A stretch of DNA of 64,000 nt from the NCBI GenBank assembly GCA_902623585.1, contig CACNUO010000005.1, forward strand, positions 984 to 64,983, written 5' to 3'. The position numbers and the translations under genes are program-made. Below are positions 1 through 64,000 of the stretch, piece after piece. Each line of letters opens with the position of its first letter. Within the stretch, counting starts at the first letter, position 1. The DNA comes from an uncultured Alphaproteobacteria bacterium (GTDB lineage Bacteria; Pseudomonadota; Alphaproteobacteria; HIMB59; GCA-002718135). Under the pieces are notes generated by a model. It worked only from the letters and a program-made list of their open reading frames with translations, did no database searches and was not told the DNA's origin.

Positions 1-871
1 CAAAAGAAGAACTAGATTAGAAAGATTAAAAATTGCCTTATCAAAAGCTCCAATCTCAGCTTGGTTTGGTATGATTGTACTATTCATATATTTTTTTGCT
101 GCAATATTTGCTCCCTTAATTGCTCCACATGGAGAGGCAGAAATATTCCCAGTAGCTTATGCTCCTTGGGGTGATGGCCATATATTTGGTACTGATCAAA
201 TTGGAAGAGATATTTTTTCTCGCATTATCTATGCTGCAAGAAATACAATTGGTATTTGTTTATTGGCTACTTTTATTGCTTTAGGAATTGGAACAGTATT
301 TGGAATTATAGCTGCTTTGGATAGAAGATATTTAGATCAACTATTAAGTAGAATAGTAGACACTCTTATGGCTATACCTGTAATGATTTTTACTTTTATA
401 CTTTTATCAGTTTTTGGACCTACTAATTTTAATTTAATTGTCATTTTAGGAATTTTGGAATCAACTAGATTTTTTAGAATATCAAGATCAGTTGCTGTTG
501 GTCAAGTTGTTCTAGAATATGTTGAGGTCGCGAGGCTAAGAGGTGAAAATTTATCATATATTATTTTCAGAGAAATACTTCCTAATATAGCTTCACCTTT
601 GATTATTGAGTTTGGTTTAAGGTTCATATTTATAATTTTTACAATATCTAGTTTAAGTTTTTTAGGAATTGGAATTCAACCCCCTTCAGCAGATTGGGCA
701 TCAATGGTGAGGGAAAATGCAATACTTATTCAATATGCACAATATGATATAACAGCAGGTTTAACACCATTAATTCCAGCTGCTGCAATTGCTTTGCTTT
801 GTGTATCAATTAATTTTGTTGTTGATTGGTATCTTTACATTACTAGCGGATTAAAAGATGACGTCAAATAA
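1..871 (+). CDS. Peptide/nickel-family ABC transporter permease (DppC/OppC-like), 5'-truncated by window edge
   Basis: GTDQIGRDIFSRIIY and EAA-like loop (YVEVARLRGE...ILPN); the frame is open from position 2 (KRRTRLERLK...) so the true start lies upstream of the window. Confidence 0.9.
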   Translation, partial: KRRTRLERLKIALSKAPISAWFGMIVLFIYFFAAIFAPLIAPHGEAEIFPVAYAPWGDGHIFGTDQIGRDIFSRIIYAARNTIGICLLATFIALGIGTVFGIIAALDRRYLDQLLSRIVDTLMAIPVMIFTFILLSVFGPTNFNLIVILGILESTRFFRISRSVAVGQVVLEYVEVARLRGENLSYIIFREILPNIASPLIIEFGLRFIFIIFTISSLSFLGIGIQPPSADWASMVRENAILIQYAQYDITAGLTPLIPAAAIALLCVSINFVVDWYLYITSGLKDDVK

Positions 872-2471
872 ATCAAAAGAACTCCTACTTGAAATGAAAA
901 ATATCCATATTGATGGATTTTCAGATGAGAGATGGCATAAAATTTTAAAAGGTGTAGATTTGACTTTACACAGAGGAGAAATACTAGGATTAATAGGAGA
1001 GAGTGGTGCCGGAAAATCTACTATGGGTAAAGCTGCAATGGGCTATACCCAACCAGGTTGTAAGATTATAAAGGGAGAAATTAATTTTAACGGCATAGAC
1101 CTCGCTAAACTAACTGAATTTGAAAAGAGAAAAATTTGGGGAACTAAAATATCTTATGTTGCTCAATCAGCAGCAGCATCTTTTAATCCTGCTCATAGAT
1201 TAATGGATCAAACAATAAGTGCCGCTAATAGATTAAAGATAAATCCCACGGATGTATTAAAAAAAGATGCTGTGCAACTTTATGAATCACTACAACTTCC
1301 AGATGCGGAAAATATAGGAGATAGATACCCGCACCAAGTATCAGGAGGTCAACTTCAAAGAATAATGACTGCTATGGCTATGTCACCAAGACCAGAGTTA
1401 ATAATATTTGATGAACCAACTACTGCCTTAGATGTAACTACTCAAGTAGAAGTATTATCTGCTATGAGATCTATAGTAGACAAATTTAATACAGCAGCAA
1501 TTTATATTACTCATGATTTAGCCGTAGTTGCTCAAATGGCTGATAGAATAAAAGTTTTGCGATACGGTGAAGAAGTTGAAGAAGCTGAAACAAGAGATAT
1601 GCTATCAAACCCAAAAGAAGAATACACTAAATCTCTATGGTCAGTAAGATCACTGATCAAGCCTGAAGAAACAAATGAAGATTATATGTTGTCCATTAAA
1701 AATATTGATGCAGCATATGGCTCATCTAAGGTCTTACACAATGTTTCTATAGATATTCCTAAAGGTAAAACAGTAGCTATAGTTGGCGAAAGTGGATCAG
1801 GAAAATCAACAACAGCAAGAGTAATTACAGGCTTACTTCCTCAATTAAAAGGAGAAATAATTTTTGATGGAAAAAAATTGTCTCCAAAACTTGAACAAAG
1901 GTCAAAAGAAGAATTAAGAAGAATTCAAATAATTTTTCAAATGCCTGATACTGCAATGAACCCCCGTCAAACTGTTGATGAAATAATAGGAAGGCCAATA
2001 GAATTTTATCAAGGTATAAAAGGGAAAGAAAGAGAAGCAAAAGTTATTGAATTATTAAAAATGATTGAACTAGATGAAACTTTTTTAGATAGATTACCAT
2101 CCGAATTATCTGGAGGTCAAAAACAGAGAATATGCATTGCAAGAGCTTTAGCGGCTAACCCAGATTTAATTATTTGTGATGAAGTAACATCAGCGCTAGA
2201 TCAAATTGTTCAAGAAGGAATATTAAAATTACTCCAAAAATTACAAAAAGATCTTGGTGTTACTTATATTTTTATAACACATGATATAGCAACGGTTAAA
2301 GCAATCTCAGATGAAATAGTTGTTATGTATCAAGGTGAGGTAGTGGAACAGGGTTTGAAAAGTAAAATTTTGAATCCGCCATATCCAGATTATACAGAAC
2401 TTTTATTGTCTTCAGTCCCAGAAATGGATCCTGATTGGCTAACCAATCTTCTGAATAAAAGATCTTCGTAG
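858..2471 (+). CDS. Peptide-family ABC transporter ATPase, two fused NBDs (DppD/F-like)
   Basis: Two Walker A (GESGAGKS, GESGSGKS), two SGGQ signatures, DEPTTALD/DEVTSALD. Confidence 0.95.
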   Translation: MTSNKSKELLLEMKNIHIDGFSDERWHKILKGVDLTLHRGEILGLIGESGAGKSTMGKAAMGYTQPGCKIIKGEINFNGIDLAKLTEFEKRKIWGTKISYVAQSAAASFNPAHRLMDQTISAANRLKINPTDVLKKDAVQLYESLQLPDAENIGDRYPHQVSGGQLQRIMTAMAMSPRPELIIFDEPTTALDVTTQVEVLSAMRSIVDKFNTAAIYITHDLAVVAQMADRIKVLRYGEEVEEAETRDMLSNPKEEYTKSLWSVRSLIKPEETNEDYMLSIKNIDAAYGSSKVLHNVSIDIPKGKTVAIVGESGSGKSTTARVITGLLPQLKGEIIFDGKKLSPKLEQRSKEELRRIQIIFQMPDTAMNPRQTVDEIIGRPIEFYQGIKGKEREAKVIELLKMIELDETFLDRLPSELSGGQKQRICIARALAANPDLIICDEVTSALDQIVQEGILKLLQKLQKDLGVTYIFITHDIATVKAISDEIVVMYQGEVVEQGLKSKILNPPYPDYTELLLSSVPEMDPDWLTNLLNKRSS

Positions 2472-2489
2472 TAATCTATATTTTAAATA

Positions 2490-2756
2490 ATGAATATATT
2501 TAAATTTTTACTTAATATTTTTTTTAGCAAAGAAAATAGAATAGATAATCTAGAAGCAAAAAATATAATGATAATTGAGAACAGTTTTAATAAAGATAAT
2601 TTAACATTAGGTTCTATTTACAAAGTAAACCAAAATATAAAACTAAAAAATTTTAAAAATAAAATTCTTGAAGACAACTTAACAATAGTAGTTACTGACA
2701 ATAAAGGTAAAACTATTGGATATATTTCTAAAAAAGAGATAGATAATATTCAATAA
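2490..2756 (+). CDS. Small protein resembling a lone CBS-type domain
   Basis: 88 aa ORF in operon; C-terminal IVVTDNKGKTIGYIS resembles the CBS beta-hairpin (VVD..G..VG.IT). Confidence 0.5.
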   Translation: MNIFKFLLNIFFSKENRIDNLEAKNIMIIENSFNKDNLTLGSIYKVNQNIKLKNFKNKILEDNLTIVVTDNKGKTIGYISKKEIDNIQ

Positions 2757-3539
2757 ATGAAAATTAACCTTAGTAAAAAAAATTATATTATTTCTGCTGG
2801 TGCAGATGGCTTAGGTTTTGCTATAGCAAATAAAATAATCAGTTCTGGTGGAAAAGTATATTTATCTGATATAAATAAATCAAAAATTGATAAAATAAAT
2901 TTAAACAAAAAATATCGTAATAAAATATTTGCTAAACACTTAGACTGCACAAATCCAAAAGATATTAAAGAATATTTTAAGTCTCTATCTAACTTAAAAA
3001 AAATAGATGGATTAATAAATAATATAGGCATTGCAGGACCTACAAAGTATCTTCAAAATATTTCAATAGATGAATGGGATAACACGATTAAAACTAATTT
3101 AAGTTCACATTTTTATTTCACAAAATTTGCTATTCCATTTTTAAAAAATGCTAAAAAAGGATCTATTATTAATTTATCTTCAACTGCAGGATTATATGGT
3201 TTTGCTCAACGTTCACCATATGCATCAAGTAAATGGGCAGTAATTGGATTAACTAAAACATTAGCAGTTGAATTAGGAAAATTTAAAATACGTGTGAATG
3301 CAATTTGTCCTGGTTCTGTAAATGGCGATAGAATGGATAGGGTAATAAATGCAAAAGCTAAATTAATAAATTCTTCAAATAAAAAAGTAAGAAAAGAATT
3401 AGAGTCAATGGTTTCATTAAACACATTTGTAGAAAAAGAAGATATTGCATCAATGGCATTATTTTTATTGAGCGATGCTTCAGAAAATATATCTGGTCAA
3501 ATCATGACTGTTGATGGAAACACTGAAAGAATGAATTAG
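2757..3539 (+). CDS. Short-chain dehydrogenase/reductase (SDR)
   Basis: AGADGLG Rossmann variant, NNIG, catalytic YASSK, VNAICPG. Confidence 0.9.
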   Translation: MKINLSKKNYIISAGADGLGFAIANKIISSGGKVYLSDINKSKIDKINLNKKYRNKIFAKHLDCTNPKDIKEYFKSLSNLKKIDGLINNIGIAGPTKYLQNISIDEWDNTIKTNLSSHFYFTKFAIPFLKNAKKGSIINLSSTAGLYGFAQRSPYASSKWAVIGLTKTLAVELGKFKIRVNAICPGSVNGDRMDRVINAKAKLINSSNKKVRKELESMVSLNTFVEKEDIASMALFLLSDASENISGQIMTVDGNTERMN

Positions 3540-5140
3540 TGGATAAAAACGCTGACTACATCATTGTTGGAGCAGGGTCAGCAGGTTGTGTTTTAGCTAA
3601 CAGATTGTCTTCACAATCAAAGAATTCTGTAATTTTATTAGAAGCTGGCCCATCCAGTAAAACCTGGAAAGTTGATATGCCAAGTGCACTTCTATATGCA
3701 ATGCATGATCCAAAATATAATTGGAAATATTATACTGAGCCTGAGCCGTTTCTAAATAATAGATCTTTATATTGTCCAAGAGGTAAAATGATCGGGGGAT
3801 GCTCTTCGCATAACGGAATGGTTTTCGCTAGAGGTCATAAAGAGGATTTTGATAGATGGTCTTCAAGAGGTTTAACTAATTGGTCATATGAAAAAGTTTT
3901 ACCTTTTTTTAAAAAATTAGAAACTTGGTCTCATGATAGTAATGTAAGAGGTAAAGAGGGGCCATTAAAAGTAAATAAATCAAACATAGATAAAAAATAT
4001 CCTCTATTTAAAAAAGTTTTAGAAGCTGCACAAGAAGCTGGATATAAAATATTTAATGACTCTAACAGTATTAATAAGGAAGGTTTTGGAACTTTTGATG
4101 TAACAATAAACAATGGTGTTAGGCAAAGTGTTGCTAAGGCATATTTAGAGCCAATCCAAAATAGAAAAAATCTAAGAATAATAAATAATATTGATGTTAA
4201 AAAAATTCTTTTTAAAAATAAAACTGCAATTGGTGTTGAAACGATTAAAAAAAATATAACCAATAATTATTTAGCCAATAAAGAAGTTATACTTTGTGCT
4301 GGTTCAATTAATTCACCTAAAATTCTTCAATTATCCGGAATAGGTAATGAAACGTATCTTAAAAGCTTGGGAATAGAAGTTATTAATAATTTAGTTGGGG
4401 TGGGAGAAAATTTACAAGATCATTTAGAGATGTACATTCAGTATAAATCTAAAAAAAATGAAACATTACATACTCTAGCAACGAATTATCTTTATCAAGC
4501 TATTGAGGGATCAAAATGGTTTTTATTTAAAAAAGGTAGATTAGCAAACTCACATTTAGAATTAGGAGGGTTTGTTAAATCTGACAAATCATATAGTCAT
4601 CCAAACTTACAATTTCATTTTTTTCCGTACTTAGTTATTAATCATGGTTTAGAAAATCCTAAGTTTGAAGCTTTTCAATTTCATGTATGTCCAAATAGAC
4701 CAAAAAGCAGAGGTTTTATAAAAATTAAAACAAATAACTATAAAGATGATCCTAAAATTCAATTCAATTACCTTAAGCATGAGGATGATTTAAAACAAAT
4801 GAGAGAAGGTGTAAGAATTGCTAGAAAAATTTTGTCTCAAAAACCACTTAAAGAGTATCTCGGTAAAGAAATTAGGCCTGGGAAAAATGTATCTAATCAA
4901 AATGAATTAGATGAAGTTATTAAAAATACATCTGAATCTGCGTATCATCCGTCATGCACTAATAAAATGGGTGAAGACAAAACTTCAGTTGTAGACCAAG
5001 ACCTAAGGGTTCATGGAATTCAAAATTTAAGAGTTATTGATGCTTCTGTAATGCCAGATATTGTTAGTGCTAATTTAAATGCAACAACTATTATGATTGC
5101 TGAAAAAGCTTACGACCAAATAAATAGTACCGTTAGTTAG
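3539..5140 (+). CDS. betA: GMC oxidoreductase, choline dehydrogenase-like (GTG start)
   Basis: DYIIVGAGSAGCVLANRLS, GKMIGGCSSHNGM, GVGENLQDHLE, SAYHPSCT, LRVIDASVMP. Confidence 0.8.
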   Translation: MDKNADYIIVGAGSAGCVLANRLSSQSKNSVILLEAGPSSKTWKVDMPSALLYAMHDPKYNWKYYTEPEPFLNNRSLYCPRGKMIGGCSSHNGMVFARGHKEDFDRWSSRGLTNWSYEKVLPFFKKLETWSHDSNVRGKEGPLKVNKSNIDKKYPLFKKVLEAAQEAGYKIFNDSNSINKEGFGTFDVTINNGVRQSVAKAYLEPIQNRKNLRIINNIDVKKILFKNKTAIGVETIKKNITNNYLANKEVILCAGSINSPKILQLSGIGNETYLKSLGIEVINNLVGVGENLQDHLEMYIQYKSKKNETLHTLATNYLYQAIEGSKWFLFKKGRLANSHLELGGFVKSDKSYSHPNLQFHFFPYLVINHGLENPKFEAFQFHVCPNRPKSRGFIKIKTNNYKDDPKIQFNYLKHEDDLKQMREGVRIARKILSQKPLKEYLGKEIRPGKNVSNQNELDEVIKNTSESAYHPSCTNKMGEDKTSVVDQDLRVHGIQNLRVIDASVMPDIVSANLNATTIMIAEKAYDQINSTVS

Positions 5141-5159
5141 AGAGAAAAATCTAATTTAA

Positions 5160-5339
5160 TTAGATCGTTTTTCTTCTAAGAGTCCAACCGTATCTTTCGC
5201 TGTAGTATGCTTCGATACCATCAGCAAGATTAAGGTCATAATTTGAGTCTATAGATCCTTCAAGAACCTTCTTCTCAATAGAACTCTGCTCTAGGCTGTC
5301 TTTTTGGTTATTAATATTTTCTGTTAATTTACTGTTCAT
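5160..5339 (-). CDS. Unannotated 59-aa hypothetical protein divergent from the ScfR regulator
   Basis: Manual translation MNSKLTENINNQKDSLEQSSIEKKVLEGSIDSNYDLNLADGIEAYYSERYGWTLRRKTI*; fills most of a 307-bp gap; absent from the ORF track, whose shortest ORFs are 60 aa. Confidence 0.65.
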   Translation of the reverse strand: MNSKLTENINNQKDSLEQSSIEKKVLEGSIDSNYDLNLADGIEAYYSERYGWTLRRKTI

Positions 5340-5340
5340 A

Positions 5341-5448
5341 TTTACAGTTTTTACAAATACATAAAAAAATAAAAAAAAACTAGAGTTTTTCTTAGTTTTA
5401 ATGTAAAGAAAATTACTTCGAATTTATTATTTTTGTAAATTTTGTAAA
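5341..5448. promoter_or_regulatory. Mirror-image TGTAAA-N3-TGTAAA operators in divergent promoter region
   Basis: TTTACA-GTT-TTTACA at 5341-5355 and TGTAAA-TTT-TGTAAA at 5434-5448, each abutting a start codon; single TGTAAA at 5402-5407. Confidence 0.6.
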
Positions 5449-6887
5449 TGAATATTGAATCTGACATAAATTTTGGCCCAAGGTTAAAAAAACAAAGGAT
5501 AAGCAAAGGTTTTTCACAAGCTGAATTATCAAAAACTATTGGTATATCTCCTAGTTATTTAAATTTAATTGAAAGTGGAAAAAGAAAAATACCACTTTCC
5601 TTACTAATTAAAGCAGCTGATAAATTAGATTTATCAATTAAAGACTTCTCAACAGAATCTAGTAAACGACTACTTTCAGACGTAATGGATGTTTTAAGCA
5701 ATGAGATTTTTGATGATTTAAAGATAACCAATCATGACACAAGTGACTTTATTGGTTCAAATCCTAACATAGCTAAAGCATTACTGACAATAAATGATTC
5801 TTTTAAAAGTTTTAAAGAAGATATGCAAAATCGACTTGAAACGATGGATGTCAATGCAAATCAAATTGAAAAACCAACAAGATTACCTGTAGAAATCGTT
5901 TCAGATATTCTTCAAGAAAATAAAAATTACTTTCATGATTTAGAAGTAAGTTCTGAAAATCTAAGAAAAGAAATGGGTCTTGAAACTGGACCTAACATTG
6001 GTTCTGGATCTAAATTATCACTTTATCTTAAAGAAAAACATGGAATTGAAGTTAAAATAGTAACCATAAACGAAGATGAAAAAATAGTTAAAAGATTTGA
6101 TGAAAAATCCAAGATTTTTTATCTTTCTGAAATGTTAACTTACACATCAAGAAACTTTCATTTAGCATCACAAGTTGCTTATTTAGAAGCTAATGATGTT
6201 ATCAATAAAGTTATTAAAGATAATAACGTCGAATCAGAAGAAGTAGAACCTTTGCTTAAACTATCTTTACTAAATTATTATGCTGCTGCTTTTATGATGC
6301 CTTATAACGATTTTTTAAAGAGTGCTAAATTACATAAATATGATGTAGAAATTTTGATGCATCATTATGCTTGTAGTTTTGAACAAGTTACACATAGATT
6401 AACAAATCTTCAAAGACCTGGAAACGAAGGAGTGCCATTTCATTTTTTAAAAACAGATATTGCTGGAAATGTGTCAAAGCGATTTTCTTTATCTGGTATT
6501 CATATACCAAGACATGGAGGTTCTTGTCCTAGATGGAATGTTTATACTGCTTTTTTAAATCCTGGAAAAATTCATCCTCAAATATCTAAAATGCCAGATG
6601 GACGAGTATATTTTTGTATCGCAAGAGCTTTTGAGAAAGGAATTGAAAAACATGGAATGCCTAAAAGCTTTGTTTCGATTGGTTTAGGTTGTGATATGAA
6701 ATACGCTAAAGATCTAATTTATTCTGAAGGAATTGATCTAAATAATAAAAAATTACAAATGCCAATTGGAGTTTCTTGTAGGATATGTCCTAGAGTGGAA
6801 TGTCAGCAAAGAGCTTTTCCTCCAATTGATAAAGAACTTAAATTAGATATTAAATATCGAGGGACATCACCATACGTTACAATTTAG
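5448..6887 (+). CDS. Short-chain fatty acyl-CoA regulator (ScfR/RamB/PrpR family, XRE HTH)
   Basis: N-terminal XRE HTH (SQAELSKTIGISPSYLNLIESGKR), SFEQVTHRLTNLQRPG, GGSCPRWNV, C-terminal IGVSCRICPRVECQQRAFP. Confidence 0.92.
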   Translation: MNIESDINFGPRLKKQRISKGFSQAELSKTIGISPSYLNLIESGKRKIPLSLLIKAADKLDLSIKDFSTESSKRLLSDVMDVLSNEIFDDLKITNHDTSDFIGSNPNIAKALLTINDSFKSFKEDMQNRLETMDVNANQIEKPTRLPVEIVSDILQENKNYFHDLEVSSENLRKEMGLETGPNIGSGSKLSLYLKEKHGIEVKIVTINEDEKIVKRFDEKSKIFYLSEMLTYTSRNFHLASQVAYLEANDVINKVIKDNNVESEEVEPLLKLSLLNYYAAAFMMPYNDFLKSAKLHKYDVEILMHHYACSFEQVTHRLTNLQRPGNEGVPFHFLKTDIAGNVSKRFSLSGIHIPRHGGSCPRWNVYTAFLNPGKIHPQISKMPDGRVYFCIARAFEKGIEKHGMPKSFVSIGLGCDMKYAKDLIYSEGIDLNNKKLQMPIGVSCRICPRVECQQRAFPPIDKELKLDIKYRGTSPYVTI

Positions 6888-7895
6888 TTAAATTTTAACT
6901 AACATTTTACCTAAATTTTTACCATTCAGCAGATCTATAAATGCTTTTGGAGCATTTTCTATATTTTCATAAATTGTTTCTTTAAACTTTATTTTACCTT
7001 CAGACAGCCAATTTCGCATATCAGTTTCAAAAGGCTCATTATCATTTTCATGATCAAAAATTAAAAAACCTTTTATAGTTAATCTTTTTACTAATACGTG
7101 AGCCATATTTTTTAGTCCAGCAGGTGCAGAAGTTGAATTCATTTGAGATATTCTTCCACAAATAATAATTCTTCCAAAATTTTTCATTCGAAAAATTGCA
7201 GACTCTAAAAAATCACCTCCAACATTATCAAAGTATAAGTCAAATCCTTCAGGACAAATTTCTTTTAAGTGAACAACAAGGTTATCAATTTTTTTATAAT
7301 TAAATGCTACATCAACATTTAATTCATTTTTTAACCAATCAACTTTTTCATCTGATCCAGTACTAGCATATACTTTGCATCCTAAATTTTTTGCAATTTG
7401 ACAAACTGTTGAACCAACACTTCCACCTGCTGAAGATACAAGAATACTTTGTCCTTTTTGTATATTCCCATGATTAAAAAGACCAATATATGCAGTTTGC
7501 CCTGTCATTCCTAAAGGCCCAAGATAAGTTTGCAATGGAAGATTGGAATTTTTTATTTTTTTTAAATCACCGCCTTTGCAAACGAAGTTATCTCTCATTC
7601 CAAAATTACTGAAAACAACATCTCCTTCTTTAAATTGTGAATCTTTTGATTTTTGGACTGACCCAATTGCATACCCTTCCATTTCCTCGCCTAGTAAAAA
7701 AGGTGGTTTATAATTTTTACGTTCTGTCATCCTTGCTCTCATATACGGATCAACAGATATCCATGAATTAAGAACATGAATATTATTTGTTTCATCTAAT
7801 TCTAAAGTTTTAGATTTAATTTCAAAATCTTCTTCTTTAGGTAACCCAGTTGGTATATAATTTTTTAAAGCTACATATTTTGAGATTATTGTCAT
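6888..7895 (-). CDS. NADP-dependent alkenal/enone reductase (CurA/PTGR1-like MDR)
   Basis: SVDPYMRARM, GMTGQTAY, DLYFDNVGG, GKNLGK. Confidence 0.88.
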   Translation of the reverse strand: MTIISKYVALKNYIPTGLPKEEDFEIKSKTLELDETNNIHVLNSWISVDPYMRARMTERKNYKPPFLLGEEMEGYAIGSVQKSKDSQFKEGDVVFSNFGMRDNFVCKGGDLKKIKNSNLPLQTYLGPLGMTGQTAYIGLFNHGNIQKGQSILVSSAGGSVGSTVCQIAKNLGCKVYASTGSDEKVDWLKNELNVDVAFNYKKIDNLVVHLKEICPEGFDLYFDNVGGDFLESAIFRMKNFGRIIICGRISQMNSTSAPAGLKNMAHVLVKRLTIKGFLIFDHENDNEPFETDMRNWLSEGKIKFKETIYENIENAPKAFIDLLNGKNLGKMLVKI

Positions 7896-7897
7896 AA

Positions 7898-8818
7898 TTA
7901 TAATTTATATTTTTTCTTTAATTCTAGCAAATCTATTAAAAAATTATCTCTTATATTGCTTAAATCTTTTATAGAATGATTCTTTGATTGTTTTTTTGTG
8001 CCTTTAATGATTTTTTCTTTAAGTTTTTTTGTTAGTTTTGGAGATTTGAGTTTAGTCCATGGAAGCTTCAAAGCTGGTCCAAACTGATCTAGCATATGTT
8101 TCATACCCATTTCTCCTCCCGCTAAGTGAAATGTCAAAAAAGTTCCCATTAGAGCCCATCTCATACCAGGACCATAAGTTATTGATTCATCTAAATCTTT
8201 TGTTGAAGCATATCCATCATTTATAATATGTAAACCCTCTCTCCACAAAGCTTCTTGCAATCTATCAGATAAAAAGCCCGGTAATTCTTTTTCTAACAAT
8301 AATGTTTTCATTTTAATTTTTTGATAAAATTTTTTTGCTTTATTAAAATATAAATTTGTAGTTTTTTTACCTTTTACAATTTCAACCAAAGGGAGAATAT
8401 ATACAGGGTTAAATGGATGAGCTATGATTAACCTTTTTGGATTAATACATTTTGATTGTAAATCTGATGGAAGTAAACCAGATGAACTTGAAGCAATTAT
8501 TGAATTTGAGGGTGAATATTTACTTATATTTTTTATAACATCTTTTTTTAAAGTTAATCGTTCGGGTACATTTTCCTGAATTAAATCTGCATTTTTTACT
8601 GCTTCTTCAATACTGTCTACGATTTCCAAATTTTTGAAATTGATTTTTGTATTATATAATTTCTTTATAATTAAGTTTGTTCTTGTTATTTCTTCTTTTA
8701 GAAAATGTAATTGCTGAGAATTTTTATCAAATGCTTTGACTCTTATACCATTAGCTAGAAATCTAAGTATCCAGCCGGCACCAATTACACCAGTTCCAAT
8801 GACAGCAATATTTTTCAA
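7898..8818 (-). CDS. cdhA: L-carnitine dehydrogenase (3-hydroxyacyl-CoA dehydrogenase family)
   Basis: IGTGVIGAGW, QENVPE, SSSSGLLPS, HPFNPVY.LPLVE, DRLQEALWRE, GPGMRWA, QFGPALKLPWTKL; adjacent BKACE and thioesterase. Confidence 0.85.
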   Translation of the reverse strand: MKNIAVIGTGVIGAGWILRFLANGIRVKAFDKNSQQLHFLKEEITRTNLIIKKLYNTKINFKNLEIVDSIEEAVKNADLIQENVPERLTLKKDVIKNISKYSPSNSIIASSSSGLLPSDLQSKCINPKRLIIAHPFNPVYILPLVEIVKGKKTTNLYFNKAKKFYQKIKMKTLLLEKELPGFLSDRLQEALWREGLHIINDGYASTKDLDESITYGPGMRWALMGTFLTFHLAGGEMGMKHMLDQFGPALKLPWTKLKSPKLTKKLKEKIIKGTKKQSKNHSIKDLSNIRDNFLIDLLELKKKYKL

Positions 8819-8819
8819 A

Positions 8820-9710
8820 TTAAAAATGTTTTTTTAGTTTTAATTTCTCTCTAGTTTGTTGAGGGGATAAAATAGAAGCCCCCATATCTTCAACAATACA
8901 TCTTGCCTTTTCAACCAACTGTGCATTTGATGCAAAAACTCCTTTTTTTAAATAAAGATTGTCTTCAAGTCCCACACGAACATTTCCTCCCAAAATAACT
9001 GCCTGTGCAGCCATAGGCATTTGTGATCTTCCTATTCCAAACCCAGACCAAACACCTTCAGAAGGTATCATTTCAGCCATAGCTTTCATTGCGCTGGTTG
9101 TTGCAGGTGATCCCCAAGGTATGCCAAGGCATATTTGATAAAAAGGAGGACCATCAATTAAACCTTCTTTATAAAGTTGGTTAGCAAACCATAAATGACC
9201 CATTTCAAAAGCTTCCATTTCTGGTTTCACTCCAAGCTCCTGCATTTTTTTTGCTGCAGTTCTTAGTTGTATCGGTGTATGAATAAAAGTCATGTTTGAG
9301 TCACCAAAATTTAGTGAACCGCAGTCTAAAGTACAAATTTCAGGCAATAACTCTTCAACATGTTCTAATCTGCTTAATGCATCGATCATATCTGTATTTG
9401 CTCCCACTGGATTTAAAGGATCTTTACCTGTTCCCACTTCAAAATCACCACCCATACCTGTAGTAAAATTTAAAACTACATCAGTTTCAGAGGAGCGAAT
9501 TCTATCTGCCACTTCTTTATAATAACTTAAATTCCTAGAAGGTTTGCCATCAGGTTCTCTTACATGTACATGAGCTATTGCTGCGCCCGCTTTGGCAGCT
9601 TCAATTGAAGCATCAGCAATTTGTTTTGGTGTTATAGGTAATTCAGGATGTTTACCTGCTGTATCACCAGATCCTGTTACAGCACATGAAATTATTACTT
9701 CATTATTCAT
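8820..9710 (-). CDS. cdhC: Beta-keto acid cleavage enzyme (BKACE/DUF849), 3-dehydrocarnitine cleavage type
   Basis: [41 protein letters not shown]. Confidence 0.85.
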
Positions 9711-9752
9711 TATTTTAAACTACTATATTTTTTGAATTAATAAAGAAAAACA

Positions 9753-10220
9753 ATGAAGATATATTTAAATTCAGGAAGAGTTAAAAAAGAATGGACCGAT
9801 TACAATGGTCATATGAATTTGGCATTTTATATTCATCTTTTTGATGCTGGATGGGAAGTTCTTTTACAAAAATTTAATATGGGTGAAACTTCTGCAAAAA
9901 CAGAGAAGAAAACTACTTTTGCCGTAGAGTCACACACAACTTATGACAAAGAAGTGAAAGAGGGTGATGAAGTAGATATTAATTTGTTATTTCTTGATAG
10001 GGATAAAAAAAGATTAATTTATAAATTAGAAATGACACATAAGCTTGAAGGTTACAGAGCAGCAACAACAGAGGTTTGTTCTTTATATGTTGATTTAAAT
10101 ATTAGAAAAGTTTCTGAATTAGAATTAGAAAAGCAAAAAGATATAGATAAATTTATTCAAGAAAATAAAAATAACTTTGATCCAGGTAACCTTACTCTAA
10201 TCAACAAGTTAAAAAAATAA
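9753..10220 (+). CDS. Hot-dog thioesterase, probable betainyl-CoA thioesterase
   Basis: EWTDYNGHMN motif (4HBT-like); next to cdhA/cdhC. Confidence 0.75.
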   Translation: MKIYLNSGRVKKEWTDYNGHMNLAFYIHLFDAGWEVLLQKFNMGETSAKTEKKTTFAVESHTTYDKEVKEGDEVDINLLFLDRDKKRLIYKLEMTHKLEGYRAATTEVCSLYVDLNIRKVSELELEKQKDIDKFIQENKNNFDPGNLTLINKLKK

Positions 10221-10784
10221 TTATAAATTTCTATAAGGTGTTCTATTAAATATTCTTTGAACCATTGGAACAAATTCTTTTAGAGGAATTGTATCATAAT
10301 TTGGATCAAATGATGCTTGATCCCATCTTTCACAAAAATCTATAGTGTCTTTAAAGAATTCATGACCTTTGAATTTATCTCTTAGATTTCTATCTTTTCC
10401 ATAATAATGATTATAGTAGTAGGCTTGAAACAAACCGTGTTGTTCTACAATCCATCTTGTTTTTTCAGAAACAAAAGGTTTTAATACTGCAGCGGCAAGT
10501 TCAGAATGATTAAGAGGTGCAATTTCATCACCTATATCATGCAATAAGGAAGCCACCACCATTTCTTCAGAAGCTTGTTCACGTAACGCTCTTGATGCAG
10601 TTTGAAGAGAGTGTTCTAATCTAGATACCTTATAGCCACCTAAAGAATTGTCTAAACTTTCTAGCACTCTAACTATTCTATCAGCTGTACCTTCAATAAA
10701 TTTATCTTCAAAATTAGCAAGAAGTTCATAATCTTCTTTATCACCATGTTTCATTTCAGTGAATTTTACTTCATCTTTAGACAT
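10221..10784 (-). CDS. HD-domain protein, PhnZ/TmpB/MIOX-like diiron family
   Basis: EHSLQ...LLHDIGD...NH...QH...WD ligand set; start moved to ATG 10784 (MSKDEV), since the longer ORF overlaps aguA and TATAAT lies 6 nt upstream of this ATG. Confidence 0.8.
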   Translation of the reverse strand: MSKDEVKFTEMKHGDKEDYELLANFEDKFIEGTADRIVRVLESLDNSLGGYKVSRLEHSLQTASRALREQASEEMVVASLLHDIGDEIAPLNHSELAAAVLKPFVSEKTRWIVEQHGLFQAYYYNHYYGKDRNLRDKFKGHEFFKDTIDFCERWDQASFDPNYDTIPLKEFVPMVQRIFNRTPYRNL

Positions 10785-10812
10785 GAAATAATTATACATA
10801 TTTTTAAATTTT

Positions 10813-11796
10813 ATGAAACTAATTCCTGAATGGCATGAACACCAATATTGTTTGATTGCTTGGCCATGTAATAAAGATCTATATGGTAAAATTATTAATA
10901 AGGCTAGAGATGAAGTTGCAAATGTAATTAATGAAATTGCAAAAACTGAGCATGTTATTGTTTTGTCAAATAAAGAAGACATTAATGAAATTCAAAATAA
11001 AACTGATCATAAAAATATAGATATTATAGAATGTAAATTAGATGATTCTTGGATGCGAGATATTGCACCAATTTTTTATAACGAAAATGAAAAATTAAAA
11101 TCAATTAGCTTTGAATTTAATGGATATGGAAAGTATCCAGATTATTTAAATGATAATAAAATATCAAAATTTATTTCAAACTATTTAAATATCCCAACAA
11201 AAATTTCTGACTTAGTTATTGAAGGAGGAGCAATAACTTATGATGATAAAAAAAATTTATTTAGCACTAAAAATGTAATATTTAATAAAAATAGAAAACA
11301 AAAACATAATAGTGAATATATTATTAAAGAATTAAAGTTCTTGTTTGACTTAAATTATATTTTTTTATTTGAAAATGGACTAATGGAGGATGATACAGAT
11401 GGTCATGTTGATAATTTATTATGCCCGATAGGAAAAAATCAATATTTAATTGCCACAACTCACAAATTAGATCCTAATTATGAAATATTAGAAAAAAACA
11501 AAGCTGATCTAATTAATTTTTTTATAGATACTAATCAGACATTTGATTTAATTGAAGTTCCTTTACCTACAAGAAAAAAGATTAATAATAAGAATATTAT
11601 TAGCTCATATATAAATTTCTATTTCAGTAAAAATAAAATTATCTTACCTAAATTCAATGTTAAGGAAGATAATGAGGTAAAATTAACTTTTGAAAAGTTA
11701 TTCCCCAATCGAGAAATTATGATGTTGGAAACAGAAAATATAAATTATGGTGGTGGAAATATTCATTGTATAACAATGAATGTACCAAAAATATGA
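10813..11796 (+). CDS. aguA: Agmatine deiminase
   Basis: DSWMRD, IEGGA, DDTDGHVD, SYINFY, GGGNIHCIT. Confidence 0.9.
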   Translation: MKLIPEWHEHQYCLIAWPCNKDLYGKIINKARDEVANVINEIAKTEHVIVLSNKEDINEIQNKTDHKNIDIIECKLDDSWMRDIAPIFYNENEKLKSISFEFNGYGKYPDYLNDNKISKFISNYLNIPTKISDLVIEGGAITYDDKKNLFSTKNVIFNKNRKQKHNSEYIIKELKFLFDLNYIFLFENGLMEDDTDGHVDNLLCPIGKNQYLIATTHKLDPNYEILEKNKADLINFFIDTNQTFDLIEVPLPTRKKINNKNIISSYINFYFSKNKIILPKFNVKEDNEVKLTFEKLFPNREIMMLETENINYGGGNIHCITMNVPKI

Positions 11797-12650
11797 AAGT
11801 AAAAGTAGCAACATCACAATTCAAGGCTATTAAAGGAGACTTTGATGCTAATGTAAATAAAGCAATTCATTTAGTTGAAAAAGCATCAAATGAAAATGTT
11901 GATATTTTACTTCTGCAAGAATTATTTCAAGATTATTATTTTTGTTCAACAAAAAATGATAAATTTTTTAATCTTGCAATTGATTTTCCTTCTAATCCAA
12001 TGTTTGAAAAATTATCTAATATTTGTAAAAATAAAAAAATTTCATTACCAATTAGTTTTTTTCAAAAAAAAGAAAATAAATTTTTTAACTCTTTAGTTAT
12101 GATTGATTCATTAGGTAAAATAAGTGAAGTCTATAATAAATCCCACATCCCTGAAGGGCCTGGATATAATGAGAAGTATTATTTTGAAAAAGGCAACACA
12201 GGCTTTATGGTTTTTGACACCCCTCTAGCAAAAGTTGGCTGTGCAATTTGTTGGGATCAGTGGTTTCCTGAATGTGCAAGAATACTAACGTTGAAAGGTG
12301 CAGATTTAATTTTATATCCATCAGCAATTGGTTCTGAGCCACACATGCCTGAATTAAATTCAAAAGATCATTGGATTAATACAATGGTAGGACATGCTGC
12401 TGCAAATCAAATCCCTATAATAACTTCAAATAGAATAGGGAAGGAGGTCGAAGCAGATATTGAATTAAATTTTTATGGTAATTCATTTATATTGGATCAT
12501 CTTGGAAATGTAATAAATCGTATGAATGATAAGGATGAAGGAATAATAACTGCGACTTTAGACTTGTTAATTTCAAGAGAATATAGAAAATTATGGGGTA
12601 ACTTTAGAGACAGAAGGCCCGATCTATATAAAAAAATTCTCGATTTTTAA
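11793..12650 (+). CDS. aguB: N-carbamoylputrescine amidase (nitrilase family)
   Basis: LLQELF, KSHIPEGPGYNEKYYF, ICWDQWFPE, YPSAIGSEP, FRDRRPDLY; ATG 11793 overlaps aguA stop. Confidence 0.92.
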   Translation: MKVKVATSQFKAIKGDFDANVNKAIHLVEKASNENVDILLLQELFQDYYFCSTKNDKFFNLAIDFPSNPMFEKLSNICKNKKISLPISFFQKKENKFFNSLVMIDSLGKISEVYNKSHIPEGPGYNEKYYFEKGNTGFMVFDTPLAKVGCAICWDQWFPECARILTLKGADLILYPSAIGSEPHMPELNSKDHWINTMVGHAAANQIPIITSNRIGKEVEADIELNFYGNSFILDHLGNVINRMNDKDEGIITATLDLLISREYRKLWGNFRDRRPDLYKKILDF

Positions 12651-12690
12651 TTTATTTTATTTAATGTAATTTTTATTTAGGAGGGGAATA

Positions 12691-13743
12691 ATGCTTAAGT
12701 ATTTTATATCTCTATTAGTTTTAATTTCTTTTTCAGCTCAGGCTAAAGAAGAATTATTTATTTACAATTGGTCTGACTATATTGCCGAAGATACAATTGA
12801 AAATTTTGAAAATGAATTTGGCATTGATGTAACTTATGATGTGTTTGATTCAAACGAAGTTCTTGAAGCTAAACTTTTAGCTGGTGGTTCAGGTTATGAT
12901 ATTGTGGTGCCTTCAGGCTCTTTTTTAGAAAATCAAATCAAGGCTGGAGTTTTTCAAAAACTTGATAAGGCTCAACTTTCAAACATTGGTAATTTAGATC
13001 CCGATGTACTAGCAAAAATTGATGCACATGATCCAGGAGGTCAATACTCGATAAATTATATGTATGGTACTACAGGTATTGGCTATAATACTGATAAAGT
13101 TGATGAAAATGATATTACAAGTTGGAGCATTTTGTTTGATCCAGCTATTGCATCAAAATATGCAGATTGTGGAATCGCAATGTTGGATGCTCCTACAGAG
13201 GTTATGGAAATCGCTTTAAAATACGTTGGAAAAGATCCTTATACAGAGGATGAGAAAGATTATGAGGTTGCTCTTGAAATGTTACAGCAAATACGACCTT
13301 ACATAAGATATTTTGATTCTTCTCAATATATCGATGATTTAGCAAATGGAGAGATCTGTTTAACTATGGGTTGGTCAGGTGATGTTTTTCTAGCTGCAGA
13401 TGAAGCTGCAGATGGAGTAGAAGCTTGGTACTCAATTCCATCTGAAGGAACTGTAATATGGTTTGATATGATGGCTATTCCAACTGATGCAAAAAATGTT
13501 GAGAATGCACACAAATTTATAAATTATATTTTAAGACCTCAAGTTGCTGCTGATATTACAAATTACGTTTGGTATTCAAATCCAAATAAAGCAGCCAATG
13601 AACTAGTTGATCCTGAAATTTTTGAAGATCCTGCTATTTATCCAGATGAAGCAACTTTAAGTATGCTTTTTGCTGATACTGCAGACTCTCCGAAAAAATC
13701 TAAATTATCAACTAAATATTTTAATAAGTTTAAAGCAAATTAA
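12691..13743 (+). CDS. potF: Polyamine ABC transporter substrate-binding protein (PotF/PotD-like)
   Basis: Signal peptide, YNWSDYI, YDVFDSNEVLEAKL, GWSGD; strong AGGAGG SD. Confidence 0.85.
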   Translation: MLKYFISLLVLISFSAQAKEELFIYNWSDYIAEDTIENFENEFGIDVTYDVFDSNEVLEAKLLAGGSGYDIVVPSGSFLENQIKAGVFQKLDKAQLSNIGNLDPDVLAKIDAHDPGGQYSINYMYGTTGIGYNTDKVDENDITSWSILFDPAIASKYADCGIAMLDAPTEVMEIALKYVGKDPYTEDEKDYEVALEMLQQIRPYIRYFDSSQYIDDLANGEICLTMGWSGDVFLAADEAADGVEAWYSIPSEGTVIWFDMMAIPTDAKNVENAHKFINYILRPQVAADITNYVWYSNPNKAANELVDPEIFEDPAIYPDEATLSMLFADTADSPKKSKLSTKYFNKFKAN

Positions 13744-13758
13744 AAAATATACTTCATT

Positions 13759-13788
13759 TCAGCACTAATATATTAATATTAGTGCTGA
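13759..13788 (+). other. Intra-operon stem-loop after SBP gene
   Basis: Perfect 13-bp inverted repeat TCAGCACTAATAT-atta-ATATTAGTGCTGA. Confidence 0.75.
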
Positions 13789-13794
13789 TTTAAG

Positions 13795-14862
13795 ATGGAT
13801 AATAATTTTCTTGTAATTGAAAATATTTCTAAATCATTTGGAGATAACAAAGTTTTAGAAAATATTAATTTAAATATTTCAAAATCTGAATTTTTTGGTC
13901 TCTTAGGATCATCGGGTTCAGGCAAAACTACCTTACTAAGAATACTAGGTGGATTTGAGAAGCCAGATACAGGACGTGTAATACTCGACGGAACGGACAT
14001 AACAAACCTTGAACCTTTTGAAAGACCATTAAATTATATGTTTCAATCGTATGCTCTATTTCCTCACTTAAACGTATTTAATAATTTAGCTTTTGGAATA
14101 AAAGAAAATTTTACCCAAAAAGAAATTGAAATAAACGTAAGAAATATTGCCGAACTTTTATCTATTGAACATTTATTAAATAGAAGAATTAAGCAATTAT
14201 CAGGAGGAGAGCAGCAACGAGTTGCCCTTGGAAGGTGCTTAATAAAAAAACCTAAGTTATTATTATTAGATGAGCCTCTTGCAGCACTAGATAAAAAACT
14301 AAGATCAAAAACGCAATTAGAGTTAACAACACTCCAAAAGAAACTAAAAATTACATTTGTTTTTGTTACCCATGATCAGGAAGAAGCAATGTCCTTATCT
14401 GATAGAATGGCAATAATGAAGAATGGTCTTATTTTGGAATGCTCTAGCCCTGAAGAGATTTATGAAAATCCTAAAAGTCTTTATACTGCCAATTTTATAG
14501 GAATTGCAAATATAATTGAGATTTATAAGAAAGATGAAAATTTTTATTCTGATGATTTAGGTATAAATTTTAAATTAAACAAAGAATTAAAAAATACACA
14601 AACTAATATTTTACTAAGACCAGAGAAAATAAAAATACAATCAATGAATAATTTGAAAACAAGTTCATTTAATTCCTTTAGTGGAGAAATTTTAGAAAAA
14701 TCATATTTGGGAAGTTTTACACGTTATGAAATTAAAATTAAAAATATGATAATTTCAGTTTTAGATCAGAATTTTAACTCCAACTCAAATTATAATTTCC
14801 CAAAAGGGGAGAAAGTCATTTGTAGTTGGGAAAGTGAATCAATCAAGGTTTTAGAGGATTAA
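13795..14862 (+). CDS. potG: Polyamine ABC transporter ATPase (PotG/PotA-like)
   Basis: GSSGSGKTT, FQSYALFPHL, LSGGEQQR, VTHDQEEA, TOBE-like tail. Confidence 0.85.
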   Translation: MDNNFLVIENISKSFGDNKVLENINLNISKSEFFGLLGSSGSGKTTLLRILGGFEKPDTGRVILDGTDITNLEPFERPLNYMFQSYALFPHLNVFNNLAFGIKENFTQKEIEINVRNIAELLSIEHLLNRRIKQLSGGEQQRVALGRCLIKKPKLLLLDEPLAALDKKLRSKTQLELTTLQKKLKITFVFVTHDQEEAMSLSDRMAIMKNGLILECSSPEEIYENPKSLYTANFIGIANIIEIYKKDENFYSDDLGINFKLNKELKNTQTNILLRPEKIKIQSMNNLKTSSFNSFSGEILEKSYLGSFTRYEIKIKNMIISVLDQNFNSNSNYNFPKGEKVICSWESESIKVLED

Positions 14863-15750
14863 TTGAAAAATAAATTATTTGAAAAATATTTCGTTTTTAG
14901 CCCTTATTTTTGGCTTGTTCTATTTTTTTTTATACCATTAGCTATAATTTTTAAAATATCAATTTCGGTATCAGAATGGGGGATGCCTCCTTATCAAGAT
15001 ATTTTTCTTTTTGATAATGGATTTAAGATCAATACTACATTTGAAAACTATGTTTATATATTTAGTGATTATTACTACATTGGATCTTTTGTAAACTCTT
15101 TGATACTAGCTCTAATATCTACTTTTTTTTGTTTACTTATTGGGTTCCCATTAGCTTTTTATATTGCGACTTCAAATATCAGATTAAGAAATATCCTATT
15201 AGTTTTAGTAGTTATTCCATTTTGGTCATCATTTTTATTAAGAGTATATGCATGGAAAATAATTTTACAGAATAATGGAATTTTAAATGTAATACTTTTA
15301 AACCTAGGCATAACATCAGAACCACTTCAATTATTATACAATCAATATGCTGTCATCATGGGAATTGTATACACTTATTTACCTTTGATGATTTTACCAC
15401 TTTATGGATACTTAAATAAATTTGACTTAAATTTAATTGAAGCATCAAAAGATTTAGGATTAAATCGTATTAAAACCTTTTTTAAAGTTATTCTTCCTTT
15501 GTCTATTCCAGGAATTGTTGCTGGATCTTTATTAGTTTTTATACCTGTTGTTGGAGAATTTATTATACCTGAAATGTTAGGTGGTAGTGATAGATTGTAT
15601 TATGGAAAAATATTATGGGAGGAATTCTTTGTTAATAGAAACTGGCCAGGTGCCAGTGCTTTAGCTTTTAGTGGAATTATTATTTTGGTTTTGCCAATTG
15701 TTATTTTTCAAATACTTTATTCTCGTTGGAGTCAAAAAAATGAAATCTAG
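14863..15750 (+). CDS. potH: Polyamine ABC transporter permease (PotH/PotB-like), TTG start
   Basis: PFWSSFLLRVYAW, EASKDLG, GEFIIPEMLGG. Confidence 0.85.
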   Translation: MKNKLFEKYFVFSPYFWLVLFFFIPLAIIFKISISVSEWGMPPYQDIFLFDNGFKINTTFENYVYIFSDYYYIGSFVNSLILALISTFFCLLIGFPLAFYIATSNIRLRNILLVLVVIPFWSSFLLRVYAWKIILQNNGILNVILLNLGITSEPLQLLYNQYAVIMGIVYTYLPLMILPLYGYLNKFDLNLIEASKDLGLNRIKTFFKVILPLSIPGIVAGSLLVFIPVVGEFIIPEMLGGSDRLYYGKILWEEFFVNRNWPGASALAFSGIIILVLPIVIFQILYSRWSQKNEI

Positions 15751-16534
15751 TTTAATCAAAAGTACAGTTATTTTTTTAGGTTTATTTTTTTTATATTTCC
15801 CAATTTTAGTTTTAATTTTTTACTCATTTAATGAAAATAAGAGAGTAATGGTTTGGAAAGGATTTTCTTTAAGATGGTACAATGAGTTATTTAATAATGA
15901 ACAAATAATTGAGGCATTTATTATTAGTATTAAAATTGCAGCTTTGTCTGCAACTTTTGCTACAATTTTAGGAGTTATGATTGGATATTCACTTGTAAGA
16001 ATAAGAACAATTCCTTTTAAATCATTTTATATTTTTCTTTCATCAACACCTTTGGTTTTGCCAGAATTAATTTTAGGTCTTTCAATGTTACTTTTTTTTA
16101 TAAGCTTAAATAATGTAATTGGATTTCCATCATCTAGAGGGCAATTAACTATTTTTATATCACACGTTACTTTTTGTATTGCATTTGTCGCAATTATTAT
16201 TCAAGCAAGATTAACTGACTTTAACAAAAATATTGAGGAAGCTGCGATGGATCTAGGCTATAATTATACCAAGGTACTCTATAAGATAACTTTACCAATA
16301 ATTTTACCTTCTATTATTGCTGGCTGGTTATTAGCTTTTACAATTTCTTTAGATGATCTAGTTGTTGCGAGTTTTACTACTGGGCCTGGAGCTAACACAT
16401 TGCCAATTGTAGTTTTTTCTAAAGTTAGATTAGGATTGAGTCCTGAAGTAAACGCATTATCCGCAATTTTAATGTTTGCTTTAATAATAATTGGTTTATT
16501 TTATTTTTATTTTAATAAAAAATTTAAACATTAA
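15740..16534 (+). CDS. potI: Polyamine ABC transporter permease (PotI/PotC-like)
   Basis: FSLRWY, EEAAMDLG, FTISLDD, KVRLGLSPEVNA; likely start ATG 15740. Confidence 0.85.
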   Translation: MKSSLIKSTVIFLGLFFLYFPILVLIFYSFNENKRVMVWKGFSLRWYNELFNNEQIIEAFIISIKIAALSATFATILGVMIGYSLVRIRTIPFKSFYIFLSSTPLVLPELILGLSMLLFFISLNNVIGFPSSRGQLTIFISHVTFCIAFVAIIIQARLTDFNKNIEEAAMDLGYNYTKVLYKITLPIILPSIIAGWLLAFTISLDDLVVASFTTGPGANTLPIVVFSKVRLGLSPEVNALSAILMFALIIIGLFYFYFNKKFKH

Positions 16535-17891
16535 GTAATAAATATTCTCGCTCCCAAGAACTTATTACTGATAAATAAGCTTGATACTCAACTCTTCTTA
16601 TCGCAGCAATCGACCTTACAAATTTTTCATTAAATATGGATTTTATATCTTCATCATTTTCAAAGAGAGTTAATGATTCATCCATATTTTTAGGCAGATT
16701 AGAATTTTTATCTTTAAATGCACTATCTTTGGTTTCTGGATTTGGTTTTAAATTATTTTTCATTCCTAAATATCCTGAAGCTAAATTAGCTGCAAAAACT
16801 AGATATGGATTTGTATCAGATCCAGGAATTCGATTTTCAATACGTATATTCCTTTCCTCAATTGATGGAATTCTAAAACCACAACTTCTATTACCTATTC
16901 CCCATTTAACATTTTTAGGAGCACCCCAAGTTGCAAACAACCGTCTAAATGAATTTATATTTGGAGCGTATATAGGCATTAATAATGGAGTATATTTTTC
17001 CAAACCACCTAAATAGTTTTTCATTTTTTTTGAAATTTTAGATGATTGATTAAAAAAAATATTTTTATTTTTTTCGTTATATATCGATTGATGTATGTGC
17101 ATTGCACTACCAGGTTGGTTCTCCATAGGTTTTGCCATAAATGTAGCATGAAGTTTATGTTTCAATGCCGACTGTCTTAGAGTTCGTTTAAATAAAAATA
17201 CCTGGTCTGCTAGATCTAAAGGATCACCATGCTGAAAATTAATTTCCATTTGAGCTGAGCCAGATTCATGATTAATAGTATCAATTTCAATATTTTGAGC
17301 TTCACAATAATTATATACATCCTCAAAAAGATGATCAAATTCGTTAACAGCATCTATACCCAAGGCTTGCTTACCTGTTTCTTGTCTACCTGATTGACCA
17401 ACTGGCACTTCAAGAGGATAATCCGAGTCAGCATTAGGTTTCACTAAATAAAATTCTAACTCTGGTGAGACAATTGGAGTTAATTTATCTTTTTTATAAA
17501 GTTTAAGAATATTTTTTAGAGCATTCCTGCTAGAATTTATAACATCATCTCCGTTAAGATTTATTGCATCGCAGATAATTTGTGCAGTAGGGTCGTCGTA
17601 CCATGGCACTACTCTCATTGTATCAAAATCTGGTTTTAAAATTACATCAATGTCAGTTGGATTGTAAACACTTCGTGGCAAGGCACCAGCAGAGTCCTCA
17701 GTTGCATAATCTCCTGATATGGTTTGAATAAAAGTTGACTGTGGCAATCTGTGACTTTCATCTTCCAGTCCTTTTAAAAATTTATTTGTTGGTAAAATTT
17801 TTCCCCTTGCTATACCTCCAAGATCTGGAACTAAACATTCAACTTCTGTAATAGAGTTTTCATGAAACCAATTTTGAAATTTTTCAATCAT
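16524..17891 (-). CDS. Glutamine synthetase-like protein, probable gamma-glutamylputrescine synthetase (PuuA/PauA type)
   Basis: IARGK, SPELEFY, HESGSAQMEIN, TFMAKP, GSAMHIHQS, ENRIPGSDTNPY; polyamine cluster context. Confidence 0.82.
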   Translation of the reverse strand: MIEKFQNWFHENSITEVECLVPDLGGIARGKILPTNKFLKGLEDESHRLPQSTFIQTISGDYATEDSAGALPRSVYNPTDIDVILKPDFDTMRVVPWYDDPTAQIICDAINLNGDDVINSSRNALKNILKLYKKDKLTPIVSPELEFYLVKPNADSDYPLEVPVGQSGRQETGKQALGIDAVNEFDHLFEDVYNYCEAQNIEIDTINHESGSAQMEINFQHGDPLDLADQVFLFKRTLRQSALKHKLHATFMAKPMENQPGSAMHIHQSIYNEKNKNIFFNQSSKISKKMKNYLGGLEKYTPLLMPIYAPNINSFRRLFATWGAPKNVKWGIGNRSCGFRIPSIEERNIRIENRIPGSDTNPYLVFAANLASGYLGMKNNLKPNPETKDSAFKDKNSNLPKNMDESLTLFENDEDIKSIFNEKFVRSIAAIRRVEYQAYLSVISSWEREYLLLNV

Positions 17892-17941
17892 ATTGAGGGT
17901 GTTTGTTTACTAATTATTATTAAACCATTAAAGATAAGTTA

Positions 17942-19264
17942 ATGTTTACTACAAAAAAAAGGACCTTTAATCAACATGATAATGAAAAAGAGAGTTTTTA
18001 TAAATTTTCAGCACCTAATTTTCCTAATCAAATTAAATTAAATGAGAATATTACAACTGATGTATGTATTATTGGAGGTGGTTTAACAGGTATTTCTTCA
18101 GCATTAAATTTATCTAATCAAGGTTTATCAATAACGATTTTGGAAGCAAATAAAGTTGGATCTGGTGCTTCTGGTAGGAATGGCGGTCAACTAGGAATTG
18201 GAATGAGAAAAGATCAATTCTACTTAGAAAAAAAATTTGGTATTGAAAAAGCAAAATTTTTTTGGAAAGTTGGATTAGATGCTGTTTCAAATGTGGTTAA
18301 TTTAATTGAAAAATACAAAATTGACTGTGCGCTTAGACAAGGTGTTCTTCATGTAGGCAACACAAAAAAAGATTATAAATATTTTCAAGATGAAATTGAG
18401 CATATGCAGAAGAATTATAATTATAATAATTATGAATTCTTTGACCACAATTCAATAAGAGATGAAGTTAATAGTGACAGATATTTTTCTGGAATGCTTT
18501 TAAAGGATTCTTATCATTTAAACCCATTAAAACTGACATATGGTTTAGCAGAACAGTGTTTAGTAAATGGTATAAATATATATGAAAATTCTCCAGCTGA
18601 TAAAATTGTTGATAATCAAAAAGAAGTTATAATTCACTCTGGAAAAAATATTATTAAAGCAAAGAAAGTAATTATTGGTTGCAATGGCTATCTTGATAAT
18701 CTTTTAGGATCAAAGAGAAATTATTTTATGCCTATAAATAATTATATTATTGCAACAGAACCTCTTGGAAAAGATCTGGCAAGTAAATTAATTAAAAGAA
18801 ATTGTGGCGTAATAGATTCTAGATTTATGATTGATTATTATAGATTTTCAGAAGACTACAGACTTCTTTTTGGAGGACCTGAAACAATTACATCTCATTT
18901 TGTAAAAGATGCAAAGAGTTTTGTCTCCAAACGAATGTATAAAGTTTTTCCTGAATTAAAAAAATTTAAAATTGAATTTTCTTGGGGAGGTACCTTAGCA
19001 ATATCGATTAATAGATTGCCTATTTTTGGAACTATAATGAGTCAAAAGTTATATTATGCTCATGCTTACTCTGGGCATGGTTTGGCTATGAGTATTATGG
19101 GAGGAAAAATGGTAGCTGAAAAAATTTTAAATAAATCAAATAATTTTGATAAGTTTGAGCAAATTAATCATTTTAAAATTCCAGGTGGCAATATGTTTAG
19201 AAGACCATTGTATTCTTCAGCAATTATTTATTATAGGTTAATGGATTATTTAAATAGATTGTAA
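17942..19264 (+). CDS. FAD-dependent oxidoreductase, probable gamma-glutamylputrescine oxidase (PuuB/OrdL type)
   Basis: DVCIIGGGLTG, GASGRNGG, DYYR, YSGHG. Confidence 0.82.
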   Translation: MFTTKKRTFNQHDNEKESFYKFSAPNFPNQIKLNENITTDVCIIGGGLTGISSALNLSNQGLSITILEANKVGSGASGRNGGQLGIGMRKDQFYLEKKFGIEKAKFFWKVGLDAVSNVVNLIEKYKIDCALRQGVLHVGNTKKDYKYFQDEIEHMQKNYNYNNYEFFDHNSIRDEVNSDRYFSGMLLKDSYHLNPLKLTYGLAEQCLVNGINIYENSPADKIVDNQKEVIIHSGKNIIKAKKVIIGCNGYLDNLLGSKRNYFMPINNYIIATEPLGKDLASKLIKRNCGVIDSRFMIDYYRFSEDYRLLFGGPETITSHFVKDAKSFVSKRMYKVFPELKKFKIEFSWGGTLAISINRLPIFGTIMSQKLYYAHAYSGHGLAMSIMGGKMVAEKILNKSNNFDKFEQINHFKIPGGNMFRRPLYSSAIIYYRLMDYLNRL

Positions 19265-20182
19265 TTACTTAATTGCTCTTCTTAATCTGTCATTTATAGT
19301 TTTGCCAAGCCCTTTATCAGGTATTTCTACTACAGCAATTTTTTTGCATCTACTTTGATCTAATTTATGAAGATAATGATAAAAATTTTTTGCTGCTTCA
19401 TTTAAATTTTTTTTATTACTCAAATTTAAATTAATTATTTTAGACTTTAATTTATTATTGCCAAAATTTAATAAACCTTCATTTTTTAGTATTCTCTTAG
19501 CATTCATTCTTATTGGCTTTAAAGTTGAGTAATGTTTTTTTAAATTACCAGGAGAAATAGATGATTTCTTTTTAATTTTTACTTTTGCATATCTATTTAG
19601 CTCTTCAACAGTTATGCTACCATATCTTAATACTTCAATTTGATTATTGGTATCAATTCTAATTACTGTGGACTCTAATCCATGAGAAGACTGTTTATCT
19701 TTTAAAACAAATATTTTTTTTACTAGAATAGGATCGATATCCATAATATTGGTTACGGAAGTTCTTTCTGACAGATTAGCACTAGGGGCTGCAATAGGTA
19801 GGTCAAATAAAGTAATTAATTTTTTAGCCAATTTATTACCAGGAATTCTGCAGCCAACTAAAGTTGAGTTGTTAGAGACTAATTTTGATATTTTAGAATT
19901 TTTCTTTTTTTTTAATATTATCGTCAAGGGACCAGGCCAGAATTTTGAACCTAATTTTTTTTCAAATTTATTTAAAATAAAATATTTTTGTATTTGTTTA
20001 ATACTTTTAAAGTGACAGATAATTGGATTACTTCGTGGTCTTTTTTTTACTTTAAAAATAGATTTTACAGCCTCATCATTTGTTGCATCTGCTCCAAGAC
20101 CAAATACTGTTTCTGTGGGAAATATTACAAGTTCTCCACTGCTTAATAAATTTTTTGCAATATCTAACTTATTTTTTTTCAT
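19265..20182 (-). CDS. sua5: L-threonylcarbamoyladenylate synthase (Sua5/TsaC)
   Basis: PTETVFGLGADA, KKRPRSNP, FWPGPLT, APSANLS, INDRLRRA. Confidence 0.92.
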   Translation of the reverse strand: MKKNKLDIAKNLLSSGELVIFPTETVFGLGADATNDEAVKSIFKVKKRPRSNPIICHFKSIKQIQKYFILNKFEKKLGSKFWPGPLTIILKKKKNSKISKLVSNNSTLVGCRIPGNKLAKKLITLFDLPIAAPSANLSERTSVTNIMDIDPILVKKIFVLKDKQSSHGLESTVIRIDTNNQIEVLRYGSITVEELNRYAKVKIKKKSSISPGNLKKHYSTLKPIRMNAKRILKNEGLLNFGNNKLKSKIINLNLSNKKNLNEAAKNFYHYLHKLDQSRCKKIAVVEIPDKGLGKTINDRLRRAIK

Positions 20183-20239
20183 ATTTTTTTATAAAATGTT
20201 TCCATCTATCTTTAAAATAGTTATTATCAATACTTGTAT

Positions 20240-20872
20240 ATGGGAAAAGTTATAGCATTTTCGAATCAAAAAGGTGGTTCAGGTAAATCGACTCTTTCAG
20301 CAAATTTATCAGTTTTGTGGAGCAATAGTGGTTACAAAGTAGCTGTTATAGATGCTGATGCACAAAAAAGTCTATCATATTGGCTTGAAGCAAGAAAATC
20401 TTATTATGGTGAAGATGATATTGGAATAACTCAATTAAATTTTGATATAAGGAATTTAATAGACGAAATTAAAGCCATAAAAAGAAAGTACGACTTTATA
20501 ATAATTGATAGCCCTCCATCTATAACTTTTGAAACAATGCAGGTTGTAAAAGCTTCTGATAGGGTATTTGTTCCAGTACAACCAAGTCCAGTAGACTTAA
20601 TGGCTACACTTCCTTTTTTAAAAATTGCAAAACAAGAAAGAAAAAATCCAATAATTATTCTTAATAGAGTGATGCCGAGAGCAAAATTAACTGACGCAAT
20701 GATTTTGCGTTTAAGATATGCTGGAGCTAAAATTGCTCGCTCCCGACTGTCTAGCAAAGTATTATTTGCAGAAACATTCTCAGTTGGAAGGGGTGTAGTA
20801 GATATAAGTGTTACATCAGATGCTTCAAAAGAAATAATTAATGTTGGAAACGAAATTTTAAGAAATTTCTAA
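20240..20872 (+). CDS. Orphan ParA-family ATPase
   Basis: NQKGGSGKST, IDADAQ, IIDSPP, PVQPSPVD; ATG 20240. Confidence 0.88.
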   Translation: MGKVIAFSNQKGGSGKSTLSANLSVLWSNSGYKVAVIDADAQKSLSYWLEARKSYYGEDDIGITQLNFDIRNLIDEIKAIKRKYDFIIIDSPPSITFETMQVVKASDRVFVPVQPSPVDLMATLPFLKIAKQERKNPIIILNRVMPRAKLTDAMILRLRYAGAKIARSRLSSKVLFAETFSVGRGVVDISVTSDASKEIINVGNEILRNF

Positions 20873-20876
20873 CTTA

Positions 20877-22175
20877 ATGTCTGATATTACAACTGTTATA
20901 CTTGCTGCAGGTAATAGTACGAGATTTAAAGCAAGTAAATCAAAGCTTGTTTATCCATTATGCGGGTTACCAATTGTTTCACATATTTTTAATATTGCAA
21001 AAAAAATATCTGGTAAAAATATATTAGTTGTATCTAATGAAAAAAATAAAGAAGAATTAAAATTAATATTAAATACCTCAAAGTTAGTTGTTCAAAAAAA
21101 ACAAAAAGGAACCGCTGATGCAATTGAGCAAGTTAAAAAATATGTTAAGTCAAAAAATATTTTAATTTTATTTGGTGATACACCTTTAGTTGAAATTAAA
21201 GATATAAGAAAACTAGTAAGTAAATTTAAAAAAAGTAAAGCGAAAGCTTCATTAATTGCATTTAATACTTCAGAGCCACATGGTTATGGTAGGTTATTAT
21301 TAAATAACAACTACGTTGAACAAATAATTGAGCAAATCAATTTAAAACCTGAACAAAAAAAAATCAATTTATGTAATTCTGGTATTTTGATAGCAAATAC
21401 TAAATTATTATTTGATAATTTAAAAAATATTAAAGAAAATAAAATTAAAAAAGAAAGATATCTTCCTGATATATGTAAAATTTTTTCAAAAAAAAATATT
21501 CCTATCAATTATATTGAGTGCAACAAAGAAACAATGTTGGGCATAAATACATTGGATGATTTTAATGTTGTACAAAATATCTTGCAAAAAAAATACGTAA
21601 AAAATTTTATAAAAAATGGAGTCAATTTTTTAAAACCCAATACTTGTTATTTAAGCTATGACACCAAAATTGAACCTAATGTTACAATTGAAAGCAATGT
21701 TACAATAAAGGAAAAAACAATTATAAAAAAAGGCTCAATAATTAAAAGTAATTCATACTTAGAAGAAGTTACAATAGATGAAAATTCACAAATTGGTCCA
21801 AGTGCTAGATTAAGACCAAAAACAAAAATCGGAAAAAAATCAAAGATTGGTAACTTTGTTGAAATAAAAAATTCTATAATTGGAAATAATGTTTCTATTG
21901 CTCATCTTTCATATGTTGGAGATTCAGAAATAGGAAATAATGTGAATATAGGTGCTGGCACAATAACTTGTAACTATGATGGAAAGAAAAAACACAAAAC
22001 GATAATAAAAGATAATGTATTTATAGGTTCAAACACATCACTCATTGCTCCAGTTGTAATTGAGTCTAAATCTAGAATTGGTGCAGGTAGTGTTATCACT
22101 AAAAATATTCCCAAAAATTCACTTGCTATTGAAAGATCAGCCTTAAAAATTCTAAGAAATAAAAGATCTAAATAA
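20877..22175 (+). CDS. glmU: Bifunctional UDP-GlcNAc pyrophosphorylase/GlcN-1-P acetyltransferase
   Basis: ILAAG.STRF, GTADA, GDTPL, GYGR, GNFVEIK, HLSYVGD, GAGTITCNYDG. Confidence 0.95.
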   Translation: MSDITTVILAAGNSTRFKASKSKLVYPLCGLPIVSHIFNIAKKISGKNILVVSNEKNKEELKLILNTSKLVVQKKQKGTADAIEQVKKYVKSKNILILFGDTPLVEIKDIRKLVSKFKKSKAKASLIAFNTSEPHGYGRLLLNNNYVEQIIEQINLKPEQKKINLCNSGILIANTKLLFDNLKNIKENKIKKERYLPDICKIFSKKNIPINYIECNKETMLGINTLDDFNVVQNILQKKYVKNFIKNGVNFLKPNTCYLSYDTKIEPNVTIESNVTIKEKTIIKKGSIIKSNSYLEEVTIDENSQIGPSARLRPKTKIGKKSKIGNFVEIKNSIIGNNVSIAHLSYVGDSEIGNNVNIGAGTITCNYDGKKKHKTIIKDNVFIGSNTSLIAPVVIESKSRIGAGSVITKNIPKNSLAIERSALKILRNKRSK

Positions 22176-22222
22176 TAACCCTTGTTTCAAGATATATTAG
22201 GGTTTAAGAGCCTTTTCAAATT

Positions 22223-23596
22223 ATGAGCGATAAATGGTCACCAAATAGTTGGAGAAATAAAAATGCTCTTCATATGCCTAACTATCAGAATGAAGATCAT
22301 CTAAATCAAACTCTAAATGAAATTTCCAAATATCCACCTTTAGTTTTTGCTGGAGAAGCGAGACTATTAAAAAAGAAACTTGGAGAAGTTTCAAACGGGA
22401 ATGCTTTTTTATTACAAGGTGGAGATTGTGCAGAAAGTTTTGCAGATTTTCATCCAGATAATATTAGAGATACATTTAAAGTTATTTTACAAATGGCTGT
22501 TGTATTAACGTTTGGCGCTTCTTGTCCAATTGTTAAAGTAGGAAGAATTGCTGGACAGTTTGCAAAGCCAAGATCATCTGCCACAGAAGTTATTAATGAT
22601 TTAGAACTTGAGTCTTATAAAGGCGACATAATTAATGGGATAGACTTCAATCAAAAAGACAGAGATCCTAATCCAGATAGATTAATTCAGGCCTACAATC
22701 AGTCTGCATCTACACTTAATCTTTTAAGAGCTTTTTCTCAGGGCGGTTTTGCCAATTTAAATAAAATACATCAATGGAACCTAAATTTTGTTAAAGGTGA
22801 GAATGCTGCTAAATTTAGAGAGATATCTTCTAGAATTGACGAATGCTTATCTTTTATGGAGGCATGTGGAATAAATGGAAACAGTGTAAGACAATTAAAT
22901 GAAACAGACTTCTTTACAAGTCATGAAGCTTTACTTCTTCAATATGAGGAAGCATTAACAAGAATAGATAGTACTTCAGGTAAGTGGTACGATGTTTCAG
23001 CTCACATGTTGTGGGTAGGTGACAGAACACGACAACTTGATGGAGCACATATTGAATTTTTGAGAGGTATTGAGAACCCTATAGGTATTAAAGTGGGTCC
23101 AAGCACAAAGACAGAAGAATTATTAAAGATATTAGATGTGTTGAATCCAAATAATGAAGCTGGAAAAATAACGCTGATATGTAGAATGGGTCATGAAAAA
23201 GTTAGTGGAATACTTCCAAAAATAATTAGATCAGTTAATTCAGCTGGTAAAAATGTTGTTTGGACTTGTGACCCCATGCATGGAAATACTATCAAATCTA
23301 ACACGGGTTTTAAAACTAGGCCATTAAAAGATATAATTTCTGAAATTCAGCAATTTTTTCAAATTCACAGAAGCGAAGGAACATATCCAGGTGGCGTCCA
23401 TTTAGAAATGACTGGTCAAGATGTTACAGAATGTATGGGAGGTCTTCAAGAAATAACAGATGAAGATTTAAAAAATAGATATCACACATATTGTGATCCG
23501 AGACTAAATGCCTCGCAGTCTCTAGAATTGGCTTTTTTATTATCAGATTTTTTAAAAGAAGAAAAAATGCTCTCAAAGCAATCTTCAAATTTATAA
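22223..23596 (+). CDS. Class II DAHP synthase
   Basis: LLQGGDCAESF, GRIAGQFAKPRS, WVGDRTRQ, CDPMHGNT, CDPRLN. Confidence 0.95.
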   Translation: MSDKWSPNSWRNKNALHMPNYQNEDHLNQTLNEISKYPPLVFAGEARLLKKKLGEVSNGNAFLLQGGDCAESFADFHPDNIRDTFKVILQMAVVLTFGASCPIVKVGRIAGQFAKPRSSATEVINDLELESYKGDIINGIDFNQKDRDPNPDRLIQAYNQSASTLNLLRAFSQGGFANLNKIHQWNLNFVKGENAAKFREISSRIDECLSFMEACGINGNSVRQLNETDFFTSHEALLLQYEEALTRIDSTSGKWYDVSAHMLWVGDRTRQLDGAHIEFLRGIENPIGIKVGPSTKTEELLKILDVLNPNNEAGKITLICRMGHEKVSGILPKIIRSVNSAGKNVVWTCDPMHGNTIKSNTGFKTRPLKDIISEIQQFFQIHRSEGTYPGGVHLEMTGQDVTECMGGLQEITDEDLKNRYHTYCDPRLNASQSLELAFLLSDFLKEEKMLSKQSSNL

Positions 23597-23617
23597 ATTT
23601 ATATTTATATATTACTT

Positions 23618-24358
23618 ATGAATTCAAAAGATAAAATCGTATACATTACCAATTGGATTAAAGATTACGCTAAAACTATAAATAATAATCCAACTACACT
23701 AGTAATAGGAGTGTCAGGAGGAGTTGACTCAGCTCTTACTAGCACCTTATGTGCTCAAACTGGTTTAAAAACTATAGCTGTTTCAATGCCTATTAAGCAA
23801 AATTCATCACAACATGATTTAAGTTTAAGACATTTAGAATTTTTAGAGCAAAATTACCCAAATGTAGAAACAAAAATAATCGAGCTAGATAATGTTTTTA
23901 AAACATTTCAAAATACGATGCAAAATTTTGATAGTGAGTTAGCTTTTGCAAATTCAAGATCTAGACTAAGAATGGTAACTCTATACCAAATAGCTCAAAG
24001 TAATAATGGTATAGTTGTTGGTACTGGAAATAAAGTTGAAGATTTTGGTGTTGGATTTTATACAAAATATGGTGATGGAGGCGTAGATATATCGCCAATA
24101 GCAGATTGTACTAAAACTGAGGTGTGGGAATTAGCCGAAGAAATTGGGGTTATAAAAGATATTATTAGCGCAGCACCGACAGATGGTTTATGGGATGATA
24201 GTAGAAATGATGAAAGCCAGCTTGGTCTTTCATATAAGCAATTAGAAGAAGCAATGGATAATAAGTCTAGTGTATATTACAGTAGATACGAAGAAATTAG
24301 AAAGCCAAATCTTCATAAGATGAAGCCTATTCCCGTTTGCGAAATTCCTAAAGAATAA
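23618..24358 (+). CDS. nadE: NH3-dependent NAD+ synthetase
   Basis: GVSGGVDS, SRLRM, GTGNK, FYTKYGDGGVD. Confidence 0.95.
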   Translation: MNSKDKIVYITNWIKDYAKTINNNPTTLVIGVSGGVDSALTSTLCAQTGLKTIAVSMPIKQNSSQHDLSLRHLEFLEQNYPNVETKIIELDNVFKTFQNTMQNFDSELAFANSRSRLRMVTLYQIAQSNNGIVVGTGNKVEDFGVGFYTKYGDGGVDISPIADCTKTEVWELAEEIGVIKDIISAAPTDGLWDDSRNDESQLGLSYKQLEEAMDNKSSVYYSRYEEIRKPNLHKMKPIPVCEIPKE

Positions 24359-24359
24359 T

Positions 24360-25694
24360 ATGAAGTGTAGGTTCGCTCCTAGTCCTACAGGAAAAATACA
24401 TATCGGTAATGCTAGATCAGCAATTTTGAATTGGATTTTTTGTCAAAAAAATCAAGGTGAGTTTGTATTAAGAATTGATGATACTGATGCCAATAGGAGT
24501 TCTAAAGAATTTGAGACAAGTATCAAAGATGATCTTAAATGGCTTGGATTAAATTGGAGTTACACTTTTAATCAGTCCTCTAGACAACATATTTACAATG
24601 AGAAAATCCAAATTCTAAAACAAAAGAAAAGACTTTATCCATGTTTTGAAACAGAAGAGGAATTAGCTTTAAAGAAAAAATCTTTGTTATCATCTGGGAA
24701 ACCACCTATTTATGATAGATCATCATTAAATCTAAGTGATGAAGAAGTAGAAAAAAAAATAGAATCAGGAATCCAACCCCATTGGAGATTCAAATTAGAT
24801 CATGAAAATATTAGTTGGAAAGATATTATTAAAGGAGATGTTTCATTTGATGCAAAAAATTTGAGTGATCCTGTTTTAATTAGAGCTGATGGAACCTTGT
24901 TATACCATTTACCTTCAGTCATTGATGATATTGAAGAAAAAATTACACATATTATTAGAGGGGAGGATCACATAGCTAATACTGCCTATCATATTCAAAT
25001 TTTTAAGGCTCTTGAATCTTCTATTCCATCATTTGCTCATCATCCATTCTTAGTTGATGAAACTGGTAAGGGTTTTAGCAAAAGACTTGGAAGTCTTTCA
25101 ATTGAAAATTTTAGAGACGAAGGATATGAAAATATATCGTTACTTAATTATTTTCTTTTTATTGGTTCGAGCAGTAATATTGATCCAATCAAAGATTTAA
25201 ATGAAATAGTAAAAAAATTTGATATTCAAAGCTTATCTAGATCTTCTGCTAAATTTTCAATTGAATCCTTAAGAAATCTTAATGAAAATACCATTAAATT
25301 ATTTAGTTATAATGAGATTAGTCATAAGTTAAAAAATATAAAATCAAATTTTCAAAAAGAGAGTTTTTGGCGTTTTATTAAAAATAATATTTCATTTATT
25401 AAGCAAGCTAAAGAATGGGAAGAAGTAATTACAAAAATAAATAATGCTAAAGATTTAAATATTGATGATAATTTTATTAATACGGCAGTTGATGAATTAC
25501 CCGAGGATCCTTTTGATGAAACAACATGGGATCATTGGACATCAAAAATTAACAAAAAAACTGGGCTTAAAGGAAAAGATTTATTTATGCCTTTGAGGTT
25601 GATTTTGACAGGAAAATCTCATGGACCCGAATTAAAATATCTACTACCATTATTTAATAGAGACGAAATCTTGCAAAAACTTGGAAAAATCTAG
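24360..25694 (+). CDS. gltX: Glutamate-tRNA ligase
   Basis: RFAPSPTG, HIGN, LRIDDTD, IIRGEDH, FSKR. Confidence 0.93.
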   Translation: MKCRFAPSPTGKIHIGNARSAILNWIFCQKNQGEFVLRIDDTDANRSSKEFETSIKDDLKWLGLNWSYTFNQSSRQHIYNEKIQILKQKKRLYPCFETEEELALKKKSLLSSGKPPIYDRSSLNLSDEEVEKKIESGIQPHWRFKLDHENISWKDIIKGDVSFDAKNLSDPVLIRADGTLLYHLPSVIDDIEEKITHIIRGEDHIANTAYHIQIFKALESSIPSFAHHPFLVDETGKGFSKRLGSLSIENFRDEGYENISLLNYFLFIGSSSNIDPIKDLNEIVKKFDIQSLSRSSAKFSIESLRNLNENTIKLFSYNEISHKLKNIKSNFQKESFWRFIKNNISFIKQAKEWEEVITKINNAKDLNIDDNFINTAVDELPEDPFDETTWDHWTSKINKKTGLKGKDLFMPLRLILTGKSHGPELKYLLPLFNRDEILQKLGKI

Positions 25695-25732
25695 TAAATT
25701 TAAATTTATACTCTATTAGCGATCTAGTAATT

Positions 25733-27319
25733 ATGGAAGATAAAGTATATTTATTTGATACCACACTTAGAGATGGTCAGCAAACAACAGGAGTTAATTT
25801 TTCTGTTAGTGACAAAATGAATATATCTCAACATCTTGATGATTTAGGAATAGATTACATTGAAGGTGGATGGCCGGGAGCAAATCCTACCGATAATGAT
25901 TTTTTTTCAAGAAATACAAAATTTTCAAAAAGTAAATTAACTGCCTTTGGTATGACAAGAAGACCAGGGAGAAGTGCAGATAACGATCCAGGACTAAATG
26001 CACTTATTAATTCAAGCGCAAGTTGTGTTTGTATTGTCGGTAAATCATCATCATTTCACGTAAAAAATGCTTTAGAAATATCTGAAGATGAAAATTTAAA
26101 AATGATCAGTGATAGTATTCAATCAATAAAAAATAAAAACAAAGAGTCAATTTTTGATGCAGAACATTTTTTTGATGGCTTTAAAGAAAATAAAGAGTTT
26201 GCATTGAATTGTATTAAAGCAGCGTATGAGGCTGGTGCAAGATGGGTTGTTCTTTGTGATACAAATGGGGGAACTCTTCCAGATGAAATTTACAATATTG
26301 TTTCAGAAGTAGTAAAAGTTATACCAGGTCAAAATGTTGGTATACATGCTCACAATGATACTGATAATGCAGTTGCAAATGCATTAGCAGCTATTAATGC
26401 TGGAGCAAGACAGATACAGGGAACGATTAACGGTTTAGGAGAAAGATGTGGAAATACTAATTTAATCTCCTTAATTCCATCTTTGGTTTTAAAAACAAAA
26501 TATCAAACTAACATTTCAAAAGATAAATTAAAAAATTTAATTCACATTTCCAGAACCTTGAATGATATTCTTAACATGCCTTCAAGAAAAAATGCTCCAT
26601 ATGTTGGAGATCATGCTTTTTCTCATAAAGGTGGATTGCATGCATCCGCAATAGAAAAAAATTCTTCAACTTATGAACATATTGAACCAGAAATAGTTGG
26701 TAATTCTAGAAACGTCGTAATTTCTAATCAGGCAGGAAGATCTAATATATTAAATCAATTAAATAAGATTAATATTGATCTACCTAAAAATGAAATCAAT
26801 AATATCTTAGAGATTATCAAGGAAAAAGAATCAGAAGGATATTCATTTGATACTGCTTTAGCTAGTTTTGAACTATTAGTAAGACGTCATCTTGGTCATT
26901 TTGAGGATTTTTATAATTTAGAAAAATTTAGAGTCACAGATGAAAGAAGATGGAATGCTAAAGGTGAAATTGTTACTGAAGCAGAGGCTACAGTTTTTTT
27001 AAAAGTTAAAGATTCAAATATGATGACAGTGGGCACTGGAAATGGTCCAGTGAATGCTATTGATAGTGCATTAAGAAAAGCTTTAATTGATTATTATCCT
27101 AATCTCAAAGATTTAAAGTTAACTGATTACAAAGTTATGATTCTTTCATCAGAAAAAGGTACTGGTGCTATCACAAGAGTTTTAATTGAATCATCTGATT
27201 CTACTAATACACATTGGACAACTATTGGCGTATCTCCAAATATTATTGATGCATCTTATAGTGCTATTTTTGATAGCATTACTTTTAAGTTATTAAATGA
27301 TTTAAAGAATAAAAATTGA
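25733..27319 (+). CDS. cimA: Citramalate synthase
   Basis: DTTLRDGQQ, EGGWPGANP, DAEHFFDG, HAHND, HKGGLHAS, GNGPVNA. Confidence 0.9.
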   Translation: MEDKVYLFDTTLRDGQQTTGVNFSVSDKMNISQHLDDLGIDYIEGGWPGANPTDNDFFSRNTKFSKSKLTAFGMTRRPGRSADNDPGLNALINSSASCVCIVGKSSSFHVKNALEISEDENLKMISDSIQSIKNKNKESIFDAEHFFDGFKENKEFALNCIKAAYEAGARWVVLCDTNGGTLPDEIYNIVSEVVKVIPGQNVGIHAHNDTDNAVANALAAINAGARQIQGTINGLGERCGNTNLISLIPSLVLKTKYQTNISKDKLKNLIHISRTLNDILNMPSRKNAPYVGDHAFSHKGGLHASAIEKNSSTYEHIEPEIVGNSRNVVISNQAGRSNILNQLNKINIDLPKNEINNILEIIKEKESEGYSFDTALASFELLVRRHLGHFEDFYNLEKFRVTDERRWNAKGEIVTEAEATVFLKVKDSNMMTVGTGNGPVNAIDSALRKALIDYYPNLKDLKLTDYKVMILSSEKGTGAITRVLIESSDSTNTHWTTIGVSPNIIDASYSAIFDSITFKLLNDLKNKN

Positions 27320-28026
27320 CTCCAAAAAATCCAAGTATAATTTTAGTTAGACCCCAACTTCCTGAAAACATTGGAATGGTTGCTCGTGTTATGCACAACT
27401 TTGGTTTAAAAGATCTAATTATTGTTTCGCCAAGAGATAAATGGTTAAACAATAAATCAATAAATGCAGCAAAAAAAGCAACGAAAATTATTAACAATAT
27501 TAAAGTTTATGACGATTTAGAAATTGCACTTTCTAAATTTTCTTATGTTGTGGCCACAACGAATAGAAGAAGATATTTGGAAAAAAATTCTACTAACGAT
27601 TTTAAATTCATTAAAAGAAAAATTATTGTTAATAAAAAAACAGCAATACTTTTTGGTCCTGAAAATTCAGGACTTTCAAATGAGGATTTGAGATTATCTG
27701 ATATTATTTTTACTATTGAAACAAGTAGTAAAAGTAATTCATTAAACCTTTCTCATGCAGTTACTGTTTTAAGTCATAAATTATTTGAATTGAATAATTT
27801 AAAAATTACTAATTCTATTTCAATTGAAAAAGATAATATTAGTAAATATCAATTATCTAAATTCTTAAATTATGTGATTGAGAAACTTGAAAATAAAAAA
27901 TTTTTTACTCCAAATGAAAAAAAAGAAAGTATGAAAAATAATATTTATAGTATTTTCACAAAAATCCCTCTCACAAAGAAAGAATTGCAGACATTATGGG
28001 GAATTACTAAAAAACTTAATAAATAA
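27316..28026 (+). CDS. trmJ: tRNA 2'-O-methyltransferase, TrmJ/LasT (SPOUT)
   Basis: PENIGMVARVM.NFG, FGPENSGLSN, SLNLSHAV. Confidence 0.85.
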   Translation: MTPKNPSIILVRPQLPENIGMVARVMHNFGLKDLIIVSPRDKWLNNKSINAAKKATKIINNIKVYDDLEIALSKFSYVVATTNRRRYLEKNSTNDFKFIKRKIIVNKKTAILFGPENSGLSNEDLRLSDIIFTIETSSKSNSLNLSHAVTVLSHKLFELNNLKITNSISIEKDNISKYQLSKFLNYVIEKLENKKFFTPNEKKESMKNNIYSIFTKIPLTKKELQTLWGITKKLNK

Positions 28027-28049
28027 GCCAAAAATTGAGTATATTAAAT

Positions 28050-28077
28050 TTGACATAGTACTTTAAATCACTATATA
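28050..28077 (+). promoter_or_regulatory. Sigma70-type promoter of rpsD
   Basis: TTGACA (28050-28055) with 16-bp spacer to TATATA (28072-28077), 12 nt before ATG. Confidence 0.55.
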
Positions 28078-28089
28078 CGCCTGATAATA

Positions 28090-28710
28090 ATGACAAAAAG
28101 ACATAACGCTAAATACAAAATCGATAGAAGGTTAGGTGTGAACTTATGGGGGAGACCTAAAAGCCCTTTTAATAGAAGAAACTCAAAACCTGGTCAGCAC
28201 GGTGTACAGGGACAAAGAAAGAAATTATCAGATTATGGAAATCAGTTATTTGCTAAGCAAAAACTTAAATTTTATTACGGTGATTTAACTGAAAGACAAT
28301 TTAGGAATATTTTCAAAAAAGCTTCTAATATTAAAGGTGATACAAGTCAGATTTTAATTGAACTTTTAGAAAGAAGATTAGATGCTACAGTCTATAGAAT
28401 GAAATTTGTACCTACAATTTTTTCTGCAAGACAGCTAGTTAATCATGGTCATGTAAAGGTCAATGGAAAAAGAGTTAACATTCCATCTTATAGTGTTAAT
28501 GATGGAGATGAAATCTCAATAAGAGATAAAAGTAAAGAAATTAATTTAATTGTAGAATCAGTTAGTTCTCAAGAAAGAGAAATTCCAGAATACTTAGAAG
28601 TTGATGTAAAAGAGTTGAAAGGTCGTTTTTTAAGAGCACCTCTAATTCATGATGTCCCTTATCCTGTGACTATGGAGCCTAATTTAGTTATTGAGTATTA
28701 TTCAAGATAA
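28090..28710 (+). CDS. rpsD: 30S ribosomal protein S4
   Basis: [35 protein letters not shown]. Confidence 0.98.
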
Positions 28711-29587
28711 TTTCTTTTTTATAACTATCATAAATATAAATTATTATTCCTATCCAAATAATTATGAATGATATTAATTTAATTTGTAAAATTTCTTCAT
28801 TAAGAATAAATACTGAAGTTATAAAATGAAATGTTGGTGCTAAGTAAAATAAAACTCCAGCAAGACCTAATTGAATAAATTTTAAACCCAAATTAAAAAA
28901 AAATAATGGAAAAATCGTTACAGCTCCAGTTAAAATTAAAAATAATGATGTCTTCAAATCAATACTAAAGATACTATTTTCATTTTGCCAAAATAAATAA
29001 ACTAAATATGGGATAGATATTAAAGATATTATGAAAGTCTCATATAGTAAACCAATTGAAGGATTAACATTAACTTGTTTTCTTAATAATCCATATATTG
29101 CCCATGAGGTTCCAATCCAAATTATTAGTAATGGAAATTGATTTAAATTAATAAATAAGAATAATATACCTGACAACATGAGACATACAGATACAAATTT
29201 AGGCTTATTTATTTTCTCATTTAAAAAAAAATAACCAAGAACAATACTTATCATTGGAGTAATAAAGTAACCCATTGATGCATCCTGAACTCTTTCTTGT
29301 CCTACAGAATAAATAAAACCTGCCCAGTTACCAGTAATAAGAAAAGCTGTAATTGTTAAAATAAAAATTCTTTTTCTAGATTTAAATATTTCAATAAAAT
29401 CACTTATGTTTGAATTTAAAATTAATAATAAAAATAAAAAGATGAATGACCAAAAACCTCTATGAGCTACAACTTCTATAGTCTCAACGTGATTTAATTC
29501 ATTAAAAAAAAGGGGTTGTGGAAGCCCCCAAAAAATTGCTGCAATACAGGAAAATATTACACCTTTAGAAAATTTATTATTTAACAA
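28688..29587 (-). CDS. rarD: RarD/EamA family transporter
   Basis: 10-TM profile; [26 protein letters not shown]. Confidence 0.88.
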
Positions 29588-29588
29588 A

Positions 29589-29930
29589 CTAGGACGGGTT
29601 TACGTCTATTCCATTTGTATTGAATAATTCTAATAATTCACCACTTTCAAACATTTCAGTTATGATATCACACCCACCTATAAATTCTTTCTTAACATAA
29701 AGCTGTGGTATGGTTGGCCAATTAGAATATATTTTAATACCTTCTCTCATTTCGTCACTCTCTAACACATTCACACTTCCAAATTTAACACCTACTTTAT
29801 TTAATATTTCAACTACTCTTGCAGAAAATCCACACATTGGAAATACAGGAGTGCCCTTCATGAAAAGCATAACATCATTTGAGTTAATTTCATTTTCTAT
29901 ATTTTGAGATACATGGTCGTTATTATTCAT
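29589..29930 (-). CDS. grxD: Monothiol glutaredoxin Grx4
   Basis: FMKGTP.FPMCGFS, WPTIPQLY, GGCDI. Confidence 0.96.
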   Translation of the reverse strand: MNNNDHVSQNIENEINSNDVMLFMKGTPVFPMCGFSARVVEILNKVGVKFGSVNVLESDEMREGIKIYSNWPTIPQLYVKKEFIGGCDIITEMFESGELLELFNTNGIDVNPS

Positions 29931-29932
29931 TA

Positions 29933-30163
29933 TTACTCCGATACAGTTTTTAGCTTAAGTGCGTGCAAATCACTACCCATTTTACCATTAAAAGCATCAT
30001 AAACCATCTTATGTTGTTCTACTCTTGTTTTTCCAGAAAAGGATTTTGACCTCACTGTAGCACTGTAATGATCACCGTCTCCTTTAAGATCTTCAATTTC
30101 AACAGTTGCATCTGGTATAGCTTCTTTAATAAATTGTTCAATTTGTTCAACAGTCATTGGCAT
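29933..30163 (-). CDS. BolA family protein
   Basis: GDGDHY, F.GKTRVEQHKMVY, LHAL. Confidence 0.93.
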   Translation of the reverse strand: MPMTVEQIEQFIKEAIPDATVEIEDLKGDGDHYSATVRSKSFSGKTRVEQHKMVYDAFNGKMGSDLHALKLKTVSE

Positions 30164-30200
30164 AGTTATAAAATAGTTCAGATATTAAAAAAAATAAAGA

Positions 30201-31493
30201 CTATTTAATTTTATTTTTAAAAATCCAATCTATTTTCTTTAGATCGTTATCATCTTTAATGATTTTTTTGATTTCTTCTGAATTTAATTTTTTGTTTAAT
30301 TCTTTATTTTTTTGTAAAACTCGAGAAAAATTCTTATTATTATTCCATGTTTCCATGGCACTTTCTTGAACAATTTTATAGGCTTCTTGTCTTTTCAATC
30401 CTTTTTCAATTAGTTTTAACATAATATTGTGAGTTCTATGTAAACCTCCAAGCATATTCAAATTTTTCAACATATTTTTTGGATAGACTTTTAAATTCTT
30501 TATAATGCCATTTAAACGACTCAGTGCAAAATCAGTTGCAATTGTAATATCTGGAGTCGTAATTCTTTCAACACTAGAATGGCTAATATCTCTCTCGTGC
30601 CAAAGAACAATATTTTCTAGTGAAGGTATTACACCACTTCTAATATAACGTGAGATACCTGTTAAGTTCTCACTTAATACTGGATTACGTTTGTGAGGCA
30701 TTGCAGAAGAACCCTTTTGCTTAGTAGAAAAACTTTCTTCAACTTCTAATACCTCTGTTTTTTGTAAATTTCGAATTTCAACTGCAAACCTCTCAATTGA
30801 AGATGCTAAAATTCCTAGTACAGAGAAAAAATACGCATGCCTATCTCTTGGAATTATTTGAGTTGATACATCTTCAGAATTTAGTTGAAGTTTTTTTGCT
30901 ACATAATCTTGAACTCGTGGGTCTATAGAATTAAATGTTCCAACAGGTCCAGAAATAGCACAAACAGATATTTCGTTGATCGCCTGATCAAGTCTTTCTA
31001 AATTTCTTTTAAACTCAAAATAAAAGGAAGATAATTTTAATCCAAAAGTAATAGGTTCAGCATGTATCCCATGACTTCTTCCAATCATTAATGTGTTTTT
31101 ATATTTTTTAGATTTGATTTTTAAACTTTGAATACATTCTACTAAACTTTTTCTTATTATTTCAGAGGTTTGCTTAAGTTGTACAGAAAATGAAGTATCA
31201 ATAATATCACTTGATGTTACACCAAAATGAAAATACTTTGATGATTCGCCAATATATTTGCTTACATTATTAATATAAGCAACAACATCATGTTTTGTTT
31301 CTTTTTCAATTTTTTCTATTTCTTTAATATTAAATTTTGCTTTATTTCTTATTTCTTTTGCTGCTTTTTTTGGAATAACGCCGAGCATTGCTTGTTTTTC
31401 TGCAATCAAACACTCAATTTCTGTCCAAATTGTAAATTTATTTTCTAATGACCAAATCTTTTCAATTTTAGGTCTATTATATCTAGGTATCAT
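30201..31493 (-). CDS. purB: Adenylosuccinate lyase
   Basis: MIPRY, TKHDV, GRSHGIHAEP, GSSAMPHKRNP, WHERDISHSS. Confidence 0.96.
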   Translation of the reverse strand: MIPRYNRPKIEKIWSLENKFTIWTEIECLIAEKQAMLGVIPKKAAKEIRNKAKFNIKEIEKIEKETKHDVVAYINNVSKYIGESSKYFHFGVTSSDIIDTSFSVQLKQTSEIIRKSLVECIQSLKIKSKKYKNTLMIGRSHGIHAEPITFGLKLSSFYFEFKRNLERLDQAINEISVCAISGPVGTFNSIDPRVQDYVAKKLQLNSEDVSTQIIPRDRHAYFFSVLGILASSIERFAVEIRNLQKTEVLEVEESFSTKQKGSSAMPHKRNPVLSENLTGISRYIRSGVIPSLENIVLWHERDISHSSVERITTPDITIATDFALSRLNGIIKNLKVYPKNMLKNLNMLGGLHRTHNIMLKLIEKGLKRQEAYKIVQESAMETWNNNKNFSRVLQKNKELNKKLNSEEIKKIIKDDNDLKKIDWIFKNKIK

Positions 31494-31503
31494 TTTTTTC
31501 TAC

Positions 31504-32298
31504 TTATACATCCTTTATTGGAAAAGCTGTATTATTTTTAGATAATGTAAATACTTCATTTCCTTCATCTGTTATTCCAATTGTATGCTCGAATTGAGCA
31601 GATAAAGATTTATCTTTTGTTACAGCTGTCCATCCATCATTTAATATTTTTGTTTGCCATCCACCTAAATTAATCATTGGTTCAATAGTTAAAAACATTC
31701 CAGGTTCTAACATTGGTCCCTCACCTGGTTCTCCAAAGTGTAAAACACTAGGTGGTGTATGAAATTCTTTTCCAATTCCATGACCACAAAAATCTCTTAC
31801 CACAGAATAACCTTTTCCTTCTGCAAGTTTCTGAATTTTATTTCCTATATCACCAATATGCTTTCCAGGTTTAGCTTCACTAATACCAATTAATAAAGAT
31901 TCATAAGTTATTTTCAAAAATTCATAATTTTTTTTATTTGTCTTGCCTGCAACAAACATTCTCGAACTATCACCATGCCAACCATTTAGAATAACTGTTA
32001 CATCTACATTTACTATATCACCATCAGATAGAATTTTCCTTTCAGAAGGTATTCCATGACAAACAACATGATTTACAGATGTACAAACTGATTTTGGGAA
32101 ACCTTTATAATTTAAAGGAGCAGGTATTGCTTTATTTTGAATAATTTGATCATGGCATATGTCATTTATTTCTTGAGTACTTATTCCTGGAACAATCTTT
32201 TCACTTAAAGAATCTAGAACATCAGCAGCTAAAGAACCAGCCTCCCTCATGCCCTCAAAATCTTTTTTCGTATGTATTGGGATATTGTTGTTTCTCAT
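31504..32298 (-). CDS. map: Methionine aminopeptidase type I
   Basis: CTSVNHVVCHGIP, GDSSR, FCGHGIG, TIEPMIN, SAQFEHT. Confidence 0.96.
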   Translation of the reverse strand: MRNNNIPIHTKKDFEGMREAGSLAADVLDSLSEKIVPGISTQEINDICHDQIIQNKAIPAPLNYKGFPKSVCTSVNHVVCHGIPSERKILSDGDIVNVDVTVILNGWHGDSSRMFVAGKTNKKNYEFLKITYESLLIGISEAKPGKHIGDIGNKIQKLAEGKGYSVVRDFCGHGIGKEFHTPPSVLHFGEPGEGPMLEPGMFLTIEPMINLGGWQTKILNDGWTAVTKDKSLSAQFEHTIGITDEGNEVFTLSKNNTAFPIKDV

Positions 32299-32355
32299 TT
32301 AAAAAATAATTACTTACGATTAATAAATAATATATAGAAAATATCAATTAATCAT

Positions 32356-33102
32356 ATGAGTTCTTTTACTGCAGGAGTTATTGTTATTGGTGATGAAATA
32401 CTTTCTGGCAGAACTCAAGATACAAACTCAAATTATATTGCAAAAAAATTATTAGAAGCTGGTATTAAGTTAGAAGAAGTTATTGTTATTCAGGATGAGA
32501 AAAAAACAATAATAGAAAATGTTTTAAAATATAGCTCAAAATATTCTTATGTTTTTACTACTGGAGGAATTGGACCAACTCATGATGATATAACTTCAGA
32601 AAGTATATCTGAAGCCTTTAATGTACAATATGAAACAAATAAAATGGCATTTGAAATTCTTGAAAATTATTATCCAAAAGGTGAATTTAATGAAAGTAGG
32701 CAAAGAATGGCCAAAATGCCATTTGGTTCTGAGCTTATTTTAAATCCAATGACTGCTGCACCAGGATTTATTGTAAAAAATATTTATGTTTTACCAGGTG
32801 TGCCAGAAATAATGCAAGTTATGTTTGAGGAATTATTGAAAAAAATTAAAAAAGGTAAACCAAAACTTGTTACAACAATTAATACTAATTTATACGAAAG
32901 TAAAATTGCAAAAAATTTAAAAAATATTCAAAAAAATTATGCAAATGCATCAATCGGTAGTTACCCATTTTTTAATCTTGCAGCTAAAACAGGCGGTGTT
33001 AACATAGTTGTTTCATCATGGGATATGAAATCTATCCAACCAATAGTTGATGATATAACTAAGATGATTGAATTAAATGGTGGAAAAAGTTCTATAGTTT
33101 GA
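32356..33102 (+). CDS. CinA-like molybdopterin-binding domain protein
   Basis: IGDEILSGRTQDTN, TGGIGPTHDDIT, LPGVP. Confidence 0.9.
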   Translation: MSSFTAGVIVIGDEILSGRTQDTNSNYIAKKLLEAGIKLEEVIVIQDEKKTIIENVLKYSSKYSYVFTTGGIGPTHDDITSESISEAFNVQYETNKMAFEILENYYPKGEFNESRQRMAKMPFGSELILNPMTAAPGFIVKNIYVLPGVPEIMQVMFEELLKKIKKGKPKLVTTINTNLYESKIAKNLKNIQKNYANASIGSYPFFNLAAKTGGVNIVVSSWDMKSIQPIVDDITKMIELNGGKSSIV

Positions 33103-33117
33103 TATTAGTCAAAATTA

Positions 33118-33202
33118 GGCCTCGTGGTGGAATGGTAGACACAAAGGACTTAAAATCCTTGCCCTTTTGGGAGTGCCGGTTCAAGTCCGGCCGAGGCTAC
33201 CA
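33118..33202 (+). tRNA. tRNA-Leu (anticodon TAA)
   Basis: Acceptor GGCCTCG/CGAGGCT + ACCA, D loop GGAATGGTAGAC, anticodon arm AAGGA-CTTAAAA-TCCTT, long variable arm, GGTTCAAGTCC. Confidence 0.97.
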
Positions 33203-33213
33203 ATCTCTAAATT

Positions 33214-33588
33214 ATGTTTGCTTTTATTACTATTGGGACAAATAATTTAAAAAAATCATCTGCATTTTATAATAAAATTTTAAAACCTCTAAAAATTAAA
33301 AAAGTTTTATCTCATAATCGATATTATGGTTATGCTAAAAAAGAAACTCCTAAAAAAATAGAATTATACTTGATTAGACCTCATAACAAAAAAAAAGCAA
33401 CCATAGGAAATGGTACAATGATTACTTTTAAAGCTAATTCTAAAAAAACTGTTAATGAATTTTATAAAATTGGAATTAGTATTGGAGCAAAAGATGAAGG
33501 AATGCCTGGGCCCAGACATGGTAAAGATTATTATGCATATTTAAGGGATTTAGATGGCAACAAGATTTGTATTTTTAAAAAAATTTGA
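33214..33588 (+). CDS. VOC/glyoxalase family protein
   Basis: ITIGTNNL..S..FY, GNGTMITF, GAKDEG.PG.R, YAYLRDLDGNKIC. Confidence 0.88.
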   Translation: MFAFITIGTNNLKKSSAFYNKILKPLKIKKVLSHNRYYGYAKKETPKKIELYLIRPHNKKKATIGNGTMITFKANSKKTVNEFYKIGISIGAKDEGMPGPRHGKDYYAYLRDLDGNKICIFKKI

Positions 33589-33590
33589 TC

Positions 33591-34349
33591 TTAAAAATTA
33601 AATTGTTCATTCAAAATTTTATCTTCAATAGAGTGTTTACTATCGAACAATACAGTGCATTTATTTTCATCTGAAGATATAATATTGACTCTACTTATAT
33701 CTCTAAACTCAACATTGTCTGCAGTTACGCTAGACGAGCGTTCATCATTATTTAACACTTCAAAATCAATTTTACTAATTTCAGATAACAGAGCACCTCT
33801 CCATCTCCTTGGTCTAAAGGCACTGATTGGAGTTAATGCAAGTATGTTTGAGTCTAAAGGTAGAATGCTACCATGTGCGGATAGATTATAAGCTGTACTT
33901 CCAGCTGATGTAGATAACAAAACGCCATCACATATCAATTCTTCCATTTTTACTTTCTCATTTATTTTGATTTTAATTTTTGATGCCAAATGAGTCTGCC
34001 TCATAAGAGAAACTTCATTATATGCATATGCCTCAAAGATTTCATTATTAACACTTTGTGCAGTCATTTTTAATGGTTTAAAAGTAGATTTTTTAGCATT
34101 GGTAATCATGTCATTTAAATTTTCATTACTAAGATTATTCATTAAAAAACCAATTGAACCAAAGTTTATTCCAAAAAATGGTTTGTTTAGTTTATTAAAA
34201 TTATGAAGTGATTTTAAAAGTAATCCATCGCCTCCAATTGGAATAATGTAATCGGCATCTTCCACAGAATTTTGTCCAAATAATTCTATTAGTTTTTTTT
34301 CTGTATTTTTTGCATCAGGATTGTTTGATGATAAAAAATGAAATTTCAT
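33591..34349 (-). CDS. nadK: NAD kinase
   Basis: GGDG, GSIGFLMN, NEVS, DG...STSAGSTAYNLSA. Confidence 0.93.
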   Translation of the reverse strand: MKFHFLSSNNPDAKNTEKKLIELFGQNSVEDADYIIPIGGDGLLLKSLHNFNKLNKPFFGINFGSIGFLMNNLSNENLNDMITNAKKSTFKPLKMTAQSVNNEIFEAYAYNEVSLMRQTHLASKIKIKINEKVKMEELICDGVLLSTSAGSTAYNLSAHGSILPLDSNILALTPISAFRPRRWRGALLSEISKIDFEVLNNDERSSSVTADNVEFRDISRVNIISSDENKCTVLFDSKHSIEDKILNEQFNF

Positions 34350-35341
34350 TATCCACCTGTTACGTTCATATGTCTTTTCATATATTTATTAATTTTTTTT
34401 CCAATCATAAAATCATGTTGTTTTGGTTTGATATTAAGAGCAAACTTAATCTTTTCTTTTATATAATCATCACTATAATCTTTTCTCATTATTTCTCTAA
34501 AATCAACAAAGTCATTCTGACCAAGGCACATGAAAAGTTTACCAGTGCTCGATATTCTTACTCTATTGCAAGAGGCACAAAAATTATTTGTTAAAGGACT
34601 TATAAACCCAATTTTATTAGAAACTAAATCACTAGTATAAAATCTTGCTGGACCTCCAGTACTATAATCAATTTTACAAAAATTATATATTTTGTCTAGT
34701 TTTGAAAAAGTATCAGATAATGAGATAAACTGATATTCTCTTGATATATCTGTTTCTTCCATTGGCATTACTTCGATAAATGTAAGATCAATTTTTTTAT
34801 CACTAGTCCAATTTATTAATTCTTCAATTTCATTTTCATTAAAATCTTTAATTACTACAGTATTAATTTTAATTTTTATGTTGTTATCAAGTGCTTCATT
34901 AATTCCATCAAAAACTTTTTCAATATTTCCAAATCTTGTTATTTTATTATATTTTTCAGGATTAATTGTATCTATAGAAACATTAATCCTATTAATACCA
35001 TTTAGCTTCAGTAGTTTTGCATATTTTTTTAATAATGTACCATTTGTAGTCAGTGTTATTTCCTTTAGATTTGTTTTTTCTTTTTTCGTATTAAGTTTTG
35101 CAATTAATTTTATAATATCATTTCTTACCAAAGGCTCACCCCCAGTTAATCTAATTTTTTCAACTCCGAGTTCTATAAAGTTGTCACATAATCTTTCAAT
35201 TTCTTCTAAAGTGAGTATGTCTTTTCGAGGGAGAAATTGCATTTTTTCTTTCATACAATAAACACATCTCAGATCACATCTATCTGTAACAGATACTCTT
35301 AGATAATTTACTTTTCTTAAATACTGATCAATTAGTTGCAT
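34349..35341 (-). CDS. moaA: GTP 3',8-cyclase (radical SAM, Moco biosynthesis)
   Basis: YLRVSVTDRCDLRCVYCM, LTGGEP, FCASCNRVR, C-terminal GG. Confidence 0.96.
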   Translation of the reverse strand: MQLIDQYLRKVNYLRVSVTDRCDLRCVYCMKEKMQFLPRKDILTLEEIERLCDNFIELGVEKIRLTGGEPLVRNDIIKLIAKLNTKKEKTNLKEITLTTNGTLLKKYAKLLKLNGINRINVSIDTINPEKYNKITRFGNIEKVFDGINEALDNNIKIKINTVVIKDFNENEIEELINWTSDKKIDLTFIEVMPMEETDISREYQFISLSDTFSKLDKIYNFCKIDYSTGGPARFYTSDLVSNKIGFISPLTNNFCASCNRVRISSTGKLFMCLGQNDFVDFREIMRKDYSDDYIKEKIKFALNIKPKQHDFMIGKKINKYMKRHMNVTGG

Positions 35342-35525
35342 TTATATTAATTATTTTTAATTCAACTTCTCTAGGGTTAATAGTTTTTTTTCCAACATTT
35401 TCAAAATTAATTGTAACGATATTATTAATACATGATTGTACTTGACCAATTCCCCATTCTTTTTCTTTACTGACATTTACAACAAAAGTACCTGGTGTAA
35501 GATCACCTATATAAAAATCTGACAT
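35328..35525 (-). CDS. Small conserved protein (DUF3553-like)
   Basis: WGIGQVQS...TINFENVGKKTIN pattern. Confidence 0.7.
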   Translation of the reverse strand: MSDFYIGDLTPGTFVVNVSKEKEWGIGQVQSCINNIVTINFENVGKKTINPREVELKIININATN

Positions 35526-35534
35526 TTAAAAAAA

Positions 35535-35942
35535 TTAACTAATTCTTTTTTCTGCTTTTTCATGCATTTCTTGAGCTTCTAAACTCAATGTTGCAACTGG
35601 TCTTGCTTCTAATCTTTTGATACTAATTGGATCACCTGTTTCATCACAATAACCATATGAACCATCTTCAATTCTTTGAAGGGCGGCATCAATTTTATTA
35701 ATTAGCTTTCTTTCTCTATCTCTAGTTCTAAGTTCGAAAGATCTATCTATTTCTTCAGATGCTCTATCAGTTATGTCGGGTTTTGCTTCATTCTCATTCT
35801 GAAGATTATTTAAAGTTTGAGATGACTCCTTGAGTAAATCTTTTTTCCAACTTACTAATTTTTGCCTAAAATATTCTTTCATTTTGGCATTCATGAATTT
35901 TTCTTTCTGAGTTGGTTTGTAATTTTTGGGTAATTTAGTCAT
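35535..35942 (-). CDS. dksA: RNA polymerase-binding factor DksA (single-Cys alphaproteobacterial type)
   Basis: DITDRASEE, RTRDRERKLI.KI, YGYCDETG.PI...RLEARP; likely start MTKLP at 35942. Confidence 0.94.
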   Translation of the reverse strand: MTKLPKNYKPTQKEKFMNAKMKEYFRQKLVSWKKDLLKESSQTLNNLQNENEAKPDITDRASEEIDRSFELRTRDRERKLINKIDAALQRIEDGSYGYCDETGDPISIKRLEARPVATLSLEAQEMHEKAEKRIS

Positions 35943-36056
35943 AATTTTAAAACGTTGCTGATTTATCAAATGATTTTATTTATTCAAGATATAATGAAAT
36001 TTTATTATTTAAAAATAATTATTATTTATCAATAAGTTAATTAATCTTTTATAAAA

Positions 36057-36097
36057 GAACAAAAATAGAACTTTTAAAAATAGAACAAAACGTGTAC
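36057..36097 (+). promoter_or_regulatory. Two alphaproteobacterial LexA (SOS) boxes upstream of recA
   Basis: GAAC-AAAAATA-GAAC (36057-36071) and GAAC-AAAACGT-GTAC (36083-36097) match GAAC-N7-GAAC/GTAC. Confidence 0.85.
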
Positions 36098-36156
36098 AAG
36101 TAAACATGATTTGCAAGAATCTTAATAAAAACATAGGAAATTAATGGAGAAATGTA

Positions 36157-37266
36157 ATGTCTCAAGCTAAATTAAAAGTAGTAAATAACGAAAATTCAAT
36201 GGATAAAGAAAACAGAAGTAAATCTCTAGAAGCCGCTGTAAGCCTAATAGAGAAAAATTATGGAAAAGGCTCAATAATGAAATTGGGTTCTAAAACAAAC
36301 GTAGATATTGAAGCAATATCTACCGGTTCATTAGGGCTTGATATAGCTCTTGGTATTGGAGGAGTTCCAAAGGGTAGAATTATTGAAATTTATGGGCCTG
36401 AAAGCTCTGGTAAAACTACTTTAGCTACTCATATTGTTGCAGAGTCACAAAAACAAGGCGGTAATTGCGCATTTATAGATGCAGAGCATGCTTTAGACCC
36501 AGCATATGCAAAGAAATTAGGTGTAAATTTGGAAGAATTATTAATTTCTCAGCCTGATACAGGAGAACAAGGTTTAGAAATTGCTGATTCTTTGATTAAA
36601 TCTGGAGGTATTGATGTGCTAATTATTGATTCAGTTGCGGCACTTGTACCAAGAGCTGAATTAGAAGGCGATATGGGAGATTCATTACCTGGCTTGCAAG
36701 CAAGATTGATGAGTCAGGCTTTAAGAAAACTCACAAGTTCTATCGCTCAATCAAACACTCTAGTTGTATTCATAAATCAACTTAGAATGAAAATTGGCGT
36801 TATGTTTGGTAGTCCTGAGACAACTACAGGCGGTAATGCTTTAAAATTTTATTCTTCCGTAAGAATGGACATTAGAAGAATTGGAGCAATTAAAGATAAA
36901 GATGAAATCATTGGAAATCAAACTAGAGTAAAGATAGTTAAAAATAAAGTTGCGCCTCCATTCAAAGTTGTTGAATTTGATATAATGTACGGAGAGGGTA
37001 TATCTAAATTAGGCGAATTAGTTGATTTAGGTGTTAAAGCAGAAATTATTGATAAATCTGGATCATGGTTTGCATACAAAAATACTAAAATAGGACAAGG
37101 TAGAGAAAACGTTAAAAACTTTCTTAACGACAATCCAACTATAGCTAAAGAAATTGAAAATCAAATTCTCCAAAATGCTGGAATAGTTGAAAAAGCTATG
37201 ATGGAAGGAAAAGTAGAGAATAAAGAAAAAGAAAAAGAAAAAGAAGCTGAAGAAATAAAAGAATAG
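36157..37266 (+). CDS. recA: Recombinase RecA
   Basis: [43 protein letters not shown]. Confidence 0.99.
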
Positions 37267-37284
37267 TAAATATTATTTTTGTTT

Positions 37285-37313
37285 AGCGCCTATTTCAAAA
37301 TAGGCGCTTTTTT
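37285..37313 (+). terminator. Rho-independent terminator of recA
   Basis: AGCGCCTATT-tcaa-AATAGGCGCT followed by T run. Confidence 0.85.
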
Positions 37314-37351
37314 ATTTAGACAATAGAGTTTTCAAGTTATAATACCTTTTC

Positions 37352-40024
37352 ATGAATTCAAATCAGATTAGGTCAACATTTCTCAATTATTTTAAAAAAA
37401 ATGGACATGAGGTTATTCATTCTAGCTCTCTAGTGCCAGATAATGATCCTACTCTAATGTTTGCTAACTCTGGAATGGTACAATTTAAAAATATTTTTAC
37501 AGGTAAAGAGACAAGAGATTATAAAAGAGCGACTACTGCTCAGAAATGTGTAAGAGCAGGTGGTAAGCATAATGATTTAGAAAATGTAGGATACACGACA
37601 AGACACCATACTTTTTTTGAAATGTTAGGTAATTTCTCTTTTGGAGATTATTTTAAAGAGTTTGCCATAGAACTAGCATGGAATCTAATTACTAAAGAAT
37701 ATGCAATAAATAAAGATAGATTATTAGTAACTGTTTATTCTGATGATCAGGAAGCTTTTGATTTATGGAAAAAAATAGCTGGATTGTCTGAAAATAAAAT
37801 AATTAAAATAAGTACTTCTGATAATTTTTGGTCAATGGGTGAAACTGGTCCCTGCGGTCCATGTTCTGAAATATTTTATGATCATGGTGATAAATACGAA
37901 GGAGGTCCTCCAGGTTCTCCAAACGAAGATGGTGATAGATTTATAGAAATATGGAATTTAGTATTTATGCAATATGAGCAAATATCTAAATCTGAGAGAA
38001 TAAACCTACCAAAACCCTCAATAGATACTGGAATGGGATTAGAGAGAATGACAGCTCTACTAGATGGTTCTAATGATAATTATTCAACAGATTTATTTCA
38101 ACCAATTATAAATGAATCAACAAAACTATGTGGTGATGAAAGTTCAATAACAAATCCTAGCCACAGAGTAATTGCAGATCACTTAAAATCTTCCTCTTTT
38201 TTAATTGCTGATGGAGTAATGCCTTCAAATGAAGGTAGAGGATACGTCTTACGAAGAATAATGAGAAGGGGAATGCGACACGCTCATTCTTTAGGTAATA
38301 AAGAGCCTGTATTTCATAAGCTATTTCCTATTTTTTTAGATGGAATTAAAAATTCATATCCTGAATTAGATAGAGCAAAAGAACTCATTACTAATACGCT
38401 AATGAATGAAGAAACTAAATTTAAGGAAACTGTTGAAAAAGGAATAAAAATATTAGATGAGGAAATTTCTAACTCAACAAATATATTTAATGGAGAGGTA
38501 GCATTTAAATTATACGACACCTATGGATTTCCCTTAGATTTAACACAAGATTATTTGAAAAGTAAAAATATTGAAGTCGATATTAAAACATTTGAACAAA
38601 AAATGTTAGATCAAAAGGAAAGAGCGAGACAAAGCTGGAAAGGTACAGGAGACATAGAGGATGAAGGCATTTGGTTTGAAATAACTTCTAAAATAGAGCC
38701 AACAGAATTTTTAGGATATTCTGATATGGAAGCTGATTGTAAAATTATTTCAATCATATCAGATAGTAAGTCAGTAGATAAAATTAAAAAAGATCAAGAA
38801 GCAATTATTATATTAAATCAAACACCTTTTTATGGAGAAAGTGGTGGTCAGGTGGGTGATCAGGGTTTTTTTGAAAATGATAACTTTAAGTTTGAAATTA
38901 TGAATACTACAAAAATATTTGGAAACTATTTTCTTCACAAAGGTAAAGTAATTAATGGTGAATGCAAAATTGAAGATACCATTAAAGCAAGCATTAATAC
39001 GGTGAATAGAGAATTTATTAAATATAATCATTCTTCTACTCATTTATTACATGCTGCACTAAGAAAAATACTGGGCAAGCATGTCACGCAGAAGGGCTCA
39101 CTTGTAAATTCAGAAAAACTTAGATTTGATTTTAGTCATAATAATCCAATTGAAAAAGATCAACTCATGAATATTGAAGAAATTGTAAATGATCAAATTC
39201 AAAAAAATGGAATTGTTGAAATTAAAATTGTGGATCAAAAAAAAGCTATTGAAGAAGGTGCGATGGCATTGTTTGGAGAAAAATATAGCGATGAAGTAAG
39301 AGTAGTAACAATGGGTCAAGAAAATGAATCATTCTTTTCAAAAGAATTATGCGGAGGAACTCATGTAGTTAAATTAGGGGAAATAAGTAAATTTAAAATA
39401 ACTAATCAATCTAGTGTTGCGTCTGGAATAAGAAGAATAGAGGCTGTATCTAATGTTGCAGTAGACAAATATATTAAAGAAATAGAAAGAAATTTATTTG
39501 AAAAAAATAAAAACCAAGATAATCAAATTGAAGATTTAAAGAATAAAATTAAAAAGATTAATGCTGATTATAATTTTAAAAATCAATCTGAAGACAAAGG
39601 TTTGTTAATTAAAGAATTAATTCAGATACACGAAAAATTAAAACAAAATATGTCTATATCAAAAAATATTGATAATATTGTTGTAAAAAAAATCAAAGAA
39701 TTAAATTTCATATACTTGATTGCTGAAGACTACCCTAATAAATCTTTGAAAACATTTATTGATGAGCAAAAAAAACAATATAACAAAAATAGTGTTTCGT
39801 TAATAATTTCAAATAATAATAACAAACTATCTATAGTGCTAGGAGTTACTGAAGATATTACAGACCTTTTTGATGCTTCAAAAGAAATAAGAGAAATTTC
39901 GATTATTCTAGGTGGCAAGGGTGGGGGTGGTAGAAAAGATCTTGCTCAAGGAGGAGGATCAGATGTTAGTCAAATTAATGAAAGTGTAAAATACGTAGAA
40001 GATAAATTAAACTCTATTAGTTAA
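37352..40024 (+). CDS. alaS: Alanine-tRNA ligase
   Basis: [57 protein letters not shown]. Confidence 0.98.
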
Positions 40025-41225
40025 TTTGAAAATTGTTTTTTATTGCGCTTAAAAAATCTTGAGTGTTTAACCATTTCTGATCTTTGTTAATTAATATTGC
40101 CAGATCTTTTGTCATTTCACCACTTTCTACAGTTTTGATACACGTTTCTTCTAATTTTTTAGCAAAATTTATTAATTCATTATTACCATCAAATTCTCCT
40201 CTAAAACTTAAACCTCTTGTCCAAGCAAAGATTGATGCAATAGGATTAGTTGAAGTTTCTATACCTTTCTGATGATTTCTATAATGTCTTGTAACAGTTC
40301 CATGTGCTGCTTCAGCTTCTACTGTTTTACCATCTGGGGTCATTAACACACTTGTCATTAAACCTAGTGATCCAAATCCTTGAGCAACAGAATCTGATTG
40401 AACATCTCCATCATAATTTTTACAAGCCCAAATAAAATTACCTTCCCATTTTAAAGCTGAGGCCACCATATCATCGATTAATCTATGCTCATAAACTATG
40501 TCTTTTTCTTTAAACTTATTTTTAAATTCAGTATCAAATACATCCTGAAATAAATCTTTAAATCTTCCATCGTAGACTTTTAAAATAGTATTTTTAGTAG
40601 AAAGGTAAACTGGCCAACCAAGGTTAAGTCCATAATTAAAACAAGCTCTAGCAAAGTCTTTAATTGAATTATCTAAATTATACATTGATAGGGCCACACC
40701 AGGTTTTTCAAATTCATATACATCTTTTGTAAATCCTTCAGATCCATCTTTAGGTTCAAAAACCATTTTAAGAGTTCCTGGTTTATTAATTAATGTGTCA
40801 GTCGCTCTATATTGATCACCAAAGGCATGTCTAGCAACTACAATTGGATGATTCCAGTTCGTAATTATTCTTGGAACATTTTTGCATATAATTGGCTGTC
40901 TAAATATTGTTCCTCCCAGTATATTTCTTATTGTTCCATTGGGAGAACGCCACATTTGTTTTAATTTGAATTCCTCTACTCGATTTTCATCAGGAGTAAT
41001 TGTTGCACATTTTATTCCTACACCATATTTTTTCACCGCCTCGGCAGCATCTATTGTGATTTGATCATTTGTCTCATCTCTTTTAATCACTCCAAGATCA
41101 AAATATTTGATGTCTATATCAATATATGGCAAAATTAATTGTTCTTTGATGTACTCCCAGATGATTCTGGTCATTTCATCTCCATCCATTTCAACTACAG
41201 GGTTTTTAACTTTTATTTTTGCCAT
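40017..41225 (-). CDS. icd: NADP-dependent isocitrate dehydrogenase (type II dimeric)
   Basis: [47 protein letters not shown]. Confidence 0.97.
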
Positions 41226-41764
41226 TTAATTAATATATTTTTTAATTGATCAACCGTATCTATAATGTGAAAACTGTTTTGTAAATTTTTATTTGAAAAA
41301 TTTTCATCTTCAAAAAATTTAAATTGCTGAAATAGATTATCCCAGAAATTATTTTTATTAAAAAATATTATTGGCTTATTATGAATCCCCATTACTTTCC
41401 AAGATACAACTTCTACTATTTCTTCTAAAGTACCTGTTCCTCCAGGTAATGCTAAATACGCATCACCTAACTCAAATAGTAACTTTTTTCTTTCAGACAT
41501 ATTATCCACTATTTTTAATTCATCTATATTTTCAAAAATTATTTCTCTCTCAGATAAAAAATTTGGAATAACTCCCGTAACTATATTTTTATATTTTTTT
41601 GCTGTCTTAGCAACCACACCCATAATACCAACTTTTGCCCCACCGTAGACAATATTTATTTTAAATGATGATATTAATTTGCTAATTTCTTCTGCATCTT
41701 GATAATATTTATTACTTAATTTATCTGAAGATGAGCAATAGACAGTAATAGATTTAATAGTCAT
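41213..41764 (-). CDS. LOG family nucleotide monophosphate phosphoribohydrolase
   Basis: [30 protein letters not shown]. Confidence 0.9.
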
Positions 41765-41789
41765 AAATTTAATGTTTATTAGAAAAAAT

Positions 41790-44700
41790 TTAACTAGAAA
41801 TTTTATTCTTATACCAATTCTTAATGTTTTCTCTAAACATTAATGCTGATGGTGTTACTACTAATGTCAGAAATGTAGCAAAAAGTAGTCCAAACACTAT
41901 AGCTGTTGATAATTGAACCCACCACTGGGTATCTGGCGAACCTCTGGTTATTTCTCTAGATATGAAGTCAACATTTGTCATTGTAACCATTGGTAATAAT
42001 CCTAGTACTGTTGTAGTTGTTGTAAGTAAAACTGGTCTCAGTCTCTGTGCCCCTGTTTTGATAATGGCTTCTCTAATACTAGATGTTTTAGTCTTTAAAA
42101 AATCAAATGTATCAATTAATATAATATTATTATTTACAACTATTCCAGCAAGAGCAATTACCCCAACTCCTGACATAACAATACCAAATGGCTGTGCTGT
42201 TACCATTAGACCTATAAAAACACCAGCTGTGGACATTACTACTGCAAAAAGAATTAAGAATGCACTATAAAAACTATTAAACTGCAATAGAAGTATCATT
42301 AGCATTAAAAATAAAGCTACACCAAAAGCTCCTGTTAAAAATTCTTGAGCTTCTTTTTGATCTTCATTTTCTCCAATAAGTTCAGCCCTTACTTTGTTAT
42401 CTAATTCATAACGAGGTAAATCTAAAGTTCTTCCTCTCCAAGACGGAGCAGTATCTGAAATTCCTAATACGTACTCAAGTTCTTTTACTTTTCCGTCAGG
42501 ATAAGTTCCAGGCTCTACATCTGCCTGAATATTTATAGCATTTTTTGAATCTACTCTAATTATATTTCCTGTTCTGCTATTTGGAACAATTTCTACAAAA
42601 TTGGATATTGGAACTAAACCATTTGAAGTAGTTACTCTTAAGTTATCAATTCTATCCAATGTTCTTCCTTCGTTTGGATAACGAAGATAAAGTGGTATAC
42701 TTTCATTACTATCATCAGGTCTATATTCACCAAGTTTAAGACCGTTTGTTGCAAGTTTAATTACATTACCAATTGATGTAATGTTAGCTCCAAACTTAGA
42801 AGCTTGTTTTCTATCTACATTAATTTCCCATTCTATCCCAGGTGCTGGTAAATTATCTTCTACATTCATTAACTTTGGATAACTATCCATGAATTTTTTA
42901 AGCTTAATTCCTTCAGCTATTAAAAGTTGCTTATTATCACTGGTTAATTTAATGTTAATTGGTTTACCTTCACCAGGACCACCTTGTTGTTCTCTTGACT
43001 CTACTTTAATCCCATTGATGCTTTTTGTGGCTTCCAAAATTTCTGCAAGAATTACTTTTGATTTTCTTCTTTTATCCCAATCTGTATATTCCAAACTTAT
43101 TGATCCAATAAAGTCTTCTGATGCCTCTGATTGTTCACTTACATTTCCACTTAAAGAATAAATATTTTTAAATTCTTGTCTTTCCGATTGAAGCTTTAAA
43201 ATAATATTCTCAACTCTTGATACATAATCTTTTTTTTCTTCAACTGAGAGATTACCTCTTGCAAAGACTACGATTTTTGCAAGATCTGGCTCAACATCTG
43301 GGAAAAATTCTACACCTTCTCCAACTTTAGTATAGGTGTAGTTTACAGCAACTAATATTACTAAAGCACTAATCATCACCTTTAAAGGATGAAATAATAA
43401 GAAGTTTAATACTTTTGCATAAAATCCAACAAAACCAGTTACGTTTAAAACAGGTTCATTTGATTCTGAAGATAAGATTTTTGCATTTTTAGAAACTAAT
43501 TTATCTGTAGAATTTACATTTTCTGAAATTTTATAAACTCTTGGTATAATTCTTATAAATACAAATATAAATAAAGCGAAGCTCAGTAAATATTTTCCTA
43601 TTGTTATAAATAAACTAAATCTTTCAAGATTTAATAATCCAAATCCATAAGATAATATATTGTAAAAAATTAATGATATTAGTAATGGTACAATAAATTG
43701 GAGAAGTATTCTTGAAACAGTATTTAAAATAGATCCTAAAACTGGGACAAACAGTAGTGCCATAAACAAAGAAGAAATAAGAACACATATAAGTGTTATT
43801 GGTAAATATTTCATAAATTCACCAGCTATACCAGGCCAGAATATTAAAGGTAGAAAAGCTGCCAGGGTAGTTGCAGTCGATGATATAATTGGTAGTGACA
43901 TTTTTTTTGATGCATTTGCGAAAGCATCTTTTACACCAAGTCCTTCTTTCATTTTTCTATCTGCATATTCAACAACAACAATTGCTCCATCGACTAATAG
44001 TCCTACAGATAAAATTAGAGCAAATAATACAACAATATTAATAGTAAAACCCATTACAGAAAGAGCTAATAAACCTGATAAAAACGATCCTGGAATAGAT
44101 ACACCAACTAATAAACCAGACCTAACTCCTAATGCTCCTAAAATAATAATTAAAACAAGGATTATTGCTGCTATGACATTGTTTTGCAGACTATTTAACA
44201 TAGTTTTAATTCCTTTTGATTGATCATTGCCAAAAGAAATTTCAACATTTTCAGGAAAACTTTTAGCAGTAATTGCAGTTATTCTTTTTACTTCTTCAAT
44301 AGTATTAATAATATTTTCTCCAATTCTTTTAGAAACATCAATAGTTATTGAATTAGATCCATTTACATTTGCATAAGATTGCCTATCTTCAAATGTTCTT
44401 TTAACTTCAGCAATATCCCTGAAAGTAATAACTGAATCTCCGTTAGTTTTAACAGGAGTATTTAATACATCTTCAATAGTTTCGTATAAACCTGGAACTT
44501 TAATATCAAAACTTCCGTCACCAGTGTCTTGACCACCAGCAGATACCATTTTATTATTTTCTCTAACAATATTAATAAGACTCTCAAGATTGATACCATA
44601 GCTATCAACTGCAGTTGGATTAATTAGTATGTCAACTTGTTCATTTCTTTTACCGCCTATTTTAGCTTCTAAAACACTAGGAATTGTTTCTATATCATCT

Positions 44701-45185
44701 TGCAAAATATCAGCTAAATCTTGAAGTGTTCTATTAGGCACATCCCCACTTAAAGAAATAGAAAGGATAGGAAACGTACTTATATTTACTTCGTTAACTG
44801 TTGGTTCATCTGCTTCACTAGGTAGATCACCCTTGGCTCTATCAACTTTATCCCTAATATCAACCATAGCTTGATCAGAGTCAAAACCAGCATCAAATTC
44901 TAATAAAACATTGCCTCCGCCTGAATAAGCTGTTGATCTTACTTCTCTTACTCCTTCAACAGTTTTAACTTCGTCTTCAATTGGTTTAACTAAAAGCCTT
45001 TCAGAGTCTTGTGCAGAAATACCATTTTGACTTAGTGAAATATAAACTATTGGTATGCTTACATCAGGAGATGATTCTTTAGGCATTGTGATATAAGTAG
45101 ATGAGCCTGAAAAAATTATAAAAATAAGTATTCCCATGAAAACTCGGGAATGGCTAATTGCATAGTCTATAATATTTATTTTCAT
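41790..45185 (-). CDS. RND efflux transporter permease (AcrB-like)
   Basis: GLLVDGAIVVVE, GIVVNNNIILID, RLRPVLLTT, two large periplasmic domains. Confidence 0.92.
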   Translation of the reverse strand: MKINIIDYAISHSRVFMGILIFIIFSGSSTYITMPKESSPDVSIPIVYISLSQNGISAQDSERLLVKPIEDEVKTVEGVREVRSTAYSGGGNVLLEFDAGFDSDQAMVDIRDKVDRAKGDLPSEADEPTVNEVNISTFPILSISLSGDVPNRTLQDLADILQDDIETIPSVLEAKIGGKRNEQVDILINPTAVDSYGINLESLINIVRENNKMVSAGGQDTGDGSFDIKVPGLYETIEDVLNTPVKTNGDSVITFRDIAEVKRTFEDRQSYANVNGSNSITIDVSKRIGENIINTIEEVKRITAITAKSFPENVEISFGNDQSKGIKTMLNSLQNNVIAAIILVLIIILGALGVRSGLLVGVSIPGSFLSGLLALSVMGFTINIVVLFALILSVGLLVDGAIVVVEYADRKMKEGLGVKDAFANASKKMSLPIISSTATTLAAFLPLIFWPGIAGEFMKYLPITLICVLISSLFMALLFVPVLGSILNTVSRILLQFIVPLLISLIFYNILSYGFGLLNLERFSLFITIGKYLLSFALFIFVFIRIIPRVYKISENVNSTDKLVSKNAKILSSESNEPVLNVTGFVGFYAKVLNFLLFHPLKVMISALVILVAVNYTYTKVGEGVEFFPDVEPDLAKIVVFARGNLSVEEKKDYVSRVENIILKLQSERQEFKNIYSLSGNVSEQSEASEDFIGSISLEYTDWDKRRKSKVILAEILEATKSINGIKVESREQQGGPGEGKPINIKLTSDNKQLLIAEGIKLKKFMDSYPKLMNVEDNLPAPGIEWEINVDRKQASKFGANITSIGNVIKLATNGLKLGEYRPDDSNESIPLYLRYPNEGRTLDRIDNLRVTTSNGLVPISNFVEIVPNSRTGNIIRVDSKNAINIQADVEPGTYPDGKVKELEYVLGISDTAPSWRGRTLDLPRYELDNKVRAELIGENEDQKEAQEFLTGAFGVALFLMLMILLLQFNSFYSAFLILFAVVMSTAGVFIGLMVTAQPFGIVMSGVGVIALAGIVVNNNIILIDTFDFLKTKTSSIREAIIKTGAQRLRPVLLTTTTTVLGLLPMVTMTNVDFISREITRGSPDTQWWVQLSTAIVFGLLFATFLTLVVTPSALMFRENIKNWYKNKISS

Positions 45186-45190
45186 TTAGA

Positions 45191-46432
45191 TTAGTTTATT
45201 ATTTCACCAATACTTATATATTCTTGACCACTTACAATTAAATTTACTTTCTCGGGTAATCCAGAAACCCACATGCCGTCTATTGTATCCTTAATTGTTT
45301 TGGTTGGATAGAATGTAACCTTATTATCATTATCTACAGCTTTAACACCTACGGTCCCATCGTCTAATAAAGTTAGTATAGAAGGTGGTATTTTGTGAGC
45401 TTTAAGTTCTGAACCTTTGATAATAATTTTAGTTGTTATTCCACTTTTATAAGAGAGATCTTTGTTATCAGCTTCAATCGTAATTTCGAATGTTCTAGTA
45501 CTAGTTTCGGCTGATGGAGAAATAAAAGATATTATTCCATTTTTTTTAATACCATTACTATCTTCAATTAAAGCTTTAGTACCAACACTCACTTTATTTA
45601 CATCAAATTCAGATAAATAACCTTCAATCTTGATAGGGTCTAAATCAATTATAGTAAATAGGGGAGTACCAATTGAGATAAATTCAGTTTCCTCAACCAT
45701 CTTTTCTGAAATAATTCCATCAAATGGTGCTTTGATAGTAGTTTTTTCTATATCTAGTTTTATATTCTTTAAAATTGATTTTACATTTGAAATTTGAGCC
45801 TCAAGGTTTGCTAAGGTAGATTCAAATTTTATTTTAATATCTTCTCTATCCGCTTGAGCATTGGCAAGATTAAAAGATGCTAAACTTAATTTTGATTTTG
45901 AACTTAAACCTTTATCGATAAGTTGTTTTGCAGATGCATACTCAATTTCATACAATTCAATTCGCTCAACATTTTGTCTAAGAAGATTATCTCTATTTTT
46001 TTCATTTAAAATTAGTTCTTTATTAAGTCTTTCTAAATCTTTTTTTGCACTAGAAAGTTTTTCATTTCTATCCTCTAGTGAGATTGTAATCATTTTAGCA
46101 TTTTGAGATACTCTATCTCCTCTTGCAAATTCAATATTATCTATGTTGCCAGATGTTTCAGATTTAACATCAATTTTTTTATTATGAATAGTTTGACCTT
46201 GTAATTCAATAGATTGATCAATTAAACTGGAAGTAAATACCTTTGTTTCAACAGAAAATGTAAATTCTTCATTATCATTATTTTTTGTATCTTGTGAATT
46301 TGAAGTTTCTGTTTCAGTGCTAGTTTCTGTATTATCATCTTGCGCAACAACATTATTTGTAAATTGACCAGAACCGATCCACCCAACAACAGCGGCAAGT
46401 ATTATGAAGGCTATAAATATTGATCTTTTCAT
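45191..46432 (-). CDS. RND periplasmic adaptor (membrane fusion protein)
   Basis: N-terminal anchor, coiled-coil hairpin, IKAPFDG, TRTF, WVSGL. Confidence 0.9.
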   Translation of the reverse strand: MKRSIFIAFIILAAVVGWIGSGQFTNNVVAQDDNTETSTETETSNSQDTKNNDNEEFTFSVETKVFTSSLIDQSIELQGQTIHNKKIDVKSETSGNIDNIEFARGDRVSQNAKMITISLEDRNEKLSSAKKDLERLNKELILNEKNRDNLLRQNVERIELYEIEYASAKQLIDKGLSSKSKLSLASFNLANAQADREDIKIKFESTLANLEAQISNVKSILKNIKLDIEKTTIKAPFDGIISEKMVEETEFISIGTPLFTIIDLDPIKIEGYLSEFDVNKVSVGTKALIEDSNGIKKNGIISFISPSAETSTRTFEITIEADNKDLSYKSGITTKIIIKGSELKAHKIPPSILTLLDDGTVGVKAVDNDNKVTFYPTKTIKDTIDGMWVSGLPEKVNLIVSGQEYISIGEIIN

Positions 46433-46501
46433 TAAATACCGTACATGTCATATATATTAAAGTTACTAAAAAACAATTTTTTGTTAGCTTTATTATCTTT
46501 T

Positions 46502-47101
46502 ATGAAATCAAAAAACTGGGTTAATAGACAAAAAAATGATCAGTTTGTAAAGAAAGCTAAACAGTTAGGGTATATAAATCGAGCTGCGTTTAAACTAGAA
46601 GAGATTGAGCAAAAATATAAAATAATTGAACATTCTAAAGAAATACTAGAACTTGGATCTTCTCCAGGAGGTTGGACTCAGGTCATCTTAAATTACAATT
46701 CAAAAACTAGTATAACCTGTTTTGATTTATTAGATATGAAAATGAATAATCAACGTATAGCTTTCTATAGAGAGGATTTTTTAAAATTTAATTTTACTAA
46801 TTTAAAAAATAAATTTGATTTGGTTTTATCAGATGTAGCTCCTAATACAACTGGTCATCAATCAACAGATCATCTCAGGATAAGTCAATTAATATATGAA
46901 GTTATAGACAGATTAGAAATAATATTAAAAAAACAAGGATCATTTATATTCAAAATTTGGAAGGGAGAGGAAGAAAAGGAAATTATAAAGATGCTTAAAA
47001 AAATTTTTGATAAAGTTGAGTATTTTAAGCCAAAATCATCAAGACAAGAATCAAGTGAAATATTTATAATATCAAGAGGATTTAGATTGCATGAAGAGTA
47101 A
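46502..47101 (+). CDS. rlmE: 23S rRNA 2'-O-methyltransferase RlmE/FtsJ
   Basis: RAAFKL.EI, LGSSPGGW, SDVAPN, KPKSSR.ES.E; likely start MKSKNW at 46502. Confidence 0.93.
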   Translation: MKSKNWVNRQKNDQFVKKAKQLGYINRAAFKLEEIEQKYKIIEHSKEILELGSSPGGWTQVILNYNSKTSITCFDLLDMKMNNQRIAFYREDFLKFNFTNLKNKFDLVLSDVAPNTTGHQSTDHLRISQLIYEVIDRLEIILKKQGSFIFKIWKGEEEKEIIKMLKKIFDKVEYFKPKSSRQESSEIFIISRGFRLHEE

Positions 47102-48644
47102 ATTAGAAACTATTTTAATTGTAGATTATGGATCTCAATACACACAATTAATAGCTAGAAGAATAAGAGAGTTAGAAGTCTTTTGTCTTGTCTATCCTTT
47201 TAATAAAATTACGAAAAAAATTTTAAATGAAATCAAACCATCGGCATTTATATTATCTGGAGGACCTAGATCAGTACTCGACAAAAATGCCCCAAAATTA
47301 AATCAAGAAATTTTAAAAATGAAAAAACCAGTTTTAGCAATTTGCTATGGTATGCAATTAGTAACTAAAAATTTGAAAGGTGTAGTAAAACGTTCTAAGC
47401 ATAGAGAGTATGGTCACACTATTATAAATATTAAGAAAAAATCACTTTTATTTAAAGGAATAAACAAACGAAAAATCAAAGTATGGATGTCTCATGGAGA
47501 TAATATCAATAAAATACCAAAACTTTTTTCAATAACATCTTTATCAAACAATAAAATTATTTCATCAATTGAAAATAATAAAAATAAAATTTATTGCCTT
47601 CAATTTCATCCTGAGGTCTATCATACAGATTTTGGTTCAAAAATAATTAATAATTTTATTTTAAATATTGTAAATATAAAAAATAAATTCAAAATTCAAA
47701 AATTTATTGAAAATAAAGTATCAGAATTAAAAAATGAAATTAAGAATAAAAAAATAATCTGTGGTTTATCTGGAGGTGTAGATTCCACAGTGACTGCATA
47801 TTTATTAAGTAAAGCCGTTAACAAAAATGTTTATTGTATTTTTGTTGATCACGGTCTTCTAAGAAAAAATGAAGCTAACGAAGTGTCAAAAATATTTTCC
47901 AAAAAATTTGGCAAAAACTTTACTAAAATAAATGCTTCTAATATTTTTTTAAAAAATTTAAAAAATGTTTCTGATCCAGAGAAAAAAAGAAAAATTATTG
48001 GCAATACATTTATAGAAGTTTTTGATAAAGCAGCTAAAAAAATATCAAATGTAGATTATTTAGGGCAGGGGACTCTTTATCCAGATATTATAGAAAGTAT
48101 TCCATTTTTTGGTGGTCCAACAGCTAAAATCAAAAGTCACCATAATGTTGGGGGTTTACCAAAAAAAATGAAATTAAAAATTGTGGAGCCATTAAGAGAA
48201 TTATTTAAAGATGAGGTAAGAAATGTTGGAAGGCAACTAAAAATAGATAAACATTTACTTTTAAGACATCCTTTCCCAGGTCCAGGTTTAGCAATCCGCA
48301 TACCTGGGGTAATTGATAAAAAAAAGATCTTAATTCTTCAAGAGGCAGATCATATTTTTATAGAGTATCTAAAAGAGAAAAATCTTTATAATAAAATTTG
48401 GCAAGCTTTTGTTGTTCTTTTACCAGTAAAATCAGTAGGTGTTATGGGGGATGAAAGAACATATAATTACTCTGTTTCACTTAGAGCTATTACTTCAGTG
48501 GATGGAATGACAGCGGATTTTTATATGTTTACAAATAATCAATTAAAAGAAATATCATCTCGTATAATTAATAATGTTAAAGGTATTAACAGAGTATTAT
48601 ATGACTTTACATCTAAACCTCCTGGAACCATTGAGTGGGAATAA
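47091..48644 (+). CDS. guaA: GMP synthase (glutamine-hydrolysing)
   Basis: DYGSQYTQLIARR, ICYGMQ, QFHPE, SGGVDS, IKSHHNVGGLP, KPPGTIEWE. Confidence 0.98.
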   Translation: MKSKLETILIVDYGSQYTQLIARRIRELEVFCLVYPFNKITKKILNEIKPSAFILSGGPRSVLDKNAPKLNQEILKMKKPVLAICYGMQLVTKNLKGVVKRSKHREYGHTIINIKKKSLLFKGINKRKIKVWMSHGDNINKIPKLFSITSLSNNKIISSIENNKNKIYCLQFHPEVYHTDFGSKIINNFILNIVNIKNKFKIQKFIENKVSELKNEIKNKKIICGLSGGVDSTVTAYLLSKAVNKNVYCIFVDHGLLRKNEANEVSKIFSKKFGKNFTKINASNIFLKNLKNVSDPEKKRKIIGNTFIEVFDKAAKKISNVDYLGQGTLYPDIIESIPFFGGPTAKIKSHHNVGGLPKKMKLKIVEPLRELFKDEVRNVGRQLKIDKHLLLRHPFPGPGLAIRIPGVIDKKKILILQEADHIFIEYLKEKNLYNKIWQAFVVLLPVKSVGVMGDERTYNYSVSLRAITSVDGMTADFYMFTNNQLKEISSRIINNVKGINRVLYDFTSKPPGTIEWE

Positions 48645-48781
48645 TATAAATAATTGATTTTGTTATATTTTTAAATTTAAGATTTATGTATGCATTTTAA
48701 GAATTACTAAATTGCCGATATCGTATTATTAAAACAACACTTTTAAACTAACCTCAGATTTAAATTAGGAGGTATAATCAA

Positions 48782-49759
48782 ATGAAAATATTTTTAATAT
48801 TTATTACTTCAGTTCTCTTATCTTTCAATAGTTTTGCAAATACTAAAATATCTTTTGCTTTAGATTGGAAATTTGAAGGACCAAGTGCACCTTATTTCTA
48901 CGCAATAGATAAAGGATATTTTGGTGAAGAACATTTAGAAGTTGAAATATCTGCGGGTAAAGGATCCTTAGATGCAATTCCAAAGGTAGCTACGGGAGCT
49001 TTTCCTATTGGCTTTGCAGATATAAACAGTTTAATCAAATTCTTAGATCAAAATCCTGGAGCGCCAGTTATGGCAGTTATGATGGTTTATGATAAACCTC
49101 CATTTGCAATTGCTGGAAGAAAAAGTCTTGGTGTTACAACTCCATCTGATTTAGAGGGAAAAATTCTTGGTGCGCCACCACCTGATGGTGCATGGGCACA
49201 ATTCCCGCCATTTGCTTCTGCAAATAATATCAATGTTGATAATATAACAGTGGAGCCGGTAGGTTTCCCAACAAGAGAACCGATGTTAGCTGAAAAAAAC
49301 GTTGATGCTATAACAGGGTTTTCATTTTCAATGTTTTTAAATTTAGTTCGTCTTGGTGTTCCTGAGGATGATATATCAATTATGTTGATGGCAAACTATG
49401 GATTAGAATTATATGGTAATGCCATAATAGTTAACACTGATTACGCAGATGCAAATCCTGAAATAGTAAAAGGTTTTTTAAAAGCTGTATCTAAAGGATG
49501 GGCTGATGCTATGAAAAATCCTGAAGACGCGGTGAAGAGTATGGTTGAAAGAAATCCAGCTGCTGATTTAGCTTTAGAAACAAGAAGATTGGTACTAGCA
49601 ATAGAAGGAAATGTTAATACTGATTATGTAAAAGAAAACGGTATGGGTAATATTGACATAGCAAGAATGGAAAAAGCTTTAGGACAGTTAGCAGAAACAT
49701 ACGAATTCTCATCTGATCCAAAGATTTCATCATTTTTTACTGATAAATATTTACCTTAA
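48782..49759 (+). CDS. ABC transporter substrate-binding protein, NMT1/THI5 (NitT/TauT) family
   Basis: Signal peptide, LDWKFEGP, AIDKGYF, YGNAII; strong AGGAGG SD. Confidence 0.85.
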   Translation: MKIFLIFITSVLLSFNSFANTKISFALDWKFEGPSAPYFYAIDKGYFGEEHLEVEISAGKGSLDAIPKVATGAFPIGFADINSLIKFLDQNPGAPVMAVMMVYDKPPFAIAGRKSLGVTTPSDLEGKILGAPPPDGAWAQFPPFASANNINVDNITVEPVGFPTREPMLAEKNVDAITGFSFSMFLNLVRLGVPEDDISIMLMANYGLELYGNAIIVNTDYADANPEIVKGFLKAVSKGWADAMKNPEDAVKSMVERNPAADLALETRRLVLAIEGNVNTDYVKENGMGNIDIARMEKALGQLAETYEFSSDPKISSFFTDKYLP

Positions 49760-49767
49760 TATTTTTT

Positions 49768-49794
49768 TATGGGGTAGACTATTTCTACCCCATA
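49768..49794 (+). other. Intra-operon stem-loop after SBP gene
   Basis: 11-bp inverted repeat TATGGGGTAGA-ctatt-TCTACCCCATA. Confidence 0.75.
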
Positions 49795-49809
49795 TACTAA
49801 TCATAATTT

Positions 49810-50583
49810 ATGCATATCAATATTGAAAAGGTTTCTCATCAATATGAAACTAAACAAGGTATGCTTCCTGTTTTAAAGGATCTTTCCCTATCAATTAAAA
49901 GAAAAGGTTTTACTGCTATAGTTGGACCTTCAGGTTGTGGAAAATCTACAATAACTAGATTAGTCAGTGGATTAATTAAACCAACTCAAGGTAGTATTTT
50001 TATTTCAAATAAAAAAATTACATCCCCACTTTCTACTGTAGGAATGGCCTTTCAAAATCCAGTTTTGTTAGAATGGAGAAATGTAATTAAAAATATAATT
50101 CTTCCACTTGAGATAGTATCAAAAAATATGACTTATAATCAAAAGAGATTGAATGCATTAGATCTACTTAAATTAGTGGGACTAGAAGAATTTGAAAATA
50201 ATTTACCATCTGAATTATCTGGTGGGATGAAACAAAGAGTTTCACTTTGTAGATCTCTAGTTCATAATCCAGAAGTATTAATTTTAGATGAACCTTTTGC
50301 AGCTCTAGATGCATTTACAAAAGAAGATTTGTGGGACGTTATGCACAAATTAAAAAAAGAAAGAGACTTCACATGTATTTTAATAACTCATGATTTAAGA
50401 GAAGCTGTTTATTTAGCTGATCAAGTAATTGTTTTATCCGGAAGACCAGCTTCATTACAATACGATGTCAAAACTAATTTTAATGAAGAAAAAAAAATCT
50501 CTGATTTATATTCATCAGAAGTTTCACAATTACTTGCAACACTTAGAAATCAAATCGAAATAGCTCAGAATAAAAATGATTAG
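49810..50583 (+). CDS. NitT/TauT family ABC ATPase
   Basis: GPSGCGKST, LSGGMKQR, LDEPFAALD, THDLREA. Confidence 0.92.
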   Translation: MHINIEKVSHQYETKQGMLPVLKDLSLSIKRKGFTAIVGPSGCGKSTITRLVSGLIKPTQGSIFISNKKITSPLSTVGMAFQNPVLLEWRNVIKNIILPLEIVSKNMTYNQKRLNALDLLKLVGLEEFENNLPSELSGGMKQRVSLCRSLVHNPEVLILDEPFAALDAFTKEDLWDVMHKLKKERDFTCILITHDLREAVYLADQVIVLSGRPASLQYDVKTNFNEEKKISDLYSSEVSQLLATLRNQIEIAQNKND

Positions 50584-51334
50584 AATCAATAATTTTATTA
50601 TACCTTTATTTAGCCTTATAATTTTTTGTTTGTTATGGGAGTTGTTGGTTTGGTATAATAATTGGCCAAATTATAAAATGGCTTCCCCTTCAGATTTATG
50701 GCCAGCATTTTGGAAATTTAAACATCTCTTTTTAATCTACGGTTGGGAAACTTTTTGGAGAACCGTTTTAGGATTAATATTATCAGTTTTAGTAGGATTA
50801 ATTTTAGGTATTTTGATGGGGTTTTCAAAAACTATAAGAATAGGCTTATATCCAATCCTTGTTGGTTTTAATGCTATTCCTAAAGCAACAGTAGTCCCAG
50901 TAATTGCATTAATATTTGTCGGTATGCACAATATGAATACAATTATAATTGTAATTCTTATTTCATTTTTCCCCATCTGTGTTTCAATTTCGATTGGATT
51001 GTCAACTTTGGAAAAAGAATATGAAGACATACTATTATCTTTAGGTGCAAATAAATTTGAGATTTTTTATAAAATTGCTTTACCAAAAACATTACCAGAA
51101 TTTTTTGGAGCTTTAAAAGTATCAACAACACTCGCCTTTATTGGAACTAATTTGATGGAGATTATTGAGCCACATGGAAAAGGATTAGGACATTTGTTTG
51201 ATAGTGGCAAAATTAGTGCAGATTATCCATTAATGTTTGCAGTATTGATCACCTTGGCTGTTATGGGAATATTTTTATATTATATTGTAGTTTATCTTGA
51301 AAATATTTTTGCTGGTTGGGCCATTAGAAAATAA
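50576..51334 (+). CDS. NitT/TauT family ABC permease
   Basis: Hydrophobic helices, SLGA...IF.KI.LP EAA-like loop, GLG. Confidence 0.88.
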   Translation: MIRINNFIIPLFSLIIFCLLWELLVWYNNWPNYKMASPSDLWPAFWKFKHLFLIYGWETFWRTVLGLILSVLVGLILGILMGFSKTIRIGLYPILVGFNAIPKATVVPVIALIFVGMHNMNTIIIVILISFFPICVSISIGLSTLEKEYEDILLSLGANKFEIFYKIALPKTLPEFFGALKVSTTLAFIGTNLMEIIEPHGKGLGHLFDSGKISADYPLMFAVLITLAVMGIFLYYIVVYLENIFAGWAIRK

Positions 51335-51387
51335 AGTTTAGAAAGATAAAGTTTAATTATATAAATTGTTAATTAAATTTTTTAAAT

Positions 51388-51717
51388 TTAATTTACTAAC
51401 TTAAAAATATTTCGATTTAAAGATGATATCAGTGCATCTAAACTTTCAAATTTCTTGTTTTGATTTTTTGATTTTAAATTATAAAAAATTTTTCTTTTTT
51501 TTCTCTCTAGTGATTTATTTAGTATGCATTCTGGAGCTGCTAGACTATGTTTAAATATATAAAAAAATGCATTATTTTTATTAAAATCAATAGCATAGTC
51601 TTTCCATTCTCCATTAGAAACTCCCTTAGAATAAAGATTTAGGATTTTGGCTAGTTCATCTTTGGAAAAGTAGAGATTGTGATTGTTAGTTGAAGCACTA
51701 GATGTTACTAAGCCCAT
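51388..51717 (-). CDS. DUF2794-like conserved protein
   Basis: F...EL..IL.LY...V..GEWKDYAID. Confidence 0.75.
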   Translation of the reverse strand: MGLVTSSASTNNHNLYFSKDELAKILNLYSKGVSNGEWKDYAIDFNKNNAFFYIFKHSLAAPECILNKSLERKKRKIFYNLKSKNQNKKFESLDALISSLNRNIFKLVN

Positions 51718-51741
51718 AAATTAAGAATATAACAAATTTTT

Positions 51742-52293
51742 ATGCCTGTAAATGCTCCAAATGATAATTTAGATGTACTAGCACCATCATTTAATCTTAA
51801 AAATATTGATGATGAAATGGTATTTTTAGATAATGCAAAAGGATTAAATGGTACTGTTATTGCTTTTATCTGTAATCATTGTCCATATGTTAAAGCAATT
51901 GCAAGCAGATTAAAAAAAGATGCTGATGAGTTACTAGAGCACTCAATAAATACAATTGCCATTATGTCTAATGATGTAATTAACTATCCTGATGATTCAT
52001 TTGATAATATGAAAATTTTCTCTGAAAAATATAAATTTAATTTTCCATATCTTTATGATGAAACACAAGAAGTGGCAAAAAATTATAATGCTGTTTGTAC
52101 TCCAGATTTTTTCGGTTTTGATAAAGATCTTAAATTAAAATATAGAGGTAGAATAGACTCAGGTGCAATGAATGCAAATCAAAATTCAAATATTGAAAGA
52201 GATCTTTTTAATGCAATGATTAAAATCAAAAATGAGGGAGTAGGGCCAACTAATCAAATGAATAGTATTGGTTGTTCGATAAAATGGAAATAG
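51742..52293 (+). CDS. Thioredoxin-like AhpC/TSA family protein
   Basis: FICNHCPYV, YPDDS, AVCTPDFF, YRGRID, SIGCSIKW. Confidence 0.9.
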   Translation: MPVNAPNDNLDVLAPSFNLKNIDDEMVFLDNAKGLNGTVIAFICNHCPYVKAIASRLKKDADELLEHSINTIAIMSNDVINYPDDSFDNMKIFSEKYKFNFPYLYDETQEVAKNYNAVCTPDFFGFDKDLKLKYRGRIDSGAMNANQNSNIERDLFNAMIKIKNEGVGPTNQMNSIGCSIKWK

Positions 52294-52294
52294 T

Positions 52295-52957
52295 ATGAAT
52301 CAAGAGAATAAAAATCAAAATTTATTTAAAAAAATACAAAATTTTATTTTTAAAAACTATATACAATTAATAATTTCATTAGTAATTTTGCTAATTATAT
52401 TTATTGGTTTGCAAACTTATAATTATTTTAAAATTCAAGATATTAAAAAGTCTAGTATAAGTTTTTTTGATATTATCCAAGAAAATCAAAATGATTTAAG
52501 TAGTTTAGAAAACTTAATTGACGATGATAATATTTTTTCTATTTTATCAAAATTAAAATTAATTCAGCAAAATAATAAAAATAAAAACTTTAGCTACTCT
52601 AATGAATTGTATAAAGAATTACTAGCTTCATCAAATTTAGATGATCTGTATAAATCGGCTATTGCTGCAAATGCTTCATACACAATGATTAATGCATCTT
52701 ATGAAGACAATACTAATAATTATTTAAATGATATATTAATTTATCTAAATAATATTAACGATGAGTTGGATAGTTATTTTTCTATTAAAAAAGAATTAGA
52801 ATATTTATTAATCGTTACAGAAATTGATCTTTATAAATTAGAATATAGTAATTCAAAAGCTTTGAATAAATATAATGAAATATTTAATTCAAGTTTGATT
52901 TCTGCCTCTACAAAAGAAAGAGTGAAAAAGATTCATGAGTTTCAGCTTTATAAGTAG
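52295..52957 (+). CDS. Membrane-anchored helical protein, probably YfgM-like
   Basis: Single N-terminal TM then helical domain; position first in yfgM-bamB-der order. Confidence 0.5.
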   Translation: MNQENKNQNLFKKIQNFIFKNYIQLIISLVILLIIFIGLQTYNYFKIQDIKKSSISFFDIIQENQNDLSSLENLIDDDNIFSILSKLKLIQQNNKNKNFSYSNELYKELLASSNLDDLYKSAIAANASYTMINASYEDNTNNYLNDILIYLNNINDELDSYFSIKKELEYLLIVTEIDLYKLEYSNSKALNKYNEIFNSSLISASTKERVKKIHEFQLYK

Positions 52958-54179
52958 AATATCGATATATTTATCTTTCATATTTATTTTTTCATGTCAG
53001 GATACAATTTCATCATTAAGAAATAATGAAAATATAGATTCTGTTGATTACATATTTAAATTAGAAACAGAAGAATATTTAGATTTTAGTTTTTTTGAAC
53101 AGTATGAAGATGATGTAATTGATAATTATACATATGTAGCATCTGATTATAATTTTTTAAATAAAGATCTAGCTGTTTTAAAAGTTAACAATCATGAAGC
53201 AAAATACAACAATATTCACCCAATAAATGTAATATATCTTGAAGAAAGTCTATATTCTATCAATAAAAATGGGGAGCTTCTGAAGTTTGATTCAAATAAT
53301 GGAAAGCTAATTGAAAAAATTAATTTTAATTTAGATCAAGAAAAGAAAGTACCTATTTCTTTTTCTCTTTATAAAAATGATTTTATTATTGCTTTTACGT
53401 CAGGAGATGTAATTAGAATTAATAAATTAGGCCAAGTTATCTGGTTGTTTGAAAATCAAAATTTTTTGAATACTCCAGTCAAAATATTTGATGATAATAT
53501 AATAATATTATATCCAGAAAAAATAGTCTTCTTATCAATTTTAAGTGGAGAAATAATTTATGAGAAAGTTTTTAAATCAAGTAATATAATTCAATCATCT
53601 GGAGGTAAGATCGAGAATTATTTTAATATTGCTTTCTTTATACTCCCAAATAGTGAATTTAATTCTTTAGATACGTATTTATTTGAGGAACATAATTTAA
53701 ATTTTGATAATTTTGAGCTTAATACCTCACTAAATAATTTAAAGGATCAAATACATCTTTACAAAAATTTTCTAGTTTATTTTGATAATGGAAATATTAT
53801 TCATACTTACGACATAAATAAAAGTAAGTTTGTATTAAGTGATTTTAGAATAAAAAAATCATCTTCAGCTATATTGTTTAATAATTCACTTATTTCTAAA
53901 AATGAAAATTTTGTTGAATTTTATAATATTCAGAACGGAAATTTATTCTCAAGAATTAATATTAATAAAATACTAAATAAAAAATCAAAAATAATAAATT
54001 CTTTAATAATAAATAAAAATTTGCATTTATTTACAGACAATGGTGAAATAATAATTTTTGATCAAAATCTTGAAATTCAAGAAACGGTTAATCTTAAAAT
54101 TAAAAACATTAATAAAGTTTATAATTATCAAAATAAAATTTTTATAAGTACTGAAAAAGGTATTACTTACATTTATTAA
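52935..54179 (+). CDS. Lipoprotein with PQQ-type beta-propeller, probably BamB-like
   Basis: Lipobox-like FIFSC, propeller-like repeats (D..NG, G..IW); directly upstream of der. Confidence 0.55.
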   Translation: MSFSFISRISIYLSFIFIFSCQDTISSLRNNENIDSVDYIFKLETEEYLDFSFFEQYEDDVIDNYTYVASDYNFLNKDLAVLKVNNHEAKYNNIHPINVIYLEESLYSINKNGELLKFDSNNGKLIEKINFNLDQEKKVPISFSLYKNDFIIAFTSGDVIRINKLGQVIWLFENQNFLNTPVKIFDDNIIILYPEKIVFLSILSGEIIYEKVFKSSNIIQSSGGKIENYFNIAFFILPNSEFNSLDTYLFEEHNLNFDNFELNTSLNNLKDQIHLYKNFLVYFDNGNIIHTYDINKSKFVLSDFRIKKSSSAILFNNSLISKNENFVEFYNIQNGNLFSRININKILNKKSKIINSLIINKNLHLFTDNGEIIIFDQNLEIQETVNLKIKNINKVYNYQNKIFISTEKGITYIY

Positions 54180-54180
54180 A

Positions 54181-55470
54181 ATGAATATATTAATTTTAGG
54201 CATGCCAAATGTAGGCAAAACATCACTTTATAATTTAATTACAAAAAAAAATAATAATATAATTCATGATACCATTGGTACAACAAGAGATTGGCACGTA
54301 TCACCTCTTAAATCAAATAGAAATATTGATGTATATGATACACCAGGAATAATTAATCAAAAAAGTTTAGTAACAAAGAGTGTCAATAATATAATAAGGA
54401 AAATAGATATTTTTGTTTATGTTATTGACTACAAAGCTGAGAATTATTTTATAGATAAAGAATTGATTAATGAATTAAGAAAATTTAATAAGGAAATACT
54501 AGTTATTATCAATAAAGATGATAATTTTAAACAGGATAAAAAAATTGACAACCTTGGAATAAAGAATGTTTATTTTATCTCATGTTCACATAATATAGGC
54601 ATTCAAGGCTTTTTAGATTTTTTATCAGAATATGATGTTAAAGATAATAAGCTAATAAATTACGATTTTTCTTTAGGGTTATTTGGAAAAACGAATGTAG
54701 GGAAAAGTACTCTCTTAAACAAATTAGTAGGATTTGAGCGATCAATTGTTAGTAATCAACCAAAAACTACAACTGATATTGTTTCTTCTTCATATAATTT
54801 TAAAGGTAATATTTATTCAATTAAAGATACTGCAGGTTTAATAAAAAAAAATAAAATTGATAAAAATAGTCTTGATTTTTATGTCAGTAAAAAAACCTTA
54901 TCAATTATTAATGAAATTAATTTAAATATTTTCCTTATTGATATTGAACAAGGCTTTGATACTCAATCAAAAAAAATATTTAATTTAATTTATCAAAAAT
55001 CTAATATTTTATTATTTATAATTAATAAAACTGATTTAGTTAAAAAAAATAAAAAGAAAGTAATTAATGATTTAATTAAGGATATTAATTATGAATTTTC
55101 TCAATCTAAAAATATAATTATTTTACCAATCTCAACACTAAATAAAAAAGATATTTTATTTTTAAAAAATAAGATTCGTGAACTTATTTTAGAAATAAAT
55201 AAAAATATATCAACTTCACAAATTAATAAGTGGTTAAATCATGTTGTTGAAAATAATTCTCACCCAAGAATAAATGGAAAGGAAGTTAAATTTAAATATG
55301 GCACTCAGGTATCAAACAATCCTTTAACAATAAAAATTTTTTCAAATTTTTCTAAAGAAATATCTAATTCATATAGAAGATATTTACTTAATCATTTTTA
55401 TAATTTCTTTAAAATTAAAAGTAGAAATTTAAAAATTTTATTTTCTAAATCTAAGAACCCTTATGATTAG
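54181..55470 (+). CDS. der: Ribosome biogenesis GTPase Der (EngA), divergent
   Basis: Tandem GTPase domains GMPNVGKT/DTPG/NKDD and GKTNVGKS/DTAG/NKTD, KH-like tail, NPY end. Confidence 0.9.
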   Translation: MNILILGMPNVGKTSLYNLITKKNNNIIHDTIGTTRDWHVSPLKSNRNIDVYDTPGIINQKSLVTKSVNNIIRKIDIFVYVIDYKAENYFIDKELINELRKFNKEILVIINKDDNFKQDKKIDNLGIKNVYFISCSHNIGIQGFLDFLSEYDVKDNKLINYDFSLGLFGKTNVGKSTLLNKLVGFERSIVSNQPKTTTDIVSSSYNFKGNIYSIKDTAGLIKKNKIDKNSLDFYVSKKTLSIINEINLNIFLIDIEQGFDTQSKKIFNLIYQKSNILLFIINKTDLVKKNKKKVINDLIKDINYEFSQSKNIIILPISTLNKKDILFLKNKIRELILEINKNISTSQINKWLNHVVENNSHPRINGKEVKFKYGTQVSNNPLTIKIFSNFSKEISNSYRRYLLNHFYNFFKIKSRNLKILFSKSKNPYD

Positions 55471-55473
55471 CAA

Positions 55474-56019
55474 TTATTGATTTGTACTCGTATAACTCTC
55501 AATAATATTATTATTATATTCAGAAATTTGCATGAGAATATTTGAATTTTCTACAAAAAATAAATGAAAATTTTTCAATATCTCAACATCATTATTATCA
55601 GTTAAATACAATATACTACTGTAAGTTATATATGAAAATAGTATGCCATATAAGATCCCAAAAAATTTATCAAATATCACTCCTAAAATTTGTTTATCTA
55701 AGTCACTATTTAAAAATTTTCTTATTCTTTTTAATATAAATAAACTAATTAAGAAAATTATTGGTATTGAAATAATTATACTAATAACGCTTACAAACTG
55801 TTCAAATCTTTGTAAAAAATTAATATTTAAAAGTTGTTCACTTAAAAAATCTGAAAGATATTGATAGCTATATATGGTTACAAATACAGAACCAACCCAT
55901 GTTAATAGCCCTAATATAGAATTAATAAATCCTTTCCAGAAACTAAAAATAACAATTACTGCAGTTAAAATTAATACTACATAATCAAAAAATATTAATT
56001 CAAAGTTTAAAAAAGTCAT
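55474..56019 (-). CDS. cvpA: CvpA family membrane protein
   Basis: FDY.......FSFWKGFI.SIL, DKFFGILYG. Confidence 0.75.
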   Translation of the reverse strand: MTFLNFELIFFDYVVLILTAVIVIFSFWKGFINSILGLLTWVGSVFVTIYSYQYLSDFLSEQLLNINFLQRFEQFVSVISIIISIPIIFLISLFILKRIRKFLNSDLDKQILGVIFDKFFGILYGILFSYITYSSILYLTDNNDVEILKNFHLFFVENSNILMQISEYNNNIIESYTSTNQ

Positions 56020-58367
56020 TTTTGATATTTCAATATTGATGGTAAAGTAATTAGTACTCCTATCATAGCAAATATCATTGCTAAACTAGTAAATAGACCA
56101 AAATAAACTGTAGGAACAAAGTTTGATACACAAAGAGTGAGGAACCCTGCAGTTATTGCAATAGATGTAATTAAAACCGCATTACCTACAGTTAAATGTG
56201 TTTTTTCAATTGTTTCACTATGATTTCTACCCAACTTTAGATTTTCCTTGTAACGATAGATATAATGTATTGTGTTATCAACGGCTATACCAATTGATAT
56301 TGCTGCAATTGTAATTGTCATTATATCAAGTGGTATTTTAAGTAAACCAATTAAACCTAGAATATAAGTTGCGGCAAAAATATTCGGAATTATTCCAATT
56401 ATACTTAATTTTAAAGATCTAAATAATATTATAAACATTATAAAAATAGCTAAAATTACAAACCCTAAGGATTTTATTTGTGAGTTAAATAAAGATTTTA
56501 ACATGTTATTATACAATACTAATAGGCCGTTAACTTTAAATTCTTCCAAGTTATCAAATTCATTCATTAAAAAAGAATTAATGTCATTAATAAGATCATT
56601 TCTTTTAATATCACTCGAATCTTTGACTCTTGTAGAAATTTTTATCATGTTTTTTTCAACATTTAGATAAGGATCAATTAAATCAGTTTTATAATCAATA
56701 GGTATTTCATTATATAATACTGATAATTCAAACATTGACAAATCACTTTTGTTTATTTGATTTGCAGTGTCTATAAGTGAATAAATTGAATTAACTTTCC
56801 CAATTTCTATTCTACTTTCTAAATATTGATGAACAAATTTGATTGTTTCAATTTTTTCATTTGTGAACCAAATATTATTTTCTTCTCCAAATAGATCTTC
56901 TGAAAAAAAATCATCTTCAATTTCTAAATCATCTTCTTGTTCAGCTTTTATTGTTGTATCAATTATTTGGTCATCATTTTTGAATTTAAGAATAATATCT
57001 AATGGTGTAGTTCCGCCTAATTCATTATCTATAAGAAACATTCCTTTATAAATTTCTGTATTTTTTTTAAAATATTTTATAAATGAGTTTTCAACATTCA
57101 GATTGGTAATTCCATATATCGATATGAAAAATATTATAATATTTAATCCAAGAATATATTTACTATTCTTATATGCAAAAGGATAAAAAGATTTTAAAAA
57201 ATTCAAATTTAGAGAATAGCTTTTTTCCTCCTTTGAAAAGAAAGAAACAATTAAAGGTAAAATTACAAATGATGAAATTAAAATTATTAATAATGCTATT
57301 ATCATTATAATTCCAAAATCAATTACAGGTTTAATATCTGATATTACTAATGATACAAAAGCAACAATTGTAGTTAAAAAGGTATAAAAACATGGCCAAA
57401 ACATCATTCTAAAATTTTCAATAATATTTATATCCCTTTGTAAATAATTATTCATTATATGAACATTCATAGAAATAGATAAAACAAACATTAAAGATAA
57501 GAAGTTTGCTGAAACTGCTGTAATTTCAAAATTAATAAATCCAGCTAATCCTATTGACAAATAAACTGCACTAATTGACGTAAATAAAATAGCAAATACC
57601 CATTTGACTCTTCTAAGAATTATGAAAAGAATTAAAATTATAATTAAAAGAACTATTATGCTGAATATTAAAATATCATTTTTTACATAAGAAATAACAT
57701 CGCTTGATATCATTTCTACCCCACCTAAATAGTAGGTAAAATCTTGATTGCTATTAGCAATAATATTTCTTATTTTTTTAATTAATTCATTTCTCTCTTT
57801 GTCTATTTCTGTTTTTATGCTGTAATATTTTCCTTGAGATAGGTATAAGTTTTTGTTTTCTTTAAGATCAAGCGCTTTATTGTTTTCATTAAGGAAAATT
57901 ACAATAGAACTTATATTTTTATTCTCATTAATAATTTGATCACTATAGATAGGACTTTTTGCAAACTCATTTAAAACATCTTTAATTTCTAAATTGGTAT
58001 CCATTATAGTTTCATAATTATCATTTGCTAAATCTAAAAGGTTAGTATTATTTAAAAGCAGAATAGGGGCTTTATTAATATTAAAAACAGAATAAATCTC
58101 TGGTAATGCCGATAATTCTTTGCTTATCTTTTCTATTTCAGTTAAAAATAATTTATCTATTTTATCATTACCTTTTATAGCTATTACAAGACTATTTTTT
58201 GTAGGAAATAAATCTTGATAATAAGAAAAATATTTAAAATCTATATCTCCTTGTGATACTAGACTATCAGAGGAAGCATCTATTCTAAAATCTTTAATAT
58301 AAAAACTGGAAAAAAATAAAGATAGGATAATAAAAATAAATAAAATAAATTTTAATTTTTTACTCAT
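56016..58367 (-). CDS. MMPL/RND superfamily exporter
   Basis: DASSDSL, TTIVAFVSL, ENSFI.YF, LGGTTPL, IGIAVDNTIH; likely start MSKKLK at 58367. Confidence 0.85.
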   Translation of the reverse strand: MSKKLKFILFIFIILSLFFSSFYIKDFRIDASSDSLVSQGDIDFKYFSYYQDLFPTKNSLVIAIKGNDKIDKLFLTEIEKISKELSALPEIYSVFNINKAPILLLNNTNLLDLANDNYETIMDTNLEIKDVLNEFAKSPIYSDQIINENKNISSIVIFLNENNKALDLKENKNLYLSQGKYYSIKTEIDKERNELIKKIRNIIANSNQDFTYYLGGVEMISSDVISYVKNDILIFSIIVLLIIILILFIILRRVKWVFAILFTSISAVYLSIGLAGFINFEITAVSANFLSLMFVLSISMNVHIMNNYLQRDINIIENFRMMFWPCFYTFLTTIVAFVSLVISDIKPVIDFGIIMIIALLIILISSFVILPLIVSFFSKEEKSYSLNLNFLKSFYPFAYKNSKYILGLNIIIFFISIYGITNLNVENSFIKYFKKNTEIYKGMFLIDNELGGTTPLDIILKFKNDDQIIDTTIKAEQEDDLEIEDDFFSEDLFGEENNIWFTNEKIETIKFVHQYLESRIEIGKVNSIYSLIDTANQINKSDLSMFELSVLYNEIPIDYKTDLIDPYLNVEKNMIKISTRVKDSSDIKRNDLINDINSFLMNEFDNLEEFKVNGLLVLYNNMLKSLFNSQIKSLGFVILAIFIMFIILFRSLKLSIIGIIPNIFAATYILGLIGLLKIPLDIMTITIAAISIGIAVDNTIHYIYRYKENLKLGRNHSETIEKTHLTVGNAVLITSIAITAGFLTLCVSNFVPTVYFGLFTSLAMIFAMIGVLITLPSILKYQK

Positions 58368-59412
58368 AGTTTCTATACACTCTATTACCAATAGAAGTCA
58401 AAACTTCGTATGATATAGTTTTACATTTTTTAGCAAATTTATCTACTTTGTGTTCATCATTAATAATATCTACGTACATTCCTACTTTCAAATCATGACT
58501 ACATTTTGATATATCTATTGTAAATGAATCCATTGAAATTCTTCCAATAATCTTAAATCTATCTTTTTTAAAATAAACAAAACCTTTATTGCTAAGTGAT
58601 CTAGGAATTCCATCCTCGTAACCAATACCAATTGTTGCAACTTTTGTTTTAGTTTTTGTTTTGAATGTACGATTATATCCAATATATTGATTTTTTTGTA
58701 AATCTTTGATTTGGATTATCTTGCCTTTTAAATTGATTACATTTTTAATTTTTTTTTCTAATTGTTTATTTTCATAACAACCATAAATACCAATACCAGG
58801 CCTAATCATATCGTATAAATATGTTTTATTCAGAATTGAGCCATGAGCATTAGCTAAACTAAATTTAACACCTTTATTTTTTTGATTAGCAAAAGTACTA
58901 AAAAGTTTTTTTTGTTTAATGTTGTATTTTATTTTATATTCATCAGAACTCGACAAATGACTAATTATTAGTTTAATATTATGATTTTTTAGATCTAACT
59001 TTTTTACATCTTTAAATGAAATGCCTAGTCTATTTATGCCCGTATCTATATGAATAGCGTAATCTATTTTAGTATTCTTTATTCTATTATATTCATCAAT
59101 AGTATTTACTACAGGTATTAAATTTGCATTTGTAAATTTATGCAATTTATAATTTTGTAATCCATTAAGAACATATATTTTTATTAATTTATTTTTATTA
59201 TTTAATTTTAATCCTTCACTTAATGTAGCAACAAAAAAATGTTTACAACCTTGATTTAATAAAAGATTATAAATTCTCTTATCTCCTAACCCATAAGCAT
59301 TAGCTTTTATTGTTGGAGCTACAATAAGGTTCTTTTTGAGTTTTTTAAAAAAATTATAATTATAAATTAAGTTTTTTGTATTTATGTTTAGGATACCAGT
59401 TTCATTAATCAC
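58360..59412 (-). CDS. alr: Alanine racemase
   Basis: IKANAYGLG (PLP Lys), DTGINRLG, RPGIGIYG, IGY, GRISMD. Confidence 0.93.
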   Translation of the reverse strand: MINETGILNINTKNLIYNYNFFKKLKKNLIVAPTIKANAYGLGDKRIYNLLLNQGCKHFFVATLSEGLKLNNKNKLIKIYVLNGLQNYKLHKFTNANLIPVVNTIDEYNRIKNTKIDYAIHIDTGINRLGISFKDVKKLDLKNHNIKLIISHLSSSDEYKIKYNIKQKKLFSTFANQKNKGVKFSLANAHGSILNKTYLYDMIRPGIGIYGCYENKQLEKKIKNVINLKGKIIQIKDLQKNQYIGYNRTFKTKTKTKVATIGIGYEDGIPRSLSNKGFVYFKKDRFKIIGRISMDSFTIDISKCSHDLKVGMYVDIINDEHKVDKFAKKCKTISYEVLTSIGNRVYRNYE

Positions 59413-60908
59413 TCAATAATATTATCATAATCTTTCGTAGTTAAGTCACTGAATTTTGTATAATTTGCGTCAAAATGCATCTTTATTGAGCCAATCGGAC
59501 CATGTCTTTGCTTTGCAATAATAATTTCAGCTTTATTGTAATTATCATTAGTTAACTGCTGCCATCTAGATACTCTCTCATTATATTTTAAATCATCCTC
59601 TTCAGATTTTCTTATTGGTTCTAATCTCTCAAGATAATAACTCTCTCTATAAATGAACATTACAACATCTGAGTCTTGCTCTATAGTTCCACTTTCTCTT
59701 AAATCAGATAATTGTGGCCTTTTATCTTCTCTCTGCTCAACTTGTCTTGAAAGTTGAGATAAAGCAATAATAGGAATATTCAATTCTTTTGCTATAGATT
59801 TTAAGCCTCTTGTAATTTCAGATATTTCTTGAACTCTGCCATCGTTTTTGTTGTTAGACGATGAAGACATTAGTTGTAAATAATCGATAATAATTAAATT
59901 AATATCGTGCAATCTTTTTAATCTTCTCGCCCTTGATCTTAATATTGGAATAGTAAGTACAGGATTATCATCAATAATTAAATTTAAATTTTCTAACTCA
60001 GTTGAAGTTTTTGCAATTTTATTAAAATCATTTTTATTCAATTCTGCTTTTCGCATTTTGTCTCCAGAAATTTTTGTTTGTTCAGCTAAAATTCTAGTTG
60101 CTAATTGCTCAGAAGACATTTCTAAAGAAAAAAATGCTACTTTTCCTCCATCGATAATTTTTTTATTTTCAAATTCATCTTTTTCTTCTTGATATTTGAT
60201 AGCACAGTTAAAGGCTATATTTGTACCTAATGCAGTTTTGCCCATTGAAGGCCTTCCAGCAATAATTATTAAATCTGATTTGTGCAAGCCACCTAATTTA
60301 TTATCTAAATCTTTAAAACCTGTTGGGACGCCTGCTATTTTGCCATCTCTTTTATAAGCTTCACTAATTATGTCAACAGCGCCTTGTAATGCATTGCTAA
60401 AATTTATAAATGACCTTTCAGAATTTCCAGTTTGAGACAAATTGTAAAGATCATTCTCAGCATTTTCTATAAGATTTTCAGCTAATTTGTCATTATTTGA
60501 ACTTGTTTCATTAATAATGTTTCTAGCTATTCCAACTAAATTTCTTTTGACATATAGGTCATAGATAATTTTTCCATAGTTGTATGCATTTTGTGTAGAA
60601 GGTGCACTATCTTTGATTTGATTTAAAAAGTTAACTTTATTAATGTTATTATTGTCTTCTGGAAGATAATTTTTTAAAGTTATGGGCGAAACTAGAATAT
60701 TTCTATCCAGTAAGCTTTTGATAGTTGAAAAAATGACTTTATTTGTTTCGTCTACAAATTGGTTTTCATTAACAAAATCTGATACTCTTTCATAATTTCT
60801 ATTATCCCATAATATACAGCCAATAAGAGCTAGCTCAGCTTCAGTATTTGAAAAATTATTATCATCATTTCCCTTATTTTGATTAGTATTTATTAGCTCA
60901 ACTGACAT
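59409..60908 (-). CDS. dnaB: Replicative DNA helicase
   Basis: AGRPSMGKT, FSLEMS, IDYLQL, LSQLSR, LRESG.IEQD, KQRHGP; no intein. Confidence 0.98.
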   Translation of the reverse strand: MSVELINTNQNKGNDDNNFSNTEAELALIGCILWDNRNYERVSDFVNENQFVDETNKVIFSTIKSLLDRNILVSPITLKNYLPEDNNNINKVNFLNQIKDSAPSTQNAYNYGKIIYDLYVKRNLVGIARNIINETSSNNDKLAENLIENAENDLYNLSQTGNSERSFINFSNALQGAVDIISEAYKRDGKIAGVPTGFKDLDNKLGGLHKSDLIIIAGRPSMGKTALGTNIAFNCAIKYQEEKDEFENKKIIDGGKVAFFSLEMSSEQLATRILAEQTKISGDKMRKAELNKNDFNKIAKTSTELENLNLIIDDNPVLTIPILRSRARRLKRLHDINLIIIDYLQLMSSSSNNKNDGRVQEISEITRGLKSIAKELNIPIIALSQLSRQVEQREDKRPQLSDLRESGTIEQDSDVVMFIYRESYYLERLEPIRKSEEDDLKYNERVSRWQQLTNDNYNKAEIIIAKQRHGPIGSIKMHFDANYTKFSDLTTKDYDNIIE

Positions 60909-60981
60909 TAATACTAATTAAACTATCTAGAAATAATCAACAACTGTAAGAGAAAAAATATAGTTAATAAGATATTAATAG

Positions 60982-60990
60982 TGTGAATAA
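60982..60990 (-). promoter_or_regulatory. Possible DnaA box upstream of dnaB
   Basis: TTATTCACA on minus strand matches TTWTNCACA. Confidence 0.4.
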
Positions 60991-60991
60991 A

Positions 60992-61435
60992 TTAGTTTTT
61001 GCCTACTATAATTAAAAATTCTTCGCTAATATCCTCATAGGGATTAATTTCTATTGTGTGTTCACCTATCGATTTTATTTGATTTCTAATAATAATATCG
61101 TCTGATTTAACCTTAAGTTTATTTTCTGATAAATAATCAACTATCTCTTTTTTTGAGATTGAGCCATAAAGTTGACCTTTTTCATCTGCTTCTCTATTGA
61201 AAAGTAACTTTATTTTTTTTATGTCTTCAACTAGCTTTTTTGCTTCTATTAATTTAGTTTCTTCGTTTTTCTTTATTTCATCTTTTATTCTTTCATAATA
61301 CTCAGTATTCTTTTTGTTTTCTCTAAGTGCCATATTATTTGGAAAAAGATAATTTCTAGCAAAACCAGGTTTTACAGATACAGTATCTCCTATCTTTCCT
61401 AATTTTTTTATAGTTGTTGTTAGTATGACTTTCAT
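60992..61435 (-). CDS. rplI: 50S ribosomal protein L9
   Basis: MKVIL...[23 protein letters not shown]. Confidence 0.96.
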
Positions 61436-61707
61436 TGTGAATATGATTTATTTGTATATGAAATTAGTGATAAAAAACGTGCTCTTTTAATTGCTTTTGA
61501 TAATTCTTTCTGTTTTTTTTTCGATACACCTGTTATTCTGCTTGGTATAATTTTACCTTTCTCAGTAATGTATCGAGAAATGAGTCTAATATCTTTATAA
61601 TCAATTTTAGGTGATCCTGGCTGACTAAAAGGACAAAACTTTTTCTTATTTTCAAATGGAGAATTTGATTTTTCTTCTCTTTTTGCTTTAAATTTATTTT
61701 TTTTCAT
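61432..61707 (-). CDS. rpsR: 30S ribosomal protein S18
   Basis: [21 protein letters not shown]. Confidence 0.97.
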
Positions 61708-62020
61708 AATTTAATTTAGTTGGAAGTTCTTGATGTTCGTTTACTTTTATAAATATATATCGTAATAAATTTTCAGATTGATTTAATTCTTTATTTAAAT
61801 CTTTTAAAATTTTGCCAGAAGCTTCAATCTGAAAAAAATTATAAAAAGCTTTTTTGAATTTGTTAATATTGTAACTTAAATCCCTTAAACCCCAATTTTC
61901 CTCATTAATGATTTCTGCAGATTGAGATATAAGTTTTGCTTTAAAATTGTCTATTTCTGTTTTTAGATTACTTGTAGATAGCTCAGGATTAAATATTAAA
62001 ACTACTTCAAACTTATTCAT
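61694..62020 (-). CDS. rpsF: 30S ribosomal protein S6
   Basis: FE...I..P, E.WGLR.L.Y.I, LLRY; first gene of rpsF-rpsR-rplI. Confidence 0.93.
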
Positions 62021-62022
62021 AT

Positions 62023-62064
62023 AACTCCACGGTTTATCTTATAATTGTTATTATAAGAGAAGTT
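62023..62064 (-). ncRNA. S6:S18 ribosomal protein leader (cis-regulatory RNA)
   Basis: Minus strand AACUUC-UCUUAUAAU-aaca-AUUAUAAGA-UAAACCGU-GGAGUU: outer stem pairs the SD, inner 9-bp hairpin, bulge with CCG. Confidence 0.8.
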
Positions 62065-62105
62065 GAACTTGCATATATTAAAATTTTAAAATAAATCAAG
62101 CTTAA

Positions 62106-63014
62106 ATGACAACTATTGTATTTCCAGGACAAGGAAGCCAAAATGTAGGCATGGGTAGGGATTTTAATGATAATTTTGAAATTGCCAAATTAGCATATGA
62201 GGAGATAGAGGATCATAGTCAAATCAATTTAAGAAAAATAATATTTGAAAATGAAGGAAAGAAATTAGATTTAACTCAGTTTACACAAATATGTATTTTT
62301 GCAACTTCATATGTGATTTTCAAAACTTATTTAAGTGAAACGGATCTTAAATTAAATAATATTAATATTATGATGGGACACTCTCTTGGAGAATATACGG
62401 CTTTAGCTTGTAGTAATAAAATTAGCCTTAAGGAGTGCTCTATGATTCTTAAAATAAGAGGTGAATTAATGAATAATGCAGTTATAGACGTTGATACTGG
62501 AATGGCTGCATTGATTGGCAAAGATTCAAATTATATTCAAAAAATTATTAATGATAATAATTTAGATATTGAAATAGCTAATGACAATTCTCCATTTCAA
62601 ATTGTTATATCAGGTGAAAAAAAAGAATTGAATAAAAGCAAAGATTTATTTTTAAATATGGGTATAAAAAAATTTGTAGTATTAAATGTTTCTGCGGCTT
62701 TTCATAGTAGGTTTATGAATCATGCGCAGGAAAAGTTAAGTGAACCTATTAATTTATTAAATTTTGTTGAAAACAAAATTAGTATTATTTCAAATTATGA
62801 TGCAAATATCTATAATGATATAGTATCAATAAAAAAAAATTTACAGTTACAAATGGCAAATAGAGTAAGATGGACTGAAAGTATAAAAAAATTAGAAGAA
62901 ATTGGAGAAAAAGATATCTTAGAATTTGGCCCAGGTAAAGTACTAGGTGGTTTAATAAATAGAATATCAAAAAATTTTTATATTAAATCAATTAATACAA
63001 TTGAGGATTTATAA
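62106..63014 (+). CDS. fabD: Malonyl-CoA:ACP transacylase
   Basis: FPGQGSQ, GHSLGEY, SAAFHS, VRW, GPGKVL. Confidence 0.96.
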   Translation: MTTIVFPGQGSQNVGMGRDFNDNFEIAKLAYEEIEDHSQINLRKIIFENEGKKLDLTQFTQICIFATSYVIFKTYLSETDLKLNNINIMMGHSLGEYTALACSNKISLKECSMILKIRGELMNNAVIDVDTGMAALIGKDSNYIQKIINDNNLDIEIANDNSPFQIVISGEKKELNKSKDLFLNMGIKKFVVLNVSAAFHSRFMNHAQEKLSEPINLLNFVENKISIISNYDANIYNDIVSIKKNLQLQMANRVRWTESIKKLEEIGEKDILEFGPGKVLGGLINRISKNFYIKSINTIEDL

Positions 63015-63016
63015 AA

Positions 63017-63748
63017 ATGAATGAAATAAAAAAAATATTTATCACAGGTGCTTCAGGGGGTATTGGTTCAGCAATTTGTAAAAAATTTATAGACAAAAAT
63101 TTTACTCTAGTTTTAACAGCTTCATCAGATGAAAAAGTTGAAAAATTAAAAGATATTTATGGTGATAATAATTTTTATTATAAAATTAACTTAGCTGACT
63201 CCGAAATTCTCGACACTTGCTTAAAAGAAGTTGCAAAAAATCATAAAGATATATCTGTTATTGTTAATAATGCCGGTGTAACAGAAGATAATTTGATATT
63301 TAGAATGAAAAATGAGCAATGGAATAAAGTTATTCAAACAAATCTCAATTCTAATTATCAAATAATTAAATCTTTATTGCCTAATATGTTATCTAAAAAA
63401 TATGGAAAGATAATCGGCATATCATCAATTGTTGGTTCTACTGGCAATCCAGGACAAGCAAACTATGTTGCTTCAAAATCAGGTATGATTGGCCTATATA
63501 AATCAATTGCTTCTGAAGTTGCAAAAAGAAATATAAATGTAAACATTATTTCACCAGGATTTATTTCCACTGCTATGACTGAAAATTTAAGTAGTGAACA
63601 AAAAGAAAGTTACCTTTCCAGAATACCAATGTCTAGATTTGGTAAGCCAGAAGATATTGCTAATTTGGTATATTTTTTAGCTACAGATGATTCATCGTAT
63701 ATAACAGGTCAAAACTTTCACGTTAATGGTGGAATGTTGATGGTTTAA
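63017..63748 (+). CDS. fabG: 3-oxoacyl-ACP reductase
   Basis: TGASGGIG, NNAG, GNPGQANYVASK, YITGQ.FHVNGGM; between fabD and acpP. Confidence 0.95.
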   Translation: MNEIKKIFITGASGGIGSAICKKFIDKNFTLVLTASSDEKVEKLKDIYGDNNFYYKINLADSEILDTCLKEVAKNHKDISVIVNNAGVTEDNLIFRMKNEQWNKVIQTNLNSNYQIIKSLLPNMLSKKYGKIIGISSIVGSTGNPGQANYVASKSGMIGLYKSIASEVAKRNINVNIISPGFISTAMTENLSSEQKESYLSRIPMSRFGKPEDIANLVYFLATDDSSYITGQNFHVNGGMLMV

Positions 63749-63801
63749 TTGGTTGACATACATTGAAATAATAATCTAAAAGCAACTATAAGGAGAAAAA
63801 T

Positions 63802-64000
63802 ATGAGTGATATTCAAGATCAGGTAAAAAAAATTGTTGTAGATCATTTGGGAATTGATGAATCAAAAGTTGTTCCTGAAGCAAAATTTATAGATGATTTA
63901 GGTGCGGATAGCCTAGATACTGTTGAACTGGTTATGGCATTTGAAGAAAAATTTGGTATTGAAATACCTGATGATGCTGCTGAAACTATTCAAACAGTTC
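63802..64000 (+). CDS. acpP: Acyl carrier protein (3'-truncated by window edge)
   Basis: Manual translation [17 protein letters not shown]...[21 protein letters not shown]; AAGGAG SD; TTGACA at 63753. Confidence 0.97.

Follow-up and report, generated by a model that had tools for sequence, protein, structure and literature searches.

Comparison of a 64,000-nucleotide stretch of contig CACNUO010000005.1 (the window), from an uncultured alphaproteobacterium of the HIMB59 lineage, with related genomes revealed that the deletion of purC-purS-purQ-purL between purB and bolA is real, yet the genome is very probably that of a purine prototroph, by way of a purine gene module carried on another contig (C14). 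In this organism, the purine genes have very probably been relocated rather than lost. The initial annotation had read the purB-bolA junction, together with gaps at purF and guaB, as signs of a genome-wide loss of de novo purine synthesis. The native loci are indeed emptied between conserved flanks, at purD as well, whereas the genome-wide loss is contradicted by the C14 module.

The purB-bolA junction and other vacated loci

The gene order in the window is map-purB-bolA-grxD-rarD-rpsD-trmJ-cimA (Table 1). In the profile search, PurB aligns to its family model over residues 1-425, as expected of a full-length member. The BolA-family protein remains below the cut-off of the NCBIfam equivalog for the E. 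coli-type BolA (23 bits against 137). A CGFS active-site motif, the defining feature of Grx4-type monothiol glutaredoxins, is present in the GrxD translation, and both score and motif place the protein in that group; grxD is situated just beyond the range originally noted (29933-31493). With the purB stop codon ending at 30201 and the bolA ATG placed at 30163, the spacer between them is too short to leave room for a remnant of purC-purS-purQ-purL.

Table 1. Features at and around the purB-bolA junction (window coordinates).
Feature	Position	Strand	Evidence
cimA (citramalate synthase), trmJ-family methyltransferase, rpsD; conserved downstream flank	25733..28710	plus	TIGR00977/TIGR00050/NF003717
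rarD-type EamA transporter	28688..29587	minus	TIGR00688, 139.6 bits (cut-off 130)
grxD, Grx4-type monothiol glutaredoxin, 113 aa	29589..29930	minus	TIGR00365, 149.5 bits (cut-off 117.1); CGFS motif
bolA-family gene, 76 aa	29933..30163	minus	Pfam PF01722, 50.5 bits (cut-off 25.7)
Spacer, 37 nt, AT-rich	30164..30200		Sequence and comparison with the G025 locus
purB, adenylosuccinate lyase, 430 aa	30201..31493	minus	TIGR00928, 490.2 bits (cut-off 326.2)
map, methionyl aminopeptidase; conserved upstream flank	31504..32298	minus	TIGR00500, 315.6 bits
guaA, GMP synthase	47091..48644	plus	TIGR00884, 459 bits at G000:C5:48683-49624

In a complete genome of the sister family (G025), the order is map-purB-purC-purS-purQ-purL-bolA-grxD-rpsD-trmJ-cimA. 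This is the classical alphaproteobacterial arrangement, with flanks identical to those of the window (map-purB and bolA-grxD-rpsD-trmJ-cimA), while the middle four genes are absent from the window and from all 16 family loci examined. It is this comparison, and not chance statistics, that leads us to call the four genes missing. The genes of the G025 locus were named by NCBIfam, with the exception of the bolA-like ORF (77 aa, no NCBIfam match), which was identified through a 42% tblastn match of the window BolA. When the sister-family PurC, PurS, PurQ and PurL were used as tblastn queries, none gave a match around purB in any of the 16 family loci. The map flank occurs at the G025 locus and at the 16 family loci, and cimA, trmJ and rpsD (677, 169 and 264 bits, respectively, in the window) also flank the G025 locus. 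The rarD gene separates grxD from rpsD in 13 of the 15 family loci long enough to show this region, and is absent from this position in the sister family. As judged by these comparisons, the junction is a real deletion scar common to all 16 loci, and both the coordinates and the tblastn searches agree with the initial description of purB followed after 37 nt by bolA-grxD without remnant. In four of the 16 loci (genera g3, g5, g6 and g8), the purB-bolA gap measures ~800 bp and is occupied by an unrelated ORF of 248-256 aa, which begins MCTSI and carries NRDE; it has no NCBIfam match and may belong to an NRDE/TANGO2-like family.

Comparison with G025 also bears out the gaps previously reported at purF and guaB. 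The neighbours of purF in G025 correspond to 45-62 kb of the window, where purF is absent, and guaA and guaB, which are adjacent in G025, are separated here: guaA of the window has no neighbouring guaB, the sole IMPDH-type gene of the genome being located on C14. The purD position, on contig C2, is empty too and represents a fourth vacated locus.

A purine gene module on contig C14

Contig C14 of the window's own assembly (G000, 74.8% complete, contamination given as 0.04) carries purM-purN-purF-purD-purC, followed by purK-purE-guaB on the opposite strand. The purF product scores 492 bits against a cut-off of 350, purM, purN, purD and purE (367, 187, 469 and 207 bits) all exceed their NCBIfam cut-offs, and purK (346 bits) exceeds the NF004679 cut-off of 326. 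The module ORFs are equal in length to those of a relative, G022. At the end of the contig, G000:C14:217->2 encodes residues 1-72 of the 975-aa PurL of G022 with 100% identity, and the contig stops there; purQ and ~900 codons of purL are absent from the assembly, and searches of it with the purL and purQ families returned nothing above threshold. Genus relatives carry the complete set (purQ-purL / purM-N-F-D-C / purK-E-guaB, ~11.7 kb) as one contiguous stretch, in G022 and at no fewer than 20 other loci, with purL-purQ continuing at the position where C14 breaks. The contigs of two further genomes (G023 and G024) likewise break, ~290 nt upstream of purM, which points to a recurrent assembly break.

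The GC content of the module, 31.8%, shows no anomaly relative to that of the genome (29.0 ± 2.9% in 8-kb windows). Beyond the module, C14 continues with the same flanks as in the relatives, namely a MATE transporter and a 159-aa ORF on one side and mutY on the other, and many genus relatives have the module with these flanks on contigs 100-630 kb long, the proteins being 92-100% identical. Elsewhere in the genome, purH occurs on C10 as two ORFs of 199 and 303 aa, and purA is represented by two oppositely oriented fragments at a contig end of C18; an adenine phosphoribosyltransferase and a separate, true GMP reductase (546 bits) are also present. The de novo genes found are purF, D, N, M, K, E, C, B and H; of the remaining members of the complete-pathway set, both present in relatives, purL is represented by codons 1-72 only and purQ not at all.

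Unusual forms of the module enzymes

The module joins several uncommon predicted enzyme forms: a long PurC, an N-terminally extended PurL with a separate PurQ, and a GuaB devoid of the CBS part, to which the window's subclade adds the split PurH. Since the long PurC, the 975-aa PurL and GuaB fall below the NCBIfam cut-offs, their activities are assigned from Pfam domains and gene context. The 312-aa PurC reaches 81.3 bits against the 189.9 of the TIGR00081 equivalog, over residues 20-121 only, while its G022 ortholog, 96-97% identical, aligns to Pfam SAICAR_synt over residues 20-303 (118 bits against 20). It is a divergent, long member of the SAICAR_synt superfamily and a putative SAICAR synthetase. 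GuaB, of 371 aa, matches TIGR01302 in two segments, with the CBS region left unaligned (433 bits against a cut-off of 481.5), and scores far above the GMP reductase models (~200 bits); the G022 ortholog attains 474 bits with Pfam IMPDH, and GuaB is 95-98% identical across the genus relatives.

The PurL of 975 aa, with an N-terminal extension of ~200-210 aa as read in G022, scores 512.4 bits with the small-PurL model TIGR01736, below the equivalog cut-off of 525.75, and 208 and 273 bits with the large-PurL models TIGR01735 and TIGR01857 (cut-offs 1123 and 1057), outside the single-chain class. Compared with the PurS-PurQ-small PurL system, it aligns to small PurL over residues 211-973 and carries the FGAR-AT linker and two AIRS/AIRS_C pairs, while the glutaminase is a separate 254-aa gene, a GATase_5-type PurQ, matching the glutaminase end of large PurL. 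No candidate ORF for purS was seen between purM, purL, purQ and mutY in G022. The protein is, therefore, neither the small nor the large form: it has the extra N-terminal ~200 aa, purS is absent (as with large PurL) and the glutaminase is unfused. Atlas clusters sharing this architecture are found most often in Spirochaetota, Planctomycetota and archaea. In comparison with the classical locus, the purC-S-Q-L functions are thus predicted to be assigned to non-equivalent forms on C14.

Purine synthesis in the window's organism

The observations are best explained if an ancestral purC-purS-purQ-purL block was removed between purB and bolA, and if the de novo genes reside in the single C14 module, with purQ and purL on one strand, purM-purN-purF-purD-purC on the other, and then purK-purE-guaB. 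The PurC, PurL/PurQ and GuaB steps would be handled by enzyme forms that differ from the sister-family ones, and purB and guaA in the window, the two-piece purH and the purA fragments would supply the remaining steps towards AMP and GMP. The assembly break alone would conceal purQ and the greater part of purL; we infer that both are present in this cell and that the pathway is functional.

The initial annotation had proposed instead that the organism lost de novo synthesis and depends on external purines, purB being retained only for the IMP-to-AMP conversion. The empty native positions of purC-S-Q-L, purF, guaB and purD, the lack of a purL or purQ match above threshold in the assembly, the presence of adenine phosphoribosyltransferase and GMP reductase, and the absence of the pathway from almost a third of the surveyed family genomes (see below) are all consistent with such a dependence. 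Against these stand eight intact pathway genes on C14 (purM-N-F-D-C and purK-E-guaB), a purL start cut by the contig end, and purH on C10, and we regard this dependence as extremely unlikely. A purine auxotroph living by salvage would lack purF, purD, purM and purC in the whole genome, whereas all four are located on C14 here. A consolidated pur operon elsewhere in the genome had been named in advance as the observation that would speak against auxotrophy, and the C14 block is of that kind, its purL being partial and its purQ unassembled. As genes may cluster elsewhere, their absence from the customary position is no proof of auxotrophy, even when three or four loci are affected.

A functional auxotroph would also result if the module were present but broken in this cell line, with purL truly truncated or purQ lost. 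Only 72 purL codons are visible, and a near relative has lost nine of the ten module genes in one deletion; however, the truncation falls at the contig end, with no internal stop or junction, the visible codons are fully identical to those of the intact relative, the break recurs at this point in two other assemblies and the remaining module ORFs are all of full length, which makes this very unlikely for the assembled genome. Loss of the module in individual cells is possible, given the deletion in that relative. It is scarcely credible that C14 is a contaminant or chimera foreign to this genome. Chimeric-looking contig ends do exist, as the oppositely oriented purA pieces at the end of C18 illustrate, but the same module and flanks recur on long contigs of genus relatives at high protein identity, the rest of C14 runs on with those flanks, and the contamination estimate is low. 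Relocation of the purine genes to the C14 module remains the preferred reading.

Relatives without the module

A survey of 46 other family genomes, each at least 80% complete, showed that purF, purD, purM and purC are all absent in 15, of which 14 keep purB and 13 purH. PurB is retained across the family while other de novo genes vary, and the idea of auxotrophy, which fails for the window's organism, fits other family members. One of these is a close relative (G071) in which, within an intact contig of 120 kb, a clean 10.6-kb deletion from purE to purQ has removed nine of the ten module genes while guaB was kept, the junction giving the empty site of the module. In two further module-less genomes (G042 and G077), the empty site could not be read, the MATE transporter and mutY flanks being on separate contigs. 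The presence of the module differs between genera, and even between near-identical species.

The module-less genomes keep purB, purH, guaA and GMP reductase, and no IMP dehydrogenase-type match was found in them except in G071, where the deletion is fresh. From the lack of this match, most non-carriers are predicted to draw on the community for a guanine- or xanthine-type purine, adenine alone being insufficient. As to salvage, Hpt (TIGR01203) exceeded its cut-off in none of the 47 family genomes, and a loose scan of small proteins of the window's genome for the PRPP motif returned Apt and Upp only. Weak purF matches in genera g4 and g6 (108-112 bits, in frames of 610-618 aa) were read as putative GlmS-like proteins.

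The family thus offers a natural experiment, in which the de novo purine route and IMP dehydrogenase lie in a block removable by single deletions, and in which a single genus has both carriers and non-carriers. If non-carriers truly depend on dissolved purines, this would be of relevance for purine cross-feeding in the surface ocean, and media for uncultured relatives should include purines, perhaps guanine or xanthine. Consolidation as such has precedent in the purEKBCSQLFMNHD operon of Bacillus subtilis. As in that operon, most de novo purine genes are in a single block, an arrangement that allows a single deletion to remove the pathway. Unlike it, the module is two-stranded, excludes purB, purH and purS, includes guaB, and uses the 975-aa PurL and the long PurC.

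A likeness may also be drawn to the Black-Queen dependencies of streamlined ocean bacteria, since this is an abundant marine lineage of small genomes, many members of which are without a costly pathway that their kin keep. The SAR11 dependence on glycine/serine, reportedly described by Tripp et al. in 2009, is such a case. In contrast to it, the dependence predicted here differs among members of one genus and hangs on a single deletable module. In the passages of the AEGEAN-169, HIMB59 and SAR11 literature covered, we found no description of loss or relocation of de novo purine genes in this group; these passages treat how purines are taken up and degraded, a nucleotide-binding DUF, or heme auxotrophy (PMC12636525, PMC11366302, PMC7318151, PMC13712998, PMC10308909, PMC11698098).

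Origin of the module

We consider it an even proposition that the family ancestor had vacated four or more native purine loci, that self-sufficiency now rests on the ~11.7-kb module, and that cells without it are natural auxotrophs. If true, this would constitute a Black-Queen polymorphism within a lineage abundant in the ocean, and the window's organism would count among the 'helpers'.

As to origin, the module may be ancestral and have been lost repeatedly, or it may have been regained. The latter reading, that the family ancestor was already a purine auxotroph and that the module entered two lineages by horizontal transfer, is put forward only tentatively, and we hold it to be less probable than not. 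On a six-protein tree rooted with the sister family, the carriers (the window's g1 subclade and genus g5) are nested among module-less lineages, the basal genera g6, g4, g9 and g3 being without the module, and this distribution requires either two gains or at least six losses. A long PurC was found in just five of 399 other genomes of the class, four of which show the order purL / purM-N-F-D-C-E, as do eight alphaproteobacterial loci of a genome-contig scan (three of them in the same genomes as those four). Other observations speak against regain. The module proteins of g1 and g5 are 51-72% identical, near the 50-87% identity of their housekeeping proteins, and there is no GC anomaly; the best matches of the module PurF and PurC (62.8% and 65%) are native-locus genes of a related lineage (L067/L068), identity to other module carriers being only 40-51%. 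Furthermore, deletion of nearly the whole module was seen directly in G071, which makes repeated loss cheap.

The PurF phylogeny does not resolve the matter. The nearest clusters among those listed in a search of representatives (one of them from Rhodobacterales) share 54-55% identity with the module protein, against 48.6% for the sister family, and a quick tree of 43 rows, including the first 40 sequences of 430-530 aa among 150 listed representatives, left 23 of 40 branches open and supports neither descent nor transfer. The nearest named relatives of PurD are ordinary Alphaproteobacteria (47-49%); the sister family shares 40% identity with it, the L067/L068 lineage 43-44% and other module carriers 42-45%. 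The PurC tree comprised 70 rows, in which three of the near-identical genus rows were kept and 11 metagenome proteins were hand-picked. A foreign origin of the long PurC and the 975-aa PurL is not firmly maintained, since a related lineage has a long PurC at its native locus.

Comparable modules occur in other Alphaproteobacteria (MAGs labelled Rhodospirillaceae, Alphaproteobacteria or Pseudomonadota), in the order purL(975-aa type) / purM-purN-purF-purD-purC(long)-purE and often with purQ. Within the stretches compared, these differ from the window's module in that neither purK nor guaB stands beside purE, and their proteins share just 34-51% identity with those of the window's module.

The purB-bolA junction and the other emptied loci

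Open reading frames, profile scores and the spacer sequence confirm the initial annotation of the purB-bolA-grxD site (see table), in which purC-purS-purQ-purL was reported missing. In the complete sister-family genome G025 the order is map-purB-purC (238 aa)-purS-purQ-purL (721 aa)-bolA-grxD-rpsD-trmJ-cimA, with NCBIfam names above cut-off for every gene except the bolA-like ORF, for which NCBIfam gives no match and the identification comes from tblastn with the BolA of the window. The purB neighbourhoods of 16 further family genomes, spanning all eight genera that have a genome of 80% completeness or more, were compared: purB leads to bolA-grxD in 16/16, and sister-family PurC, PurS, PurQ and PurL have no tblastn match at the purB locus in any of them. 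The four genes are truly gone beside purB, and the uniformity of the 16 loci indicates that the deletion is old and family-wide rather than an assembly artefact.

The purF and guaB gaps that had also been claimed for the window are borne out by G025, where guaB and guaA lie side by side while the guaA of the window is solitary; the neighbours of G025 purF map to 45-62 kb of the window, with purF absent. The purD locus is empty too, since the flanks of G025 purD are adjacent on contig C2 of the window genome with no purD between them. An unrelated ORF of 248-256 aa, which starts MCTSI, contains NRDE and has no NCBIfam match, fills the purB-bolA gap in 4/16 family loci. The rarD-type transporter separates grxD from rpsD in the window, as it does in 13 of the 15 family loci reaching that far; it is missing there in two family genomes (G041, G075), in the sister family and in the related lineage of loci L067 and L068.

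A purine gene module on a second contig

These gaps had been read as purine auxotrophy. For this organism, that reading is contradicted by pur genes elsewhere in its assembly (G000; 1.11 Mb, 42 contigs, 74.8% complete, about 29% GC; the window is C5 984-64983), which the initial annotation had itself named as the contrary observation: a whole-genome profile search places purF on contig C14 (492 bits) within a purine gene block, hereafter the module, and the start of purL and purH were also found. The gap in the window is thus largely explained by relocation or replacement of pur genes into the module.

The purL and purQ models gave nothing above threshold in this assembly. Among 24 genus relatives searched, 14 have a purL match, full-length in 13 (open frames of 745-980 aa, mostly 980), in the same cluster and divergent from purM wherever purC or the locus was also placed. 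In the genus relative G022, a PurL of 975 aa (PurL975) is followed by a GATase_5 PurQ of 254 aa (PurQ254) and mutY. Residues 1-72 of this PurL are encoded at C14 217 to 2 with 100% identity (tblastn), where the contig ends; most simply read, purL and purQ would be present in the genome but unassembled. Contigs of two further assemblies (G023:C25, G024:C34) start like C14 1-290, with the break ~290-310 nt upstream of purM, within the first purL codons; one break point in three independent assemblies looks like a recurrent assembly break.

The purH gene is divided between a 199-aa ORF for the IMP cyclohydrolase part and an overlapping 303-aa ORF for the AICAR transformylase part, whose ATG precedes the stop codon of the former by 11 nt. 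This division recurs in 24 genus relatives, so it looks like a real gene fission and not a sequencing error; a single ORF of ~500 aa is found in 10 other genomes of the genus and in the other genera. Only fragments of purA are present, at the end of contig C18, and their opposed orientation suggests that this end is chimeric or folded back. Besides guaA in the window, the genome encodes adenine phosphoribosyltransferase as well as a true GMP reductase.

The module PurC has 312 aa and scores just 81 bits with TIGR00081, but its Pfam SAICAR_synt match spans almost the full protein. In PurL975, residues 211-973 align to small PurL (512 bits, slightly below cut-off), and an additional N-terminal region precedes them; purS is absent from the module, PurQ254 is similar to the glutaminase end found in large PurL, and GuaB is without the CBS pair. 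The functions given to long PurC, PurL975, PurQ254 and CBS-less GuaB are putative, drawn from domains and context.

Coordinates of features in the window, its genome (G000) and related genomes and loci
Feature	Location	Strand	Remarks
map	window 31504-32298	minus	
purB	window 30201-31493	minus	TIGR00928, 490 bits (cut-off 326)
AT-rich spacer, 37 nt	window 30164-30200		between purB and BolA-family gene
BolA-family gene	window 29933-30163	minus	Pfam, 50.5 bits
Grx4-type monothiol glutaredoxin	window 29589-29930	minus	CGFS; TIGR00365, 149.5 bits
RarD-type transporter	window 28688-29587	minus	
cimA, TrmJ-family methyltransferase, rpsD	window	plus	facing the map-to-rarD genes
purM	C14 291-1325	plus	
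purN	C14	plus	between purM and purF
purF	C14 1893-3380	plus	
purD	C14	plus	between purF and purC
purC	C14 4629-5567	plus	
purK, purE	C14	minus	after purC
IMP-dehydrogenase-type gene	C14 7159-8274	minus	371 aa
purH	C10 9897-11400		
purA fragments, abutting	C18 17773-18116	plus; minus	model positions 2-67; 223-276
GMP reductase	C1 79535-80566		NF003470, 546 bits
GMP reductase, module-less G042	G042:C54:37584-38330		NF003470, 541 bits
Deletion junction, G071	L144 (G071:C3:20000-39999), about 8700-8760		
Second purF match, genus g5	G073:C45:11328-12050		250 bits; model positions 207-432
Gap ORF, genus g6	L027:4564-5310		
Gap ORF, genus g5	L029:2866-3621		
Gap ORF, genus g8	L030:2616-3371		
Gap ORF, genus g3	L031:2773-3543		
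Classical locus	L068:10004-14041		
Classical locus	L067:2144-6144		

Distribution of the module in the family

Pur clusters resembling operons are of a known kind, as are purine auxotrophs, and the module itself is present in public genomes; it is its presence or absence across the family that is worth pursuing. In the passages of the literature consulted, no account was found of the module or of the clade having lost de novo purine synthesis.

Among family genomes at least 80% complete, the genus of the window organism (g1) has purF in 30/37, purD in 29/37, purM and long purC each in 28/37 and CBS-less guaB in 27/37. All five occur in the one genome of genus g5 and in 0/8 genomes of six other genera, leaving aside two weak purF hits read as GlmS-like; the sister family has purD in 34/34 and short purC in 32/34. 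Joint absence of purF, purD, purM and purC was found in 15/46 family genomes (G000 excluded), namely seven of g1 and all eight of the six other genera. Of these 15, 13 keep purH; purB is present in 44/47 family genomes, with every genus represented, and an Hpt-family gene in 0/47. GMP reductase was present and IMP dehydrogenase absent in 4/4 module-less genomes tested. In the g5 genome a further match to purF, a partial one, lies on a contig other than that of the module.

A deletion of the module was caught in G071, a near relative of G000 (flank proteins 87-99% identical). Its 120-kb contig, free of Ns, carries a 159-aa ORF, guaB (95% identical to that of G022), a spacer of ~31 nt and mutY; by blastn, the breakpoints are the guaB and purQ stops of G022, and ~10.6 kb with purE, K, C, D, F, N, M, L and Q is missing. 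Given this clean deletion, the auxotrophy proposed for the window organism is plausible for its kin, though not for the organism itself. The G071 mutY aligns as two pieces (L144 8754-9065 and 9061-9801), a possible frameshift.

Origin of the module

When six flank proteins are concatenated and their tree is rooted on the sister family, the carriers, the g1 subclade of the window organism and g5, are nested among non-carriers, a pattern that costs two gains or at least six losses. Long PurC occurs in just 5/399 other genomes of the class (at least 90% complete), and the order purL / purM-N-F-D-C-E in four of those five and in eight loci of a public contig scan (three being the same genomes). 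These observations favor regain by transfer into the carrier lineages, a reading slightly behind that of an old resident module lost repeatedly. For repeated loss speak the G071 deletion, the unremarkable GC of the module and the 51-72% identity of g1 and g5 module proteins, much as for housekeeping proteins. Furthermore, the L067/L068 lineage encodes, at a classical locus, a long PurC that shares 65% identity with that of the module, and it has a purF in the native neighbourhood whose product is 62.8% identical to the module PurF, the PurF and PurC of other module carriers being more distant (40-51%); the PurC tree unites g1, g5 and this lineage in one clade with support of 100. The PurF tree is uninformative on module origin, and PurD is equidistant (40-45%) from the sister family, the L067/L068 lineage and other module carriers. 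Repeated loss of a resident module is therefore placed slightly ahead.

The L067/L068 locus keeps map-purB-purC-purS-purQ-purL-bolA-grxD, its purC being of the long form (296 aa), which looks like an in-place swap of type relative to the short purC of the sister family.
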